Positions 1-64,000 of a DNA stretch of 64,000 nt are shown here, piece after piece. Both the position numbers and the translations under genes were made by a program. Source of the stretch: Candidatus Latescibacterota bacterium (GTDB taxonomy: Bacteria; Latescibacterota; UBA2968); assembly GCA_965207885.1 (NCBI GenBank), contig OZ242311.1, positions 2,848,001 to 2,912,000 of the forward strand, read 5' to 3'. Each line of letters starts with the position of its first letter. Position 1 is the stretch's first letter. The notes below the pieces were generated by a model. That model was not told the DNA's origin. It did no database searches and saw nothing but the letters and a program-made list of their open reading frames with translations.

Positions 1-10
1 CAGACGCAAG

Positions 11-1579
11 TTGCCTATCGGCATTCAGACCTTCCGCAAAATTCGGGAGGAAAACTGCTACTATGTCGATAAAACGGCCCACATGCGACGACTGATAGAC
101 GAGGGCACGCACTACTTTTTATCGCGTCCACGTCGCTTTGGCAAAAGCCTGTTTCTGGACACACTGAAGGAACTGTTTGAGGGCAATGAACCGCTGTTTG
201 AGGGGCTTCATATCCATGACCACTGGGACTGGTCTGTTCGCCATCCCGTTCTGCAACTCGATTTTGGCATCGGCAATTTCAAAGATCCTGACTACTTGCA
301 AGCAAATGTGATGGAACAACTGGCCGCCATTGAAAGCCGGTCTGGAGTGGTTGCAGAGGCCGTGACAGCACCGGGTCGTTTTGCCTCACTGATTGAGGCA
401 TTGCACGATTGTGCTGGACAGCGTGTTGTCGTGCTTGTTGATGAATACGACAAGCCGATTCTCGACGCGCTTGAGGTGCCAGAGGTCGCACGCGCCAACC
501 GCGATTTTCTGCGTGGTCTGTATTCAACGATCAAGTCCAGTGATGCCTATATCAAATTCACATTCCTCACGGGCGTCAGCAAATTCTCCAAAGTCAGCTT
601 GTTCTCTGGCCTCAACAATCTTACAGACATCACCATTGATCCACAATACTCCGCCATTTGTGGCTACACCGAGGCGGACCTCGACACCGTATTCGCGCCA
701 GAACTGCCGGGTCTGGATCGGGATGAGATCCGCGACTGGTACAATGGCTATAGTTGGCGTGGACAGGAGAAGGTCTATAACCCCTTCGACATCCTCTTGC
801 TGTTCAGAAGGCAGAGCTTCGAATCCTATTGGTTTGAGACTGGCACGCCTACATTTCTGATCGAGACACTACTATCGCGCGGGGTCGGTGCGCTGGCGCT
901 GGACAACATGCTGGGCAGTGATGATTTGCTGTCGGCTTTTGATGTTGACCACATCGCCACCGAAGCCCTGCTATTCCAGACCGGCTATCTCACGATTATC
1001 CAAACCGAACCGCGCGGTGGCGAGATGTATTATCGGCTATCCTACCCGAATCGGGAAGTACGTCAGAGCTTGAACAGGAGCCTGCTAAATCACCTGACTG
1101 GCGATCCTTCACAGCGCACGGAGCATCGCGCCCGTCTGTATGACCTGCTGCTGGTCAATGACTTCGCTGGCCTGGAAAACCTGTTCAAGGCGTTCTTTGC
1201 CAGCATCCCCTATCAGTGGCACACAAACAATGAAATAGCGAACTACGAAGGCTATTACGCCAGCGTGTTCTACTCCTACTTCGCATCGGTGGGATTCGAC
1301 ATCGTTGTGGAAGACAGTGGCAGCGATGGGCGTCTGGACATGGCGGTTCGTTTCAACGACAATGTGTATCTGTTCGAGTTCAAAGTGGTGGAATTGGCAT
1401 CTGAAGGGGCTGCAATGGCGCAATTGCAGGCAAAGGGATATGCGGACAAATACCGCGACCTGGATCAGCCGATTCATCTGATCGGGGTAGAGTTCAGCCG
1501 CGAGACCCGCAATCTGATAGGGTTCGAGACAGCGCTTGCAGGAAGAGTACAAACCGATAATGGTGTAAATGATAGATAA
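11..1579 (+). CDS. AAA-ATPase-like domain protein with C-terminal PD-(D/E)XK nuclease domain
   Basis: N-terminal PIGIQTF..YYVDKT, Walker A SRPRRFGKS, Walker B VLVDEYDKP, C-terminal GRLDM..FEFK..QL..KGY nuclease motif. The true start may lie just before the window edge. Confidence 0.85.
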   Translation: MPIGIQTFRKIREENCYYVDKTAHMRRLIDEGTHYFLSRPRRFGKSLFLDTLKELFEGNEPLFEGLHIHDHWDWSVRHPVLQLDFGIGNFKDPDYLQANVMEQLAAIESRSGVVAEAVTAPGRFASLIEALHDCAGQRVVVLVDEYDKPILDALEVPEVARANRDFLRGLYSTIKSSDAYIKFTFLTGVSKFSKVSLFSGLNNLTDITIDPQYSAICGYTEADLDTVFAPELPGLDRDEIRDWYNGYSWRGQEKVYNPFDILLLFRRQSFESYWFETGTPTFLIETLLSRGVGALALDNMLGSDDLLSAFDVDHIATEALLFQTGYLTIIQTEPRGGEMYYRLSYPNREVRQSLNRSLLNHLTGDPSQRTEHRARLYDLLLVNDFAGLENLFKAFFASIPYQWHTNNEIANYEGYYASVFYSYFASVGFDIVVEDSGSDGRLDMAVRFNDNVYLFEFKVVELASEGAAMAQLQAKGYADKYRDLDQPIHLIGVEFSRETRNLIGFETALAGRVQTDNGVNDR

Positions 1580-1622
1580 TCCCGAAGACGTGCCTCTCAA
1601 AGCCTGGCTCGAAGAACAAGAG
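1569..1622 (+). pseudogene. 5' stub of a gene (MIDNPEDVPLKAWLEEQ..) cut by the IS3 left end
   Basis: ATG at 1569 overlaps the end of the upstream gene. The frame is open up to the IS3 IRL. Confidence 0.4.
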
Positions 1623-1677
1623 TGGACTTGACCCGTTTTAGTGGACAACTTATCTCTTTCAGAGAAAGGAGTCCGCA

Positions 1678-1989
1678 ATGGGAAGAAAAAGATCATATCC
1701 ATCAGCATTTCGCCAGCAAATGGTCGCGCTGGTCAGATCAGGCCGTAGTGCCAGCGATTTGGCCAAAGAGTTTGAGCCGACCGCTCAGACGATCAGTGCC
1801 TGGGTGCGTCAAGCAGACCGCGATGAAGGCCGTCGGGACGATGGGTTGACCAGTCGTGAGCGAGAAGAACTTCAGCGGCTTCGCAAAGAAAATAAACGCT
1901 TGCGTCAAGAGCGTGAGATCCTTGCAAAAGCCGCGGCCTGGTTCGCAGCGGAGACCGATGCGATACCCCCAAAATCTTCAGATACATAA
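1678..1989 (+). CDS. IS3 transposase OrfA (HTH_Tnp_1 plus leucine zipper)
   Basis: YPSAFRQQMVALVRSG..LAKEF..TISAWVRQ and EELQRLRKENKRLRQEREILAKAAAWF. Confidence 0.92.
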   Translation: MGRKRSYPSAFRQQMVALVRSGRSASDLAKEFEPTAQTISAWVRQADRDEGRRDDGLTSREREELQRLRKENKRLRQEREILAKAAAWFAAETDAIPPKSSDT

Positions 1990-2870
1990 AGGCGCATCAG
2001 GCCATCCATCCGATCACCATGCTATGCCGCGTGCTGGGTGTCTCCACCAGTGGGTATTATGCCTGGTGTAATAGACCTTTATCTAAACGGGCAAAGGACG
2101 ATGAAAAGTTAACAGAACAAATAAGCACCTTTCATCAGCGTTCTAATGGAACCTATGGCGCACCGCGTATCTTTCAGGATCTGCGCGAAGTAGGTGTCCA
2201 CATCAGCAAGAAACGGGTCGCAAGACTGATGCGACAAGCCAATATATGTGGTGTGAGCCGAAGAAAAGGTATCCTGACTACATACCGGTCTATCACAGAC
2301 GAGAAAGCCCCTGATCTGGTTAAGCGAGACTTTAGGGTTGATAAGCCCAACAAGCTGTGGGTCGCTGATATTACCTACATAAAAACCTGGTCTGGCTTTT
2401 TGTATCTCTCTGTTGTTCTCGACGCCTTCTCCAGACGCGTAGTTGGTTGGGCAATGGCCTCGCATCTGAAGACCCAACTGGTCTTAGATGCCTTGGATAT
2501 GGCACTTTGGAACCGACGACCAGATGGGGTCATCCATCATTCAGATCAAGGCGCTCAATATACCTCTTATGCCTTTGGTCAACGCTGTGCAAGAATGGGG
2601 GTCAAACCCTCTGTCGGATCGGTTGGCGATTGCTTTGACAATGCCTTGTGTGAAAGCTTCTTTGCTACCCTTGAATGCGAGTTGATAGACCGGCATAGCT
2701 TCCCCAATCATAATCAGGCCAAACTGTCTATCTTCGAGTATATTGAAGGGTGGTATAACCCACACCGCAGACACTCTGCGATCAGGTACCAATCGCCCAT
2801 CACCTATGAAAAACTGATGGCAAAAGGTGACGGGGTTGAAAGTTCTACACTATCCACTAAAACGGGGTAA
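1971..2870 (+). CDS. IS3 transposase OrfB (rve DDE), probably expressed as OrfAB by -1 frameshift
   Basis: LWVADITY, HHSDQGAQY and DNALCESFF motifs. The -1 frame is open from about 1971, with slippery heptamer C-CCA-AAA at 1968-1974. Confidence 0.92.
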   Translation, partial: KIFRYIKAHQAIHPITMLCRVLGVSTSGYYAWCNRPLSKRAKDDEKLTEQISTFHQRSNGTYGAPRIFQDLREVGVHISKKRVARLMRQANICGVSRRKGILTTYRSITDEKAPDLVKRDFRVDKPNKLWVADITYIKTWSGFLYLSVVLDAFSRRVVGWAMASHLKTQLVLDALDMALWNRRPDGVIHHSDQGAQYTSYAFGQRCARMGVKPSVGSVGDCFDNALCESFFATLECELIDRHSFPNHNQAKLSIFEYIEGWYNPHRRHSAIRYQSPITYEKLMAKGDGVESSTLSTKTG

Positions 2871-2875
2871 CTCCA

Positions 2876-3260
2876 CTTCATCGAATAATTCAAGTCGGTC
2901 ACAGATTCCTTGTAGGCTATTGATGCTATCGGCCATATTTCTTTGGTACTCCTCATATACCCTATATTGCCAGTCGGTAGGAAACCCGGCGTTAAGCCTG
3001 TTCTCCATATCCTGAAGATCCAATCTATAGTAGTGGAAATTTTCGTATTCATCTTCTATCGACAAGTTATCAAATAGCTTTATCAAAAGGTCCTTGTTGT
3101 ATTTTGACCAATTGTTGGCTTCTATACCGCTTTTGTCCAATTCATCTTCTGAACATATCTGCCGATCACAGAGTAGTTCTCCTTTCTCAATTTGCGCTTG
3201 TATTTTATCTTTTGCCTCTTTTCTACTCACACGCAACTTTGGCAGAGCTGTCTCTTCCAT
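2876..3260 (-). pseudogene. N-terminal ~128 aa of a gene truncated by the IS3 right end; resembles the helical N-terminus of TIR-like nucleotide-binding proteins
   Basis: RBS gaggg plus ATG at 3260. The frame runs into the IRR, so the final VELPRFSG is IS-encoded. The family resemblance is from memory only. Confidence 0.55.
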
Positions 3261-3332
3261 AATTTCCCTCTATTTTTACGCTGTTCCAAGAGCCACAATT
3301 CCTATGTCAACGTGAGATTTTACGAGTTTTTT

Positions 3333-4529
3333 CATAGTACACGACAAAACCTAAATCGGGTTAAAATCTGGCGGATTAATCAGTAAACGAATGCATTTGA
3401 GGAACTGCTGGGCTTGTTGGTGTATATTGAGCAGGACATACTGCAAATAGTCCAACCCATATCGGAAGAGACTTTTTTCCATCCGTCCGTGGTTTTTGAC
3501 CTTCAAAGGTTTTGTAAGGGCGATCCATTCGCCGATGATATGGGCCCAGGTGCAGGCAATAGCCAAAAGCGCGATGAGTTTTTCAATGCGATCTTGATGT
3601 ATAAGGTGGGTCTCTTCCAGATTAAATCCTCGACTTTTCAAATTTGCAAAAAGGACTTCAATGCCCCAACGTTTTTTATACACCTCCAATGCGACTTGAC
3701 GTTGTTGGTTGCTTGCAAGAATGAGGTATTGATCCTTCAATCTTAGCGCAGACACATACACAGGTAGGTCATAAACGCGGCGAGGTCTTTGTAGGCTGAC
3801 CTGCTGATGGATGTGCAAATTTTCAAAGAGTTTTTTTATGGGTATCTCTCTATCTGCCCTTGAGACAAGGGCATTTTCCTTGATGCGGATGACAAAAGGG
3901 ATGTTTTGTGTGTCTAACCACGCAAACCATTCTCTTCCAATGAATTCTCTATCTGCCAATACAACGCGGATATGAGACTTGGGAATGCGCGTAAGCACCT
4001 GTTTCATCAAATTGATACGCTCATCACTATTGGAATTGCCTCGTTTTTTTAACAAGTGCCAACACATAGGAAAGGCGACCCCTTCATAGATAATGCCTGC
4101 GGTTAGGATGTTGATATTGAATTTGCCTAACTTCCAATTAGTGCGATCTATTGAGACTGCAAAATCGGTCTTTATAGGTAATAAGTGCAAGATCAGTCGC
4201 GTCACGGCTTCATAAGGAATGTCAAACTCAGCGAAAAAACGCTGTATCCTGCGGTAATTTGATTGCGGTTTGACCTGTCCATTTAGCGCATTAGCCAATT
4301 TGGCGAAGTTGACCCTGCTCAGCTTGACCAAAGACAAGATGAAGGCCGCTGTGAAAGTGATGCGTGCTTTATGCCACCCAAAATGGCCTTGCAATACATG
4401 GTGAAGTTGTATAACTTGACGAGACATAGACCTGTGCCTTGTTGAGATGAGAAGGTTCGTTTTCACACATTCAAACCTAACTCTTTTTCACGTTTTGCAC
4501 AGGTCTTTTATTTTTTGTCGTGTACTTTA
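3333..4529 (-). mobile_element. IS4-family (IS10 group, ISAba1-like) element, copy 1, 1197 bp
   Basis: Ends catagtacacgacaaa and tttgtcgtgtacttta. 9-bp TSD gagtttttt at 3324-3332 and 4530-4538. Confidence 0.95.
3351..4466 (-). CDS. IS4-family DDE transposase
   Basis: YRRIQRFF, IDRTNWK, KKRGNS, ADREFIG and YKKRWGIEVLFANLKSRGFNLE (YREK) motifs. The start may be the downstream MSRQ. Confidence 0.95.
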   Translation of the reverse strand: MKTNLLISTRHRSMSRQVIQLHHVLQGHFGWHKARITFTAAFILSLVKLSRVNFAKLANALNGQVKPQSNYRRIQRFFAEFDIPYEAVTRLILHLLPIKTDFAVSIDRTNWKLGKFNINILTAGIIYEGVAFPMCWHLLKKRGNSNSDERINLMKQVLTRIPKSHIRVVLADREFIGREWFAWLDTQNIPFVIRIKENALVSRADREIPIKKLFENLHIHQQVSLQRPRRVYDLPVYVSALRLKDQYLILASNQQRQVALEVYKKRWGIEVLFANLKSRGFNLEETHLIHQDRIEKLIALLAIACTWAHIIGEWIALTKPLKVKNHGRMEKSLFRYGLDYLQYVLLNIHQQAQQFLKCIRLLINPPDFNPI

Positions 4530-4536
4530 GAGTTTT

Positions 4537-4809
4537 TTAATAAATTTCTCGACGATGCCCGACATTCTCAACAACGACTTGATGTCCTGCTGTATCAAGG
4601 CGATAGATCACGCGGAAGGCTCCAACACGCAGAGAACGCTTATCCTTGAGCCGACCTTTCAGGGATTTCCCTAAATAGGGTTGCTGGACTAATGCGTCAA
4701 TCCGTCGTGCAATTCGTTCCATCATACGCCGATCTAATCGCTCGAGATTTCGCTCAGCCCTTGGTGTTATAACGATCTGATATTGAGGCGTTGCTTCACC
4801 CTGTCCCAA
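4537..4809 (-). CDS. RelE/ParE-family type II toxin
   Basis: ~90 aa with LKG..RSLRVGAFRVIY..VGHRREIY C-terminus. Start codon uncertain. Confidence 0.85.
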   Translation of the reverse strand: MGQGEATPQYQIVITPRAERNLERLDRRMMERIARRIDALVQQPYLGKSLKGRLKDKRSLRVGAFRVIYRLDTAGHQVVVENVGHRREIY

Positions 4810-5147
4810 GAAACCCCCTCACCATTTGCGAGTTGTTTTTCCGATTCGGCAATGTCGGCCATCGTGTCAGGGTCGGCGAAAATTTCTGCGGTCTCCCGCC
4901 AGGCATTGACTACATCATCAACACCTGTACCATTGTCCTGTGCGGCATTGGAGAGTTCCTCGAAAAATTCGTCGCATTCCGCATCGGATAGGTACTGAAC
5001 CCACGGATAGACCGACAACAGGTCAGTCCGTTTGGGACACTCTCGATTTTTGAGAGAACTCAGCAAACTGATTACCACCTCCAAACTCTCATCGGAGAGC
5101 TTATCGAGCATCTGTTTTGCTTCCGTCCTCAAATCAACAGTCGCCAT
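4767..5147 (-). CDS. Putative antitoxin
   Basis: RBS ggag plus ATG at 5147. Acidic, with a C-terminal WRETAEIFADP..GEGVSWDRVK segment typical of RelB/Phd-type partners. Overlaps the toxin gene. Confidence 0.7.
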   Translation of the reverse strand: MATVDLRTEAKQMLDKLSDESLEVVISLLSSLKNRECPKRTDLLSVYPWVQYLSDAECDEFFEELSNAAQDNGTGVDDVVNAWRETAEIFADPDTMADIAESEKQLANGEGVSWDRVKQRLNIRSL

Positions 5148-5163
5148 TTTATATTTCTCCAAA

Positions 5164-7788
5164 TCATTCTTCCAACGCACGCTTCCATGCATCTAATTTC
5201 ACCAGCGCCTCAACCGGCGTGAGACGTGCTATGTCTAAATCGCGCAACTCAGACAGCATCGGATGATCTTCCCGCTCAACCTTCACTTCTGCTACCGGCG
5301 CAAACAGCGGCATCTGCCCATTCTCCTTCACGCGGTCGGGTTGGGGTTTTGATCCCACCGACAGATCGTTTTGCTCCAGCCGATTCAAAATCTCCTTTGC
5401 CCGCGCAATCATCTCTGCTGGCATCCCGGCCAGGCGCGCCACCTCAATGCCGTAGCTGTGGTCGCACCCGCCCGGCACCAGCTTGTGTAAAAACGCGATG
5501 GTATCGCCCGCCTCGCGCACAGCAACGCTGTAATTCACCACCCGCGGCAGCAAATCTTCCAACTCTGTCAACTCGTGATAATGCGTTGCAAACAACGTCC
5601 GCGGCTGAATCTGTTCGGCATTGTGCAAATACTCCGTCATTGCCCAGGCAATGCTCAATCCGTCAAACGTACTCGTCCCGCGCCCGATCTCATCCAAAAG
5701 CACCAGACTCTTCGGCGTCGCATTGTTCAAAATATTCGCCGCCTCATTCATCTCCACCAAAAACGTACTCTCGCCCCGCGCCAGATTATCGGATGCACCC
5801 ACCCGTGTAAAAATGCGATCCACCACCCCAATACGCGCCTCGCGCGCAGGCACAAAACTGCCGACCTGCGCCAAAAGCGCAATCAACCCGGTCTGGCGCA
5901 AAATCGTCGATTTCCCCGACATATTTGGGCCAGTAATCAGCAAAATTTGATCTTTCTCGCCGTCAATCGTCAGATCATTGGGCACAAACTGCCCGCCCGG
6001 AAGCAACTGCTCAACCGCGGGATGTCGCCCATCCTTCACATCAATACGCACGCTATTATCCACCTGGGGACGCACATAATCATTGGAGAACGCCACCTCG
6101 GCCAGCGTGCTCAACACATCTACGGTGGCCACGGATAGCGCCGTGCGCTGCACGGGCTCCACCCAACCGGCTACCTCTTCTCGCAACGCGGCAAACAAAT
6201 CGCGCTCAAGATCCCTGGCCCGCTCATCTGCGCCCAAAATTTTCGCCTCCCAATCCTTCAACTCCGGCGTGATATACCGCTCGGCATTGACCAGCGTTTG
6301 CTTGCGCACAAAATACGCGGGCACCTTATCCTGATTGGCCTTGGTGACCTCAATATAATATCCAAATGCCTTGTTATACCCCACCTTCAACGACGCAATA
6401 CCCGTTTTTTCGCGTTCCTCTGCCTGCAAGTTGGCAACCCAATCGCGCCCGCCCGATGCGATTTCCCGTAACTCGTCCAGTTCCTTGTGATAGCCCGTTC
6501 TAATATATCCGCCATCGCTAATCTGCGCAGGTGGATCGTCTTCAAGCGTGTGGGCAATCAAATCAATCAACTCTGTCAGGTCAGGCATGCCCTGATCGCG
6601 CGCCCGCACCAGCAAATCCGCGCGAAATTCACGCAGGGTTTCTCGCAGTGGAACAACTGCTTCCAGAGACCGCTGGAGAGCCACAAGCTCACGTGGATTG
6701 GCCCGATTGCAACAAATTCGGGACATCAACCGCTCCATGTCTCCAATGTGGCGCAACGCCTCTCGCGCTTCGTCCCGATGCGCCGCAGATTCGACAAATT
6801 CTTGTACTGCATCTAAGCGCGCATCGATGCGACCAACATCCACAAGCGGTTGTGATAACCATGTGCGCAGTGTCCGCGCGCCCTGCGGCGTACACGTCTG
6901 ATCTAAAACCCCAAACAACGTACCCTCGCGCCGCCCCTCTTGAATGGTTGTAACCAGTTCCAGATTGCGCTGTGTCACCAGATCCAATTCCATCATCGAC
7001 TCGGTGTGTTCGCGCGCCAATCGCGTAATATGGGATACGGCTCCCTTTTGATTTTCGCGCAAATAACACAGCACCCCGCCCGCGGCGCATATCCCAACGG
7101 TGAGATCATCGCATCCAAAGCCCTTGAGAGATGCCACTTTGAAATGCTCCCTCAGTGCATCGTACGCATAATGCTGTCCAAAATGCCAATCTTCTATATG
7201 CGTGAGCAATGCACCCGGCATCCGCGCTGCAAACTCGGCCTCATTGTCATTGACCCACGCCTCGGGCGCCAGCACCTCTGCGGGAGCCACGCGCTCCAAT
7301 ATCTCCCACAAATCATCTGCCGCGCGTTCCGATGCCCTGAACATCCCCGTTGACAAATCCGCTGTTGCCATGCCCAATTGATCGCCGGAAACAAAAATGC
7401 CCACGAGGTAATTATTGCGCTTTTGATCGAGCAAATCATCGGACATTACCGTTCCCGGCGACACGACCTGCACCACCTCGCGGCGCACCACTTTCTTGCC
7501 TTTTTGTGGCGGCTCCATCTGCTCGCAAATCGCCACCTTTTTTCCGGCTTTGATAAGTCTGGCGAGATAGGTATCCAGCGCGTGATGCGGCACGCCTGCC
7601 AGCGGGATGCGGTCTGCACGCCCATTGTTGCGCGATGTCAATGTCAACCCCAAAAGCTGAGATGCTACAACGGCGTCGTCGTAAAATGTCTCGTAAAAAT
7701 CGCCCATCCGAAACAGCAAAATCGCATCCGGATGTTGCTCCTTAAAACGCGCGTACTGTTCCATTGCCGGTGTTGTGTGCGTCGCCAT
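5164..7788 (-). CDS. mutS: DNA mismatch repair protein MutS
   Basis: TPAMEQY..FRMGDFYE, TGPNMSGKST, DEIGRGTST, FATHYHEL. Confidence 0.99.
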   Translation of the reverse strand: MATHTTPAMEQYARFKEQHPDAILLFRMGDFYETFYDDAVVASQLLGLTLTSRNNGRADRIPLAGVPHHALDTYLARLIKAGKKVAICEQMEPPQKGKKVVRREVVQVVSPGTVMSDDLLDQKRNNYLVGIFVSGDQLGMATADLSTGMFRASERAADDLWEILERVAPAEVLAPEAWVNDNEAEFAARMPGALLTHIEDWHFGQHYAYDALREHFKVASLKGFGCDDLTVGICAAGGVLCYLRENQKGAVSHITRLAREHTESMMELDLVTQRNLELVTTIQEGRREGTLFGVLDQTCTPQGARTLRTWLSQPLVDVGRIDARLDAVQEFVESAAHRDEAREALRHIGDMERLMSRICCNRANPRELVALQRSLEAVVPLRETLREFRADLLVRARDQGMPDLTELIDLIAHTLEDDPPAQISDGGYIRTGYHKELDELREIASGGRDWVANLQAEEREKTGIASLKVGYNKAFGYYIEVTKANQDKVPAYFVRKQTLVNAERYITPELKDWEAKILGADERARDLERDLFAALREEVAGWVEPVQRTALSVATVDVLSTLAEVAFSNDYVRPQVDNSVRIDVKDGRHPAVEQLLPGGQFVPNDLTIDGEKDQILLITGPNMSGKSTILRQTGLIALLAQVGSFVPAREARIGVVDRIFTRVGASDNLARGESTFLVEMNEAANILNNATPKSLVLLDEIGRGTSTFDGLSIAWAMTEYLHNAEQIQPRTLFATHYHELTELEDLLPRVVNYSVAVREAGDTIAFLHKLVPGGCDHSYGIEVARLAGMPAEMIARAKEILNRLEQNDLSVGSKPQPDRVKENGQMPLFAPVAEVKVEREDHPMLSELRDLDIARLTPVEALVKLDAWKRALEE

Positions 7789-7809
7789 CCCAAATCCTCT
7801 AAAAGCTTC

Positions 7810-8382
7810 TCATTCCCCAACCGCTTTTCGATACGAATAATCAAATAACAATTCCCACTCGCACAATTGGATCTCGCGGCAAAGCACGTCGTGTGCAGAA
7901 TGTCCTTCCAGAGCATCTGCACACAGATCAACATAGGCAAACGCATCCCAATGTGCTTGCGTCGTCAAAAATTCTGGCGCACCGGAAACACCACCAGAAA
8001 TGCGAGCCGCAGCCTTGCACAAATCGTCAAAAATGGGGTGGTTGCCCACTTTCCCAAACCAGTATTTTGAATTGGAAAAATCGGGTTCGCGGCGATGCAT
8101 GATACCGTGCCAATAACTTCCTGTCGCCGTATGAATGCCCTGGCTGATGGTGTGAGACGCATCTAAAAAGTTGTGATACAGCCACATACCAGAAATACAG
8201 GCCTGTGCCATATCTTCATCCACCACTGTTTTGCCCGCAAATGCAGACTGCACAGCCAGCGCGTCGAGCGCGCTTTTCGCCGCGGTATTCTCTTCGCCGC
8301 CATCCAGTGGATTCAATCGCTTTTCGGAAATCAATTCCGAAAAAACACCGCCATAATCACCTGTGTCAAAAGACATACTCAC
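7810..8382 (-). CDS. Hypothetical protein
   Basis: 190-aa ORF with RBS aggag, co-oriented with mutS. Motif SHTISQ..GSYWHGIMHRREPDFSNSKYWF. Confidence 0.8.
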   Translation of the reverse strand: MSMSFDTGDYGGVFSELISEKRLNPLDGGEENTAAKSALDALAVQSAFAGKTVVDEDMAQACISGMWLYHNFLDASHTISQGIHTATGSYWHGIMHRREPDFSNSKYWFGKVGNHPIFDDLCKAAARISGGVSGAPEFLTTQAHWDAFAYVDLCADALEGHSAHDVLCREIQLCEWELLFDYSYRKAVGE

Positions 8383-8466
8383 TCCTTTATTTTCTAATAC
8401 AGCGCGATAATCGCCTGTAAAAAACGCAAAAATTCTTTCTCTTCGGGAATATACTCAGAATTTCGG

Positions 8467-8503
8467 AAAAAAAAAGACCAATTCCTTTCGGAATCGGCCT
8501 TTT
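8467..8503 (-). terminator. Intrinsic terminator after mtaB
   Basis: Minus-strand hairpin ggccgattcc-gaaa-ggaattggtc followed by a T-run. Confidence 0.75.
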
Positions 8504-8521
8504 CTGTCCAGATCTCGCTGT

Positions 8522-9877
8522 TTATGCACTTTGCACCTGTAATAACTCCCGCGCGTGATGCTGTACTATTTCGCGCTCGAAACCCGCCAATTCTCCGACG
8601 ACCACATCGTCTTCAACCCGCTGCAAGCGCACATCTACAATCTCTTCACACGCGGCATCTGGAGCGGGCGCAACCACCCGGATATAATTATCGGTCAACC
8701 CCTGTAAAAACTGTCCATTGCGGCGGTTTTCAAAAAGCACGGGCAATGTGCGCCCAATAAACCCCGCTTGAAATGCCGCCACCTTTTGCTGTCCCAATTC
8801 GCGAAGTATTGCGCCGCGTTGCTTTTTTACCTGAGGATCAACCTGATTTGTCATGCGCGCTGCTGGCGTTTTCCCGCGTGGCGAATACGGAAATACATGC
8901 AAATACGTCATGGGATGATTGGCAATCAAATCGCGCGTATTTTGAAATGCCTCATCTGACTCACCGGGAAAACCCACCATCACATCGCCGCCAATGCCCA
9001 CATCGGGAATCCGATCCGCGAGTTTTTCAATCAGCGCGATATACTGCTCCCGCGTATAGGGGCGGCGCATTGCCTTCAACACACCATTATCACCACTTTG
9101 CAATGGAATGTGCAAATGTCTGCAAAATTTCTGGCTCGACGCAAAGAAGTCAATCATGGCATCGGTCACAAAAGTGGCTTCAATAGAACTCACGCGAAAG
9201 CGCTCCAATCCTTTGATCCCTTCAATAGCCCCCAACACCTGCAACAAATCGCGCGCCTCTAAATCCACGCCGTAATCGCCAATATGCACCCCCGTCAGCA
9301 CCACCTCTCGATAGCCTGCTGATACCAATTTCTCGACCTGCAATACGGTACTCTCAAGCGTGCGGCTGCGACTGCGCCCACGCGCAAACGGAATAATGCA
9401 AAACGAACAAAATTCATTGCATCCTTCCTGAATTTTGACAAAAGCCCGGGCACGTCCGCCAAAATTGTAAATATCCATATCCTGGAAATCAGCCGCGCGA
9501 CTGCGCGTCACGAATGTGCGTCCCAAAGAACAGGTATTATTTACCAGATCCAGAAGTTGCGTCCGCTCTGCTGTTCCGACCACCAGATCGACTTCGGGCA
9601 TTGCAGATAGGGCATCTGGATCGGTTTGTGCATAACACCCCACCGCAACCACGGTACCTGTGGGCGAAATCCGATGTGCTCTGCGCAATGCCTTGCGCGA
9701 CTGCGCGTCCCCCTGTCCGGTCACAGTGCATGTATTGACCACAGTAACATCAGCCAACTCGCCAAATGGCACCTCGCGATAACCCTGCGCCACAAACTGC
9801 TCGGCATACCACTGCGTGTCATAGGTATTGAGCTTACAACCCAGCGTATAAAACGCAACTGTCTTTTGATCTCGCAT
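8522..9877 (-). CDS. mtaB: tRNA t6A37 methylthiotransferase MtaB (radical SAM)
   Basis: TLGCKLN, NTCTVT, GCYAQ, CNEFCSFC, HVFPYSPR, TRAM-like tail. Start placed at MRDQK. Confidence 0.9.
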   Translation of the reverse strand: MRDQKTVAFYTLGCKLNTYDTQWYAEQFVAQGYREVPFGELADVTVVNTCTVTGQGDAQSRKALRRAHRISPTGTVVAVGCYAQTDPDALSAMPEVDLVVGTAERTQLLDLVNNTCSLGRTFVTRSRAADFQDMDIYNFGGRARAFVKIQEGCNEFCSFCIIPFARGRSRSRTLESTVLQVEKLVSAGYREVVLTGVHIGDYGVDLEARDLLQVLGAIEGIKGLERFRVSSIEATFVTDAMIDFFASSQKFCRHLHIPLQSGDNGVLKAMRRPYTREQYIALIEKLADRIPDVGIGGDVMVGFPGESDEAFQNTRDLIANHPMTYLHVFPYSPRGKTPAARMTNQVDPQVKKQRGAILRELGQQKVAAFQAGFIGRTLPVLFENRRNGQFLQGLTDNYIRVVAPAPDAACEEIVDVRLQRVEDDVVVGELAGFEREIVQHHARELLQVQSA

Positions 9878-9958
9878 AAAAATCAGCCATTTGAAAAAAC
9901 AAAGCGTTGAGGCGATATGCCCCAACGCTTTGCAACCGCCAGAAAGATCTGAGCAATC

Positions 9959-11956
9959 TTACTCCTCTTTGCTGCTCTGTGACTCATCCTTCGCTTCCGT
10001 TTCTGTTTCTGCTTCTACCTCTGTTTCGGCTTCAGCTTCTACTTCTGCCTCGGCTGTTTCGGTTTGTGCTTCGGTTTCAACTTCCACTACATCTTCCACT
10101 TCCACCTCTACTTCGGCTTCCACGGTCTCTTCATCTTCATCCTCTGTCTCATCTTCCACTTCTACTTCAGCTTCAGCTTCCACATTATCTTCAACTTCTG
10201 CTTCAGTCTCAGCTTCTACCTCGACTTCTTCTTCGGCTACTTCATCTTCCACTGCTACTTCTGCGCCTTCGCGTCGAGGATGTGCCGCCAGAAAAGCGTC
10301 GATTTCATCTTGGTCGGCATCGCGCAAACGCTCTCGCACGCTCAACACAATTTTCTTTTGATCTTCGTCAAACTCCACGACTTTCAGCGGTATCTCATCG
10401 CCTTCCTCGAAATATTCATCGGGACGTTGAAGGTCGTCAATACCCAGTTGGGAGATCGGCACAAATCCCTCGACATGGCCTTCGAGGTCAACGACCACCC
10501 CGCGTTCGAGAATGCGAGAAATATTACCCTCTACGGCATTGCCCACCGCATAGGTAACAGCCAATTTCGCCCAGGGATTTTCAATAGTCTGTTTGTGCCC
10601 CAGCGAAATTCGCCGGCGCTCTTTGTCGATATTGAGCACAATAACATCCAGTTCCTGGCCTTTTTTGATCACCTCGCTCGGATGGCGAATGCGCTTGGTC
10701 CAGGACATATCGGAAATATGCACCAACCCGTCGATCCCCTCTTCGATTTCAACAAAAGCTCCAAAATTAGTCAAATTGCGTACAATGCCTCGAAGAGGTG
10801 TACCTGAGGGATATTTTTGGTCGAGATCTTCCCAGGGATCGGGCTGCACTTGCTTGAGGCCCAGGGAAATTTTTTGCCCTTCCTGGTCAACGCGCAGGAC
10901 CATAACCTCAACTTCATCGCCGATGGAGACCAGCTTGGAAGGATGGCGAATATGCTGTGTCCACGACATTTCAGAAATGTGTACCAACCCTTCGACACCC
11001 TGTTCCAACTCGACAAAAGCTCCGTAATCCGTAATGCTGACAACCTTGCCTATCACCTTGTTATCAACCGGATATTTTTCCTCGACATCTTTCCAGGGAT
11101 GGTCTTGTAATTGCTTCATACCCAGAGAAATGCGCTCGCGCTTCTCATCGTAATTGAGCACCTTGACTTCTACTTCTTCGCCAATGGACAAGACTTCTGA
11201 TGGATGCCCAACCCTGCCCCAGGCAATATCCGTAATGTGCAACAACCCGTCTAAACCTCCCAGATCGATAAACGCACCAAAGTCGGTGATATTTTTGACC
11301 GATCCCTGACGCACTTGTCCCACTTCCAATGTGGCGAGAATCTGTTTGCGTAGCCTGGAACGTTCTTCTTCGAGAACAACGCGACGAGAAATGACAATAT
11401 TGCGGCGGTTTTTGTTGAGCTTTATAATCCGGAACGGGTACACATTGCCGAGAAATTGATCAAAATTTTTGACCTGTTTGATGTCAATTTGGGAGCCGGG
11501 CAAGAAAGCATCGACGCCGAAAAGATCCACCACAATGCCCCCTTTGATTCGCCTCATCAAACGACCCTCAACAATCTGATCGCTATCATATGCGTCCTTA
11601 ATGCGATCCCACACCCGCATAAAGTCAGCCTTGGTCTTGGACAGCACCACCTGGCCTTCTTGATCTTCAATGCTCTCCAAAAAAACCTCGATTTCATCGC
11701 CTTCCTCTATAGCTGGCGGGTCGCCAAACTCAGAGAGAGGAATCGCGCCTTCAGACTTGAAACCGATATCTACCACCACGATTCCGTCGTGGATGGACCT
11801 CACAGTACCCACAACAATCTCGCCCTGCTTAATGGTCTCTAACGTCTCTTCGTAGAGTTCCATCATTTCATTAAATTCTGCCTCGCTATATTCGCTTTCA
11901 TCCAGTGCGGCCAGGGCTTCTTCAGGGGTGGGTTTGGAAAGGGTATTAACAGACAT
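9959..11956 (-). CDS. rpsA: 30S ribosomal protein S1 with long acidic C-terminal tail
   Basis: Six S1 repeats (DIGFKSEG, FGAFIDLGGLDGLLHITD, etc.). Start placed at MSVNT. Confidence 0.97.
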   Translation of the reverse strand: MSVNTLSKPTPEEALAALDESEYSEAEFNEMMELYEETLETIKQGEIVVGTVRSIHDGIVVVDIGFKSEGAIPLSEFGDPPAIEEGDEIEVFLESIEDQEGQVVLSKTKADFMRVWDRIKDAYDSDQIVEGRLMRRIKGGIVVDLFGVDAFLPGSQIDIKQVKNFDQFLGNVYPFRIIKLNKNRRNIVISRRVVLEEERSRLRKQILATLEVGQVRQGSVKNITDFGAFIDLGGLDGLLHITDIAWGRVGHPSEVLSIGEEVEVKVLNYDEKRERISLGMKQLQDHPWKDVEEKYPVDNKVIGKVVSITDYGAFVELEQGVEGLVHISEMSWTQHIRHPSKLVSIGDEVEVMVLRVDQEGQKISLGLKQVQPDPWEDLDQKYPSGTPLRGIVRNLTNFGAFVEIEEGIDGLVHISDMSWTKRIRHPSEVIKKGQELDVIVLNIDKERRRISLGHKQTIENPWAKLAVTYAVGNAVEGNISRILERGVVVDLEGHVEGFVPISQLGIDDLQRPDEYFEEGDEIPLKVVEFDEDQKKIVLSVRERLRDADQDEIDAFLAAHPRREGAEVAVEDEVAEEEVEVEAETEAEVEDNVEAEAEVEVEDETEDEDEETVEAEVEVEVEDVVEVETEAQTETAEAEVEAEAETEVEAETETEAKDESQSSKEE

Positions 11957-12048
11957 ACCTAATATTTCCTTTCGCGCTAAAAAATCGCGCAAAACAATAA
12001 AAAAAGAACGACGAACAACGTCGATCAAACCGTGCCGACACCTTATGG

Positions 12049-12717
12049 TTAACCATTGTGGGAAGCGGGTGCGACCGTGCCGGCTTTCCGCCGCATCCGC
12101 TTCAGAACAGCGAGATGACGCATCACTTCCTGAGTGACAAAATTGTAGGCGTCGCGACGCCTGTCGGGCAATCCTTCTGGACAACCCAAAATAGGCTTGC
12201 CAAATCGCACCTGCAACCGATCCAGCCCAACCATCGTTTTCCAGATATTGACTGTGCCCGAAATATATACGGGTATCACAGGTGCCTGAGTGCGATAAAC
12301 CAGCATGCCAACCCCTGGTCGAGGGCGCAGAAATTCGGGACGCTTATTGCGCGTGCCTTCTGGAAAAATGAGTACGGGATTACCGTCCTGCAAAATTTTC
12401 GTCCAGGCCAAAAATGCGCTGCGATCTCCACGGCTTCTGTCAACGGGCATCGCGTGTAACTTGTGAATCAACTTTCCCAGCAACGGAATAGGAAAGAGTT
12501 CAGCCTTAGCAAGATACCAAAGTTCGCGACCTGCCGCAACTCCAATAATAACGGGATCGACGTTAGAACAATGGTTAGAAGCCAAAATTAACGCACCCGA
12601 CTGGGGTATGTAACACCGCCCTTCGACCCGTAACCGAAAGAGAACAACGGCCAGCCCGTAGGCCAGCCACCAGCAAAAGCGATAAAAAGTCATCGGTATC
12701 GTCCATTTATCATTCAC
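12049..12717 (-). CDS. plsC: Lysophospholipid acyltransferase (PlsC-like)
   Basis: NHCSNVD and FPEGTR motifs; lies between cmk and rpsA. Confidence 0.88.
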   Translation of the reverse strand: MNDKWTIPMTFYRFCWWLAYGLAVVLFRLRVEGRCYIPQSGALILASNHCSNVDPVIIGVAAGRELWYLAKAELFPIPLLGKLIHKLHAMPVDRSRGDRSAFLAWTKILQDGNPVLIFPEGTRNKRPEFLRPRPGVGMLVYRTQAPVIPVYISGTVNIWKTMVGLDRLQVRFGKPILGCPEGLPDRRRDAYNFVTQEVMRHLAVLKRMRRKAGTVAPASHNG

Positions 12718-13397
12718 GCCCTATTTTGCCTGTGGGCAAGAGCAACAATCCGATCCACTTGTTCTGAGATTGACAATTCTGTGGTATCTATACACACGGC
12801 ATCGGGCGCGGGCCATGCGCCGCGTTGCAACTGCGTTTGCCGGTCGCGGATATCCCGAATGCGAATCTCGTCCAACAACGACTCAAACACAGCAGATTCG
12901 CCCCTTTTTTGCAAGTCTCTGAGTCGTCGCCGCGCGCGTTCGGCTGGATCGGCAACAAGAAAAATTTTCAATTCCGCATCTGGAAAAATAGCGGTACCAG
13001 TGTCGCGACCTTCTAAAACAATACCCCCATTCCGTCCCATGGCCCGCTGTAACGCAACGAGCACATTGCGCACCCCTGGATGGACAGCTACGCGAGACGC
13101 AGCCTGCGAAATTTCAGATGAGCGAATTGCATCGGATATATTTTTCCCATTGAGCAGGGTTTGCAACTGCCCATCTCGCATCTCAAATGCGAGATCGAGC
13201 GCACGACACACCGCGGTTACGCCATCGGCATCATCGGGATCAACACCCTGTTGCAGGACCGCCAGCCCCACGGCGCGATACATCGCCCCGGTATCCAGAT
13301 ACAGGTACTCCATTTGATCTGCAACGAGCCGTGCAGTTGTACTCTTGCCAGCACCTGCCGGGCCATCAATCGCAATAACAATGCCATTTTCGCGCAT
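12714..13397 (-). CDS. cmk: Cytidylate kinase
   Basis: IAIDGPAGAGKST, LDTGAMYR, EGRDTGT. Confidence 0.97.
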   Translation of the reverse strand: MRENGIVIAIDGPAGAGKSTTARLVADQMEYLYLDTGAMYRAVGLAVLQQGVDPDDADGVTAVCRALDLAFEMRDGQLQTLLNGKNISDAIRSSEISQAASRVAVHPGVRNVLVALQRAMGRNGGIVLEGRDTGTAIFPDAELKIFLVADPAERARRRLRDLQKRGESAVFESLLDEIRIRDIRDRQTQLQRGAWPAPDAVCIDTTELSISEQVDRIVALAHRQNRA

Positions 13398-13404
13398 ACA
13401 TTAC

Positions 13405-14139
13405 TCATTGTTCATGGTACAGCCCGACCATTTCCCGAAGCCTTTTTACTTCCGCTTGTGTCAGATGCCGCCATTGGCCTGGCTCGAGATGTCGCGTTGT
13501 GAGTCCGGCAAAATGCGTGCGTGTCAAAGACTGCACCCGATGTCCTGCCGCCTCGCACATTCGCTTCACCTGTCTTTTTCGTCCCTCGTGAAGCACCAAT
13601 TCTAATTCTGTATCCCCACCTCTTGCGCGCATCACGCGAATATGTGCAGGAGCCGAAATCCCATCATTGAGCTTTATGCCCTCCCTCAATGCTGTCAATA
13701 CCGCCTCGCTGGGATGCCCGCGCACCCATGCGCGATAGACTTTTTTTACGCCATATCGCGGATGGGTCAATCGAAATGCCAGATCGCCGTCATCCATCAA
13801 CAACAAAACCCCTCGCGTATCCAGATCGAGCCGTCCGGCGGGAAAAACCCGAGCATCAATGCCGCGCAACAATTTGTAAATTGTTTGGGCATGATGCGGA
13901 TCGCGCGCCGATACCAGATATCCCGGGGGTTTGTGCAATAAAATATAAGTTTGTCGTTCAACCGATTGGATCGCCCGCCCATTGACACATACGCGATCGC
14001 TATGCGGGTTTAATCGCGTGCCCGGATGTGTCACAACAGCGCCATTTATTTTAACGCTACCCGTTTGGATCAACCGATCGCTCGCCCGCCGCGAAGCTAC
14101 CCCCGCGCGGGCCAGAAACCGGTTCAGGCGCTCTGTCAT
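13405..14139 (-). CDS. rluB: rRNA pseudouridine synthase (RluB/RsuA family)
   Basis: S4 domain RLNRFLARAGVASRR, GRLD, EGRKRQVKRM; follows scpB. Confidence 0.88.
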   Translation of the reverse strand: MTERLNRFLARAGVASRRASDRLIQTGSVKINGAVVTHPGTRLNPHSDRVCVNGRAIQSVERQTYILLHKPPGYLVSARDPHHAQTIYKLLRGIDARVFPAGRLDLDTRGVLLLMDDGDLAFRLTHPRYGVKKVYRAWVRGHPSEAVLTALREGIKLNDGISAPAHIRVMRARGGDTELELVLHEGRKRQVKRMCEAAGHRVQSLTRTHFAGLTTRHLEPGQWRHLTQAEVKRLREMVGLYHEQ

Positions 14140-14797
14140 GGGTATCCTGTTCGCTTTCTCCATCGGTATTGATCACGCCCGATAACGGGCTGTCTTTGCC
14201 TTCGGCCACCCGTTGTTCTTCTTCTCGAAGCAACTCTTCCAACTCGCGAATCCGGGGCAGATCAGACAGGGTCTTAAGGCCAAAATGCTTCAAAAAATCG
14301 CGTGTCGTTCCGTATAACAGAGGCCGCCCGGGCGCGTCTGACCGCCCGGAAATGCGGATCAGGCCCTTTTCCATCAATTGCCGCAAAACGCCATCGACAG
14401 ACACACCGCGAATATGCTCGACTTCGGCTTTGGTAACCGGCTGTTTAAAAGCCAGAATAGCGAGCGTTTCCAGGGAAGCTTGAGAAAGCCGGGGCGCGAC
14501 TCTCTCGCGCATCAGTTGCCGAATCCATGGCGCAAATTCGCTGTGTACAGCCAACTGAAAGCCCCCCGCGACTTCGACAACCCTGAAACTGCGCCCCGTC
14601 TGTGCGTATTCTTCATTGAGATCATTGACATAAGCGCGAATTTCTTTTGCGCCAGTATGCTGTCCCAAAACCGATGACAGACGCGATGCTCCCAGAGGAT
14701 CATCGGCTGCAATCAACAACGCTTCAACAACGCCTTTGTTGCGTGCATCTTCATCGGTAGCCAGATTGGCGACGCGTGCGTCATCTCTCTCAGACAT
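14057..14797 (-). CDS. scpB: SMC-Scp complex subunit ScpB
   Basis: LSQASLETLAILAFKQPVT..IRGV, GRPLLYGTT..FL..FGL. Confidence 0.96.
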   Translation of the reverse strand: MSERDDARVANLATDEDARNKGVVEALLIAADDPLGASRLSSVLGQHTGAKEIRAYVNDLNEEYAQTGRSFRVVEVAGGFQLAVHSEFAPWIRQLMRERVAPRLSQASLETLAILAFKQPVTKAEVEHIRGVSVDGVLRQLMEKGLIRISGRSDAPGRPLLYGTTRDFLKHFGLKTLSDLPRIRELEELLREEEQRVAEGKDSPLSGVINTDGESEQDTHDRAPEPVSGPRGGSFAAGERSVDPNG

Positions 14798-15584
14798 CGT
14801 TTATGTCCTCCTCGAAAGACGCCGTTTCTAAAGCATCGCGGCGATAAACCCAGAGTTCTCCATCGATATCGGCCTGTTGAACGCGGACTTTCCCTTCTTT
14901 CATCAATTCCAGCAACGCGATAAATGTCACAACAACAACAGTGCGATATGTACTGGCAATCAGATCGCTAAATGGAACCTGATGCCGTCGCTCGAGTACA
15001 TCAAGCACGTATTCGGCGCGCTCCTCTGTGGTCACATCAACCCGTGTCACCTCGTGAAAATCGGCTTTTGGCGCCGCATCCATCGCTTGCTTAAAGGCGC
15101 GAAGCAATTCGAACAGGCTCACGGGACGAAATTCCCCGACTTCTTGCTTCCGAATATCTTCCAGATCCATCGAAGCACCCCGATAGAAAACATCGCGGTA
15201 TTCCGTTTGTTGATCGTCCATCCACGCGGCGACTTCTCTGAACTGCTGGTATTCCAACAAGCGGCGCACCAATTCTTCGCGCGGATCTCCTTCTTCCTCC
15301 TCGGCTTCTGGATCAGAGGGCAATAACATGCGCGATTTGATGCGCATCAATGTGGCGGCCATCACGACAAAATCGCCAGCGACCTCTAAGTTTAATCGCT
15401 GGATGATCTCGACATATTCTAAAAATTGCCGCGTAATATCAGCGATGGGAATATCGTAGATATCGATCTCGTTTTTTTGGATGAGAAAGAGCAACAGATC
15501 CAGCGGGCCTTCAAACAAATCGAGCTTCACGCCATAAGGCGCGGCATCCGGATCGAACTGAGCTGTCAAATTGGATGCAATCAT
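14790..15584 (-). CDS. scpA: Segregation/condensation protein ScpA
   Basis: [26 protein letters not shown]. Confidence 0.96.
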
Positions 15585-16648
15585 CGCGCCTCCTTCTCTT
15601 GTTTTTTCATTCTATCTCGCGCTTTGCGAGAAATTCGATTCCATACGCCGGCAAAACCCATCGCCTTTTTCATAGCCAAAAGCGTTTCGTTCGCAAGTGC
15701 TTGGGTTTTGAGCGTACCTTCGTAAATCACTTGCTCGACATAACCCGACTGCGCCGCAAAATGTGCTCGGCGTTGGCGGATAGGTGCGAGAAACACATTG
15801 AGCGCGCGTGCCAATTTATCTTTCACTTCGACATCGCCCACGCGACCCTGGCGATAGCGGGTTTTGAGATCATTGACTTCAGCGACATTGGGATTAAATG
15901 CATCGTGATACATAAATACGGGATTGCCTTCGACAGTTCCCGGAATATCCGCGCGAACGCGCCTGGGGTCTGTGTACATACCGCGCACTTTTTTTTCTAC
16001 TGTCTTTTCATCATCAGATAAAAAAATCGCATTGTCGAGACTTTTGCTCATCTTTGCCTGTCCATCGGTTCCCACCAGGGTAGGCACATCGCCCATGAGG
16101 AGTTCGGGAATGGGAAATACATCGCCGTAATACGCGTTGAACCGACGCGCAATTTCCCGCGTCACTTCAACGTGCGCCTCATTGTCTTTCCCCACTGGCA
16201 CAACATGTGCACGCGGCATCAAAATATCGGCACTTTGAAGTACTGGATACCCAATCAGACCAAATGGAATAGCTTCATCGGTCATATTCGCCGCGCGTGC
16301 CATATCTTTCACACTGGGCAGCCGCGCCACGCGGGGCAATGTCACGAGCATCTCAAAAAATAGATTCATCTCGTACACAGCGTGAATGGCCGATTGCAAA
16401 TAAATGGTCGATTTTTTGGGATCTATGCCCACGGCCAAATAATCCAATACCATCTCATAGATATTTTCACGCAGTGCATCGATGTATTCTTTTTGGGGCT
16501 GCGTGGTCAACATGTGCAGGTCGGCCACTAAAAAATAGCTCTCGTAATCATCTTGCAGGGCCACGCGGTTTTTCAAAGACCCAACATAGTGCCCGAGATG
16601 CAAACGCCCCGTGGGCCGATCACCTGTCAAAATTCGCTTTTTTTCCAT
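15581..16648 (-). CDS. trpS: Tryptophan-tRNA ligase
   Basis: [27 protein letters not shown]. Confidence 0.98.
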
Positions 16649-16660
16649 CAGTCCCCGCTT

Positions 16661-17203
16661 TTAATCATCCATAAAAAGATAGGGACGCCAGCGACGGTCT
16701 GGCACCCCAATATGATGTCGAATAAAGGTCACCCGATTGGGAGACTGAGGCTTGCGCAATAATGATAAACCGACTTCCGCAGGCGTATTGTCGCCCTTGC
16801 GGTTGTTGCATCGATGGCAGGCGCACACCAGATTATCCCATGAATTGCGCCCATTGTGAGACCGCGGCACCACGTGATCAATGGTAAATGGACCGCGGCG
16901 AATGCCACAATACTGACACTGGAACCCATCGCGTTTTAAGATATTGCGCTTGGTCAAGGCGAGCGGTTTGGGAGGCACGCGCACATATACGGCCAGACGC
17001 ACCACACTCGGTACGGGGAATGAATCGCTCACCGTATGAATACGAGAATCGCACGCTTCGACAACTTCGGCGCGACCTCGAAAAACCAGCACAATAGCCC
17101 TGCGCACAGAACACACGTGCAGAGGTTCGTAACTCTGATTGAGCACCAGCACAGACTGATTGAGTACCGTGGGCATTGTCACGGGCATGATAAAGCACCT
17201 CAA
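16661..17203 (-). CDS. HNH endonuclease (McrA-like)
   Basis: VLVLNQSYEPL, RDGFQCQYCG, TIDHVVPRS..NLVCACHRCNNRKG. The start may be one of the downstream Met codons. Confidence 0.9.
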   Translation of the reverse strand: MRCFIMPVTMPTVLNQSVLVLNQSYEPLHVCSVRRAIVLVFRGRAEVVEACDSRIHTVSDSFPVPSVVRLAVYVRVPPKPLALTKRNILKRDGFQCQYCGIRRGPFTIDHVVPRSHNGRNSWDNLVCACHRCNNRKGDNTPAEVGLSLLRKPQSPNRVTFIRHHIGVPDRRWRPYLFMDD

Positions 17204-17354
17204 AAATAGCGATTAGCCTCCACCCATCTACTCCCTAACATAAATCCTCATGATATATTGTATTGACTACAAGGTGTCAAGCCTTATTCTGTGACATTTC
17301 TCGGTCTAAGGCCTTAACGCGATGCATTTCGGCAAGTATGCGCGGTGATGTGGG

Positions 17355-17680
17355 TCAATTCAGTACCTCCCAGTGCCCCCCTCTGGCTGGACCAACGCGA
17401 CGCAAACGGCCTTGTTCTTGGAGTTTGGCAAGCTGTTTTTCGATAGCACGCGTGGTGACACCGAGTATTCCAGCCAGTTTGGAAATCGTCATGTCGGGAT
17501 TTTCTGCGAGTCTGGTCAAAATCTCGACATCAGTTTTCTCCGAACTTTTTTCTAAATTTTGATCTTTCTCCGAACTTTTCTCCGAACTTTTTGGCAAAAC
17601 ATCCACCAATCTCATTTCTTCGCGACATTACGCACACAGCCTTGAATTGGCGGGTATTGCTTTCACCCAAAGCGATTTGG
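17355..17680 (-). pseudogene. Internally deleted AlbA_2/HATPase/wHTH-type gene relic
   Basis: Minus strand ~17635-17680 reads QIALGESNTRQFKA, like an AlbA-domain start. It is joined out of frame to SSEK repeats and a wHTH ending in RRVGPARGGHWEVL. Confidence 0.6.
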
Positions 17681-17748
17681 GAAAGGAAAGTTGGGGAGGA
17701 TCATTTGGAGAATTCTGATTATACTTAGCTATTATCCTCTCACCTTCT

Positions 17749-19485
17749 CTATAGCTCTACTAATGCTCGCTGAATGGGTAGTCTGGTGACTACAGGAGAA
17801 TTGAAGTCGGACAAAGTCTCCTTTACAGGGTTATAACCAAGTTGTGACCTGAGCAAATCTTTGGTCTTGCGAATTGAACTGCTCACGCTAACAGTATTCA
17901 TAAGTCCTTGAAGTTGCTGCTCTATTCGGAACTTGAGAGCTGTATTTTCACTCCTGATCGCCAAATCCAATGCAGTCTCGAAATCTGTCTGTGCCTCTTT
18001 TATGTGGTTCAATATAGCATTCGCAGTGCCTCGATTGTAGTAGACTAAGGCATCGTCTGGATTCAGGTGAATCGCCCGATCAAAGTCGGCAATCGCAGCT
18101 TCATACTCCCTAAGGACAAGCTTCGCATTACCTCGGTTGTGATAGGCCTCGGCATAGTCTGGATTTAGATCAATCGCTTGGTTATAATCGGCGATTGCAG
18201 CCTGATATTCGCCCAAGACAAACCTCGCAATGCCTCGATTATAATAAGCTTCGAAGTAGTCAGGTTTGAGAAGAATCACTTGGTCATCGTCGGTAATCGC
18301 AGCCTCATAGTCGCCAAGGATAAACTTTGCAATACCTCGATTATAATAGGCATCCGCATAGTCTGACTTCAAACGAATCGCTTGATCAAAGTCAACAATC
18401 GCAGCTTCATGATTCCCAAGGTTGCCCTTCGCAATGCCTTGATTGCAGTAAGCTTTGAATAAATCTGGATTTAACTGAATCGCTCGGTCAAAATCGGCAA
18501 TCGCAGCCTCATAGTCGCCAAGGACTCGCTTTAAAATGCCTCGATTGTAGTAGGCGTCGGCATAGTCTGGATTCAATTGAATCGCCCTGTCAAAATCGGC
18601 AATTGCAGCCTCAGGTTGCTTAATGACGCTCTTCACAATGCCTCGATGGCTGTAAGCCTCAATATAATCTGGATTTAACTGAATCGCTCGGTCAAAATCG
18701 GCAATCGCAGCTTCATAGTCGCTAATGAAAAGCTTCACACTGCCCCGGTTGTAGTAAACTTCTGCATCGTCTGGCTTCAGACTAAGTGCCCTGTCAAAAT
18801 CGGCAATTGCAGCCTCAGGTTGCTCCAGCATTCCTTTCGCAGTGCCTCGATTGGTGTAGGCATCGGCAAAATCGGGTTTTAGACTGAGTGCCCGGTCATA
18901 AACAGAAATGGCTTCTTGGATATTATTTTTTTTAGCAACTTCTACATCTCCTTCTGTCAAGAGATAACCAACGGAAAACCAGGCCTGAGCAGCAAGTTCA
19001 TTGTCAATTCCTTCTGAGACATTGGCGATGGAACGCCACTTTTCAATAGCCTCTTCAATTTCTCCGCCTCGTAGCAAAGAGTCGGCCTCGAAAATAGCGC
19101 GGTCTAAGGGAAATGCTGCGAGATTCTGCCGTACCTTTTGTATGGCTTCTTCCGCTTCCTGTTTCTGTCCATTGAGTGCCTTTACAAGTTCCTGCGCTTC
19201 CCCAGATCCTGCCTTCAATACGTCATAAAAGACATCGAGTTGTGAGCGATCCTCAACAGTGGAGAGAATTGCAATAGACTCAGCCATGCTCTCAGCATAG
19301 TCGGCAACGGTATCAGAGAGAGGGATTAGGATTTCCCAATTTCGTCCACCATATTTTTTAGTGTAGATGGTGGCACGCTTTCCCCATTGACCAACGTCTT
19401 TCCATCCATGAGTTTTAAGATAATGGCGCAGATTTGTGGATGGCAACGATGATAGGGCTGCTCGATCACGAATTTGGACTAACAT
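17749..19485 (-). CDS. TPR-repeat protein with N-terminal domain like the usual DUF4365 partner
   Basis: Nine regular 34-aa repeats (AYYNRG..AAIADFDRAI.L.PD) plus degenerate ones. N-terminus LRHYLKTHGW..EILIPL..DY.. Confidence 0.88.
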   Translation of the reverse strand: MLVQIRDRAALSSLPSTNLRHYLKTHGWKDVGQWGKRATIYTKKYGGRNWEILIPLSDTVADYAESMAESIAILSTVEDRSQLDVFYDVLKAGSGEAQELVKALNGQKQEAEEAIQKVRQNLAAFPLDRAIFEADSLLRGGEIEEAIEKWRSIANVSEGIDNELAAQAWFSVGYLLTEGDVEVAKKNNIQEAISVYDRALSLKPDFADAYTNRGTAKGMLEQPEAAIADFDRALSLKPDDAEVYYNRGSVKLFISDYEAAIADFDRAIQLNPDYIEAYSHRGIVKSVIKQPEAAIADFDRAIQLNPDYADAYYNRGILKRVLGDYEAAIADFDRAIQLNPDLFKAYCNQGIAKGNLGNHEAAIVDFDQAIRLKSDYADAYYNRGIAKFILGDYEAAITDDDQVILLKPDYFEAYYNRGIARFVLGEYQAAIADYNQAIDLNPDYAEAYHNRGNAKLVLREYEAAIADFDRAIHLNPDDALVYYNRGTANAILNHIKEAQTDFETALDLAIRSENTALKFRIEQQLQGLMNTVSVSSSIRKTKDLLRSQLGYNPVKETLSDFNSPVVTRLPIQRALVEL

Positions 19486-19964
19486 AACGATTGTCCTTTC
19501 TCTGCCTTGGTCATCAAATCAACGAGTTGCTCAACATTGAACATATTGACCAAAGGAATATGAACCGTGATACTGGTAGTATTGCTAACCTCCTGATGCC
19601 CTTCCAGCGATACCCAATAGCCGCAATGGCGCAGACAAAGTTGCTCTTGAGTTTGCGTTAACCACTGTCTTTTTTCTTTTGGCATCAGTACAACGATCAA
19701 GATACGTGGCGTCCTGGTCTCTGCTCTCAAATCATCATAGTTTTTTATTTTTAGAGCAAAGTGTATGTTGTCACCTTGCACGATCTGCTGTGAGGTAGCC
19801 TTGGCTTGAAAGTCTATCCTGGGCCGTCGCCCGAAATCTGCGACCAGCGTACCATCAACACTGTCGTTATCCAACTCCGGCCTGGTTATCTGATAACCAG
19901 CCTGCGCCGCCACCGCTCTGATATATGCCAGAGAAAACTGCTCCTTCTGTTCGTTTAAATTCAT
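19479..19964 (-). CDS. DUF4365-family PD-(D/E)XK nuclease-like protein
   Basis: KEQFSLAYIRAVAAQAG..DNDSVDG..IDFQAKAT..KNYDDLR..PRILIVV. Confidence 0.85.
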   Translation of the reverse strand: MNLNEQKEQFSLAYIRAVAAQAGYQITRPELDNDSVDGTLVADFGRRPRIDFQAKATSQQIVQGDNIHFALKIKNYDDLRAETRTPRILIVVLMPKEKRQWLTQTQEQLCLRHCGYWVSLEGHQEVSNTTSITVHIPLVNMFNVEQLVDLMTKAEKGQSLC

Positions 19965-20114
19965 TACACCTCTTCCCTACCCCTCAAAGGTATCGCGCAG
20001 GATGACGAAAGCACCGTCTTTGTAGAACTTCTCTATAATATACTATGGATTTTTGTGGGATTGAACAAGCTGTAACCCTCGCGAGTATCCTAACTTATGA
20101 ATCAAAATGTTCTG

Positions 20115-23100
20115 CTAATTCTGGAGTATCCATTGGTTTCTAATTTCAGCAAATTCATCATCTGACAGGCAAATAGCTTCCCATTCTTTCAGCACATCAG
20201 GAATAGGGGCGTCCCGCCTGGTGTAATACTCAAATAATCTGTATGCCAAACCTGCTGCCGCCTCTCGAATCTCCAGTTTTTCAGAAATGTCCAACCCACC
20301 CGCATTCGTGGCTGTATCTTTAGCTATGTAATGTAACCCGATAAGTGTCAGCCTTTCGAGTTCATCGGCAAATGTCCAAGGATAATCTTTTATTAATTCA
20401 GCGATTAGGTTGAGGGCACTTGGCAGACCTATATTTTTCTGCCAGCGAACCATCTGACCTAACACACTCAAAATTTGTGAAAAATCCTTTTTACTTGTAT
20501 CCGTCTCCATATTTTCTACCATAACCCAAACAGCCCGTAGGCTATCAACAACTAACTCGTGGATATCGGAAGCCATTCCATTTTCAATCCTCTCAAGCAC
20601 ATCCTCTCTCGACTCGGGATATATGTGGAGACAGGCACTCTCCAGGCGAAGAGCATTGATCCCATAATCCCGTAGCTCACAGATCAATCGCTGTAATGTC
20701 TCTTCTCTATTATTTTCTTTGCTCAGGTTAAAATTCGGCGCAATAACAGCGGTGACGTTTACCAAGCGTTCAAATCTGTCTTTAAATTCATCTGCCGTAG
20801 AACCAAATAAGATATCACTAGGACTTATTTTTAAATATTTTTTGTCAGCGTCCCACCATTCAACAAGACGATCAAAAATTTCAAAAATATCTTTATTAGA
20901 CCATTCAATATAATTTCTTGCACGGATGATCTCTTCGCAGATCGGGATATGCCCTCTTGTAAAGGATATTTCGTTATCTTTTTGAATGGGAAATTGCGCG
21001 TCTTCGATATAATTCTTGAACAATGTGATTGGCTCAACATCCGGAGGATGAGGCAGGTAAATAAAAGCAAATTTATAAAAAATTGTTTCGGATGGAAGGC
21101 CTAATTGGTCCACTTGACTCCAGAGCGCTTCGGCAAATTCATTACTCTGTGTATTGGTCAAAATTACTAGATCATGCAACGTATTGAGTATGGATATCGC
21201 CCATTTTCTCGTATTTGGATCATCAGATGATACTTGTTCAATTAGGGCCTTTATTTTTTTTCAGAAATTATCGGTTTATTCCAATTCTGGTTTAGTTCCC
21301 TATCCAAATTGAGGAATTGAAATGGGTTAATAAATTCTCTTTCTTCAAGAGGATTAAGATTATCCAGAATAGGGAAGTCTATCAGTCTTGGAATCAAATC
21401 AAATCGTTGCTGAACTGAAAAAGCCCTCAGAAGCCGCACTGTCAAGTTACGGATTCCGCCATAGTTACTTCTGTATTCTGATTGATAGACACTAAGGAGA
21501 AAATTGAGAAGTTTTTCTTTTGCTTCGAATGAGCATTTGCAACACAGTCTGGACAAAATTTCTGGAATGACTTTTGCCAATATGACACCGAAATTATCTC
21601 CATAAAAGCGGTCCCCTGATCGGATATCAGCAATGCTTTGCTCAAGGGATTTTAGATACTGTGCAACAAGATTATCAACAGAAGCAGTCTGTATTTGTGA
21701 TAGCGACGCACGATTAAAAATATGATCAACAACCTTCTCTTCACCAATCCGTACCATACTAACCATTGCCCAGTACGGCGAATAATCCGCAATACGGGAC
21801 AATGTTCCCTCTGTGCTCTTTTTTTCTAAAGTGACTCCGGGTATTCTGAACGGGATACCAGCATCTTCACAAAAATGCAGAAAGTTATATGCCGTCAATG
21901 CTTCACTATCCCCACCACCAAAATGGTGGGTTTGTGTAACCCGTCCGATATCGAATTCTTTCTTTTTTGTTATCTGCGATCTTTTTACCGGTGGCCGTTC
22001 AAGAGAGCGTTCAAATATATTCAGTTCATTCTGCGGATCACATTTATATTGCTTAAGTGCATTCCAACGTTCAAAAATTTTATTTTGAATTTCTTGAGTC
22101 TCTGTCCAATCTCCTTCTTTTAATCCTACTGAAGTCTGTATATATTTCAGTAACAACATTACAAACGCTTCCTGTGAAACTAAAGAGTAATCCGTTGTAA
22201 TGGGCTTGAGGTTCAATTTGGACCGGATATTTGTTAGCGAATTTTCGAGAATATTCTTCGACTCTTCCACTTGCCCAATTTCGGCAAGCAACCCTGCCCT
22301 TTTTGCCTCCCAGAATGGCAAAGACTCATTAACCGGCCATTCTGAAAGTTGTTTTTTGAGTCCCGGCAAATTCAATCCAAAAAATGAATAAAGGGCGCAT
22401 TCATAATGAAAGCTTGCTTTATGCTCTGAGGATAAATTCACCATATCTTGCTGAATATTGTCACGCAATGTTTCCCACTTTTCCAAAAGTCCTTCTTCAC
22501 GATAATAGCGCATCATCGAAAGGATCAGATGATGACACATGTTCCTGATATCACTCCTATTTAGCTCCCAGGCATTCATCTCCTCTGAGGTCTCGGAAAC
22601 TTGTTCAAGCGACATCTCCATACCTGCTATAGGTAAATACCGATCCAATATTGCTTCAAAAAATGCTATTTGTTCATTCAAAATTGGACATAGACATTTC
22701 TCCATACGCCAGTTCAACTCAAAGGCAAATTCAAGATCAATAAAGTTAGGAAGGTTGTCTTGCACAGGGAGATAATTGATCCAGTGTTCGGTAAATGCCC
22801 AAAGAGAGCCTCGACGGTCTTCGGGAACAACTACCCATCCTGGATATAAAAGACGCTGTTTTTTCCAAACTGAGAGAAGCTTGGAAATCTGTGCTAACTT
22901 TACAGATTGCGGATCAGGATGCGAGAGTTCATTATCTTCTGGCTCTTCTGGCCACCCAAGCCTGTTATCTTCCGCCTTTCTTGAGAGCAAGTAATCAAGA
23001 AACTGCTCCAATGCCTTGTAGTGATTTCTACTTACATTAGGGTATTCAGATAGATCGACCAAAACAATATTACGCCGTTCAAGAAGTTTTTTCTGAGCCT

Positions 23101-23838
23101 CCGATAAGCTAAACGGACCAATAAGGTACATTTTAGGAGAATTTTGTTGTCCCAGGCTGTCGCGTATCCATCCAATCCACTGCAAAAAATTCGGATCATC
23201 GCCAGAAAATCCAATCAGACAAAGCGTATTTTCCAAGAGTGCTTGCCGAACGGTATTTACAAAAGGGGCAAAATTCTCAGGATAACACCTATAATCTTCC
23301 TCGGTAATGATAAATGGTGGATCTGATGGAAAGCTACCGTGCAGTTTAACGATCCGTGGTTTTTCCGAATTGATCAGGTCTTCCTTATTGACAACTACTT
23401 CATACCTTTTTGACGTGACTGCATTCCTTGCCCGTTCCAGTAACGTATCATAATTAGTCGTGAATATGTCCGACCAGGGTAGGGTAAGCAATTTCTTATG
23501 TAGCGATGACGGCTCATAATCATCATCTGGAATGGCATTGCGCAATATCTGATCCAGTGCGGGCCTCCCAAACGCAGCCTGCACCTCATCTGCAGTTTAA
23601 GCACATTGAGATATTTGCTTTGATTATCAGGTTTTTTGCCGTGGATTTTCTCGTAAAATATATCCCCGAGTTGGGACCAGTCAGGAAAACCAGAACCTGA
23701 AGCACTGTTTGGCGTGGCATTTTTGCTGAATCCAGCCCCGACCATAACAGCGGCATGCCCCGAAAAAAGACGCTCTGCAATCTCGTTTAAATACGGACGG
23801 AGGTTATCGGGAACAAAAGATGGTGTCGTTTTGCTCAT
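20115..23838 (-). pseudogene. Defence-associated sirtuin (Dsr-like SIR2 protein, ~1241 aa restored), split by two frameshifts
   Basis: VMVGAGFSKNA, TTNYDTLLE, KLHGS, GFSGDDPNF. Three ORF pieces (23395-23838, 21251-23584, 20115-21179) join if one base is added near 23593 and one in the A8 run at 21254-21261. Confidence 0.85.
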
Positions 23839-23926
23839 ATCTTTGTCTCTATCAATTTCTCTGCTTCGCGTTTGATAGACTCATTGTGAATAGATAGTTG
23901 TGGATTTTGTTCATTCTAAAATGTAA

Positions 23927-24049
23927 TCAAAAAATAAGGCCGAGCACAACATGCTTGTACTCGGCCGCATCCATGGCACCTCAAAATTTGTCGGTGGCCT
24001 GCCAAAATTGGTCTTCAAACTCAGAATTGACACCCGTTTGAATACGCAT
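23927..24049 (-). pseudogene. hsdM: Type I restriction-modification HsdM N-terminal relic
   Basis: RBS gaggag plus ATG at 24049. Reads MRIQTGVNSEFEDQFWQATDKF*GAMDAAEYKHVVLGLIF*, the HsdM_N signature with an internal stop. Confidence 0.8.
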
Positions 24050-24097
24050 CGCACAACTCCTCTTTCTCACAGATCGGGCAAAATAGCGCAACATCCC

Positions 24098-24481
24098 TTA
24101 TTCATCAACCAGGCCCGCATAGGCATGTGCGTCCATTAAAAACTCTGTCTCTGAAGGATCTGAAAGGCGCACTTGAATCATCCATCCCTCTCCGTAAGGC
24201 TCGTCGTTGACCAGAGCAGCATCATCTGTCAACTGGATATTGACATCAACCACCTCACCCGAAACCGGTGCAATGAGATCGGACACCGTCTTGACCGCCT
24301 CAATTATGCCATAGGATTCCCCCTGAGCAACAAAATCGCCAATCTCTGGCAATTCTAAAAATACAATATCGCCCAGTTCCCCCTGCGCGTAATCCGTAAT
24401 CCCGCATGTGCCGGTATCACCCTCAATCCGAACCCAGTCGTGATCGCTATTAAAAAGTAAATCCTCTGGAATATCCGACAT
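24098..24481 (-). CDS. gcvH: Glycine cleavage system H protein
   Basis: GITDYAQGELGDIVF, IEAVKTVSD (lipoyl Lys), PYGEGWM. Confidence 0.97.
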   Translation of the reverse strand: MSDIPEDLLFNSDHDWVRIEGDTGTCGITDYAQGELGDIVFLELPEIGDFVAQGESYGIIEAVKTVSDLIAPVSGEVVDVNIQLTDDAALVNDEPYGEGWMIQVRLSDPSETEFLMDAHAYAGLVDE

Positions 24482-24520
24482 TTTCTGCTCCTTTATACCC
24501 TTGTCTATAAGAAATGGGCT

Positions 24521-25864
24521 TCACCCTCCATAGCCCAACTTGTTCACAAATTCTGTTGTTGCTCGTCCCGTTCTAAAATCCTCGTGTTGCAAGGCATGGA
24601 GGTGAAAGGGAATGGTCGTTGGTACCCCTTCGATCACAAACTCTTCAAGCGCGCGTACTGCCCGTGCAATTGCCTCGTCGCGCGTGTCGCCATATCCGAT
24701 GAGCTTGGCCAAAAGGGAATCGTACTGCGGGGGAACCGTATATCCCGTATATATGTGTGAATCAATGCGAATGCCCGGACCACCCGGCATGTGAAGGGAC
24801 GTAATTGTGCCGGGCGAGGGCCTGAAATTGTGCTCGGGATCTTCGGCATTGATCCGACACTCAATAGCATGCCCTTTGAAATCAAATAGGTCTTGAGATT
24901 GTGGAAGGGATGTACCGGCTGCGATGAGAATCTGCCATTTGACCAGATCGAGTCTTGCCACCATCTCTGTAACCGGGTGCTCGACCTGAATGCGCGTGTT
25001 CATTTCTAAAAAATAAAAATCACCAGAAGCATCGAGCAAAAACTCAACCGTGCCAGCACTGGCATATCCAACCGCGAGCGCACCTTTAATAGCAGCCTCT
25101 CCCATGCGCTGGCGCATGGCGTCATCAACTACGGGTGAAGGTGACTCCTCTATGAGCTTTTGATGCCGACGCTGGACCGAACACTCCCGTTCCCCCAAAT
25201 GCACAATACGCCCTGTCAAATCTCCCAACACTTGAATCTCCACATGCCGGGGCTGCACAATCTCTTTTTCTAAATAAAGCGCACCAGATGTAAACGCCGC
25301 CTGTGCCTCGGCCTGTGCCATTTGCCACGCGCGTTCCAACTCGCGCTCTGAAAAAACAGTGCGCATTCCCCGTCCACCTCCGCCTGCTACCGCCTTGAGG
25401 CGCACGGGGTATCCAATGCTACGCGCAGCTTGTTGGGCCGCCTCATAGCTCTCCAAAACCCCCGTACCCGGCGCAACGGGCACACCGGCCCCTTGCATGG
25501 TCTCTCGTGCGATGGCCTTATCGCCCATTTTGCGTATCGCTTCGGCAGATGGACCAATAAAAACAATGCCGCAAGTGCCGCAAATTTCGGCAAACTCGGC
25601 ATTCTCGGCCAGCGGACCATATCCCGGATGAATCGCATCGGCATTGGTCACTTCGGCAGCACTTAAAATGCGCGGAATATTTCGATAACTTTGCTCGCCA
25701 GAGGGTGGGCCAATACAAACATCTTCGTCGGCCATACCAACGTGCAGTGAATTGCTGTCCGCTTCAGAGTAAACGGCTACAGTTTGCAGCCCCAACTCTT
25801 TACAGGCTCGGATAATACGCAGCGCAATCTCGCCGCGGTCGGCAATGAGAACTTTCTCAAACAA
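24521..25864 (-). CDS. accC: Acetyl-CoA carboxylase biotin carboxylase
   Basis: [40 protein letters not shown]. Confidence 0.97.
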
Positions 25865-25957
25865 GGGTATGATCTCAAAAAAGGAAAGGTCAATAGGGCC
25901 TGCTCATTCGCAAGGGGGAGGGCAAACGACAACAAGCGAATAGGCATCCCCGAGGGG

Positions 25958-26443
25958 CTACTTTTGTGGATCAATTAAAAACAAGGGGGTATTGTATTCG
26001 ACGGGCGCGGCATTTTCAACCAGTACGCGCACCACCCGACCATTCACATCACACTCGATTTCATTCATAATTTTCATGGCTTCAATAATACACAGGGTCT
26101 GCCCTCTCGCCACCTCATCGCCTTCTGTTGCATAAGGCGGTGCTTCGGGGTTTGGCGATTGGTAAAACATACCCACCATAGGCGAGCGCAAAGTGTGATA
26201 GCGGCCATCGTCTTCACTTACAGCATCTTCAACCTGAGTCTCAGGTGCATCGACAGGTGCAGATGCTGACGCCGGTGGCGCAGATAGTGTTTGCACAATA
26301 GGGGCTTGCTGGCTGGCGCGCACAATGCGAATGCGCCCGCGTCCAAAGAGCTTGCGTTCAACCTCAACTTCCTGCACATCATCGGCGCCAATCAGATCGA
26401 TGAGTTCTTTTGCACTCGCTATTACCTGCTTGGAAATTTTCAC
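25958..26443 (-). CDS. accB: Biotin carboxyl carrier protein
   Basis: SPMVG, EAMKIMNEI. Confidence 0.96.
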   Translation of the reverse strand: MKISKQVIASAKELIDLIGADDVQEVEVERKLFGRGRIRIVRASQQAPIVQTLSAPPASASAPVDAPETQVEDAVSEDDGRYHTLRSPMVGMFYQSPNPEAPPYATEGDEVARGQTLCIIEAMKIMNEIECDVNGRVVRVLVENAAPVEYNTPLFLIDPQK

Positions 26444-26452
26444 AATGATCTC

Positions 26453-27010
26453 CTAAACCCGTTCGACATAAGATTGGGTGCGCGTATCAATCTTCAACAC
26501 ATCGCCAATCTCGACAAATAGCGGAACCTGTACTGTTGCCCCGGTTACCACACGCGCGGGCTTTGTCCCGCCAGTGGCTGTATCGCCGCGCAAACCGGGA
26601 TCGGTTTGATCGACTTTTAATTCTACAAAAATGGGCAGTTCCACACCCAGGGCATTTCCCTCGGCAATCAGTACATCGACAATCTCATTTTCCTGCAACA
26701 GCTTTTGTGCATCGCCCACAATCTCCGTAGGCACTTCGTATTGGTCGTAGGTGCGGGTATCCATAAAAATGTAAAATGTGTCTTGTTTATATAAGTATTG
26801 GCTCTTGCGTTTTTCCAGACGAACATCATCTACTTTGTCGCCCGACCGGAATGTGCGGTCAATCACAGCGCCCGACTTCACACTCTTGAGCTTGGTGCGC
26901 ACGACCGCAGCACCTTTGCCGGGTTTAAAATGCTCAAACTCAGTCATAAAAAAAAGCTGTCCATCCAGGCGAATAACCATACCATTGCGAAAGTCAGAAG
27001 TAGAAACCAT
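26453..27010 (-). CDS. efp: Elongation factor P
   Basis: KPGKGAA loop, PGLRGDTATGGTKPA. Start placed at MVSTSDF. Confidence 0.97.
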   Translation of the reverse strand: MVSTSDFRNGMVIRLDGQLFFMTEFEHFKPGKGAAVVRTKLKSVKSGAVIDRTFRSGDKVDDVRLEKRKSQYLYKQDTFYIFMDTRTYDQYEVPTEIVGDAQKLLQENEIVDVLIAEGNALGVELPIFVELKVDQTDPGLRGDTATGGTKPARVVTGATVQVPLFVEIGDVLKIDTRTQSYVERV

Positions 27011-27014
27011 AAAA

Positions 27015-27752
27015 TTATCCTTGCTTTGACGCGCTAAAGCCAATAAGTGGGGGACGCGACATAAAAGCATCCCAAAATGGATTGTGCTGCTGAGACGGGT
27101 GTATAAAGGGACCGACCCATTGAAAATCGGAAAAACCAGCTTTCTGAAAAGCCCATTGATACGTTTCTGGTTTGAGAAAATAATTCTTAAACTCAAACTG
27201 CGTGCCATCTTCATTGATCATTTGATACAAAATGACATCGCCCTCTTCAGGAGCAGGGGTACACACTTTGTCAAATCCGTATTGGACGAAGGAAATAGTT
27301 CCCCTGGGAACATGCTGGACATTGTCATTAAATCCGACAAACCGCCCCCCCAGTCGCAGTCTATTATAAGCCACTTGGACAAAATTGAGAAGTTCCTCTT
27401 TTGTCCTGGCATAATTTAAAAGATACATCGCCACCACGACATCGACAGATTCAGCCATATCGAGCCGTGCCACATCTCGATTCAGGTACTTGCATCCCAA
27501 AGGACGGATGCGTTCTTCTTCTTCTGCCAAGTTGATCATTTCTGCGGAAAGATCGACGCCTGTGACTTCTGCCGCCCCGGCTTGCACAATCTTGCGTGTG
27601 TAAAACCCCTCACCGCAAGCCAGGTCTAAGACCGTTGCTCCTCGGATATCTCCCAATATCTCAAAAAAAGTATATTCTTCAATATATTTTCGAAATGAAA
27701 GTTGCTTGGAATCCCTATAGGCTTCCGCAATTCCATCATACTCCTGATTCAT
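27015..27752 (-). CDS. Class I SAM-dependent methyltransferase
   Basis: VLDLACGEG, GVDLSAEMI. Start placed at MNQEY. Confidence 0.88.
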   Translation of the reverse strand: MNQEYDGIAEAYRDSKQLSFRKYIEEYTFFEILGDIRGATVLDLACGEGFYTRKIVQAGAAEVTGVDLSAEMINLAEEEERIRPLGCKYLNRDVARLDMAESVDVVVAMYLLNYARTKEELLNFVQVAYNRLRLGGRFVGFNDNVQHVPRGTISFVQYGFDKVCTPAPEEGDVILYQMINEDGTQFEFKNYFLKPETYQWAFQKAGFSDFQWVGPFIHPSQQHNPFWDAFMSRPPLIGFSASKQG

Positions 27753-28548
27753 GCTCCGATTCCTCTGATAAATTCCGCAACTCATCCAGGCGGGCAATAA
27801 TATGCTCATTATCGGGTTCGCGTGCAATCACCTGTTCCAAAACCGCGATGGCCTCCCGAATAAGGCCCTGGCTCGCGTACAGCTCAGCCAGCGTTTTCGT
27901 TGCAATAACAGGGGCCTCCCCCCCGGATTTTGGCTCGCGTTTAAGCGACGTAACCAGCGTATCTAAATCATCCTCAATATCTTCCTCTAAGAGGGTCTGA
28001 GCAAATACTTCGTTCTCAGATACGACTTCCTGATCTCCAGAATCGGTATTCGCGTCTGCAGGCTCAGGACCGTTGTCTTGCTCCTCTTCAAGCTCCTCGC
28101 CCTTGAGTTTGCGAATCTGCTCTATAAGTTCGGGACTAAATGGATCGCGTGCATGAGCCTGTTCAAAATATTTGAGCGCGAGGTCACCACGGCCCAATTG
28201 CAAAGCGATTTTGCCCATATACCAATGTGCGGCAAGATGACCGGCATCTAATTGCAATACTTTTTGAAACGCCAGACGCGCTTCTTCATAATGCCCGGCA
28301 GCCTGATAGCACTTGCCCATCACCACATGGCCCGCCGTATAAGACGGGCGATAGCGCAATCCGCGGCGACACACCTCAATTGCGCGTGCGACTTCTCCAC
28401 GCTGCAACAACCCATCTGCCAGACGTGCAAATAAAATGGATGTCGGATTTTGATCACAGATTTTTTGAAGTTTTTTTATTGCCAACATGGAAGTAATTTG
28501 CCCTTGAAAAAGAGCGGGCATAATAGAAAAAAGGTCCGAAATTGTCAA
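27736..28548 (-). CDS. TPR-repeat protein
   Basis: TPR helices (FARLAD.., GHVVMGKCY..), acidic linker, C-terminal TKTLAELYASQG. The start is probably downstream, near 28488. Confidence 0.8.
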   Translation of the reverse strand: MTISDLFSIMPALFQGQITSMLAIKKLQKICDQNPTSILFARLADGLLQRGEVARAIEVCRRGLRYRPSYTAGHVVMGKCYQAAGHYEEARLAFQKVLQLDAGHLAAHWYMGKIALQLGRGDLALKYFEQAHARDPFSPELIEQIRKLKGEELEEEQDNGPEPADANTDSGDQEVVSENEVFAQTLLEEDIEDDLDTLVTSLKREPKSGGEAPVIATKTLAELYASQGLIREAIAVLEQVIAREPDNEHIIARLDELRNLSEESEHESGV

Positions 28549-28808
28549 CGATAAACAGAGATTAAACCAGATATTATCCCATTTCTATCACACCGTCTGC
28601 CCGCGCAATTACACCAGATATAGATTAACGCGCGACAAAATCGTTCTCAAATGTAAAAAATCTGACCAAAAAATCCACTGCAAAATCAGCCAATAATTTC
28701 GACGAATCCCGATGTGATTTACCTTGTCTCATAAGCGTGAAATGGATATATTTCCAATTCGCCAAAAGAAGCAAATTTATTCATAACATCGCTGTTTAAC
28801 AATCTGTT

Positions 28809-29351
28809 ATGCTTACAAGGAGCGTCTTGATGGAGCTATTGCGCCTGTTTGTTTCATTCACCAAAGTCGGCATCTTTGCCTATGGCGGCGGCCCTTCGAT
28901 GATTCCACTCATTCAAGAAGAAGTCGTCGATCGCAATGCCTGGATGACCATAGAAGAATTTACAGACGCCCTTGCGATGGGCTATGCACTTCCCGGTCCC
29001 ATTGCCACCAAAATGGCTGCATATATAGGATACCAGGTCGCCGACACACCTGGCCTTTTGGTCGCGCTCTTTGGCACGGTATTCCCCTCATTGCTCATGA
29101 TGATGGTCCTCGGTCTGTTTTTCATGAACTACAAGGATACGCCGCTCGTACAGGCCATGCTCAAAGCCGTGCGCCCGGCAGTAGTCGGGCTTTTAATCGT
29201 CGTGGTCTGGGAAATGTGTCCCAAATCCGTTACATCATGGCACACTGCCCTGATTGCGGTCGCTGCTTTTGTTGCCATAAATTTTCTCAACCTGCATCCC
29301 GCTCTGGCCATTGTTGTAACCGCAGCCCTCGGCCTGGCATTTTATCGATAA
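28809..29351 (+). CDS. Short-chain chromate transporter (CHR family)
   Basis: FAYGGG, ALPGPIA, hydrophobic helices. Confidence 0.88.
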   Translation: MLTRSVLMELLRLFVSFTKVGIFAYGGGPSMIPLIQEEVVDRNAWMTIEEFTDALAMGYALPGPIATKMAAYIGYQVADTPGLLVALFGTVFPSLLMMMVLGLFFMNYKDTPLVQAMLKAVRPAVVGLLIVVVWEMCPKSVTSWHTALIAVAAFVAINFLNLHPALAIVVTAALGLAFYR

Positions 29352-29381
29352 CCCGAGAAATATAGACATTCAGGACATACT

Positions 29382-30410
29382 ATGTACACATTTTATGCTC
29401 AAAAGGCCCTCTTCGGTACCGGTTTGTCAACCGCTGAAATGCACGCTGTTCTTCAAACGCCTGACCGCGATATTCTACCGCTTTTACACGCAGCATACCA
29501 GGTGCGCCATCATTATTTTGGGCGCAAAGTACACATCCATGTGCTGATGAATGCCAAAAGTGGCTTGTGTCCTGAAGATTGTGCCTATTGCTCACAATCG
29601 GCTGTCTCAAACGCATCTATTGATAAATATCCCCTGCGACCAGCCCGCGAAATGATAGACGCAGCCCGCGAAGCCAAAGAAAACGGTGCGTATCGATACT
29701 GCATTGTCACGAGCGGACGCGCACCCACCGATAATGAAGTTGATGCCATTACAGATGTCGTGCGCCAGATCAAACGGGAAGTAGATATCGACATTTGTTG
29801 TTGTTTGGGCTTGCTAACCGGCGAAAAAGCACAGCGCTTAAAAAACGCTGGCGTCGATCGCGTAAACCACAACCTCAACACCAGCAAAGCGCACACGCCG
29901 CATATTGTATCTACACATACCTACGAAGACCGCCTGAAAACCCTCTGCAACATCCAAAAAGCGGGCCTGGATACATGCAGCGGCGGCATTATCGGCATGG
30001 GAGAAACCCACGATGATATAATTGATATGGCCGTGTCTTTGCGCGACCTCAGCGTCAACTCCATCCCCGTCAATTTCCTACACCCCATCGCGGGCACACC
30101 CCTGTCAAATCGAGATTCCTTGACCCCACATGATTGTCTGCGCGCATTGTGTCTGTTCCGATTTGTCAACCCCTCAACCGAAATTCGCGTGGCGGGTGGT
30201 CGAGAAAAAAATCTTCGGTCCCTCCAGCCCCTATCACTTTATCCCGCCAATTCGCTCTTTATGGAAGGATATTTGACCACAGGTGGTCTGGATGTGGAAA
30301 ATACGCACCAGATGATTGCCGATCTGGGATTTGAAGTTGAAACGATTCAAAGCGAATCGAAAAGCGATCAGCTTCTGGCGATAGGCACACCAGTACACGC
30401 TCAACAGTAA
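29382..30410 (+). CDS. bioB: Biotin synthase
   Basis: [37 protein letters not shown]. Confidence 0.96.
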
Positions 30411-30418
30411 AAACGAAT

Positions 30419-32296
30419 ATGTCGATCTACGAAAAAAAATACGATGTCGTTGTTGTTGGCGGTGGGCATGCAGGTGCAGAAGCTGCACTGGCCTCTGCGC
30501 GCATGGGATGTGAAACACTGCTGCTGACCATGAACCTCGACACCATCGCGCAGATGTCTTGCAACCCGGCCATTGGCGGCATAGCAAAAGGCCACATGGT
30601 GCGCGAAATTGACGCTCTGGGCGGTGAAATGGCGCGCAATATTGACGCCACGGGTCTGCAATTTCGCTTGCTCAATCGGCGCAGAGGACCCGCTGTGCAG
30701 GCCCCCCGGGCGCAGGCGGACAAAAAAGCATACCAGTTTCGCGTAAAAGAAGTAGTCGAAAACCAGCCATACCTCGATGTCAAACAGGGCTTGCTCGAAG
30801 ACCTCGTGGTCAAAAACAGACGCATTGAAGGCGTGGTCACCAAAGCAAAAATGGTTTTTGTCGCTAAAACTGTGATCCTGACCACGGGCACCTTCCTCAA
30901 GGGCCTCATTCATGTGGGTGATTTCTCCTACAGCGCGGGGCGCGCAGGTGAGCAAGCCGCCGACAAAGCATCCGATGGCCTCTCGCAACTCGGTTTTGAA
31001 CTCGGGCGGCTCAAAACCGGCACCCCACCGCGCGTCAATGCGCGCAGCATCGACTTTGGCGCGTGTGAAGAGCAACCCGGCGATGCAGACCCCCGGCCCT
31101 TTTCCTACCATACCGACGCCATCGAGCAAGAGCAACTCTGTTGTCATCTCACAATGACCGTGCCAAAAACGCACGATATTATTCGCAGCAATTTGGATCG
31201 CTCGGCCATGTACAGCGGACGCATCCAGGGTGTGGGGCCGCGGTACTGCCCCTCGGTAGAGGACAAAATTGTGCGCTTTCCCGACAAAGAAGGGCATCAA
31301 ATTTTTCTCGAGCCCGAAGGGTATCACACCCTCGAAATCTATCTCAATGGGCTGTCGATGAGCCTGCCCGAAGATGTGCAGGTCGAGGTTGTACGCAGTA
31401 TTCCCGGTCTCGAAGGAGCCGAGATCATGCGCCCGGCCTATGCTGTCGAATACGACTATGTCCCCCCGACGCAAATCCATCCTACCCTGGAAACCAAACC
31501 CATCGCCGGTTTGTTTTTTGCGGGACAAATCAACGGCACCACCGGATACGAAGAAGCCGCTGGTCAGGGAATTATGGCGGGCATCAACGCCGCCTTAACA
31601 GCCCGGGGCGACGATCCCATAATCCTGGATCGCTCGCAGGCTTATATCGGCGTACTAATTGACGACCTCGTTACCAAAGGCACTGAAGAACCCTATCGCA
31701 TGTTTACCTCGCTGGCCGAATATCGCCTGCTCTTGCGACAGGACAACGCGGATTTGCGCCTGTGTGAACTCGGACGCAAAATTGGACTGCTTTCCGACGA
31801 GGCGTACAACCGCTTTTGCAAGCGCAAACGACAAATCGACGAAGAAGTCGAACGGCTGCGATCAACGCGCCTCACCCCAACCGACGATGTTCAAACAGCA
31901 CTCAAAGCGTCGCATTCTTCTCCGTTGAAACGCGCGGTGACGCTCGCCGAACTTTTGCGACGACCAGAATTGTCTTACGACATAGTCACACAATTGTCAT
32001 CTGCTGCTAAAAACCTGCCTGAGGATGTATGCGAATCGGTCGAAATTGAACTCAAATACGAAGGATATCTCGACCGACAAGAAGAGCAGGTGCAGCGCTT
32101 TTACAATTTGGAAAAAAAATATATCCCCGAAAACTTTGACTATGCCGACATTGCGGCTTTGCGAAATGAAGCTATTGAAAAATTCACCCGCATCAGACCC
32201 CGATCACTGGGACAGGCCTCTCGTATTCCCGGCATTTCGCCTGCTGACATTTCTCTACTTATGATCATGTTGAAAAAACGCGGTATTCCCGTATGA
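30419..32296 (+). CDS. mnmG: tRNA uridine 5-carboxymethylaminomethyl modification enzyme MnmG/GidA
   Basis: [43 protein letters not shown]. Confidence 0.98.
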
Positions 32297-32907
32297 AACT
32301 CCACTCCGAACAAATCCGCGCCATTGTATCGCTTCTATCGGACTGCTCCCCCGACATTGCGGATCGCCTGCGCCAAAAACTGTATGATCTGGGTGAAAAA
32401 GCCACACGCGAAATCCACAGTGCCTGCGCCGAAGACTCACGCGCGCACAGAGAAGTCAGCCGCGTACTCAGGCAATTTAGAGAACCGTCTCTGGACATGC
32501 GGTTTCGCAATCTCACACGCGACCAACACGGCGATATTGCCCTTGAAGAAGGCGTCTTTGCGCTGGCGCGATTTGGATATCCCGACCTCGATGAAAGTGC
32601 TTACAAAACGCGGCTGGGATACATGGCCTTTGAACTCGCGCCCAGGATTGCCCCCGACGATCATCCCATTCGCATCATTCGCACGCTCAATCATTATCTC
32701 TTTGACGAGCAAGGGTTTCACGCATCTACACACTATGATCCCGACGACACGTATTTCAATCGCGTAATCGATCGCAAGCGCGGCTGGCCTATCACTCTCT
32801 CAGCCATCTATCTCATTCTTGCACAACGCCTTGAATTACCTATCTCAGGCGTCGCTTTACCCAAGCATTACATCGTCAAATACATCCACAAAGATCAACA
32901 TATTTAT

Positions 32908-34104
32908 CATAGTACACGACAAAACCTAAATCGGGTTAAAATCTGGCGGATTAATCAGTAAACGAATGCATTTGAGGAACTGCTGGGCTTGTTGGTGTAT
33001 ATTGAGCAGGACATACTGCAAATAGTCCAACCCATATCGGAAGAGACTTTTTTCCATCCGTCCGTGGTTTTTGACCTTCAAAGGTTTTGTAAGGGCGATC
33101 CATTCGCCGATGATATGGGCCCAGGTGCAGGCAATAGCCAAAAGCGCGATGAGTTTTTCAATGCGATCTTGATGTATAAGGTGGGTCTCTTCCAGATTAA
33201 ATCCTCGACTTTTCAAATTTGCAAAAAGGACTTCAATGCCCCAACGTTTTTTATACACCTCCAATGCGACTTGACGTTGTTGGTTGCTTGCAAGAATGAG
33301 GTATTGATCCTTCAATCTTAGCGCAGACACATACACAGGTAGGTCATAAACGCGGCGAGGTCTTTGTAGGCTGACCTGCTGATGGATGTGCAAATTTTCA
33401 AAGAGTTTTTTTATGGGTATCTCTCTATCTGCCCTTGAGACAAGGGCATTTTCCTTGATGCGGATGACAAAAGGGATGTTTTGTGTGTCTAACCACGCAA
33501 ACCATTCTCTTCCAATGAATTCTCTATCTGCCAATACAACGCGGATATGAGACTTGGGAATGCGCGTAAGCACCTGTTTCATCAAATTGATACGCTCATC
33601 ACTATTGGAATTGCCTCGTTTTTTTAACAAGTGCCAACACATAGGAAAGGCGACCCCTTCATAGATAATGCCTGCGGTTAGGATGTTGATATTGAATTTG
33701 CCTAACTTCCAATTAGTGCGATCTATTGAGACTGCAAAATCGGTCTTTATAGGTAATAAGTGCAAGATCAGTCGCGTCACGGCTTCATAAGGAATGTCAA
33801 ACTCAGCGAAAAAACGCTGTATCCTGCGGTAATTTGATTGCGGTTTGACCTGTCCATTTAGCGCATTAGCCAATTTGGCGAAGTTGACCCTGCTCAGCTT
33901 GACCAAAGACAAGATGAAGGCCGCTGTGAAAGTGATGCGTGCTTTATGCCACCCAAAATGGCCTTGCAATACATGGTGAAGTTGTATAACTTGACGAGAC
34001 ATAGACCTGTGCCTTGTTGAGATGAGAAGGTTCGTTTTCACACATTCAAACCTAACTCTTTTTCACGTTTTGCACAGGTCTTTTATTTTTTGTCGTGTAC
34101 TTTA
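32908..34104 (-). mobile_element. IS4-family (ISAba1-like) element, copy 2, 1197 bp
   Basis: Same ends and same transposase as copy 1. 9-bp TSD catatttat at 32899-32907 and 34105-34113. Confidence 0.96.
32926..34041 (-). CDS. IS4-family DDE transposase
   Basis: Translation identical to 3351-4466. Confidence 0.95.
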   Translation of the reverse strand: MKTNLLISTRHRSMSRQVIQLHHVLQGHFGWHKARITFTAAFILSLVKLSRVNFAKLANALNGQVKPQSNYRRIQRFFAEFDIPYEAVTRLILHLLPIKTDFAVSIDRTNWKLGKFNINILTAGIIYEGVAFPMCWHLLKKRGNSNSDERINLMKQVLTRIPKSHIRVVLADREFIGREWFAWLDTQNIPFVIRIKENALVSRADREIPIKKLFENLHIHQQVSLQRPRRVYDLPVYVSALRLKDQYLILASNQQRQVALEVYKKRWGIEVLFANLKSRGFNLEETHLIHQDRIEKLIALLAIACTWAHIIGEWIALTKPLKVKNHGRMEKSLFRYGLDYLQYVLLNIHQQAQQFLKCIRLLINPPDFNPI

Positions 34105-34341
34105 CATATTTATATTGACCCACACAACCGCGGTCAGATTCTCACGGCAAATGAATGTGCCGATCTCATTGGTGAAAAAATCTCGGACGATCTCTTTTCT
34201 AAAGCCAGCAACTGCTTCACACTCTTTCGCATGATGAACAACCTCAGATATACATATCTAAATCTGGACGACCCAAACCGCGCAGAAAAACTCGAACATC
34301 TCATGCACATCCTGCAACCCGATATATGAGCGGAGGTGCCA

Positions 34342-34812
34342 ATGTCAGAAAGTATCAAAATTATCGCGCAAAACCGAAAAGCACGGCGCGACTACCACAT
34401 CCTCAGCACTTATGAAGCTGGCCTGCAATTGCGGGGCACAGAAGTCAAAGCCCTGCGCGAAGGACGAGCCAATTTGAAAGATGGCTACGCGCGTATTGAG
34501 GACGGGGAAGCTTATTTGCACAACACGCATATCAGCGAATATGCACAGGGCAACCAGTTTAACCACGACACCGAGCGCAAACGCAAATTGCTGCTCCACC
34601 GCCATGAAATCAATCGCCTGAGAGGATATATCAACGAAAGAGGCCATACATTAATTCCCCTCAAACTCTATTTCAAACGCGGCAAAGCCAAAGTTGAGCT
34701 CGGCGTGGCACGCGGCAAAAAACAATTTGACAAGAGGCGCGATATTGCTCGCCGAGATGCCCAGCGCGAAGTCGAACAGGCGTTGAAGACACGCACCCGC
34801 AACGGGAGGTAA
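34342..34812 (+). CDS. smpB: SsrA-binding protein
   Basis: [36 protein letters not shown]. Confidence 0.98.
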
Positions 34813-35670
34813 ATCATCACATCTCCACAAACAACAGGCATTGACCTCCCCCCCGATGACCTGGGTTACTACTACGACCCACATGTCAAAGCGGGGCTTC
34901 ACGGCGAAATCAAACTTTCTCAAAAAGTGCTCGAACACTGTCAATGCGGCGGCAAGTCGCCTTTTATGGTCCTTGATGCAAAGAGCGGCGAGCCCACCTG
35001 GTGCCCGTGTTATTCCTTTCGGATGGAGAGACTCCATGTTGACAGATACATCCGAAAATCGGGCATTCCCGCGCCCTTTCGCTTTAAGTTCTTACAGGAT
35101 TTTAAAGAGCAGTACGACAATGGTCAGCCCAACCGAGAAGCCATACTCCTCAAGTCCTATTTCAGCACTCTGGTCGATAATCTTTACGGCAACAAAGAAT
35201 CGATCAAAGGCTTCTATTTGTGGGGCGAGCCAGGCCGTGGAAAAACTTACTTTGCATATATCTTGCTCAACGAACTCATTTTTCGATTTGTAAAACCCGG
35301 CAAATTCATCTCACTATCAAAGAGCTTTCAAGAACTCAGACATACATTTGACGAAAGCAGTGACACGCATGGGCAGGCCATGCCCATGATTGAAGTATTG
35401 AGCAATGTGCCCTATCTCGTCATTGACGACTTTGGCGTGCAGCGCAATACCGAATGGGAAATGGAAATCCTCTACAACCTCATTGACGCCCGCTATGCCA
35501 ATCGACGCCTGACATTTGTGACCACAAATCAGAAAGCCGATGAATTAAAAGAACTCGCTCAGGGGCGCATCTATTCTCGCTTTCTCGAAATGTGTCATAT
35601 CATTCACGTTGACGGATACGACTTCCGAGAATTGGGCAATCCCGAAGAAAGATGGATCGGTTCGCAGTAA
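34813..35670 (+). CDS. DnaC/IstB-like AAA+ ATPase with N-terminal Cys motif
   Basis: CQCGG..CPC, Walker A GEPGRGKT, Walker B VIDDFG, TTN. The frame is open from 34813 but the first standard start is GTG at 34927. Confidence 0.8.
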
Positions 35671-35683
35671 CAAAGGAGCATTT

Positions 35684-36400
35684 ATGAGCCAGCGCATAGA
35701 TGGACGCCGCCCAGACCAATTGCGTCCCGTGAGTATTGAGCGCGGATTTATGAAACACGCCGAGGGATCGGCACTGATCAAAATGGGTGACACACACGTT
35801 ATATGCACAGCCAGTGTTGAGAACCGCGTACCCCATTTTCTCGTGGGTAAAAACACGGGCTGGATCACGGCGGAATACGCCATGTTGCCCCGTTCAACCC
35901 ATACGCGCAGCGAGCGCGAAACGCGCGGCACTAAGGGCCGAACCCAGGAAATTCAACGCCTTATTGGCCGTGCATTGCGCGCCGTGATCGACCTCAAAAA
36001 ACTCGGCGCGCGCACCCTCTGGATCGACTGCGATGTGTTACAAGCCGATGGCGGTACCCGCACAGCCTCAATTTCGGGGGCTTATGTTGCAGTCGTCGAT
36101 GCGATTAACAAGCTCAAAAATAAAGGCCGTATTACAGAAAATCCTCTTGGCGATTCCGTCGCCGCTGTCAGCGTTGGCATAATTGGCAATACGCCCATGC
36201 TCGATTTGTGTTATGCCGAAGATGCAAACGCCGAAGTGGATATGAATATCGTCATGACCGGTCAGGGCAACTTTGTCGAAGTACAGGGCACAGCCGAAGG
36301 AAAACCCTTCACTTTCGACCAGATGCAACACCTCATCGCCCTGGGCCAAAAGGGCATCTCCGAAATCACGCAACTCCAGCGTGATGTTTTAGCGCAATAG
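35684..36400 (+). CDS. rph: Ribonuclease PH
   Basis: [32 protein letters not shown]; RBS aggag. Confidence 0.98.
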
Positions 36401-36411
36401 TAGCCACACCT

Positions 36412-37017
36412 ATGCCTACCCTCATACTCGCCACCCGCAATCAGGGCAAACGCAGGGAAATCCAGGACATGCTCGGCTCTGATATTCAGGTCGTATCGCT
36501 CGATGCGTTTCCCAATGCGCCCGAAGTGATCGAAGACGGCGATACCTTTGAAGCCAACGCCATCAAAAAAGCCCGTGAAATTGCAAAATACACGGGCTTA
36601 TCTGCTTTGGCCGATGACTCGGGCCTTGTGGTCGATGCCTTAAACGGCGCACCCGGCATATATTCCGCGCGCTACGCCGGAGAAGATGCTACAGATGAGG
36701 CGAATAATGCCAAACTCATCGAAAACTTGAATAGTATTCCCACAAACCAGCGCACCGCGCACTTTTGCTGCGCGATGGCACTCGCCACACCTGATGGCAG
36801 TGTACAAACCACCGAGGCTATCTGGGAGGGCCGCATTCTCACAACACCCCGGGGCGCGAATGGCTTTGGTTACGATCCGCTCTTTTTCATTCTCACCCAC
36901 AACTGCACTTCTGCCGAACTGCCTTCTGACGAAAAAAATCGCATCAGCCACCGGGGCCAGGCTCTGCGTGCTATCTTGCCCCTCATCCTCGACCTTTTCA
37001 AGGCACCTATACCATGA
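36412..37017 (+). CDS. rdgB: XTP/dITP diphosphatase
   Basis: ATRNQGK, ADDSGL, GFGYDPLF, SHRGQA; follows rph. Confidence 0.96.
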   Translation: MPTLILATRNQGKRREIQDMLGSDIQVVSLDAFPNAPEVIEDGDTFEANAIKKAREIAKYTGLSALADDSGLVVDALNGAPGIYSARYAGEDATDEANNAKLIENLNSIPTNQRTAHFCCAMALATPDGSVQTTEAIWEGRILTTPRGANGFGYDPLFFILTHNCTSAELPSDEKNRISHRGQALRAILPLILDLFKAPIP

Positions 37018-37172
37018 ATGATCCCAACATTCCCCCCCGACCCAAATGGTGGTATCAAAAACATGGGTTTGTGCTCCTCTGCGTCGCTATCTTTATTATT
37101 CTCGCAATAATTTTATTGCTCTATGTGCGCGGCATTGATCCCGTCATTGCAGAATTTTATATCTTCCAATAA
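37014..37172 (+). CDS. Small single-TM protein (52 aa), below the ORF-track cutoff
   Basis: ATGA overlap with the rdgB stop. MNDPNIPPRPKWWYQKHGFVLLCVAIFIILAIILLLYVRGIDPVIAEFYIFQ. Confidence 0.65.
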   Translation: MNDPNIPPRPKWWYQKHGFVLLCVAIFIILAIILLLYVRGIDPVIAEFYIFQ

Positions 37173-37202
37173 CTACACTCTGGAAAACATAAGGAGCAAA
37201 TA

Positions 37203-37643
37203 ATGACCGCTGAGGCAAAACCAAATGTCAAACAGGCAGTCCCGTTTTTTTCGGTATCAAACATCAAAGCATCTGTTCGCTTCTATGTCGAGGGTCTCGG
37301 ATTTGAAATGATCCATAAATGGGAACCAGATGGAAGGCTTCGCTGGTGCTGGCTCCAATGCGGGAACGCTGCGCTGATGTTGCAGGAATTCCGAAAGGAG
37401 GGACGCAATTCGTGGGTGCCCGAAGGTAAAATGGGCGAAGGCGTCTCAATTGTATTCATGTGCGAAGATGCCCTGACGGTCTATCGCAGAATCAAGAATC
37501 GCGGTATCGAGGTATCGAATCCCTTTGTCGGAAACGGAATGTGGGTTGTTTCATTGAACGACCCGGATGGATTTAGTATCTGCTTTGAGAGCGATACAGA
37601 TGTGCCAGAAGGCACTGAATTTTCAGAGGATCTAAATCGATAA
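37203..37643 (+). CDS. VOC/glyoxalase-family protein
   Basis: SVRFYVEGLGF, LMLQE, DPDGFSICF; RBS aaggag. Confidence 0.85.
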   Translation: MTAEAKPNVKQAVPFFSVSNIKASVRFYVEGLGFEMIHKWEPDGRLRWCWLQCGNAALMLQEFRKEGRNSWVPEGKMGEGVSIVFMCEDALTVYRRIKNRGIEVSNPFVGNGMWVVSLNDPDGFSICFESDTDVPEGTEFSEDLNR

Positions 37644-37670
37644 ATTGCTGATACAACTCAGGACACCACC

Positions 37671-37835
37671 ATGCGCTGGGACGATCCCCGACGAAATCCC
37701 TATCACGATCCAGATACCCGAACTCCGGGATGGCTGCTGTGTCTGATCGCTGTGGCCGTAGCAATAGCAGTGACGGCTCTCGGGTGGGTCGTTCTCTATT
37801 TGAGAGAAGTATTCAGTGCGCGACCACTCGGGTGA
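37671..37835 (+). CDS. Small single-TM protein (54 aa)
   Basis: RBS agga. MRWDDPRRNPYHDPDTRTPGWLLCLIAVAVAIAVTALGWVVLYLREVFSARPLG. Confidence 0.55.
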   Translation: MRWDDPRRNPYHDPDTRTPGWLLCLIAVAVAIAVTALGWVVLYLREVFSARPLG

Positions 37836-37841
37836 ATCCTA

Positions 37842-38609
37842 TCAATACGTCGCCCTACCACCGCTGACATCATAACACTGCCCGGTCACAAAAGAGGCAT
37901 CGTCGGATGCGAGAAAGTGGACAACAGCGGCGACTTCTTCCGGTTGACCGAGGCGACCGAGGGGAATTTTGGACGTCATGTAATCGAGTTGCTCTGGCTC
38001 CACATCTGCCAACAGTGGGGTTTCGATCAGAGCTGGCGAGATGCAGTTGACGCGAATATTGTCCTCGAGATGCTCTTTTGCCAGGACCTTGGTAAAACAT
38101 ATAATACCCGCTTTAGAGACCGAATAGGGTGCCATGCTGGGATTGCCTTCTTTGCCTGCTATGGAGGCGACCGAGACTATAGCACCTTTTTTTTGATTGA
38201 GCATAGGCGCGATTACAGCGCGCGAACACAGAAAAGTCCCCTTGAGATTGATATCGAGAACCTGGTCCCAATCCCCTTCCGTGAGATCTTTGACGGGCAC
38301 ATCGCGCCCCACAATGCCCGCGTTGTTGACGAGAATATCAATACGCCCCCAGGTATTGAGACATTCATCAACGGTATTCTGCACACGCTCGGCATTTGCA
38401 ACATCGAGCGACAGAGCCAATGCATCTGCCCCGATTTCTCGAGCCGCTTCGCGTGCTTTCTCCAGATTGAGATCGGCAATCGCCACACTTGCACCGGCCT
38501 CAGCAAGGCGTATGGCAATCGCTTTTCCAATACCCTGCGCGGCACCGGTGATAATGGCCGTTCTATTGGTGAGATTTTTGGGAATCATATTATTTTGGAT
38601 CCGGGTCAT
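37842..38609 (-). CDS. SDR-family oxidoreductase
   Basis: TGAAQGIG, NNAG, YSVSK. Confidence 0.93.
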   Translation of the reverse strand: MTRIQNNMIPKNLTNRTAIITGAAQGIGKAIAIRLAEAGASVAIADLNLEKAREAAREIGADALALSLDVANAERVQNTVDECLNTWGRIDILVNNAGIVGRDVPVKDLTEGDWDQVLDINLKGTFLCSRAVIAPMLNQKKGAIVSVASIAGKEGNPSMAPYSVSKAGIICFTKVLAKEHLEDNIRVNCISPALIETPLLADVEPEQLDYMTSKIPLGRLGQPEEVAAVVHFLASDDASFVTGQCYDVSGGRATY

Positions 38610-39408
38610 CTGGTGGAACGGGATGATCTTGCGATTTTAGCTCCGTCGGCGTGCTATCAGACAAATAACCGCCATCGACATAGATGTTTTGGCCCGTGAT
38701 ATAGCGTGCATCTTCCGAAGCCAGAAAGGCGGCGACAGTTCCAATATCTCGGGTGTATCCGCGAGCACCCCAGGGGATGCGTTTGCGGTAGGCATCGATA
38801 ACTTCAGGACCAAGTGATGCGCCCATACCTTCGGATGCAATAGCACCCGGACCAATGGCGTTGACATTAATTTTGTAAGGAGCGAGTTCCACCGCAAGGG
38901 TTCGCGTGAGCATAACCACTGCGGCTTTAGAAGGCTGATAGGCAGAAGCGTCGAAATGCGCAACTTCGGCCTGTACAGACGAGATATTAATAATTTTGCC
39001 ACCTTGCTTGCGCGCTATCATGTCTTTGACAACCGCGCGACTGCAATAAAAAGGCCCATTGAGATTCACATCGAGAATGCGCTGCCACGCCTCATCTGTA
39101 ATGGCTGTGACGCCACCATCTTGAGGAATATACACACCGGCATTATTGACCAGAATATCGATGCGTCCAAAGCGATTGAGCGTCTGTTGAACCATATCCT
39201 CGACCTGACCCGAGTCAGCCACATCAGCGGGAATGACGAGGGCCTCGCAGCCGAGATCTTCGATCTGGTGTGCGGTGGTCTCGGCTGTTTCGGCAGTGAG
39301 ATCGTTAACGGCAATATGCGCGCCTGCACTACCCATTTCGAGCGCAATGGCTTTGCCAATGCCCGATCCCGCACCTGTTATAAGCGCGATTTTGTTTTCG
39401 AGTTTCAT
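38590..39408 (-). CDS. SDR-family oxidoreductase
   Basis: TGAGSGIG, NNAG, YQPSK. Confidence 0.93.
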   Translation of the reverse strand: MKLENKIALITGAGSGIGKAIALEMGSAGAHIAVNDLTAETAETTAHQIEDLGCEALVIPADVADSGQVEDMVQQTLNRFGRIDILVNNAGVYIPQDGGVTAITDEAWQRILDVNLNGPFYCSRAVVKDMIARKQGGKIINISSVQAEVAHFDASAYQPSKAAVVMLTRTLAVELAPYKINVNAIGPGAIASEGMGASLGPEVIDAYRKRIPWGARGYTRDIGTVAAFLASEDARYITGQNIYVDGGYLSDSTPTELKSQDHPVPPDDPDPK

Positions 39409-39435
39409 GAACCCCTCCCTGAAATTATGTTCAAA

Positions 39436-40530
39436 TCAAAAAAGGCCGGTTTGGACATCTTGTTGTAGATATTCGATGAGTTTGCGACTGGTGCGGGAAA
39501 AAGCATAAGCATTAAAATCGGCACGTACAACCCATGCGAGATTGTCGCAACCTATTGGACGCGCTCTACCTTTGACATAATGACACTGGAAAGTGTGCAG
39601 GGTCATACTGAAGTGTGTAAAAGCGTGTTTGACCGTGCGGTAGCGATCGTTGATTTCGACATCGATGCCCGCGGTTTCTCTTATCCCTCGCATACAGGTA
39701 TCTTGCAGAGAATCCCCCTCCCGTTGCGTTCCTGCGGGAAATTCCCAAAGCCCGCCGAGCAAGCCATTTTGCGGGCGTTGGGTAATGAGCACTTTGTCAT
39801 TGTGCCACACAATGCCCGCACACAGCGTGTGATGAGGACGCGGCTTCCTTTTTCCTTTGACGGGCAGACGCTGCGGATTGCCCACTCTGTACGCCGCACA
39901 GTATTTTTGCACAGGACACTGATCGCACACCGGATTTTTGGCGGTGCAGACCATTGCGCCGAGTTCCATAATCGCCTGATTGTAGGTGCCTGCTTCACCT
40001 TTTGGCAACAGAGCCTGGGCGAGATCCCACAGCTGATTTTTGACGCGGGTTTGCGTGACATCGTCGCCGATATCAAAGAGGCGCGTGACAACGCGAATAA
40101 CATTGCCATCGAGCACGGCATGGTCGCGATCATAAGCAATGCTCAAAACTGCGGCTGTGGTATAAGGACCAAAGCCAGGCAGGGATTTGAGTTCGTCGTA
40201 CGTATTGGGCACGGTGCCGCCAAAGTCCATAGCAATAGAATGCGCGGCTTTGTGCAAATTGCGGGCGCGAGCGTAATAGCCCAACCCTTCCCAGGCTTTG
40301 AGGACATCATCCTGTGAGGCATTGGCGAGGTCGAAAACCGTGGGAAAACTGTCGAGAAAGCGATGGTAATAGGGAATAACAGTATCGACCTGCGTTTGCT
40401 GGAGCATAAACTCAGACAGCAAGATGCGATAGGGATCGTCTGTCTGTCGCCATGGCAAATCGCGTTTGTGCTCGCGATACCAGGTCAGAAGATCGGCAGC
40501 GATCTGTGTTTTGAAATCCATGCGGGACAT
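39436..40530 (-). CDS. mutY: A/G-specific adenine glycosylase
   Basis: SEFMLQQT, WEGLGYY, CxxxxxxCxxCxxxxxC Fe-S motif, LWEFP. Confidence 0.97.
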   Translation of the reverse strand: MSRMDFKTQIAADLLTWYREHKRDLPWRQTDDPYRILLSEFMLQQTQVDTVIPYYHRFLDSFPTVFDLANASQDDVLKAWEGLGYYARARNLHKAAHSIAMDFGGTVPNTYDELKSLPGFGPYTTAAVLSIAYDRDHAVLDGNVIRVVTRLFDIGDDVTQTRVKNQLWDLAQALLPKGEAGTYNQAIMELGAMVCTAKNPVCDQCPVQKYCAAYRVGNPQRLPVKGKRKPRPHHTLCAGIVWHNDKVLITQRPQNGLLGGLWEFPAGTQREGDSLQDTCMRGIRETAGIDVEINDRYRTVKHAFTHFSMTLHTFQCHYVKGRARPIGCDNLAWVVRADFNAYAFSRTSRKLIEYLQQDVQTGLF

Positions 40531-40533
40531 AAA

Positions 40534-40863
40534 TCACGATTTCTCTGCAATCTTGCGGGCGTGCTCCTGGACGATATTCTGCGGACTGGCCGCGATCAGA
40601 TTGCGAATAGACAGAATAACAAACACGATGTCATCTCCCAATCCGATATGGGGAAGAATTGCCTCTGGGATAATATCAAAAGGAGAAAGCCCGTATAAAA
40701 TGGTTAAAACGACAAACACTTTGGGCAATAAAGGTATGCGGGAATCCCATAAAAGTCGCCAGGTAAGACGCAAGTATTTTGGGAGTCGAGAGATGATTGA
40801 CAAGACACCGCGTACGCGCAAGAGACGAAATAGAAGGAGAAAAATACGCATCATGGCAATCAC
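40534..40863 (-). CDS. YkvA/DUF1232-family membrane protein
   Basis: YGLSPFDIIPE..IGLGDD. Confidence 0.85.
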   Translation of the reverse strand: MIAMMRIFLLLFRLLRVRGVLSIISRLPKYLRLTWRLLWDSRIPLLPKVFVVLTILYGLSPFDIIPEAILPHIGLGDDIVFVILSIRNLIAASPQNIVQEHARKIAEKS

Positions 40864-40940
40864 CAGAAAGTGGTCAGTAGCCAGTCCCCACCACCCCTAT
40901 ATAATACACCAGATAAATTGTGTCAATCGCAGCAGATAGT

Positions 40941-42587
40941 TCAGATGTTGTCAATCTGGTTTTGGATAATCTCTTGCAGGGCACTGCGCTGCACTTTGCC
41001 CGTAGAGGTCAACGGGCGGTCTTCGGGTGTGATTGGGATAATGCTCGAAGGAGCTTCATAGGTACTCAGACCCGGGATTTGGCCGCTTTGTCCGCGTCTG
41101 AGAATATCCTGGGCTGCTTCAGACTGATCAATCCCAGATCTAAAAATAGCGGCTACACAAACGTCTTCCCCCCATCGGTCATGACGAAGACCAATCACAT
41201 AAACAGCGTCGAGTTCTGGACATGCGTCGAGCAAGGCATTTTCAACGGCGATGGGTGATATATTGACACCGCCTTTGATGATGATTTCTTTTTTTCGACC
41301 GTGCATAAAATAGAAACGGTGGTTATACAGGTCGCGGAAATATCCCATGTCGCCACTGCGGAACCAGCCATTGCAAAAAACCTCGGCAGTATCTTTGGGC
41401 TGGTTGAGATAGCCATTGGCAACCACGGGACCGCGCACGAGGATTTCACCGACATCGCCTTCGTTTCGCCCACCATCAATTCTTATGTTATTATTGGCAA
41501 GCTCAACACCAATGGCATTTTGTTCCAGCACATCGCGGTACTGATCATCGGGTAAATCGGGTGGTACGCCAGTAACGCGCAAACTGACTTCGGTTGAGCC
41601 ATACCCCTGAACGAGACGGACGCCAAAGCGATCGACAAATTGGCAGGCAATATTGGGTTGAACAGGTGCCGAACCGATCATAATTTTTTTTAGTGAAGAT
41701 ATGTCATAGCCCTCGCGCTCAAAGTCATCGGCGCGGGCGAGCAGGTCGGCCATAATCGTCGGTACAATACTCGCAGATGTCGCCCGCTCCCGCGATATGA
41801 TACGCCAGAACGCCGAAACGCTGTAGCGCGAATTGAGCACAAGGCTCCCCCCCACCATGAGGCTGGTGATTGAGAACGTGGTGGAATTGATATGATGAAG
41901 TGGTAAAACGAGGTTGAGGCGTTCGCGTGCATCAAATCCGAGCCAGCGAATGATGCCATCGGCATTGGATGTGAGGCTCTGTCGGGTAATACGCGCACCT
42001 TTGGGATGGCCTGTTGTACCCGATGTGTACAGCACAATACTGGTGTGTTGTTCGCCTTCTGGATCCCCAGACCACTCGGGCTCGATATCCACTGCGTCAT
42101 ATCCATCGGCGGTGAACAACTGCTCTGTCGTCACAATCTGGATATCGGGTAATGCGCGGCGTTGAATTTCTGCATGTTCGGGCAAAACAACGAGCAACCT
42201 GGCTCCGGCATTCTGCAGTTTATAGCGCTTGCGCTCGGGAACATCTTTGGCAATATCGAGAGGAACAGAAGTTGCGCCGAGGCGAAAAAGGGCAAGGGTG
42301 AGCAGGGGGATTTCTGCACAATTGGGCAAGGCAAGACTGACGCAATCGCCACATCTTATGCCGTATTCGCGATGCATCAGACCTGCAAGAGCAGCGGTGA
42401 GGCGTTCAAATTCAGAATAGGTAATAACCGTGCGAGCATCCGTATCGCAATCGCAAAATATCAACGCGGGTTTATCTGGCTGATGTTCTGCGCGATCTTT
42501 TAAGAGATGCGTAAAGTTCCGCCACGGAAAGCGATAGATATGGGAGTTGGCATTTTTAATACAGGTGAAAATTTGAGAATCGATCAT
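40941..42587 (-). CDS. Class I adenylate-forming enzyme (acyl-CoA ligase/MenE-like)
   Basis: YTSGTTGHPKG, QGYGSTE, GWFRSGD, GRKKEIIIKGG, TGKVQR. Confidence 0.9.
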   Translation of the reverse strand: MIDSQIFTCIKNANSHIYRFPWRNFTHLLKDRAEHQPDKPALIFCDCDTDARTVITYSEFERLTAALAGLMHREYGIRCGDCVSLALPNCAEIPLLTLALFRLGATSVPLDIAKDVPERKRYKLQNAGARLLVVLPEHAEIQRRALPDIQIVTTEQLFTADGYDAVDIEPEWSGDPEGEQHTSIVLYTSGTTGHPKGARITRQSLTSNADGIIRWLGFDARERLNLVLPLHHINSTTFSITSLMVGGSLVLNSRYSVSAFWRIISRERATSASIVPTIMADLLARADDFEREGYDISSLKKIMIGSAPVQPNIACQFVDRFGVRLVQGYGSTEVSLRVTGVPPDLPDDQYRDVLEQNAIGVELANNNIRIDGGRNEGDVGEILVRGPVVANGYLNQPKDTAEVFCNGWFRSGDMGYFRDLYNHRFYFMHGRKKEIIIKGGVNISPIAVENALLDACPELDAVYVIGLRHDRWGEDVCVAAIFRSGIDQSEAAQDILRRGQSGQIPGLSTYEAPSSIIPITPEDRPLTSTGKVQRSALQEIIQNQIDNI

Positions 42588-42590
42588 TAT

Positions 42591-43670
42591 TCACCCTCTT
42601 TGTCCGCGCTGGCGCAAATAGTGGTCCGCCAGTACGAGTGCCATCATCGCTTCGACAATGGGAACTGCGCGAGGTAAGACGCAGGGGTCGTGCCTACCGC
42701 GCCCTTTGAGAGTGGTGGGACTGCCGTGGATATCGACGGTTTCTTGCTCGGCCAAAATTGTGGCAGTGGGCTTGAAAGCTGCGCGAATGACGATGGGTTC
42801 GCCGTTGGAGATACCGCCCTGAATACCGCCGGAATGATTTGTGCGCGTGTGAATGCCGCTGCCATCGTTGTAAAAGGGATCGTTGTGTGCAGAACCAGTC
42901 ATCGCAATACCGCCAAAACCAGAGCCGGATTCGAAACCCTTGCAGGCAGGCAATGAAAGCATGGACTTGGCGAAGTCTGCTTCGAGTTTGTCAAAGACGG
43001 GTTCGCCCCAGCCGGGAGGAACGCGATGGGCAACGGCCTCGACCACGCCACCGAGAGAATCGCCATCTTTGCGGGCGGCATCGATGCGCTGAATGATTTG
43101 CTCGGCAATCTCGGAATCGGGCACGCGGGCGATATTCGACTCGACCTGCTCGCGGGTCACCGCGACGGGATCGACATTGGCAACAAGGGTGTGAACCTGG
43201 CGCACATAAGCGATAATATCGATATTGCAATCGCGTTTTAGCAATTTGCGCGCAATCGCACCTGCGGCAACGCGGCCGATTGTCTCGCGCGCACTGGCTC
43301 TCCCCCCCCCTTTCCAGTTGCGAATGCCGTATTTTTGCTGATATGTGTAATCGGCGTGCGAAGGTCGGTATTTGGTGCGTATTTCTTCGTAATCTTTGGA
43401 ACGCGCATCCTGATTCCACACCATCATCGATATCGGCGTGCCAAGGGTTTTGCCCTCAAAAAGCCCCGAGTGGATTTCTATCTGGTCTTCTTCTTTGCGC
43501 TGTGTGGTAATTTTGCTCTGGCCAGGTTTGCGACGGTCGAGTTCAATCTGTATATCTTCTTCGCTGATCTCCAGGCCGGGCGGGCATCCATCCAGAACAA
43601 CACCAACGCCACCACCGTGTGACTCCCCCCATGTGGTGATGCGAAATGCGCGACCAAATGTGCTGCTCAT
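42591..43670 (-). CDS. aroC: Chorismate synthase
   Basis: [28 protein letters not shown]. Confidence 0.98.
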
Positions 43671-43763
43671 AACAAGCTCCTCTATATCATGACGTGAGTG
43701 GTATGCAAATGTACCCAATGGATAGTGGGGAGTCAAGCAACGCGCAATACTCAGCAGTGTTGC

Positions 43764-44717
43764 TCAGGCAAACACAACCGCCGCGAGTTGTTGCGCAATG
43801 GATTTTACAGGGGCGGGATTCACGTTGCTCAATACAATAATACAGACCTCGTCATCTAAAAACCGCAACAAAACCGTGTTGAATCCCGATACGCTACCGC
43901 CGTGCATAACAGATCCATTGTCCTCCACGCGCCAGCCGCAGGCGTAATTGTTCAACACCGGCGTAAACATCTGCTCATAAGATGCCTGTGAAATCAGTTT
44001 GCCATCGCCGAGCGCGGCATCCCACTTCGCCAGATCTTCTGCTGTGGAATACAAATTTCCCCCACCGGTCAGAATCGGCATATAGATCATCGGCGAATTG
44101 ATCACGCCATTCTCTGCAGGTGCATATCCGCGTGCGCGATGTGGCAAAATTGGATCGGGATGATCGCATCCCGTATCGGTCATCTCTATAGGGTCAAATA
44201 TGTGCGCTTTCAAAAAAGTCTGATATGATTGACCCGACACTTTTTCGATCACTCGCGACAAGACAAAAAATCCCGTTCCGCTATAGTGGTATTTTGTACC
44301 CGGCGGCGCCACGAGAGGCCGGTCCACAACTTTTTGAATTGTCTCGGCAGAGGTTGCTTTCAGCGACATGGTATCGGAAAAACCAGGCAGTTCCCACACA
44401 TGCCTGATCCCCGCCGTATTGCTCAGCAGATGGTGTAATGTGATCCCGGTCCAGTGATCGGGAATGTCCGGTAAATACTCAGAGAGCAAATTGTCTATTT
44501 GGAGTTTGCCCTGCTCCGCCAATATCATCACCGCCATTGCGGTAAATGTCTTGGTTATGGAGCCAATGCGAAATTTGGTATGCAGGGCATGTGGCACGTT
44601 GTTTTCCAGGTCAGCCATCCCATATCCCTGTGCCAATAATCGCTCTCTCGACCGCACGACGAGAACCACACCCGAAAAATTGTGCGCTTGAACAACCGCA
44701 TTTAGTTTGTCTTTCAT
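43764..44717 (-). CDS. Serine hydrolase, beta-lactamase class C-like
   Basis: GSITK (SxxK), YS, HGG. Confidence 0.9.
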   Translation of the reverse strand: MKDKLNAVVQAHNFSGVVLVVRSRERLLAQGYGMADLENNVPHALHTKFRIGSITKTFTAMAVMILAEQGKLQIDNLLSEYLPDIPDHWTGITLHHLLSNTAGIRHVWELPGFSDTMSLKATSAETIQKVVDRPLVAPPGTKYHYSGTGFFVLSRVIEKVSGQSYQTFLKAHIFDPIEMTDTGCDHPDPILPHRARGYAPAENGVINSPMIYMPILTGGGNLYSTAEDLAKWDAALGDGKLISQASYEQMFTPVLNNYACGWRVEDNGSVMHGGSVSGFNTVLLRFLDDEVCIIVLSNVNPAPVKSIAQQLAAVVFA

Positions 44718-44797
44718 GGATCACCTCATAAACTAAACCTGTTTTCAATGGGGTAAATGATAGCCCGACTTGACGAAAAAGCCTTATATTTGACATC

Positions 44798-45325
44798 ATG
44801 AAAATCGCAAAATACAAAAAATATCAGACGATCCCCCTCATCCTGTTTTTGTTTTTTATCGCCTGTATGCCCGAACTCGAGTTACCCGAAGCGCCTGGCC
44901 CCGTGACTGAAATGCCCGAATTTGAACAGTTTGCGATTCCCGAATACCAAATTTACAAAGACAAACCGCGTCCTGTCAATCTCGTGAGCCATCCGCGCGC
45001 GCTTCGATTCAAAGACCGCTTGATTCACGGTGCCAAAATCGGTCCCAATTTTGCGGGCGATCAAACCATTGTGCGATGGTTTTGCGGCGAAGAATGCCAG
45101 CAATTCGCCGTTATCGACGTGCGAACAGGCAGTGTAATCTTCGCGCCCTTCGTCACACATCTGGGCTTTCGTTTTCGCCTCGACAGCAAACTCCTGATCG
45201 TCAACCCTCCCGAAGCCGTCGAACGCGCCACCCGAACAATAGGCAGATCCAAATCGCACTATCGCACGGCGTATTACGTCTGGCACTACGGCGAATTTGT
45301 CGAGATCTATGCGATCAGATATTAA
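44798..45325 (+). CDS. Hypothetical lipoprotein
   Basis: Basic N-terminus, hydrophobic stretch, FIAC lipobox; GPNFAG..W.CG..C motif. Confidence 0.7.
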   Translation: MKIAKYKKYQTIPLILFLFFIACMPELELPEAPGPVTEMPEFEQFAIPEYQIYKDKPRPVNLVSHPRALRFKDRLIHGAKIGPNFAGDQTIVRWFCGEECQQFAVIDVRTGSVIFAPFVTHLGFRFRLDSKLLIVNPPEAVERATRTIGRSKSHYRTAYYVWHYGEFVEIYAIRY

Positions 45326-45358
45326 AGGGAGCCGAGGAACTCCTCAGACTCAAAAACC

Positions 45359-45390
45359 AAAAGGCCACCTCGCAATGGAGATGGCCTCTT
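45359..45390. terminator. Bidirectional terminator between the convergent lipoprotein gene and frr
   Basis: aaaaggccacctc-gcaatg-gagatggcctctt. Confidence 0.65.
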
Positions 45391-45414
45391 CAATTCAGCA
45401 GATCTCGTTCCGCA

Positions 45415-45972
45415 TCAAACTTCCATAATTTCTTCTTCTTTTTCTTTTAACACCTCATCGATTTTCGCGACAAATTCGTCGGTCAAATCCTGCACGCGAT
45501 CTGTTGTGCGCCTGGCATCGTCTTCGGGAATCTCGCCTTCTTTTTGCGCATCGCGGATGAGTTCATTGGCATCGCGACGGGTATTGCGAACTGAAATGCG
45601 GCTTTCTTCGGCATATTGCCTCACCACCCGCACGAGTTCTCGTCTGCGGTCTTCTGTCAACTGCGGAATGGGCAACCGAATAATCGTACCGTCATTGGTC
45701 GGTGTCAATCCCAAATTCGATTCCAGAATTGCCTTTTCAATCAGTGGAATCGCCGACTTATCCCAGGGCTGAAGCGCGATCAAACGCGGTTCTGGCACGC
45801 CCACTGTAGCGACCTGATTAATCGGCATCTGTGTACCGTAATACTCGACCCGAATTTGATCCAGCAAATGCGCATTGGCACGCCCCGTTCGCACTGTACC
45901 CATCTCATTTTGCAGGGCTATCACAGACTTTTGCATGGCCGTTCGAGCTTCAGCCATAATCTCATCAATCAC
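45415..45972 (-). CDS. frr: Ribosome recycling factor
   Basis: VRTGRAN, YYG, NDG..IR..P.LTEDRR; GTG start with RBS ggaggt. Confidence 0.97.
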   Translation of the reverse strand: MIDEIMAEARTAMQKSVIALQNEMGTVRTGRANAHLLDQIRVEYYGTQMPINQVATVGVPEPRLIALQPWDKSAIPLIEKAILESNLGLTPTNDGTIIRLPIPQLTEDRRRELVRVVRQYAEESRISVRNTRRDANELIRDAQKEGEIPEDDARRTTDRVQDLTDEFVAKIDEVLKEKEEEIMEV

Positions 45973-46001
45973 GGCGTACCTCCTCTGGGCATTATAAACG
46001 C

Positions 46002-46601
46002 TTAACTCTCTTCCCCCAGGACAAAACGGGCGAATCGGCGAATGGTGATATTTTCGCCGCACTTGGCCACCAGGTCTGAGTGCAGGTCCTGAATGGTTTT
46101 GTCCGGATCCTTGACAAAAGCCTGCTCCATTAAGACCACTTCTTGATAGTATTTTTCCATGCGGCCTTCCACAATTCGATCCACGATGTGCTCGGGTTTG
46201 CCTTCGCTGAGTGCCTGGTCGCGATAAATATTCTTTTCTCTTTTCAGCATTCCGGCATCTACGTCCTCGCGATTCACAACAAGAGGTGCGGCAGCGGCGA
46301 TGTGCATAGCCACGTCTTTTGAAAACGTCTGGAACTCATCGGTACGCGCTACAAAGTCGGTCTCGCTATTGATCTCGAGCAAAACCCCCAATTGGCTTCC
46401 CGCATGGATATAAGACGCAATCGCTCCCTCTTTGGCCTGACGTCCCGCCCTGCTCTCGGCTTTGGCAATGCCCCGTTTACGCAACAACTCAACAGCCTTA
46501 TCCATGACGCCATCGGCCTCTTCAAGCGCTCGTTTACAATCCATCATGCCCACATTGGTTCTGGCACGCAACTCCTGAACCATTTTTGCAGAAATAGCCA
46601 T
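46002..46601 (-). CDS. tsf: Elongation factor Ts (short form)
   Basis: GMMDCKRAL, ETDFVAR, IRRFARF. Confidence 0.97.
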   Translation of the reverse strand: MAISAKMVQELRARTNVGMMDCKRALEEADGVMDKAVELLRKRGIAKAESRAGRQAKEGAIASYIHAGSQLGVLLEINSETDFVARTDEFQTFSKDVAMHIAAAAPLVVNREDVDAGMLKREKNIYRDQALSEGKPEHIVDRIVEGRMEKYYQEVVLMEQAFVKDPDKTIQDLHSDLVAKCGENITIRRFARFVLGEES

Positions 46602-46624
46602 TTCAATCTCCGTCCTCTTTTGAT

Positions 46625-47383
46625 TTAATTATTGCTGGGATCAATTTCTGTAATCTCAGGGCCTGCATCAGGCACAGGGGCATCTTCTTCTTCATCCTGT
46701 CGAACAGTTGTCCCCTCAATTACAGCCTCGGCCATCAAATTTGTAACCAGCGCAATGGACCGCATTGCATCATCATTACCCGGAATGGGATGGTCAACCT
46801 CATCCGGATCGCAATTGGTATCGACAATCGCTACAAGCGGAATTTCCAGGCGGCGCGCTTCGGCGACTGCGATTTTTTCCTTTTTGGTATCCACTACAAA
46901 TACGAGTGCTGGCAAACGCCCCATGCTGCGGATCCCACCCAGGGATTTTTGCAACTTATCGCGCTCGCGTTCCAAACGCAACACTTCCTTTTTGGTCAAC
47001 TGCTGATATGTGCCATCGCTGGCCATTTTATCCAGCGTGTCCAGGCGGCGAATGCTCTGCCGAATAGTTTGAAAATTCGTCAGCATGCCCCCCAACCAGC
47101 GGTTGTTGACAAAAAACATGTCGCAGCGTTCAGCGGCATCTGAAATGATGTCTTTGGCCTGTTTCTTCGTACCGACAAAAAGAATCGGCTGGCCTGTTTC
47201 GGCAGCCTTGCGCACAGCCTGATATGCCGTTTCGATTTGCATCTGCGTCTTTTGCAAATCGACAATGTAAATACCATTGCGTTCTGTAAAAATGTATTTC
47301 TGCATCTTTGGATTCCACCGCCGGGTTTGATGCCCGAAGTGAACGCCAGATTCGAGCAGTTGCCTCATTGAAACAACAGCCAT
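46625..47383 (-). CDS. rpsB: 30S ribosomal protein S2
   Basis: [30 protein letters not shown]. Confidence 0.98.
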
Positions 47384-47397
47384 GTCACCTCCTGCAC

Positions 47398-47476
47398 TTT
47401 GGGTTTGTCCTCTGCATCCCTCATATTGCCGCATTGCCATCTGGCACCCGTGAAGCAATCAGGATACATGTGATAT
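47398..47476 (-). ncRNA. rpsB leader RNA (t44-like S2 autoregulatory element)
   Basis: Minus strand cacatgtatcc..gggtgcc..ggcaatatg..ggatgcagaggacaaacc follows the t44 layout, directly 5' of rpsB. Confidence 0.7.
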
Positions 47477-47495
47477 CCAGATAAAATACTCTGGT

Positions 47496-47891
47496 TTAAC
47501 GCTTGGAGAATTGGAATTTTTTGCGCGCTCCGGGTTGCCCGGGTTTTTTTCGTTCCACTTTGCGCGGATCGCGCGTGAGCAAGCCCGCCTGGCGCAGGGG
47601 TTTGTGATTGCCCGTATTCACGCCTTGCAAACTGCGCGCAATACCCAATCGCACGGCGCCGGCCTGACCGGTCAAACCGCCCCCCTTTGCTTTGGCAACA
47701 ATATCATAAGTCCCCCGGGTCTCGGTCACATCTAAGGGCTGTTCGATAATCATCACCAATGTCTCCCGTTTGAGATAATCGAGCGCGGAAAGCCCATTGA
47801 TAACGATCGATCCCGTTCCAGGGAAAAGTTTTACATGCGCCGTTGATGTTTTTCGACGCCCCGTAGCAGAACTCAGTGGTTCAACTGCCAA
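47496..47891 (-). CDS. rpsI: 30S ribosomal protein S9
   Basis: TGRRK, GGGLTGQAGA, ARKKFQFSKR; TTG start with RBS ggaggt. Confidence 0.97.
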   Translation of the reverse strand: MAVEPLSSATGRRKTSTAHVKLFPGTGSIVINGLSALDYLKRETLVMIIEQPLDVTETRGTYDIVAKAKGGGLTGQAGAVRLGIARSLQGVNTGNHKPLRQAGLLTRDPRKVERKKPGQPGARKKFQFSKR

Positions 47892-47904
47892 ATAATCACC
47901 TCCT

Positions 47905-48336
47905 CTATAAATCAATAGGCTCAGGAGACTGAGCCTGGTGTGGGTGCTCTGACCCGGCGTAAATACGGACCTTTTTGATCATCTGTCGCCCCAATTTGTT
48001 GTGGGGCAACATACCCCGAATCGCGTGCTCAAGTACAAATGTGGGGCGCTTTTCCAGCGCGTCTTCCAGCGTTTGCTTCTTAAGCCCACTGGGATACCCA
48101 CTATAGCTCGTATAAACCTTCTGCTGGGCTTTGTTATTGCCCTTCACCTGTATTTTTTCGGCATTTATAATAACTACGTGATCCCCCGTATCAACATGGG
48201 GGGTATAAAAAGGCTTGTGTTTGCCGCGCAAAATTCGGGCAACGCCACTGGCAAATCGCCCCAGTATCTTGCCTTCTGCATCGGCGACATACCAGGTGTG
48301 TTCAACATCACCTTTTTTGGCACTCGGTGTCATCAT
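47905..48336 (-). CDS. rplM: 50S ribosomal protein L13
   Basis: [33 protein letters not shown]. Confidence 0.98.
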
Positions 48337-48411
48337 CGTCTCAATCGCGCCGCATGGTTACGGCGCAACTCTCTCACCTCCTCTCCTAATTTTGGAATCT
48401 TTGAGCCTCTG

Positions 48412-48439
48412 AAGGTACAGTATAATCCAATTTTGTCAA
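48412..48439 (-). promoter_or_regulatory. Putative sigma70 promoter of rplM-rpsI
   Basis: TTGACA-16-TACCTT on the minus strand. Confidence 0.45.
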
Positions 48440-48452
48440 GTTAGAAACCCAC

Positions 48453-48505
48453 AAAAAAGCGCCACACGTCGGGTGTCGGAAAACCGACCCATCTCCGTGC
48501 GGCGC
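48453..48505 (-). terminator. Long hairpin plus U6 (terminator-like)
   Basis: gcgccgcacg..gggtcgg-tttt-ccgacaccc..cgtgtggcgc-tttttt. Confidence 0.55.
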
Positions 48506-48707
48506 GTCGTCTGACGGAAGTTTCTGCCTCGCGATTGTCAAAAAATCGCCAATGTGGCAGATAACAAACCGCTCGATGGCTGTCTTGGATTACCAGGTGC
48601 GCTACCATTCGAGATGCTATTCCCGCTCCTGGCAGAGGCGCACCTAACGACAGCCACCTCCACTGGTCATTTCACTCATTCGACCACCTCCTTTCTTGTG
48701 TGGTTCC

Positions 48708-48736
48708 AATATAGCCCATGCAAAAGCGAAAGTCAA
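48708..48736 (-). promoter_or_regulatory. Sigma70-like promoter ahead of an unannotated structured RNA/sORF
   Basis: TTGACT-17-TATATT. Confidence 0.6.
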
Positions 48737-48755
48737 CCCTTGAAAGATGGAGGTA

Positions 48756-49556
48756 TTAGAAGCAGCACAGTGCAATCCCCGATGGGCGATCCAATCCCGC
48801 GGTAACGAGATCTTCAACATCTGAACCATCCAGGTTCGCACATTGAATTTTAGCCGTGCCATAGTTGTCATAGTCCCCCCAGTACATCTTCCCTTTGACG
48901 ACATCCAGAGCAATTCCCGACGGGCGATCCAATCCCGCGGTAACGAGATCTTCAACATCTGAACCATCCACGTCCGCACGTTGAATTTTAGACACGCCAG
49001 CACCCTTATAGTTCGTCCAGTACATCTTCCCTTCACCCACGTCTAAGGCAATCCCCAATGGCAGTAATTCGGTGAAAACGAGCGTTTCAACATAAGAGCC
49101 ATCCAGATTCGCACGTTGAATTTTGGTTAAGTCCGTCCAGTATATCTTACCCATGTCCAGATCCAGAACGATACCGTTGGGAATACTCATTTCGGTGAAA
49201 ACGAGCGTTTCGACATGAGAGCCATCCAGGTCCGCTCGTTGTACTTTGCACTCCACGGTCTCTCCCCAGGCCGCATCTGTCCAATATATTTTTCTTTTTT
49301 TTCCATGCACCGTCATTCCACCTGGAAGATATACATCGGTAACAACGAGATCTTCGACATCTGAACCATCCAGGTTTGCGCGCTGAATTTTGGACGTTCC
49401 AGCGTCCGTCCAGTACATCTTACCCTCGTCTCCATCCAGGGCGATGCTATTTGGAATACGCAATCCAGTAGTAACGAGATCTTTGACATCTGAACCGTCT
49501 GCGTTTGCACACTGAATTTTAGAAGTCCTCAAGTCTGTCCAATACATTTTTCTCAT
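48756..49556 (-). CDS. YWTD (LDL-receptor class B) six-repeat beta-propeller protein
   Basis: Six repeats K(M/I)YW(T/G)(D/N)..KIQRANLDGS.VE.LV..P.GIALD. Confidence 0.9.
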   Translation of the reverse strand: MRKMYWTDLRTSKIQCANADGSDVKDLVTTGLRIPNSIALDGDEGKMYWTDAGTSKIQRANLDGSDVEDLVVTDVYLPGGMTVHGKKRKIYWTDAAWGETVECKVQRADLDGSHVETLVFTEMSIPNGIVLDLDMGKIYWTDLTKIQRANLDGSYVETLVFTELLPLGIALDVGEGKMYWTNYKGAGVSKIQRADVDGSDVEDLVTAGLDRPSGIALDVVKGKMYWGDYDNYGTAKIQCANLDGSDVEDLVTAGLDRPSGIALCCF

Positions 49557-49586
49557 AGCGGCTCCAATCCAAAAATGCAAACGTGT

Positions 49587-49635
49587 AATATGTATAAATA
49601 CATATTTTTAATCATAATATATGCCTATGAACATA
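49587..49635. promoter_or_regulatory. Two operator-like palindromes (TATG-N8-CATA)
   Basis: Perfect inverted repeat aatatgtat-aa-atacatatt at 49587-49606 and tatg-cctatgaa-cata at 49620-49635. Confidence 0.5.
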
Positions 49636-49668
49636 AATAAACCCATAAAATTACCTTATTTTTCATTT

Positions 49669-50085
49669 ATGATCGTAACCGGACGAAAAATAAGGGAATT
49701 ACGGCACGCAAAAAACTGGTCTCAACTCGACCTCGCCAATGCGGCCAATATTGACCAGGCAACAGTATCTCGCATTGAAGCAGAGACAAAAGTGCCCCGA
49801 ACCGATACTCTGGTCGCTATTGCTACTGCCCTGGGCGTTTCGCCAGAGGTCCTTTTGGGTGCGAATCCCGAAACAACTATCGTTTACCCGCGAGAGCGCG
49901 ATCCCGAGTTGAGCAGTATTGTGAGCGATCGGATTAATACACTCACAACAGAACAACTCAGAGAACTGAACATTTTACTGTCTTCTGAAGACGGAAAAGC
50001 TGTGCTTTCTGCCCTACTGCGCTTGCAGACAAAGGAATCACTGGAAAAAGTTCGCAGGCTTCTCGAAGTCTTAGGAGAGGAGTAA
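49669..50085 (+). CDS. XRE-family HTH transcriptional regulator
   Basis: GRKIRELR..WSQLDLA..TVSRIE..P..TLVAIATALGVS. Confidence 0.9.
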   Translation: MIVTGRKIRELRHAKNWSQLDLANAANIDQATVSRIEAETKVPRTDTLVAIATALGVSPEVLLGANPETTIVYPRERDPELSSIVSDRINTLTTEQLRELNILLSSEDGKAVLSALLRLQTKESLEKVRRLLEVLGEE

Positions 50086-50102
50086 ACGCCTCTCACGCCA
50101 CA

Positions 50103-51341
50103 TTACACAGACTCCATCGCCCTGTACAACGCCAGCGCATCATTTACATCCCGCGCATCGGAAAAAAAAGACAACACGCGCAACAGCACACCATCCACCA
50201 CGGCATCGGGACACGAAGCACCACATGTCAGTGCGACATCCACAGGTCTTTTATCGGGCAACCAATTCTCGGCAATCTCCACCCCATGCGACCTGAGACA
50301 ATAGTGCCGAATTTCGCGTTCTGAAATCAACTCCCCGGCATCCTTCACAAAAAACGTTGGCATGGCTTCCTCGCACAATTCTACAATATGCGATGTATTC
50401 GAAGAATTGTAGCCCCCTACAACCAGAGCGATGTCTGCCCCCTGCTCGATAAGCGTGTATGTCGCATTCTGATTTTCGTTGGTGGCATAACAAAGCGTAT
50501 CTGATGTATCCGCAAAATGATCTTCGATATTCTCCGCTCCATACCGATCTGTGAGTGCCTGCCGAATGATCTCAGCTATTTTATGCGTTTCAGTAGCCAA
50601 CATCGTCGTCTGATTTACCACACCGATACGCGACAAATGGATGCTGGGATCAAATCCCTGTGAGCACTTGTGTCTAAAATACCGTTCAAAAGCACCGAGA
50701 TCGCGTTTGCCCCGAATAATATCTGATAGAATACGCGCTTCTTTCAAATTCAGTACGGCTACGACCTCTGCATTTTGAACCGCGTGAGAAAAAGTCGCCC
50801 GCGTCTCTTCGTGTATGGTCTTTCCGTGAATGATAACAGTATAATCCCCATCGCCCAATTGGGCACTGCGCTTCCACACCCTTTCGACAAATGGACATGT
50901 GGTATTGTACTGATAAGGATCAATCCCTCGCCGGGCCAACTCCTCTTGCGTTCCCACAGTCGTACCAAAAGCAGGCACCACCACGATATCTTCGGGTACG
51001 AGTTCGTCCCACGGAATGAGCTGTTCGCCAGACGGCGTAAACATAAACTGCACGCCGCGATCCTGTAGATCTGCATTCACATTGGGATTGTGAATCATCT
51101 CACTCAGGAAAAACACGCGCCGGTCCGAATGGGCTTCCAGGGTCTTATACGCAATTTCAATGGCATTCTCCACGCCAAAGCAAAACCCAAAATGCCGCGC
51201 CAAAAAAAACCTCACAGGCCCAAAATCCAGCACCGAGGGCTGCAAATCGCGCTTTTTGGGATCCGATAATTGTCGCGCTCTTTTGACCTGCGAAATGATC
51301 GGACTTTTGTAAAATTCTGGAATCTCAAATTTTCGTGCCAT
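50103..51341 (-). CDS. ispH: 4-hydroxy-3-methylbut-2-enyl diphosphate reductase
   Basis: GFCFGVENAI, IHNP, TTCPFV, NQTT, TLCYAT, GGYNSSNT, GASCPD. Confidence 0.95.
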   Translation of the reverse strand: MARKFEIPEFYKSPIISQVKRARQLSDPKKRDLQPSVLDFGPVRFFLARHFGFCFGVENAIEIAYKTLEAHSDRRVFFLSEMIHNPNVNADLQDRGVQFMFTPSGEQLIPWDELVPEDIVVVPAFGTTVGTQEELARRGIDPYQYNTTCPFVERVWKRSAQLGDGDYTVIIHGKTIHEETRATFSHAVQNAEVVAVLNLKEARILSDIIRGKRDLGAFERYFRHKCSQGFDPSIHLSRIGVVNQTTMLATETHKIAEIIRQALTDRYGAENIEDHFADTSDTLCYATNENQNATYTLIEQGADIALVVGGYNSSNTSHIVELCEEAMPTFFVKDAGELISEREIRHYCLRSHGVEIAENWLPDKRPVDVALTCGASCPDAVVDGVLLRVLSFFSDARDVNDALALYRAMESV

Positions 51342-51347
51342 GATGTC

Positions 51348-52361
51348 TCATTCCTCAAATGGGAGCGCAATTGCTTCGCCCGTTTCAATGGACTGATAAG
51401 CAGCCAACGCAATCTCCACGGCGGCCCGACCATCTGCACCAGACACCGGTGGATCCTCCCCATTGAGCACCGCCTCGCAAAATGCGCGAATCTCCTGGCT
51501 CACCGGGCTTTCATCTTGCGATAACTCCGATGCAGCAACCGCCGTTTCACCACCGTCGTATCGCTTGTAGCGCAAACCACCTTCACCACCCCAAAACGTA
51601 GGAAAGACCACCGAGCCTTCGGCGCAATCCAACCGCCCGCCATAACCGCCAATAGCACTTGCCTGACTCGAATGCAATACCCCTACCCCACCGTTTTTGA
51701 ATCGGATCGATACGAGTGCCACATCTGGAAAATCCGTCTCCATCTGTACGAACTGTCCACCCGCCGCAGAAACCGATTCCGCATCGCCCATCACAAAACG
51801 CATAAAATCGATTTCATGCGCATTCACTTCCATCAGCGTACCGCCACTTTTATCCCTTGACTTTCGCCACGATGCAGACCACACACCGCCCCAGCCACCG
51901 CCCAGGCGATGTACCATCAAACACAAGGGCGTTCCCAAATCGCCCCCACGAGCCAAATCGCGCACCTTGCGATGCACAGGGTGAAAGCGACACACCAGCC
52001 CAATACCCAACTTAACCCCACCCTGCTCACACGCGGCGATCATCGCATCACACCCCGCCAGTGTCGGCGACATGGGCTTTTCGCAAAACACATGCACGCC
52101 CGCCTGGGCTGCTGCAATCGTGGGATCAATGTGCAAAAACGGCGGCGTGGCAATCATGACCGCCTGCACATCCTCCCGCGCCAGCATATTGTGATAATCC
52201 ACCTCGTAATCGCAGTCTATTTTCTCAGATAGTGCCTGGCCTTTTTCACTATCCACATCGCTGACACAAACCACTTCAGCGCAGTTCAGGTCCCGCGCAC
52301 CATTGGCCAGACTCGCGCCCATATTGCCGCATCCAATCACACCCAATCCGAGTTTTGTCAT
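51348..52361 (-). CDS. Gfo/Idh/MocA-family oxidoreductase
   Basis: GCGNMG, CEKPM, HEID. Confidence 0.92.
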   Translation of the reverse strand: MTKLGLGVIGCGNMGASLANGARDLNCAEVVCVSDVDSEKGQALSEKIDCDYEVDYHNMLAREDVQAVMIATPPFLHIDPTIAAAQAGVHVFCEKPMSPTLAGCDAMIAACEQGGVKLGIGLVCRFHPVHRKVRDLARGGDLGTPLCLMVHRLGGGWGGVWSASWRKSRDKSGGTLMEVNAHEIDFMRFVMGDAESVSAAGGQFVQMETDFPDVALVSIRFKNGGVGVLHSSQASAIGGYGGRLDCAEGSVVFPTFWGGEGGLRYKRYDGGETAVAASELSQDESPVSQEIRAFCEAVLNGEDPPVSGADGRAAVEIALAAYQSIETGEAIALPFEE

Positions 52362-52508
52362 CCATTCCTCCAAACAGTGTTGAATACAAAAACAGGTTAT
52401 ACCATATTTTAGGAAAAAAGTCAATCCCCTTTCAACCCGTTTCAAAAATCACTTTGAAATTATCTAAAATGAAAATACCATGTCTCAAACAGAGAAAGGA
52501 GCATCCCA

Positions 52509-53660
52509 ATGCCTGCACTCAACGCCACCATGTGGACCTATCCCTGGGATTTGCGCGACGAAGGTTATGACGCCGTTCTCCACAAACTTCGCGAAGAAGT
52601 TAAACTCGATGCCATCAACCTGGCATCGGCTTACCACACCTTTGACATGCTGCGTCCCCATCTCCCTGCCAATAACACACTCGAGGTCTCACAATCAGCA
52701 ATTTATTTCGAACCACAAGAATCGCTCTACGGCGCGATCAAACCACATGTTAGCCCTTTGATGCAAAATGAAAACTGGTGGGGCGAAGCAGCAAGAGCCG
52801 CAACATCCGCTGGTATAAATCTCAATTCATGGACCGTCTTTTTTCACAACTCCCACCAGGCGCAATCCCATCCTGAATGTGCCGAAGTCCGCTGCACAGG
52901 TGACATCAGCACATCTGCCCTCTGCCCGGCAAATCCAGACGTGCGTGCCTTTGCCATCGCGCTCTCTCGCGATCTGGTTCTCAACTACGGCATCTCCCTC
53001 CTCGAATGCGAAGCCCTCGCCTACTCTGGTTGGGGCCATCTGCACTACCACGCCAAACACGGCATTGACCTGGGCTCTGGGGGACGCTACCTCTTTTCAC
53101 TCTGTTTTTGCGATAGCTGCAAAAAACGAGCGATGGAAGCCAATATCGACATTGCCCGGCTACAAAGCACTGTCACCGCAAAAATCCGCACGGCCTTTGA
53201 AACCGGTCAACCCGTTCGGGAAACGATCACAGACCTCAAAAGTACAATACCAGACCTCGAAGCATTTGACGCTATGCGCGAAGAAATTGTCACATCCCTC
53301 GTGCGCGAACTCAAAGCGTCCGTTGATGTCCCGCTCTCCTATATCTTGATGGGCGATTCACAAATCACGGGATCGAATCCCAAAGCCATTGCACAAATTG
53401 CTGACAGTGTAGAAATTCTTTCTTATACTGCTGATCCCCAACGCACCAGAACGCGAGTCTCTGAACTCTTACCCATCCTCCAGAGTCCAGACCAACTCGT
53501 TGTCGGACTTCAAGCCTATCCCCCAGCCTCCTCCGATGCAGAAACCCTCTGTGCCAATCTACAAGCGGCCCGAGAACAAGGTGTGACCAAATTCGCCTTT
53601 TACAACTACGGCATCATGCCGCTCTCCGCGCTCGATTGGGTTCGCCAGGCGATCCAATAG
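52509..53660 (+). CDS. Hypothetical protein, probable glycoside-hydrolase-like TIM barrel
   Basis: YPWD, LASAYH, LCPANPDVR, CFCDSC, FYNYG; RBS aaggag. Confidence 0.65.
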   Translation: MPALNATMWTYPWDLRDEGYDAVLHKLREEVKLDAINLASAYHTFDMLRPHLPANNTLEVSQSAIYFEPQESLYGAIKPHVSPLMQNENWWGEAARAATSAGINLNSWTVFFHNSHQAQSHPECAEVRCTGDISTSALCPANPDVRAFAIALSRDLVLNYGISLLECEALAYSGWGHLHYHAKHGIDLGSGGRYLFSLCFCDSCKKRAMEANIDIARLQSTVTAKIRTAFETGQPVRETITDLKSTIPDLEAFDAMREEIVTSLVRELKASVDVPLSYILMGDSQITGSNPKAIAQIADSVEILSYTADPQRTRTRVSELLPILQSPDQLVVGLQAYPPASSDAETLCANLQAAREQGVTKFAFYNYGIMPLSALDWVRQAIQ

Positions 53661-53708
53661 ACGGATCATAGCACACACCATCATCTTTTTCGAAAGGACA
53701 TATACTAT

Positions 53709-54755
53709 ATGCCCATTATCGACGCAACGCACCTTCGAACCCTGCAACGCGAACTCTACAGCGCTGCGGGATTTCCAGAAGACCAGGCTCACATCGTAGC
53801 CGACCACCTCGTGGATGCCAACCTCTACGGGCACGATTCTCACGGCGTTATTCGCACGCCGGGCTATATTCGCGCCATCACAAGCGGCAACATCAAACCC
53901 GTGCGCGAACTCAAAATCATTCGAGAAACCCCGGTCTCAGCCGTCATTGATGCCGAGCGCACCATCGGTATTGTCGTCGCCCACAAAGCCATGCAAATGG
54001 CGACCGACCGCGCCCTCGAACACACCATCGGCGCCATAGCTGTTCACCGATCCAGTCACATCGGTCGCCTGGGCGATTATCCGCCCAAAGCGGCTGAACG
54101 CAACTGCATTGGCCTGCTCATGCTCAATGGCGGCGGACGCTTCACCGCCCCCTTTGGCGGCACGAGCCGACGCCTCCCCCCCAATCCCATAGCCTTCAGT
54201 GCCCCTACACCCCATGGTCCTCCCCTCATGCTCGACATAACCACCAGTATGTCTGCCGGTGGCAAAGTCGATGTGTATCGCGCGCGCGGACAACAAACAC
54301 CCGATGGCTGGCTCGTAGATGCAGACGGCAATCCCGTGAATGACCCCAATCGCTTCAAAGGCAGCGACGTGGCAATGCTGCCCTTAGGCGGTCCACAAGG
54401 CCACAAGGGATATGGCCTGGGCATGATGATCGACGCCATCGCGGGCGGCCTCTCATGGGCGGGATGCAGTTCAGAACAACCCACGCGAGGCGGCAGTGGC
54501 TATATCGCCATCGCCATCAAAATCGACAGCTTTATCGACCTCGCTGACTATCTCAACGAAATTGGCCGTCTCTGCGACTGGATCAAGTCCTCTCGCACCC
54601 AGCCCGGCGTCGATAAAATTTATCTCCCGGGAGAAATTGAACACGACACACGCGCCAAACGCGAAGCCGAAGGTGTCTTTATCGAAGACGAGACCTGGGA
54701 TAACACAGTCGAAACAGCAAATGAACTGAGTGTATCAATACCTGAAGTACGATGA
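53709..54755 (+). CDS. Ldh_2-family (malate/L-lactate-like) oxidoreductase
   Basis: GHDSHG, HIGRLG, NPIAF, GHKGYGL, LPGE. Confidence 0.93.
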   Translation: MPIIDATHLRTLQRELYSAAGFPEDQAHIVADHLVDANLYGHDSHGVIRTPGYIRAITSGNIKPVRELKIIRETPVSAVIDAERTIGIVVAHKAMQMATDRALEHTIGAIAVHRSSHIGRLGDYPPKAAERNCIGLLMLNGGGRFTAPFGGTSRRLPPNPIAFSAPTPHGPPLMLDITTSMSAGGKVDVYRARGQQTPDGWLVDADGNPVNDPNRFKGSDVAMLPLGGPQGHKGYGLGMMIDAIAGGLSWAGCSSEQPTRGGSGYIAIAIKIDSFIDLADYLNEIGRLCDWIKSSRTQPGVDKIYLPGEIEHDTRAKREAEGVFIEDETWDNTVETANELSVSIPEVR

Positions 54756-54875
54756 GGCGTGAAAACCATACCTTCCCCCTTTCACCGCTAATTTCTTGAC
54801 AACATATAGTGATTATCGTAAACTGCTTGCGAGCTTATTTTCCTCATACAATTTATCAATGGAGGATACGCACCG

Positions 54876-55625
54876 ATGAGTAAAGATATTCAGCCTCTTC
54901 TGGATGACTGGCCCTGTGAACCCGGGCAATTGTGTGTTCGCAAAATCAGAGGGAATGATGGTCGCGCCAAAGTTCAACTCCGCATCGAAATGGGCATCTT
55001 ACAAATGGATGTCACCGGCCGCCCCGACGGTCAACAGCCCGAAGGGTATGAATCGCTCTTGCACTATTACAAAGCGCTGGCGCAAAAACGCGGTCCAGAA
55101 AACTTTGCGCTCAATTCTGAAAACTGTATGGAACTCCAGATGGAAGCCCTCCAATATTATCATCGCCGCATTAGCTTTCTCGAAATAGGCGAATATCTCA
55201 ACGCCAAAAAAGACGCCGAACGCAACCTCGAACTTTTCGACTTTGTCAAAGAGTACGCAGAAGATGAGGAAGATCGTATGGCGTTTGAGCACTATCGCCC
55301 CTTTGTCATTGGCCACCGCGTAAGGGCTGAAGTCCTGATGTATCTCGAACGCGAAGCCTACGATATGGCACTGTCAAAAATTGACGACGGCATTGACGAA
55401 CTTCGATCCTTCTTCAGAGAATTTGACCGTCACGACCTCATTGACGAAAACGAAGAAATCGCCTTCCTTCAGGAATGGGCAGACGAGATTCGCCGCGACC
55501 GTCCCAAATCCCTATCCCAGGACCTGCGCGACCAGATCCGCGAAGCCGTGGGCCTCGAAGACTTCGAACGCGCCGCAGAACTACGCGATCAACTTCTCTC
55601 TCTGAAGGAAAAGACTGAAATTTGA
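54876..55625 (+). CDS. UVR (UvrB/UvrC motif) domain protein
   Basis: C-terminal EAV..EDFERAAELRDQL; RBS ggagg. Confidence 0.8.
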   Translation: MSKDIQPLLDDWPCEPGQLCVRKIRGNDGRAKVQLRIEMGILQMDVTGRPDGQQPEGYESLLHYYKALAQKRGPENFALNSENCMELQMEALQYYHRRISFLEIGEYLNAKKDAERNLELFDFVKEYAEDEEDRMAFEHYRPFVIGHRVRAEVLMYLEREAYDMALSKIDDGIDELRSFFREFDRHDLIDENEEIAFLQEWADEIRRDRPKSLSQDLRDQIREAVGLEDFERAAELRDQLLSLKEKTEI

Positions 55626-55638
55626 TCTATAAACCAGT

Positions 55639-55701
55639 TGCGAGAGGTATGAATCACACTAAAAGCCCACGTCCTCTGACTGTGGGCTTTTAGTCTTTAC
55701 A
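55639..55701 (+). repeat. 63-bp direct repeat, copy 1, containing an intact terminator hairpin
   Basis: actaaaagcccac..gtgggcttttagt; 55/63 identical to 56538-56600 by manual alignment. Confidence 0.85.
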
Positions 55702-55763
55702 TCATTGTAAAACAATGATATATATTACATGCAAACCTGCACTTGCGGAGCGTATATCTATCA

Positions 55764-56525
55764 ATGAATGATTCCCTGTCATATTCAGTTGCGGTAATTG
55801 CAGATATTCACGGCAACGTCGCTGCACTCAACGCTGTCCTTGAGGATCTGCAAAGCCAATCCTATGATCGTCTGGTGGTCGCTGGTGACTTAGTGCTGAA
55901 CGGACCCCGCCCAGTCGAGAGTCTTGACACGATACGAAATCTGGGTGTTCCCACGATTTACGGGAACGCAGACCTGTTGGTCTTTGATGAACAGTATTCC
56001 GAGGAAAGACTGGACTGGGTGAGAGAGAAGCTAGGAACAGATGGATTGAGCTATCTAAAGAATCTGCCCTTTGAGCACCGGATAACCCCACCAGGAGGGC
56101 AGTCTCCGGAGGATGATCTTCTCATTGTCCACGCAACGCCTACTGATGTGGCCGGTTTTTTGGTTCTTCAACCTGATCAGGATCCGTTCAGACTTCTGAC
56201 CGTTACGCCAGAAGAGGAGGCCAGGACACTGCTCGGGGATGCGAAGGCCAATCTGATTGTGGCAGGACACTTGCACTATGCGTCCTATGGCGTTCCGTGC
56301 GGTCAGCGATATAGCATCATTGATTCAGTTGGGTTTCCGTTTGATGGGGATCATCGAATCGGATATGCCAGAGTGTGGTGGGATGGGCAGGAATGGCGTG
56401 TGGAGAATCACAGATTAAGTTACGATTACCACAAGGTTGTGGAGGATGTCAGGTGTTGTGGTGCGCCTTTTGGTGAGTTGTCAGCCCAAAGGATTCTTCA
56501 AACCAGGTTCAGGCCGGTAATGTAG
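55764..56525 (+). CDS. Metallophosphoesterase
   Basis: DIHGN, GDLV, GNAD, HATP, GHLH. Confidence 0.9.
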   Translation: MNDSLSYSVAVIADIHGNVAALNAVLEDLQSQSYDRLVVAGDLVLNGPRPVESLDTIRNLGVPTIYGNADLLVFDEQYSEERLDWVREKLGTDGLSYLKNLPFEHRITPPGGQSPEDDLLIVHATPTDVAGFLVLQPDQDPFRLLTVTPEEEARTLLGDAKANLIVAGHLHYASYGVPCGQRYSIIDSVGFPFDGDHRIGYARVWWDGQEWRVENHRLSYDYHKVVEDVRCCGAPFGELSAQRILQTRFRPVM

Positions 56526-56537
56526 AATCAGAAGCCG

Positions 56538-56600
56538 TGCGAAAGGTAGAAATCACACTAAAAACCCCTGTCCTTTGACTGTGAGCTTTTAGTCTTTACA
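56538..56600 (+). repeat. 63-bp direct repeat, copy 2 (hairpin degraded)
   Basis: tgcgaaaggtagaaatcacactaaaaacccctgtcctttgactgtgagcttttagtctttaca. Confidence 0.85.
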
Positions 56601-56695
56601 AGGTTGTAGCTCACATTGGGTTAATCTTCTCTGGAGAAAAGCTAGTGACTGAAGTCAGATACAACAGGCCAATTTGGGCGGGTAGAAACCCTCTA

Positions 56696-57517
56696 ATGAA
56701 CCATCCCTTACCTCCCACACCCCTTGCTGATGTCAATCTGGTCCTTGACCATTTCAGCGCACAACTCCAAGCACTCTTACAGCGCGACCTTCTCGGCATC
56801 TATATGGTGGGCTCACTCGCTCTGGGTGATTTCAGCCCGCGCAGCAGCGACATTGATTTTGTTGTCGTGACAACTACAGCGATTACTCCTGATCGCTTGG
56901 CTGCCTTGCAACACATTCACGCGCAGTTTGCTGCGAGCGATTCTGCTTGGGCCGAGAAAATTGAAGCGATCTATGTTCCCCCTTCTGCGTTCCGTCACAG
57001 CGCGGCAAACAGCTTGCACTATCCACAAATCGAAAAAGGCACATCGCTTTTCCTTACTCCGCTCGAAGACGGATGGGTCTTCCAATGTCTCACGATCCGT
57101 GACCATAGCGTAACCGTTATCGGACCCGATCCGCGGCCATTGGTCAACACAATCGAAACCCAGGAACTCCACGCCGCAGCAATGATGATCGTCGGCCAGT
57201 GGATGGAACAGGCATCACACGATCCAACCTGGTTGCCGTGGCTACGCAAGCGTGGTGCTCATGTGTTTGTCGTCCAAACACTGTGTCGTTTGCTGTATGC
57301 GCTAGCAAGTGAAACCGTGACCTCAAAGCCCCGCGCTGCTGAGTGGGCTCAAAAGAGCTGCGGAGAACCGTGGGCCACATTCATCGAGCAATCGCTTGTC
57401 AAACAGCATCGTGCGGGAAACATAACGCAGAATGAAGAGAATAAGACGCTGGCCTTCCTGGAATTCACCTGTGAACAGATTCAGCGTTCTGCTGCCTTAA
57501 TCCAGAATGCGGGCTAA
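56696..57517 (+). CDS. Nucleotidyltransferase with AadA/DUF4111-like C-terminus (aminoglycoside adenylyltransferase-like)
   Basis: GIYMVGSLALGDF..SSDIDFVVV; VQTLCRLLY..VTSK..AAEWA. Confidence 0.8.
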   Translation: MNHPLPPTPLADVNLVLDHFSAQLQALLQRDLLGIYMVGSLALGDFSPRSSDIDFVVVTTTAITPDRLAALQHIHAQFAASDSAWAEKIEAIYVPPSAFRHSAANSLHYPQIEKGTSLFLTPLEDGWVFQCLTIRDHSVTVIGPDPRPLVNTIETQELHAAAMMIVGQWMEQASHDPTWLPWLRKRGAHVFVVQTLCRLLYALASETVTSKPRAAEWAQKSCGEPWATFIEQSLVKQHRAGNITQNEENKTLAFLEFTCEQIQRSAALIQNAG

Positions 57518-57599
57518 CCAGCCATTGCAGCCGAACTCGCCGAGCGAGATCAGGACGATCTTACACTTCCAGTGCGGCGTTAGTGAAAAGAATCACGCC

Positions 57600-57688
57600 G
57601 CCTAACACAGCGTTTTGCGCTGCGCGCCATTCGGCGCTTGGCCTTCGGCAACCCGCTTCGCAGGTTCGCACACGCCAAAATGTTACAC
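57600..57688 (+). other. attC-like integron recombination site (degenerate)
   Basis: GCCTAAC inverse core, imperfect palindrome with nested hairpins (gccttcggc, aacccgcttcgcaggtt), GTT at 57682. Confidence 0.6.
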
Positions 57689-57767
57689 GCAAGTGGCGCA
57701 AGAACTCCCTCAATCAACCCCACTCCGGCAGATTGTGCTCAAAAAAATCTGAAGACTGGTAAACCTA

Positions 57768-58367
57768 ATGCGTTTTCACTTTATTCGCCACGGTAAGAGA
57801 GATCGCAAGATCGGCGACCCTTCATTGACATCAAAAGGGCAAGAAGAGACAGAACTACTCGCCAGGAAGTTAGCATCAAATGGCATCACACGAATCTTCA
57901 GCAGTCCACTGGCACGAACAAGAGAGACAGCAGAGATCATCGCCACCATTTTGAATCTTGAAGTTACTGAAGATTCACGGCTACGTGAACGAATGAATTG
58001 GGGTGACATCGAAGGCCAATCTTTCGATGAATTCATAGCTCAGTGGGAGCGTTGTAACAGAGAAAGAGATTACCAACCCGGTGTTGGCGATTCAAGCATC
58101 GAGGCTGGCAGACGCATTGAGGCATTTGTTTCCGATTGCTATCGTCAGTCATCCAAAGATACTGTGATTGGGGTGACCCATGGCGGTATCTTAGCAGACT
58201 TCCTTCTCAACGTTTTTTCGTTTGAAGAACTGAATCGCATTAGTCCGAAATTCTGCAATGACCCATACAGTGGTGAAGTAATGCGTGAATGCTCTGTTAC
58301 GACGATTGCATACGATGGCAACCAATATCGACTCGACGCTGCTGGGGCTATCTTATTTGAGTATTAA
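57768..58367 (+). CDS. Histidine phosphatase family protein
   Basis: RHG, SSPLARTRETA, LRER, VTHGG. Confidence 0.9.
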   Translation: MRFHFIRHGKRDRKIGDPSLTSKGQEETELLARKLASNGITRIFSSPLARTRETAEIIATILNLEVTEDSRLRERMNWGDIEGQSFDEFIAQWERCNRERDYQPGVGDSSIEAGRRIEAFVSDCYRQSSKDTVIGVTHGGILADFLLNVFSFEELNRISPKFCNDPYSGEVMRECSVTTIAYDGNQYRLDAAGAILFEY

Positions 58368-58408
58368 CTTTGGGCAGGACCACCGGCATTATCCTGGAGG
58401 CATACAAC

Positions 58409-59155
58409 ATGAGTGACGGGTCTGGGGCCGATCTTGAAACCGTACCTGTCCAGCAAGGCTACGCTCGTTGGTCTGAGACGTACGATACGCAGGATAATTC
58501 CTTGATCATTTTGGAAGAGCCGCTATTGCGATCCCTGTTGGGGGATGTCCAAGAACTCAGCGTCGCTGATATCGGCTGCGGTACGGGACGTCATACCCTC
58601 TATCTGTCAGAAGCAGGTGCCAGGGTGACCGCAATTGATTTCGCTCCAGAAATGATGGCGCAAGCTATTGAGAAGACGAAAGACCACGATGTGCGATTCG
58701 TTACCCATGATCTGACAGAGCGCCTCCCATTCGACAATGACACCTTTGATCGCGTCCTATGCTGCCTCGTCCTGGAGCACATTTCTGGTTTGGATCCAGT
58801 AATCGGAGAAATGGCGAGGATCTGTCGGCCAGGAGGTTTCATTCTCATCTCAGAACTCCACCCAGCGATGCGTCTCCGTCGCCTACAGGCTCGCTTCACT
58901 GATATGAAGACAGGCCAAAAGGTTAACGTCGAGGGCTATCACCACCAGATCGCGGACTATGTCAATGCAGCCTTGAAGGCCCAACTTCAGATTGATCGCA
59001 TTGAGGAGCATATTGCTGACGAATGCCTGCTTGAGAAGTCGCCTAGAGCGAAGGAGTACTGGACTGAGTTTCCAGAAGATTTTGATCTTGGTTGGCCGAT
59101 GTTATTACTCATGAGGTTGGGAAAACCTGTATCCGGTCCCCCACAGGGTGCTTAA
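58409..59155 (+). CDS. Class I SAM-dependent methyltransferase
   Basis: DIGCGTGR, LVLEHI, RICRPGG; RBS ggagg. Confidence 0.9.
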   Translation: MSDGSGADLETVPVQQGYARWSETYDTQDNSLIILEEPLLRSLLGDVQELSVADIGCGTGRHTLYLSEAGARVTAIDFAPEMMAQAIEKTKDHDVRFVTHDLTERLPFDNDTFDRVLCCLVLEHISGLDPVIGEMARICRPGGFILISELHPAMRLRRLQARFTDMKTGQKVNVEGYHHQIADYVNAALKAQLQIDRIEEHIADECLLEKSPRAKEYWTEFPEDFDLGWPMLLLMRLGKPVSGPPQGA

Positions 59156-59248
59156 CACGTTCACATAGAACTGCATCCGTTCTGGTGTTTATGTAATCGA
59201 GCCAACAAGCTCGTGAGAGGCCGTTTTGGGCAGAACACTACAGCCATC

Positions 59249-60646
59249 ATGGGGGCTACCTTGCTGGATACCAAGTTGATCTTTGTGGAAGGGATCCCTG
59301 GCTCTGGGAAGACCAATACAGCAGAGTTCCTTTGCTCGCAGCTTGAACGAAACGGGATACCAGTCGCACACATTCACGAGAAAGATCCAAATCATCCAAC
59401 TCGGATGGAGTGGCAAGGCGAGGCCTGCCAGATAGAGGAGAGTCTGGAAAGATGGCGAGACTTCACCGCCTCAAGAGCGCAGAACGATTCGGTCACCGTC
59501 CTCGATGGCCAGCTATTTCATCGCAATACGGCAGAGCTGTTCTTCAACGACGTTGAACCCGTCACAATCGAGAACTACGTTCGAGGAGTCATTAATGCAG
59601 TTTCGCAGCTCAACCCGACTGTGGTTTATCTGATTCAGTCTGACGTGCCGAGTTTCATGCGACGTACCTGTGATGACCGGGGAAATCGCTGGGAGAATAC
59701 CCAGATCAACCTGAAGGTCACCACACGGGCTCGGGCTAAGAGGAATGGGTGGCGGGGATTCGCTGGCTACGCTCAACTCTATACCGCGTTTCGAGAGATG
59801 ACGGATGAGTTAATTGGCAAGCTAGCCGTCCGAGTATGCAGAATCGATATGACCGACCATCAATGGCCTGAATACCTGACGACAATCCTTTCCCACCTAT
59901 CGCCAGGCCTCCAGGAGAAGGACATATCGCACAATCGTCTGGCTGCCACATACGGTGATCTATGCATCTTCCGGTGTGATGGTCTTCATAGCATTACCCA
60001 ATGTGAGACGATCACCAATGTAGCGCGGGACCTGAAGCTTATTCGGAATCCCGACTTGCTCAACCTGGATGGGCTCAATGTAGAGAGAGTAGGTAGAGAC
60101 ATTTACATGCTCTGCAACGAATCACTACAGAGCATCGCATCCCTAAACAGAATCAAAACTGTACCAAGGGATCTCCGCGTGGACGGCCATCCAAAGCTGG
60201 CGTCGCTGGAGGGGCTTCATAGGATTGAGTCTGTTGATGGTCGCTTGCTGATCGTATCTAACCACTCCCTGCGAGACTTGCAGGGGCTGCGAAGCCTACG
60301 GTACGTCTCCGGCGGCATACATGTTACGGCCAACAACAACCTTGCCGTCCTCGATGGTCTGCAAGAACTAAAGGAAATTGGAGGCTTCCTCTACATACGC
60401 CAGAACGAACAACTGGAGAGTCTGAAAGGCCTGGAGCATCTTGCATCCATCGGCGGCCATTTGGAAATCAGCAACAATCCACGACTAAGAAGTCTGAGAG
60501 GACTGGAGAACCTGGCTCACCTGGGTGGTCGGCTTATTATAGGCGGAAATGATATCTTGAGTCAGGCGGAGATCAATGGCTTCGTGGCGCAAATCAAAGA
60601 AAGAGGTTTCTCGGGGGACCTCTCCACAGAGCTTCTCCCGCCGTAA
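59249..60646 (+). CDS. P-loop kinase-like domain fused to receptor L-domain/LRR-like repeats
   Basis: IFVEGIPGSGKT; about seven 24-aa repeats of the form L.SL.GL..L..(I/V)GG.L.I..N. Confidence 0.75.
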   Translation: MGATLLDTKLIFVEGIPGSGKTNTAEFLCSQLERNGIPVAHIHEKDPNHPTRMEWQGEACQIEESLERWRDFTASRAQNDSVTVLDGQLFHRNTAELFFNDVEPVTIENYVRGVINAVSQLNPTVVYLIQSDVPSFMRRTCDDRGNRWENTQINLKVTTRARAKRNGWRGFAGYAQLYTAFREMTDELIGKLAVRVCRIDMTDHQWPEYLTTILSHLSPGLQEKDISHNRLAATYGDLCIFRCDGLHSITQCETITNVARDLKLIRNPDLLNLDGLNVERVGRDIYMLCNESLQSIASLNRIKTVPRDLRVDGHPKLASLEGLHRIESVDGRLLIVSNHSLRDLQGLRSLRYVSGGIHVTANNNLAVLDGLQELKEIGGFLYIRQNEQLESLKGLEHLASIGGHLEISNNPRLRSLRGLENLAHLGGRLIIGGNDILSQAEINGFVAQIKERGFSGDLSTELLPP

Positions 60647-60760
60647 AGAAGTGAGCATGCCGCATAACACAACAGTGAGTAGGCTCACATCTCAGGCATT
60701 AACAAATTTGGACCTGACGCAGAAATCTTTCTGATCAACCCGAACCCCTCTTCCCTTAAA

Positions 60761-61285
60761 ATGGTGGACCACATGGACAATCGTATTCTTGCTTTCACCC
60801 TACTCGCAGTACTCCTTTCAACAACGGTTTCACAAGCAGAGGATTGGTGGAAAGTCAGGCTGGATCAATTCAATCACCAGAAATTCAGCAAGGCTGTGAG
60901 CAGAGTCGATGAACACTTCCGAAAAGTTCAAGGACTGACTCGATTGCTCGCTGAGAATAGCGACAATGAGCGCTTTCGGAAGCGGGGCTTTATTTACGTT
61001 TCTCAGGTACCAGAAGGGAAGTCTGTCACCTTTAAAGTGGAAGGTCAGAAGCTAGCCCAATACACAATCCTGGACTGGGACATGCAGTATATTGGGTTTC
61101 CGAATCTTGTAACTCAACTCAAAGGCTACGGCTATGTTACGCAACGTGAAATCCTGCAACTTCGATTGGAAAACTTGCGACTTAAGGATGCACCAGAGAC
61201 GGAAACAAAGAAACTTGAGGAATCTCTGAGGAATCTGGAAGAAGAGATCAAAGACTTTACTTCAAAGACGAAATGGGTTGACTGA
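60761..61285 (+). CDS. Hypothetical secreted protein
   Basis: Signal-peptide-like RILAFTLLAVLLSTTVSQA; C-terminal coiled coil. Confidence 0.65.
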   Translation: MVDHMDNRILAFTLLAVLLSTTVSQAEDWWKVRLDQFNHQKFSKAVSRVDEHFRKVQGLTRLLAENSDNERFRKRGFIYVSQVPEGKSVTFKVEGQKLAQYTILDWDMQYIGFPNLVTQLKGYGYVTQREILQLRLENLRLKDAPETETKKLEESLRNLEEEIKDFTSKTKWVD

Positions 61286-61346
61286 TACAAGCGAAGATGA
61301 TTAGACTTTCTCTTGAGGTTTTCACAATACGACGGACCGTTTAACG

Positions 61347-61751
61347 ATGCCATCACATTACGTAAAAGCAGGCGTTGCCGGAGTGATTCTCAGAGGCAAC
61401 CAAATTGTAATGGTTCGCCGTAAATACGGGACACATAAAGGGAAGTGGTGTATCCCTTGCGGAAATGTTGAGGTTGGTGAGGACGTCCGAACTGCCGTGA
61501 GGCGCGAGATTAAGGAAGAGACTGGTCTGGATGTAGAAGTCGGTGACGTCGTGGATGTGCTCTCGACTCATCACTCGCCTGAGCGGAGTGTGGTAGGAGT
61601 GTGGTTTCTCGTTAAAGAAAAGGGCGGTAATCTGGTCGCAGGGGACGATGCTGCTGAAGTCCAGTTATTCCCTCTCGAGGAGCCGCCAGCAGATATGGCA
61701 TTCGAGGCGGATAGGAAGATAATTGAGCGACTGAAAACCACGAACTTGTGA
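61347..61751 (+). CDS. NUDIX hydrolase
   Basis: GNVEVGEDVRTAVRREIKEETGL; GDDA. Confidence 0.93.
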   Translation: MPSHYVKAGVAGVILRGNQIVMVRRKYGTHKGKWCIPCGNVEVGEDVRTAVRREIKEETGLDVEVGDVVDVLSTHHSPERSVVGVWFLVKEKGGNLVAGDDAAEVQLFPLEEPPADMAFEADRKIIERLKTTNL

Positions 61752-61865
61752 AGGTCTCACGAGACCGAAGGCGGTGCAAGATTACAAGTGCCAATATCAA
61801 CCCCAAACCTGGCTATTTCCGGATGCCAAACCGGGACGGCATTTGACTGAACGGTCAGTTCAAAA

Positions 61866-62777
61866 ATGACTCACAGAATTGAAACCGTCAACTACAATAG
61901 CAGTATGGCGAGGGACCTGGCTACGTTCTTCGCAGATCTGGTCGGTGGAGTTCCGCATTGCAGGTCCCTTACTCCCGACGAAATTGATTTCGCCGTTGGA
62001 GGAAACGAGAGAAGAAAGAACCGAAGGATCCAGCCAGAAGTGAAGCTGGTCGCTGTTTCAGGTTCCGAGGTTGTTGGGCTTGCCTTAGTAGGGCCAGGAC
62101 ACACCGGGACCTTAAGGCCTACAGGCAGAGGAATTGTCCGATTCCTCGGATACAAACGTGGATGCCGACGAGCTGGCCAGATGCTACTCAACGCCGTTGA
62201 GTCTCACGCATTGGAGAACAATGCGTCCTCGGTCACGATCTTCTCGAGAAACTTTCCCTTCTTCAGATCTCTTCCCCAGGCCAGCTTGTCGAATCACCTG
62301 GCTCACGTCCAGGGGCTCTTGGCCGCACATGGCTACGTTCGTAGTAGAGGTCACGTAATACTTGAGTGGCCGTGCTTCTCGCAGGAACCGGTTCCCGCGT
62401 CCTGCCCTCTGGATTTCCGATCTGAAACTGTGCCCGAGGATGGCGACATGCCTGCACTTCGTGTTACATCATTTCTGAACGCCAGTGAGGTTGGTGTGTA
62501 CTTCAGCCGCCCATTCAGGACATCTGAAGTAAAGAAGGGAGAGGGTCCTTGGCTCTGCGTGAACGATGTTGACGTTGTGGAGGCAGAACAGGGGAAGGGC
62601 TACGGATGGTTGACACTTCAGCGCGGCCTGTACGACGCCTCGCAATTGGGATACCGGAGCGCGATCATCGGTACGAACGAGAACAACGGTCCAGCCCTTT
62701 CACTGTACGCGAACATGGGATTCCGGCCCGTTGACTGGACCTACGACTTCCACCGAGATTTGCAGTCAAACCCATAG
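61866..62777 (+). CDS. GNAT acetyltransferase (tandem domain)
   Basis: QGKGYG, NGPALSLYANMGF. Confidence 0.82.
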   Translation: MTHRIETVNYNSSMARDLATFFADLVGGVPHCRSLTPDEIDFAVGGNERRKNRRIQPEVKLVAVSGSEVVGLALVGPGHTGTLRPTGRGIVRFLGYKRGCRRAGQMLLNAVESHALENNASSVTIFSRNFPFFRSLPQASLSNHLAHVQGLLAAHGYVRSRGHVILEWPCFSQEPVPASCPLDFRSETVPEDGDMPALRVTSFLNASEVGVYFSRPFRTSEVKKGEGPWLCVNDVDVVEAEQGKGYGWLTLQRGLYDASQLGYRSAIIGTNENNGPALSLYANMGFRPVDWTYDFHRDLQSNP

Positions 62778-62849
62778 AGGCGGCTTCCGCCAACTGAAAA
62801 GGCGCGACCACCACACCACCCCCGCCCCCCCAAACCTCCCTTCGGTCGT

Positions 62850-62916
62850 CCAGTCCTTCGGACACATTGCCTACGCTATGCTACGGCAACATCAGGCATC
62901 GCAAGACGTTAGTGGC
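62850..62916 (+). other. attC-like right arm
   Basis: ttgcctacgctatgctacggcaa hairpin followed by cgcaagacGTTAGTG, just upstream of the next gene. Confidence 0.4.
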
Positions 62917-62943
62917 CAGGCCGAAGTCGAGAAAGGTCACCGG

Positions 62944-63861
62944 ATGGATCATTCAGACATTTCTTGCCGAATGCCCCCATTGGCTTCCAGCTACTACCTG
63001 GAGAGAATTAGAGACGCCTTTCCAGATCTCATGTGGGCAAATTACCGAAGAGTTCAGACCATTGCCGATCCCGATCATGTAATGATTCTGTTGGACAATG
63101 GCATCGCTTTCCGGTTCGAGAACGATGAGGAAACAAATCTGACGAGGGAGCGGACCGTCCTGGATGCCCTTAGAAGCAACCTGAAGGCAATACCCGTTCC
63201 CGACTATGCATTCGTGCCGAAGGCGTCAGATTTTGCGGGATACCACACAATTCCGGGGACTCGACTTTCGCCGTGGCGGTTTTGGAGACTTTCCAAGGCG
63301 AACCGCAGCGAGGCCGCTCAGAGGCTGGGTGTTTTCATCAGCGAACTCCACAGCTACCCGATCACGAAGGCAAGAAGCCTCGGCGTAGAAGAGGGTGACG
63401 CATCGGTTAGGCGTCGCAGGATGTGGAAGGAGTTATTCGCTGAACGGGCAGACGAGCTTCAATGTGAGGTCCGCAATGTTTTCGAAGCATGGATCGAAAG
63501 AAGTGAAAGCATCAATCATTCATACGAGCCTGTGCTGGCTCATAACGACCTCTGGTACAAACACATCTATCATGATCCCTCGACCGGAAGACTTACTGGG
63601 ATCATAGACTGGGGGGACATCAAAATCACAGATCCCGCTAAGGATTTCTATGGGTTCTGGATATACGGAGAGTCATTCCTCGACGAGGTCTTGTCGCACT
63701 ACGCATACTGTGACGCAAATCTAAAAGACAGATCCTTTGAGCACTTTTGGGGAATCGCAATTAGTAGCTGGTTTAGCCGCCCCCCAGGCGGGAGATTCTT
63801 CAGGCGATCAACGTGGCAAGGTAGGCCGACCTCGGAATGGCCTATGGGGCAGGTGCGTTGA
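62944..63861 (+). CDS. Aminoglycoside phosphotransferase-family kinase
   Basis: HNDLWYKHI, GIIDWGD..DPAKD; start placed at MDHSD after RBS aagg. Confidence 0.85.
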   Translation: MDHSDISCRMPPLASSYYLERIRDAFPDLMWANYRRVQTIADPDHVMILLDNGIAFRFENDEETNLTRERTVLDALRSNLKAIPVPDYAFVPKASDFAGYHTIPGTRLSPWRFWRLSKANRSEAAQRLGVFISELHSYPITKARSLGVEEGDASVRRRRMWKELFAERADELQCEVRNVFEAWIERSESINHSYEPVLAHNDLWYKHIYHDPSTGRLTGIIDWGDIKITDPAKDFYGFWIYGESFLDEVLSHYAYCDANLKDRSFEHFWGIAISSWFSRPPGGRFFRRSTWQGRPTSEWPMGQVR

Positions 63862-64000
63862 TGGCAGGTCCCAAGTTTGGTAGACAAACAAATTTACTCT
63901 ACCCTTTCCAAGCTAATTTCGGAAACATCTTACAGATTGCCTGATACGATTACAGCCTTCCACCCCAACCTCCTTTTCATACTCTACCTCAATAATCCCC

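Follow-up and report, generated by a model that had tools for sequence, protein, structure and literature searches.

What is the structured element on the minus strand at positions 48453–48736 of this stretch of Candidatus Latescibacterota DNA (the window, 64,000 nt), which sits directly ahead of a ribosomal protein operon and carries a long complement of the 16S rRNA tail? The original prediction, made from the letters of the sequence, described a stand-alone structured RNA or short ORF that it could not assign to any known RNA family, and it proposed that the transcript could bind or sequester 30S subunits, encode a peptide, or belong to a type I toxin-antitoxin or antisense system. We find that the element is probably a stand-alone RNA of ~249 nt, a divergent Latescibacterota member of the Ms_IGR-5 family that is built for ribosome engagement, and that this engagement, and not the peptide, is probably what matters.

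The region reads as one predicted transcription unit consisting of a promoter, an RNA of ~249 nt, and an intrinsic terminator, all on the minus strand. The promoter (48708–48736) has the proposed form, with a −35 box TTGACT at 48731–48736, a 17-nt spacer, and a −10 box TATATT at 48708–48713, and in a promoter scan it matches the consensus at 10 of 12 positions. By itself this match is not significant, because the scan found three promoter-like sites in 1.4 kb compared with 1.5 ± 1.3 in shuffled sequences. The arrangement TTGACT-17-TATATT is, however, kept in all 39 loci of the Latescibacterota order (39/39), where it is placed 5–7 nt ahead of a conserved ACAC. The whole predicted sRNA (48453–48701) would run from A48701 to the U-tract at 48453–48458, with ends predicted from the promoter and the terminator, and the earlier figure of ~160–250 nt can be narrowed to ~249 nt if A48701 is the start. 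The terminator (48453–48505) comprises a hairpin at 48459–48505, which carries a conserved CGGAGAUG internal loop, followed by U6 at 48453–48458. A T-run of at least five is found at the same distance in 38 of the 39 loci of the order, in support of the larger hairpin plus U6 that had been proposed here; a simple terminator scan missed it because its stem is long and imperfect. The smaller hairpin plus U6 that had been noticed near 48540 is not a terminator, as an internal hairpin holds that T-run in its loop, and the run is not conserved in relatives.

Folded as a whole, the unit reaches −111.8 kcal/mol (z = −6.2), and none of 200 shuffled sequences was equally stable. Both of the nested stems named in the original prediction are present in the minimum-free-energy fold, with the outer one covarying across phyla, and no long ORF lies within the unit. 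Judged by these predicted signals, the locus is probably a separately transcribed small RNA that has a promoter and a terminator to itself and no long ORF, as had been supposed. Metatranscriptome contigs from four runs in three studies cover the RNA, although contigs cannot show strand, ends, or level and DNA was possibly present, and contig cover of the sRNA in RNA libraries is no proof of transcription. In one of these runs (X4) the summed contig depth is at most 15,660 at 48556–48596 and 166 over rplM, depths that give no ranking of genes and may combine several organisms, and a high abundance of the RNA, considered from these depths, was set aside for that reason. The stretch upstream of 48679 has no RNA cover in the same run, an observation of contig cover only that carries no weight.

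A search of 601 nt against Rfam at a relaxed threshold aligned the RNA to RF02471 (Ms_IGR-5) over model positions 1–184; the score is 37.3 bits (E = 6.3e-7), where the curated gathering cut-off is 45 bits. All matches to other models, in a search at E up to 10, had E ≥ 4, and Rfam at curated thresholds gave no match over the whole window. ARAGORN called no tRNA or tmRNA gene in the window, and neither ARAGORN nor Rfam returned a tRNA, tmRNA, 6S, or other catalogued RNA apart from RF02471. The match is the single one to RF02471 in the whole genome (E = 1.5e-6) and is held by 39 of 41 related genomes; 38 have one each and one (G039) has two, the second of which (L025) is weak, lacks both GGAGG motifs, and was rejected as spurious. 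One relative (G024) exceeds the RF02471 cut-off, at 46.6 bits. With Ms_IGR-5 the RNA shares the 5′ ACAC..GGAAGGAGGUGGUC, the second GAGGUGGCUG, and an AAUCC..CAGYCACC element made up of the AAUCC junction and the closing helix, in addition to an alignment over the full length of the model, the same logic of mini-ORF start and stop followed by a terminator, and a single copy per genome. The RNA differs from Ms_IGR-5 in its host, which belongs to the Latescibacterota and not to the Actinomycetota that the family's name implies (a label that describes the family and has no mechanistic meaning), in its score, which at 37.3 bits falls short of the cut-off of 45, in its inter-block spacer (21 nt compared with 25–33 nt in actinobacterial loci), and in an 11-codon ORF that reads the conserved block in another frame (GGGC.. 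and not EVA..). It appears to be a distant relative of the Ms_IGR-5 family, a divergent Latescibacterota branch with a match below the Rfam cut-off.

The statement that the RNA belongs to no known family therefore gives way to a match that is sub-threshold, full-length, and unique in the genome, with motifs, helices, and mini-ORF in common. A known Rfam family had also been named as the outcome that would count against the proposal, and this is half the case, because the match is to a catalogued family, but one that still lacks a described function. Ms_IGR-5 is the M. smegmatis IGR-5, or ncMSMEG15794c, from the MSMEG_5794/5795 intergenic region, and it has reportedly been catalogued as an actinobacterial sRNA since 2013. 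Ribo-seq shows ribosome protection of its homologs in both M. abscessus and M. smegmatis (PMC4974804), and two further reports describe it as expressed as an sRNA in Streptomyces (PMC8079986; PMC8780764). Another account calls it "validated but yet uncharacterized" and gives it an A start (bioRxiv 10.1101/2021.12.14.472595). The published descriptions, in the passages that deal with Ms_IGR-5, assign no function to it, and nothing relevant came from literature searches on the sequence motif or on the names that the matching intergenic sRNA would have in the M. tuberculosis style.

The design is not confined to the actinobacteria. A scan for the motif pair returned at least 120 loci, and among the matches listed 105 are labeled in their records as Actinomycetota and 15 as other groups; the invariance of the two blocks across these loci is by construction, because the scan required both. 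The pair is present in Actinomycetota and in at least eight other phylum-level groups. The RNA design was found in 82 of 151 sampled Latescibacterota genomes, and also in records labeled Planctomycetota, Blastocatellia, and others. The Ms_IGR-5 design thus extends well beyond Actinomycetota, and whole branches of the family are missed by the current threshold and name of RF02471 in Rfam.

The RNA carries an extended Shine-Dalgarno sequence at 48682–48696, which begins no more than 6 nt from the predicted 5′ end. This stretch, AGAAAGGAGGTGGTC (48696–48682), had been described as complementary to the canonical 16S tail over 15 nt, with the organism's own tail still to be confirmed; the organism's own 16S gene ends in GGATCACCTCCTTTCTA and forms 15 consecutive pairs with it, one of them G-U. 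The 14-nt core, GAAAGGAGGTGRTC, occurs twice in the 6.2-Mb genome, at this locus and antisense to the 16S 3′ end, and its reversed control occurs nowhere in it. A second GGAGGUGG lies at 48654–48661, within the mini-ORF, where a second GGAGGTGG had been predicted (48661–48654), with its 3′ part serving as the 5′ strand of helix P1. The distance between the two copies is a fixed 30 nt in the 38 loci of the order that have both, the spurious second match having neither. A reading of four GGAG(G/A)UGG copies as repeated binding sites was dropped, as the third copy in family f2 is the 3′ strand of a covarying helix.

Covariation, which the original prediction had called for along with a homolog search, supports four helices. 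The Shine-Dalgarno sequence occupies a bulge of the structure, and the start codon is held in the loop of a hairpin. The 5′ end pairs with a segment ~40 nt downstream to form Pa, whose 5′ strand CAC (48698–48700) is matched by homology with GUG at 48661–48663. Pa is invariant and only 3 bp long in this order, and in an alignment of 100 sequences its pairs covary (AU60/GC13/CG9/UA2, CG72/GC7/AU5, and GC61/AU13/CG5). The bulge lies between Pa and the hairpin P0 (48664–48686), in which UGGUC (48682–48686) pairs with GACCA (48664–48668) in the minimum-free-energy fold and the loop holds the ATG at 48677–48679; the first ~10 nt of the extended Shine-Dalgarno sequence are unpaired in the bulge and the last 5 are part of P0. 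The pairs of P0 are kept in 94–100 of the 100 sequences with zero compensatory change, and P0 and proximal P1 lack such changes because both overlap invariant sequence. P1 joins GGUGGCUGUC (48649–48658) to the anti-Shine-Dalgarno-like, pyrimidine-rich strand GACAGCCAUC (48575–48584), is paired in 93.7% of alignment cells, and covaries as CG32/UG32/UA18/GC8, CG58/UA8/GC6, and GC41/GU38/AU7. Both P1 and Pa covary across Actinomycetota and other phyla. P2 joins UUAGGUGCGC (48638–48647), which includes the stop codon, to GCGCACCUGG (48593–48602); it has 8 bp in the fold, its pairs are formed in 78% of cells, and in all six both sides have changed. A conserved unpaired junction, UAAUCCAA (48585–48592), separates the 3′ strand of P2 from that of P1 and is AAUCC-like across phyla. 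The distal hairpin or hairpins P3 (48603–48637, from the fold) differ so widely in length and sequence between lineages that matches span 72–205 nt.

Across all helices 87.4% of cells are paired, compared with 17–50% when the partners are slid by 1–3 columns, 13 of 25 pairs have changed on both sides, and the covariation score was reached by 0 of 500 shuffles; these shuffle controls overstate the support, since sequences of common descent do not count as independent observations. RNAalifold on the raw MAFFT alignment gave five pairs only, because the variable middle was misaligned, and the helices were therefore specified by hand before realignment with a covariance model. Our own model found one full-length match in each of 100 sources (99 of 158 homologous loci and the window), and its score of 94.8 bits for the window is circular, because the window sequence is in the seed. 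At its core the family appears to have a ribosome-docking site of maximal extent, presented by a structured bulge, and engagement of the small ribosomal subunit, the binding of 30S that had been suggested, is the most natural reading of this conserved anatomy.

Would a docked ribosome translate? The mini-ORF (48644–48679, 11 codons and a stop) begins with the ATG 2 nt past the extended Shine-Dalgarno sequence, encodes MSEMTSGGGCR as had been read from the sequence, and ends in TAG at 48644–48646. From the P0 loop the frame traverses the 3′ strand of P0, that of Pa, and then the 5′ strand of P1, and it ends at the UAG in the 5′ strand of P2. Such a frame is present in 158 of 159 loci, with a start 2–9 nt past the Shine-Dalgarno sequence, 11–15 open codons, and a stop 3–6 nt past the conserved block; nine loci would need a CTG start and one has no frame. 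An in-frame ATG, GTG, or TTG is found in 115 of 124 distinct sequences compared with 24 and 6 in the other two frames, which contain stop codons in 83 and 121 of them. The two conserved blocks stand 19–33 nt apart, and the offset of the start varies in step with this spacer such that the frame is kept.

The amino acid sequence is another matter. Different lineages read the conserved RNA block in different frames, all three in total, to give EVA.., GGGC.. or RWL.., and for this reason translation appears to be what is under selection and the peptide is not. Within the order the peptide follows M-x-x-x-T-S-G-G-G-C-[RS], in which codons 2–4 vary freely and the residues that are kept fall where the nucleotides belong to P0 and P1. 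Three loci (L002, L016, and L020) carry a G-to-A change that replaces Gly with Asp, and a C-to-U change in the pairing strand matches it. Selection would thus hold a tiny frame open and in register as the peptide shifts with the reading frame. P2 pairing (YUAG with CUGG) could account, as a side effect, for the conserved place of the stop.

We propose that a 30S subunit would dock on the bulge, with pairing that extends into P0, and that translation would then initiate. The translating ribosome would unzip Pa, P1, and P2, and once at the stop codon its anti-Shine-Dalgarno sequence would stand opposite the second GGAGGUGG, 6–9 nt before the last sense codon. Unzipping would release the pyrimidine-rich 3′ strand of P1, such that the RNA could alternate between a closed rod and a ribosome-opened form. 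Candidate outputs of such a switch are the stability of the RNA itself, pairing of the freed strand or the junction in trans, and a read-out of free ribosomes or release factor. If true, an RNA with a translating ribosome as its conserved "ligand" would be an unusual kind of regulator. A much bolder extension, to which we give little credence at present, would unite Ms_IGR-5 and its relatives in a single class of RNA switch, ancient, spread over many phyla, and operated by the ribosome, in which the mini-ORF probes translational capacity (free 30S with an intact anti-Shine-Dalgarno sequence, or RF1 at the conserved UAG), the opened form signals, and the switch is here wired to rplM-rpsI-rpsB-tsf-frr.

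One alternative is that the RNA is a base-pairing sRNA, in which the 5′ Shine-Dalgarno sequence and mini-ORF only load a protective ribosome as a stabilizer against 5′-end-dependent decay, and a loop or the AAUCC junction is the regulatory part. The short distance of the Shine-Dalgarno sequence from the predicted 5′ end (≤6 nt) and the conservation of the junction and several loops in unpaired form are consistent with this, and the Bacillus 5′ stabilizers of the STAB-SD type offer a precedent, in that they bind the 16S 3′ tail near the RNA 5′ end and recruit the small subunit. The RNA resembles them in its extensive pairing with the 16S tail near the 5′ end; STAB-SD elements, however, have no start codon or ORF and stand on long mRNAs, whereas here the RNA ends after ~250 nt and a start codon, frame, and stop, none of which a stabilizer needs, are all conserved. 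The distal loops, moreover, are free in length and sequence, and we regard this explanation as unlikely.

The position of the RNA suggests a second alternative, a cis-acting leader or attenuator of rplM-rpsI in which translation of the mini-ORF would decide the fate of the terminator at 48453–48505 and hence the amount of L13/S9 mRNA. As had been pointed out, the sRNA is directly upstream of a ribosomal protein operon, here rplM followed by rpsI, rpsB, tsf, and frr. A downstream rplM in the same orientation recurs at 39 of the 41 order loci, in two families between which L13 is only ~70% identical. One RNA contig (X1) bridges the sRNA and rplM, and the conserved GGAGAUG loop of the terminator could, as read from the sequence, pair over 5 bp with CCAUC of the P1 3′ strand. 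This putative antiterminator of 5 bp would nevertheless have to compete with a P1 of 10 bp. The rplM gene also belongs to what looks like a separate unit (47905–48440, minus strand), made up of a TTGACA box at 48434–48439, the rplM leader, and rplM itself (L13; ATG 48336). The box and the leader are conserved, the distance from the terminator to the promoter is variable, and the TTGACA box stays with rplM where that spacer grows by 60–160 nt (L005, L023, and L030–L032). Rfam, searched with E up to 10, returned no ribosomal-protein leader family such as L13_leader. The terminator and the conserved box thus intervene between sRNA and gene, and the rplM link is confined to this order: in other Latescibacterota families, none of nine versions fetched lies beside rplM, and the neighbors in Actinomycetota and other phyla are unrelated to ribosomal proteins. 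In actinobacteria they include PabC-like, YgfZ-like, Fur-family, and Rv0813c-like genes (names read from the sequence with no database call; genes called with a third-position GC filter on ORFs, the genomes being high in GC), and at many actinobacterial loci the next downstream gene is convergent. In the other lineages examined, the terminator follows P1 directly or within ~10 nt, without overlap.

Leader-peptide attenuators of the erm, cat, and trp type, in which a ribosome on a short translated frame melts a downstream helix with a second Shine-Dalgarno-like sequence, share with this RNA a short frame whose ribosome would melt the helix that holds the second Shine-Dalgarno-like block. Unlike them, the RNA has no second ORF after that block, no downstream gene conserved across lineages, no conserved regulatory codons, and a terminator that is not mutually exclusive with the helices, and a leader function seems to us quite improbable.

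A decoy that is not translated and ties up 30S by means of the 15-nt pairing, the sequestration suggested at the outset, would account for a complementarity that goes far beyond the needs of initiation and is unique in the genome. Pure sequestration is less likely than translation, however, in view of the conservation of start codon, frame, and stop alike, and the gene is present in a single copy per genome; we hold a decoy to be very unlikely. A functional micropeptide gene or type I toxin, the weakest of the alternatives, is most improbable despite a strong Shine-Dalgarno sequence, an ATG, and an 11-codon frame conserved in the order, given a peptide whose conserved residues fall on P0 and P1 nucleotides that other lineages read in other frames, whose Gly-to-Asp change is compensated on the other RNA strand, whose codons 2–4 are free to vary, and which is short, polar, and not membrane-like, with no conserved hydrophobic peptide of the size typical for type I toxins (>20 aa), no antisense RNA or antitoxin seen, and no antisense promoter/terminator pair in the scan. 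The ribosome-engagement reading also sets the RNA apart from the dual-function sRNAs SgrS/SgrT, RNAIII/hld, and SR1/SR1P, in which the peptide is conserved and active. Like them it is a small RNA that is both structured and, to judge by frame conservation, translated; unlike them, it seems to conserve the act of translation and not the peptide.

Compared with Ms_IGR-5, the conserved adjacency to rplM and an extra 3′ domain of 60 nt ahead of the terminator are particular to the RNA described here. The domain (48511–48572) is found in this Latescibacterota order and adopts, in the consensus fold, a three-tier stem with an inner hairpin; the T-run once read as a terminator near 48540 belongs to it. 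The two families f1 and f2 differ in it by compensating changes, for example CUGCC/GGCAG versus CCGUC/GAUGG, and the domain and the terminator together fold at z = −4.8. Inspection by eye also points to a possible 6-bp pairing of a hairpin loop with the ORF (CAUCUC/GAGAUG), a candidate pseudoknot.

A search of the whole window against Rfam at curated thresholds returned no match. At relaxed thresholds, positions 48552–48701 on the minus strand match RF02471 (Ms_IGR-5) over the complete model (1–184 of 184; E = 6.3e-7), scoring 37.3 bits where the family's cut-off is 45, and every remaining relaxed-threshold match in the window has an E value of at least 4. The original prediction had assigned the RNA to no known family, and this full-length, sub-cut-off match revises that claim. 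RF02471 has one match in the whole genome (E = 1.5e-6) and is present in 39 of 41 related genomes, 38 with one match and G039 with two; one relative exceeds the cut-off, at 46.6 bits, and the model is absent from all 14 well-known control genomes searched, Corynebacterium glutamicum included. The second G039 match (L025) is without the conserved motifs and was dropped. Judged by its sequence, the small RNA belongs to the known yet uncharacterised Ms_IGR-5 family, which is among the more intriguing unexplained bacterial sRNAs, and it is a Latescibacterota branch of that family, distinguished by a different reading frame, an additional 3′ domain, and its conserved position next to the rplM cluster.

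The unit begins with a predicted sigma-70-type promoter on the minus strand (TTGACT at 48736–48731, 17 nt, TATATT at 48713–48708; 10 of 12 consensus matches). The conserved ACACAAGAAAGGAGGTGGTC starts at A48701, seven bases past TATATT, and precedes the mini-ORF MSEMTSGGGCR (ATG at 48679, TAG at 48646–48644), 3′ of which lie nested helices and an internal stem-loop domain; the unit ends in a long hairpin (48505–48459) and six U residues (48458–48453). The predicted fold of the whole 256-nt stretch has an energy of −111.8 kcal/mol (z = −6.2), and none of 200 shuffles was as stable. The 3′ part has a z of −4.8 (0/200 shuffles), and the 5′ core by itself one of −2.9 (3/200 shuffles as good). Within the order, TTGACT-17-TATATT stands 5–7 nt upstream of ACAC in the window and in each of 38 relatives (39 loci), a T-run of at least five follows about 240–300 nt downstream at 38 of the 39, the two GGAGG motifs are spaced by exactly 30 nt in 38/38 relatives, and the mini-ORF everywhere has the consensus M-x-x-x-T-S-G-G-[GD]-C-[RS]. 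The features originally described, namely the promoter, anti-16S stretch, mini-ORF, stems, and terminator, are borne out as a whole; of their interpretation, the reading as a small RNA that probably stands alone, is directed at the ribosome, and carries a short ORF holds up, and the suggested toxin–antitoxin system does not.

The single 16S gene in the genome ends in GGATCACCTCCTTTCTA, and AGAAAGGAGGTGGTC (48696–48682) therefore pairs along the final 15 nt of the mature-type tail, one pair being G–U, so that the proposed complementarity holds for the organism's own rRNA. For the 9-mer AAGGAGGTG, the window has a single copy where 0.30 would be expected by chance, and 25 of 100 shuffles contain at least one; the short core is thus unremarkable by itself, and the full 14–15 nt is not. 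Across the 6.2 Mb genome, GAAAGGAGGTGRTC has two occurrences, one in the small RNA and one on the strand opposite the 16S 3′ end, and its reversed control pattern has none. The 16S complementarity of the small RNA is real and unique.

RNAalifold on a MAFFT alignment of 33 diverse copies was set aside, as the alignment was too ragged, and three helices (P0, P1, and P2) were therefore written by hand after a column check, followed by a covariance model and re-alignment. The model was run on 100 sources, the window plus 99 out of 158 homologous loci available at that stage, and has exactly one full-length match in each. In the resulting alignment, which is fitted to the structure it scores, pairing in P0, P1, and P2 stands at 89.8%. 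Complementarity also links the 5′ ACAC segment to the bases immediately preceding the second GGAGG-type block, and the two co-vary between phyla, defining a fourth helix, Pa; with Pa added, 87.4% of cells are paired overall, versus 17–50% when the partners are slid by 1–3 columns. Changes on both sides occur in 13 of 25 pairs, and the observed covariation score was reached by 0/500 shuffles, with the qualification that related sequences are not independent. The informative pairs lie in Pa (AU60/GC13/CG9/UA2, CG72/GC7/AU5, and GC61/AU13/CG5) and P1 (CG32/UG32/UA18/GC8, CG58/UA8/GC6, and GC41/GU38/AU7). P0 and proximal P1 are invariant in the alignment and so uninformative for or against pairing, and within the window's order Pa is CAC/GUG only. 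The structure that results is a rod in which Pa closes the domain with about 10 nt of the anti-16S stretch as a one-sided bulge, P0 sequesters the last 4–5 nt of that stretch and shows the start codon in its loop, P1 nearly abuts Pa, and P2 stacks on P1 across a one-sided junction with a conserved AAUCC.

A start codon lies 2–9 nt past GGTC in 158 of 159 loci (ATG 84, TTG 48, GTG 17, CTG 9) and opens a frame of 11–15 codons that ends 3–6 nt beyond the second block, at TAG in 142 of the 158 frames, TAA in 11, and TGA in 5. Among 124 distinct sequences, a canonical start is found in this frame in 115 and in the other two in 24 and 6, and stop codons interrupt those two alternative frames in 83 and 121. 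The inter-block spacer ranges from 19 to 33 nt, with the start offset shifting along to preserve the frame. In four 11-codon arrangements spacer and stop offset sum to 25 (19+6, 20+5, 21+4, and 22+3), and thus the block slides through all three frames at fixed ORF length. Its translation accordingly differs by lineage: Actinomycetota and several further groups read it as ..EVA.., the window's order and an Eisenbacteria record as ..GGGC.., and Planctomycetota as ..RWL... Codons 2–4 vary freely, and where L002, L016, and L020 have A for G in the block, replacing Gly by Asp, the P1 3′ strand has a matching U for C. From these patterns we conclude that selection probably acts on the passage of a ribosome and not on the amino-acid sequence. 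At nine Acidimicrobiia loci (e.g. L053, L060, and L145) the only in-frame start is a CTG inside a conserved CCAACTG, reflecting either a non-canonical start or a lineage that uses the frame differently.

The helices and the frame are shown by the comparison; from them we infer a course of events in which the bulged anti-16S stretch would be bound by a 30S subunit, the duplex growing into P0 to as much as 15 bp and exposing the start codon. To elongate over 11 codons, the ribosome would have to unwind P0, Pa, P1, and the base of P2. Once UAG occupied the A site, 6–9 nt would separate the second GGAGGUGG from the last sense codon downstream of it, the usual spacing between a Shine–Dalgarno sequence and the P-site codon, so a terminating ribosome could be held there, leaving the P1 3′ strand and the AAUCC junction unpaired. 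The prevalence of UAG may point to a link with release factor 1, or may simply reflect YUAG/CUGG pairing in P2. In the lineages read outside the order, the terminator comes after P1 without overlap, either immediately or at a distance of no more than ~10 nt, and a simple attenuator is therefore unlikely.

At 39 of 41 loci in the order, rplM starts on the same strand 334–554 nt past the RNA 5′ end, the exceptions being L022 (a contig end) and L027. Such constancy is what a leader of rplM would show; the interval from the sRNA terminator to rplM holds a TTGACA box and a leader, both conserved, behind a spacer whose length differs among genomes, and we consider it improbable that the small RNA itself acts as a leader of rplM. 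Our reading is of two adjacent units kept together, not one operon. Recurrent neighbours in Actinomycetota, named by sequence reading and not by a database call, are a convergent FABP/nitrobindin-like gene (29 loci), a YgfZ-like gene (20), a Fur-family gene (16), and a PabC-like gene (9), which fits the M. smegmatis site between MSMEG_5794 and MSMEG_5795 given in a preprint (bioRxiv 10.1101/2021.12.14.472595). The genes flanking the small RNA in the remaining phyla show no relationship to each other.

The rplM leader itself (48337–48440, minus strand) has no Rfam match. It contains an SD-like GAGAGGAGGTGAG (48371–48383) some 35 nt before the rplM ATG (48336), separated from it by a hairpin (48347–48366), and an 11-codon TTG frame whose TGA overlaps that ATG. 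In six congeners the hairpin is absent and the SD immediately precedes the ATG; in the sister family another hairpin occupies the position. The leader could serve as an L13/S9 operator or form a split ribosome-binding site.

A search for both conserved blocks at a distance of 15–35 nt, with each species represented by a single genome, gave at least 120 loci. By record title, the matches listed comprise at least 105 from Actinomycetota and at least 15 from other groups, including at least four from Blastocatellia, three from Planctomycetota, and two from Latescibacterota, with at least one each from Heliobacteriaceae, Syntrophobacter, 'Deltaproteobacteria', Eisenbacteria, Zixibacteria, and Sumerlaeota. 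Labels that depend on a single MAG could be binning errors; the occurrences in Latescibacterota, Blastocatellia, and Planctomycetota are each supported by several genomes. Our covariance model matches 82 of 151 sampled Latescibacterota genomes, with 29/29 and 18/19 in the order's two families and weaker, shorter matches elsewhere in the phylum. One congener has a second, weak match (G016:C1:4613920-4613972; 28.3 bits, 53 nt). At L179 (G021, from the window's family; 42.6 bits with our model) the 5′ half is intact with the frame MTDMTSGGGCS, the 3′ half bears no relation to the small RNA, and rplM does not lie downstream; the copy may be broken or rearranged.

Nine of the divergent copies from other Latescibacterota families, examined with their surroundings, keep the anti-16S stretch and an open 12- or 15-codon frame with differing helices, and rplM was found in none of the ~1 kb stretches fetched downstream (0/9). 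In one family (L173–L175, L180, and L181; oriented-locus positions ~200–330), the frame is the 12-codon MSSQSTTGRWIT*, the second block is GGGAGGUGGAUCACCUGA, which reproduces the 16S tail core letter for letter and pairs with CAGGUGAUCGCCACCU, and rplM is not adjacent. In another (L177 and L178), the frame is the 15-codon, cysteine-rich MDSYSCAGDCWGCDA*, and P1 has one mismatch.

Earlier reports describe ribosome footprints on Ms_IGR-5 homologues in M. abscessus and M. smegmatis (PMC4974804), RNA-seq validation of the family in S. lividans (PMC8079986), and an sRNA transcription unit in S. avermitilis (PMC8780764). M. smegmatis IGR-5 is described as NAD-capped with an A start and 'yet uncharacterized' (bioRxiv 10.1101/2021.12.14.472595), and was re-detected as ncMSMEG15794c (PMC10454040). 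Thirteen RNA-labelled runs hold part of the window stretch. Contigs from four metatranscriptome runs in three studies all cover the small RNA, and one RNA-library contig spans rplM, the small RNA, and the upstream gene; strand and ends are not readable from these contigs, nor level from the four runs, and they could derive from DNA. One contig from RNA run X1 skips 160 nt at 48745–48906, consistent with a strain whose upstream YWTD-repeat protein gene (48756–49580) is one repeat unit shorter.
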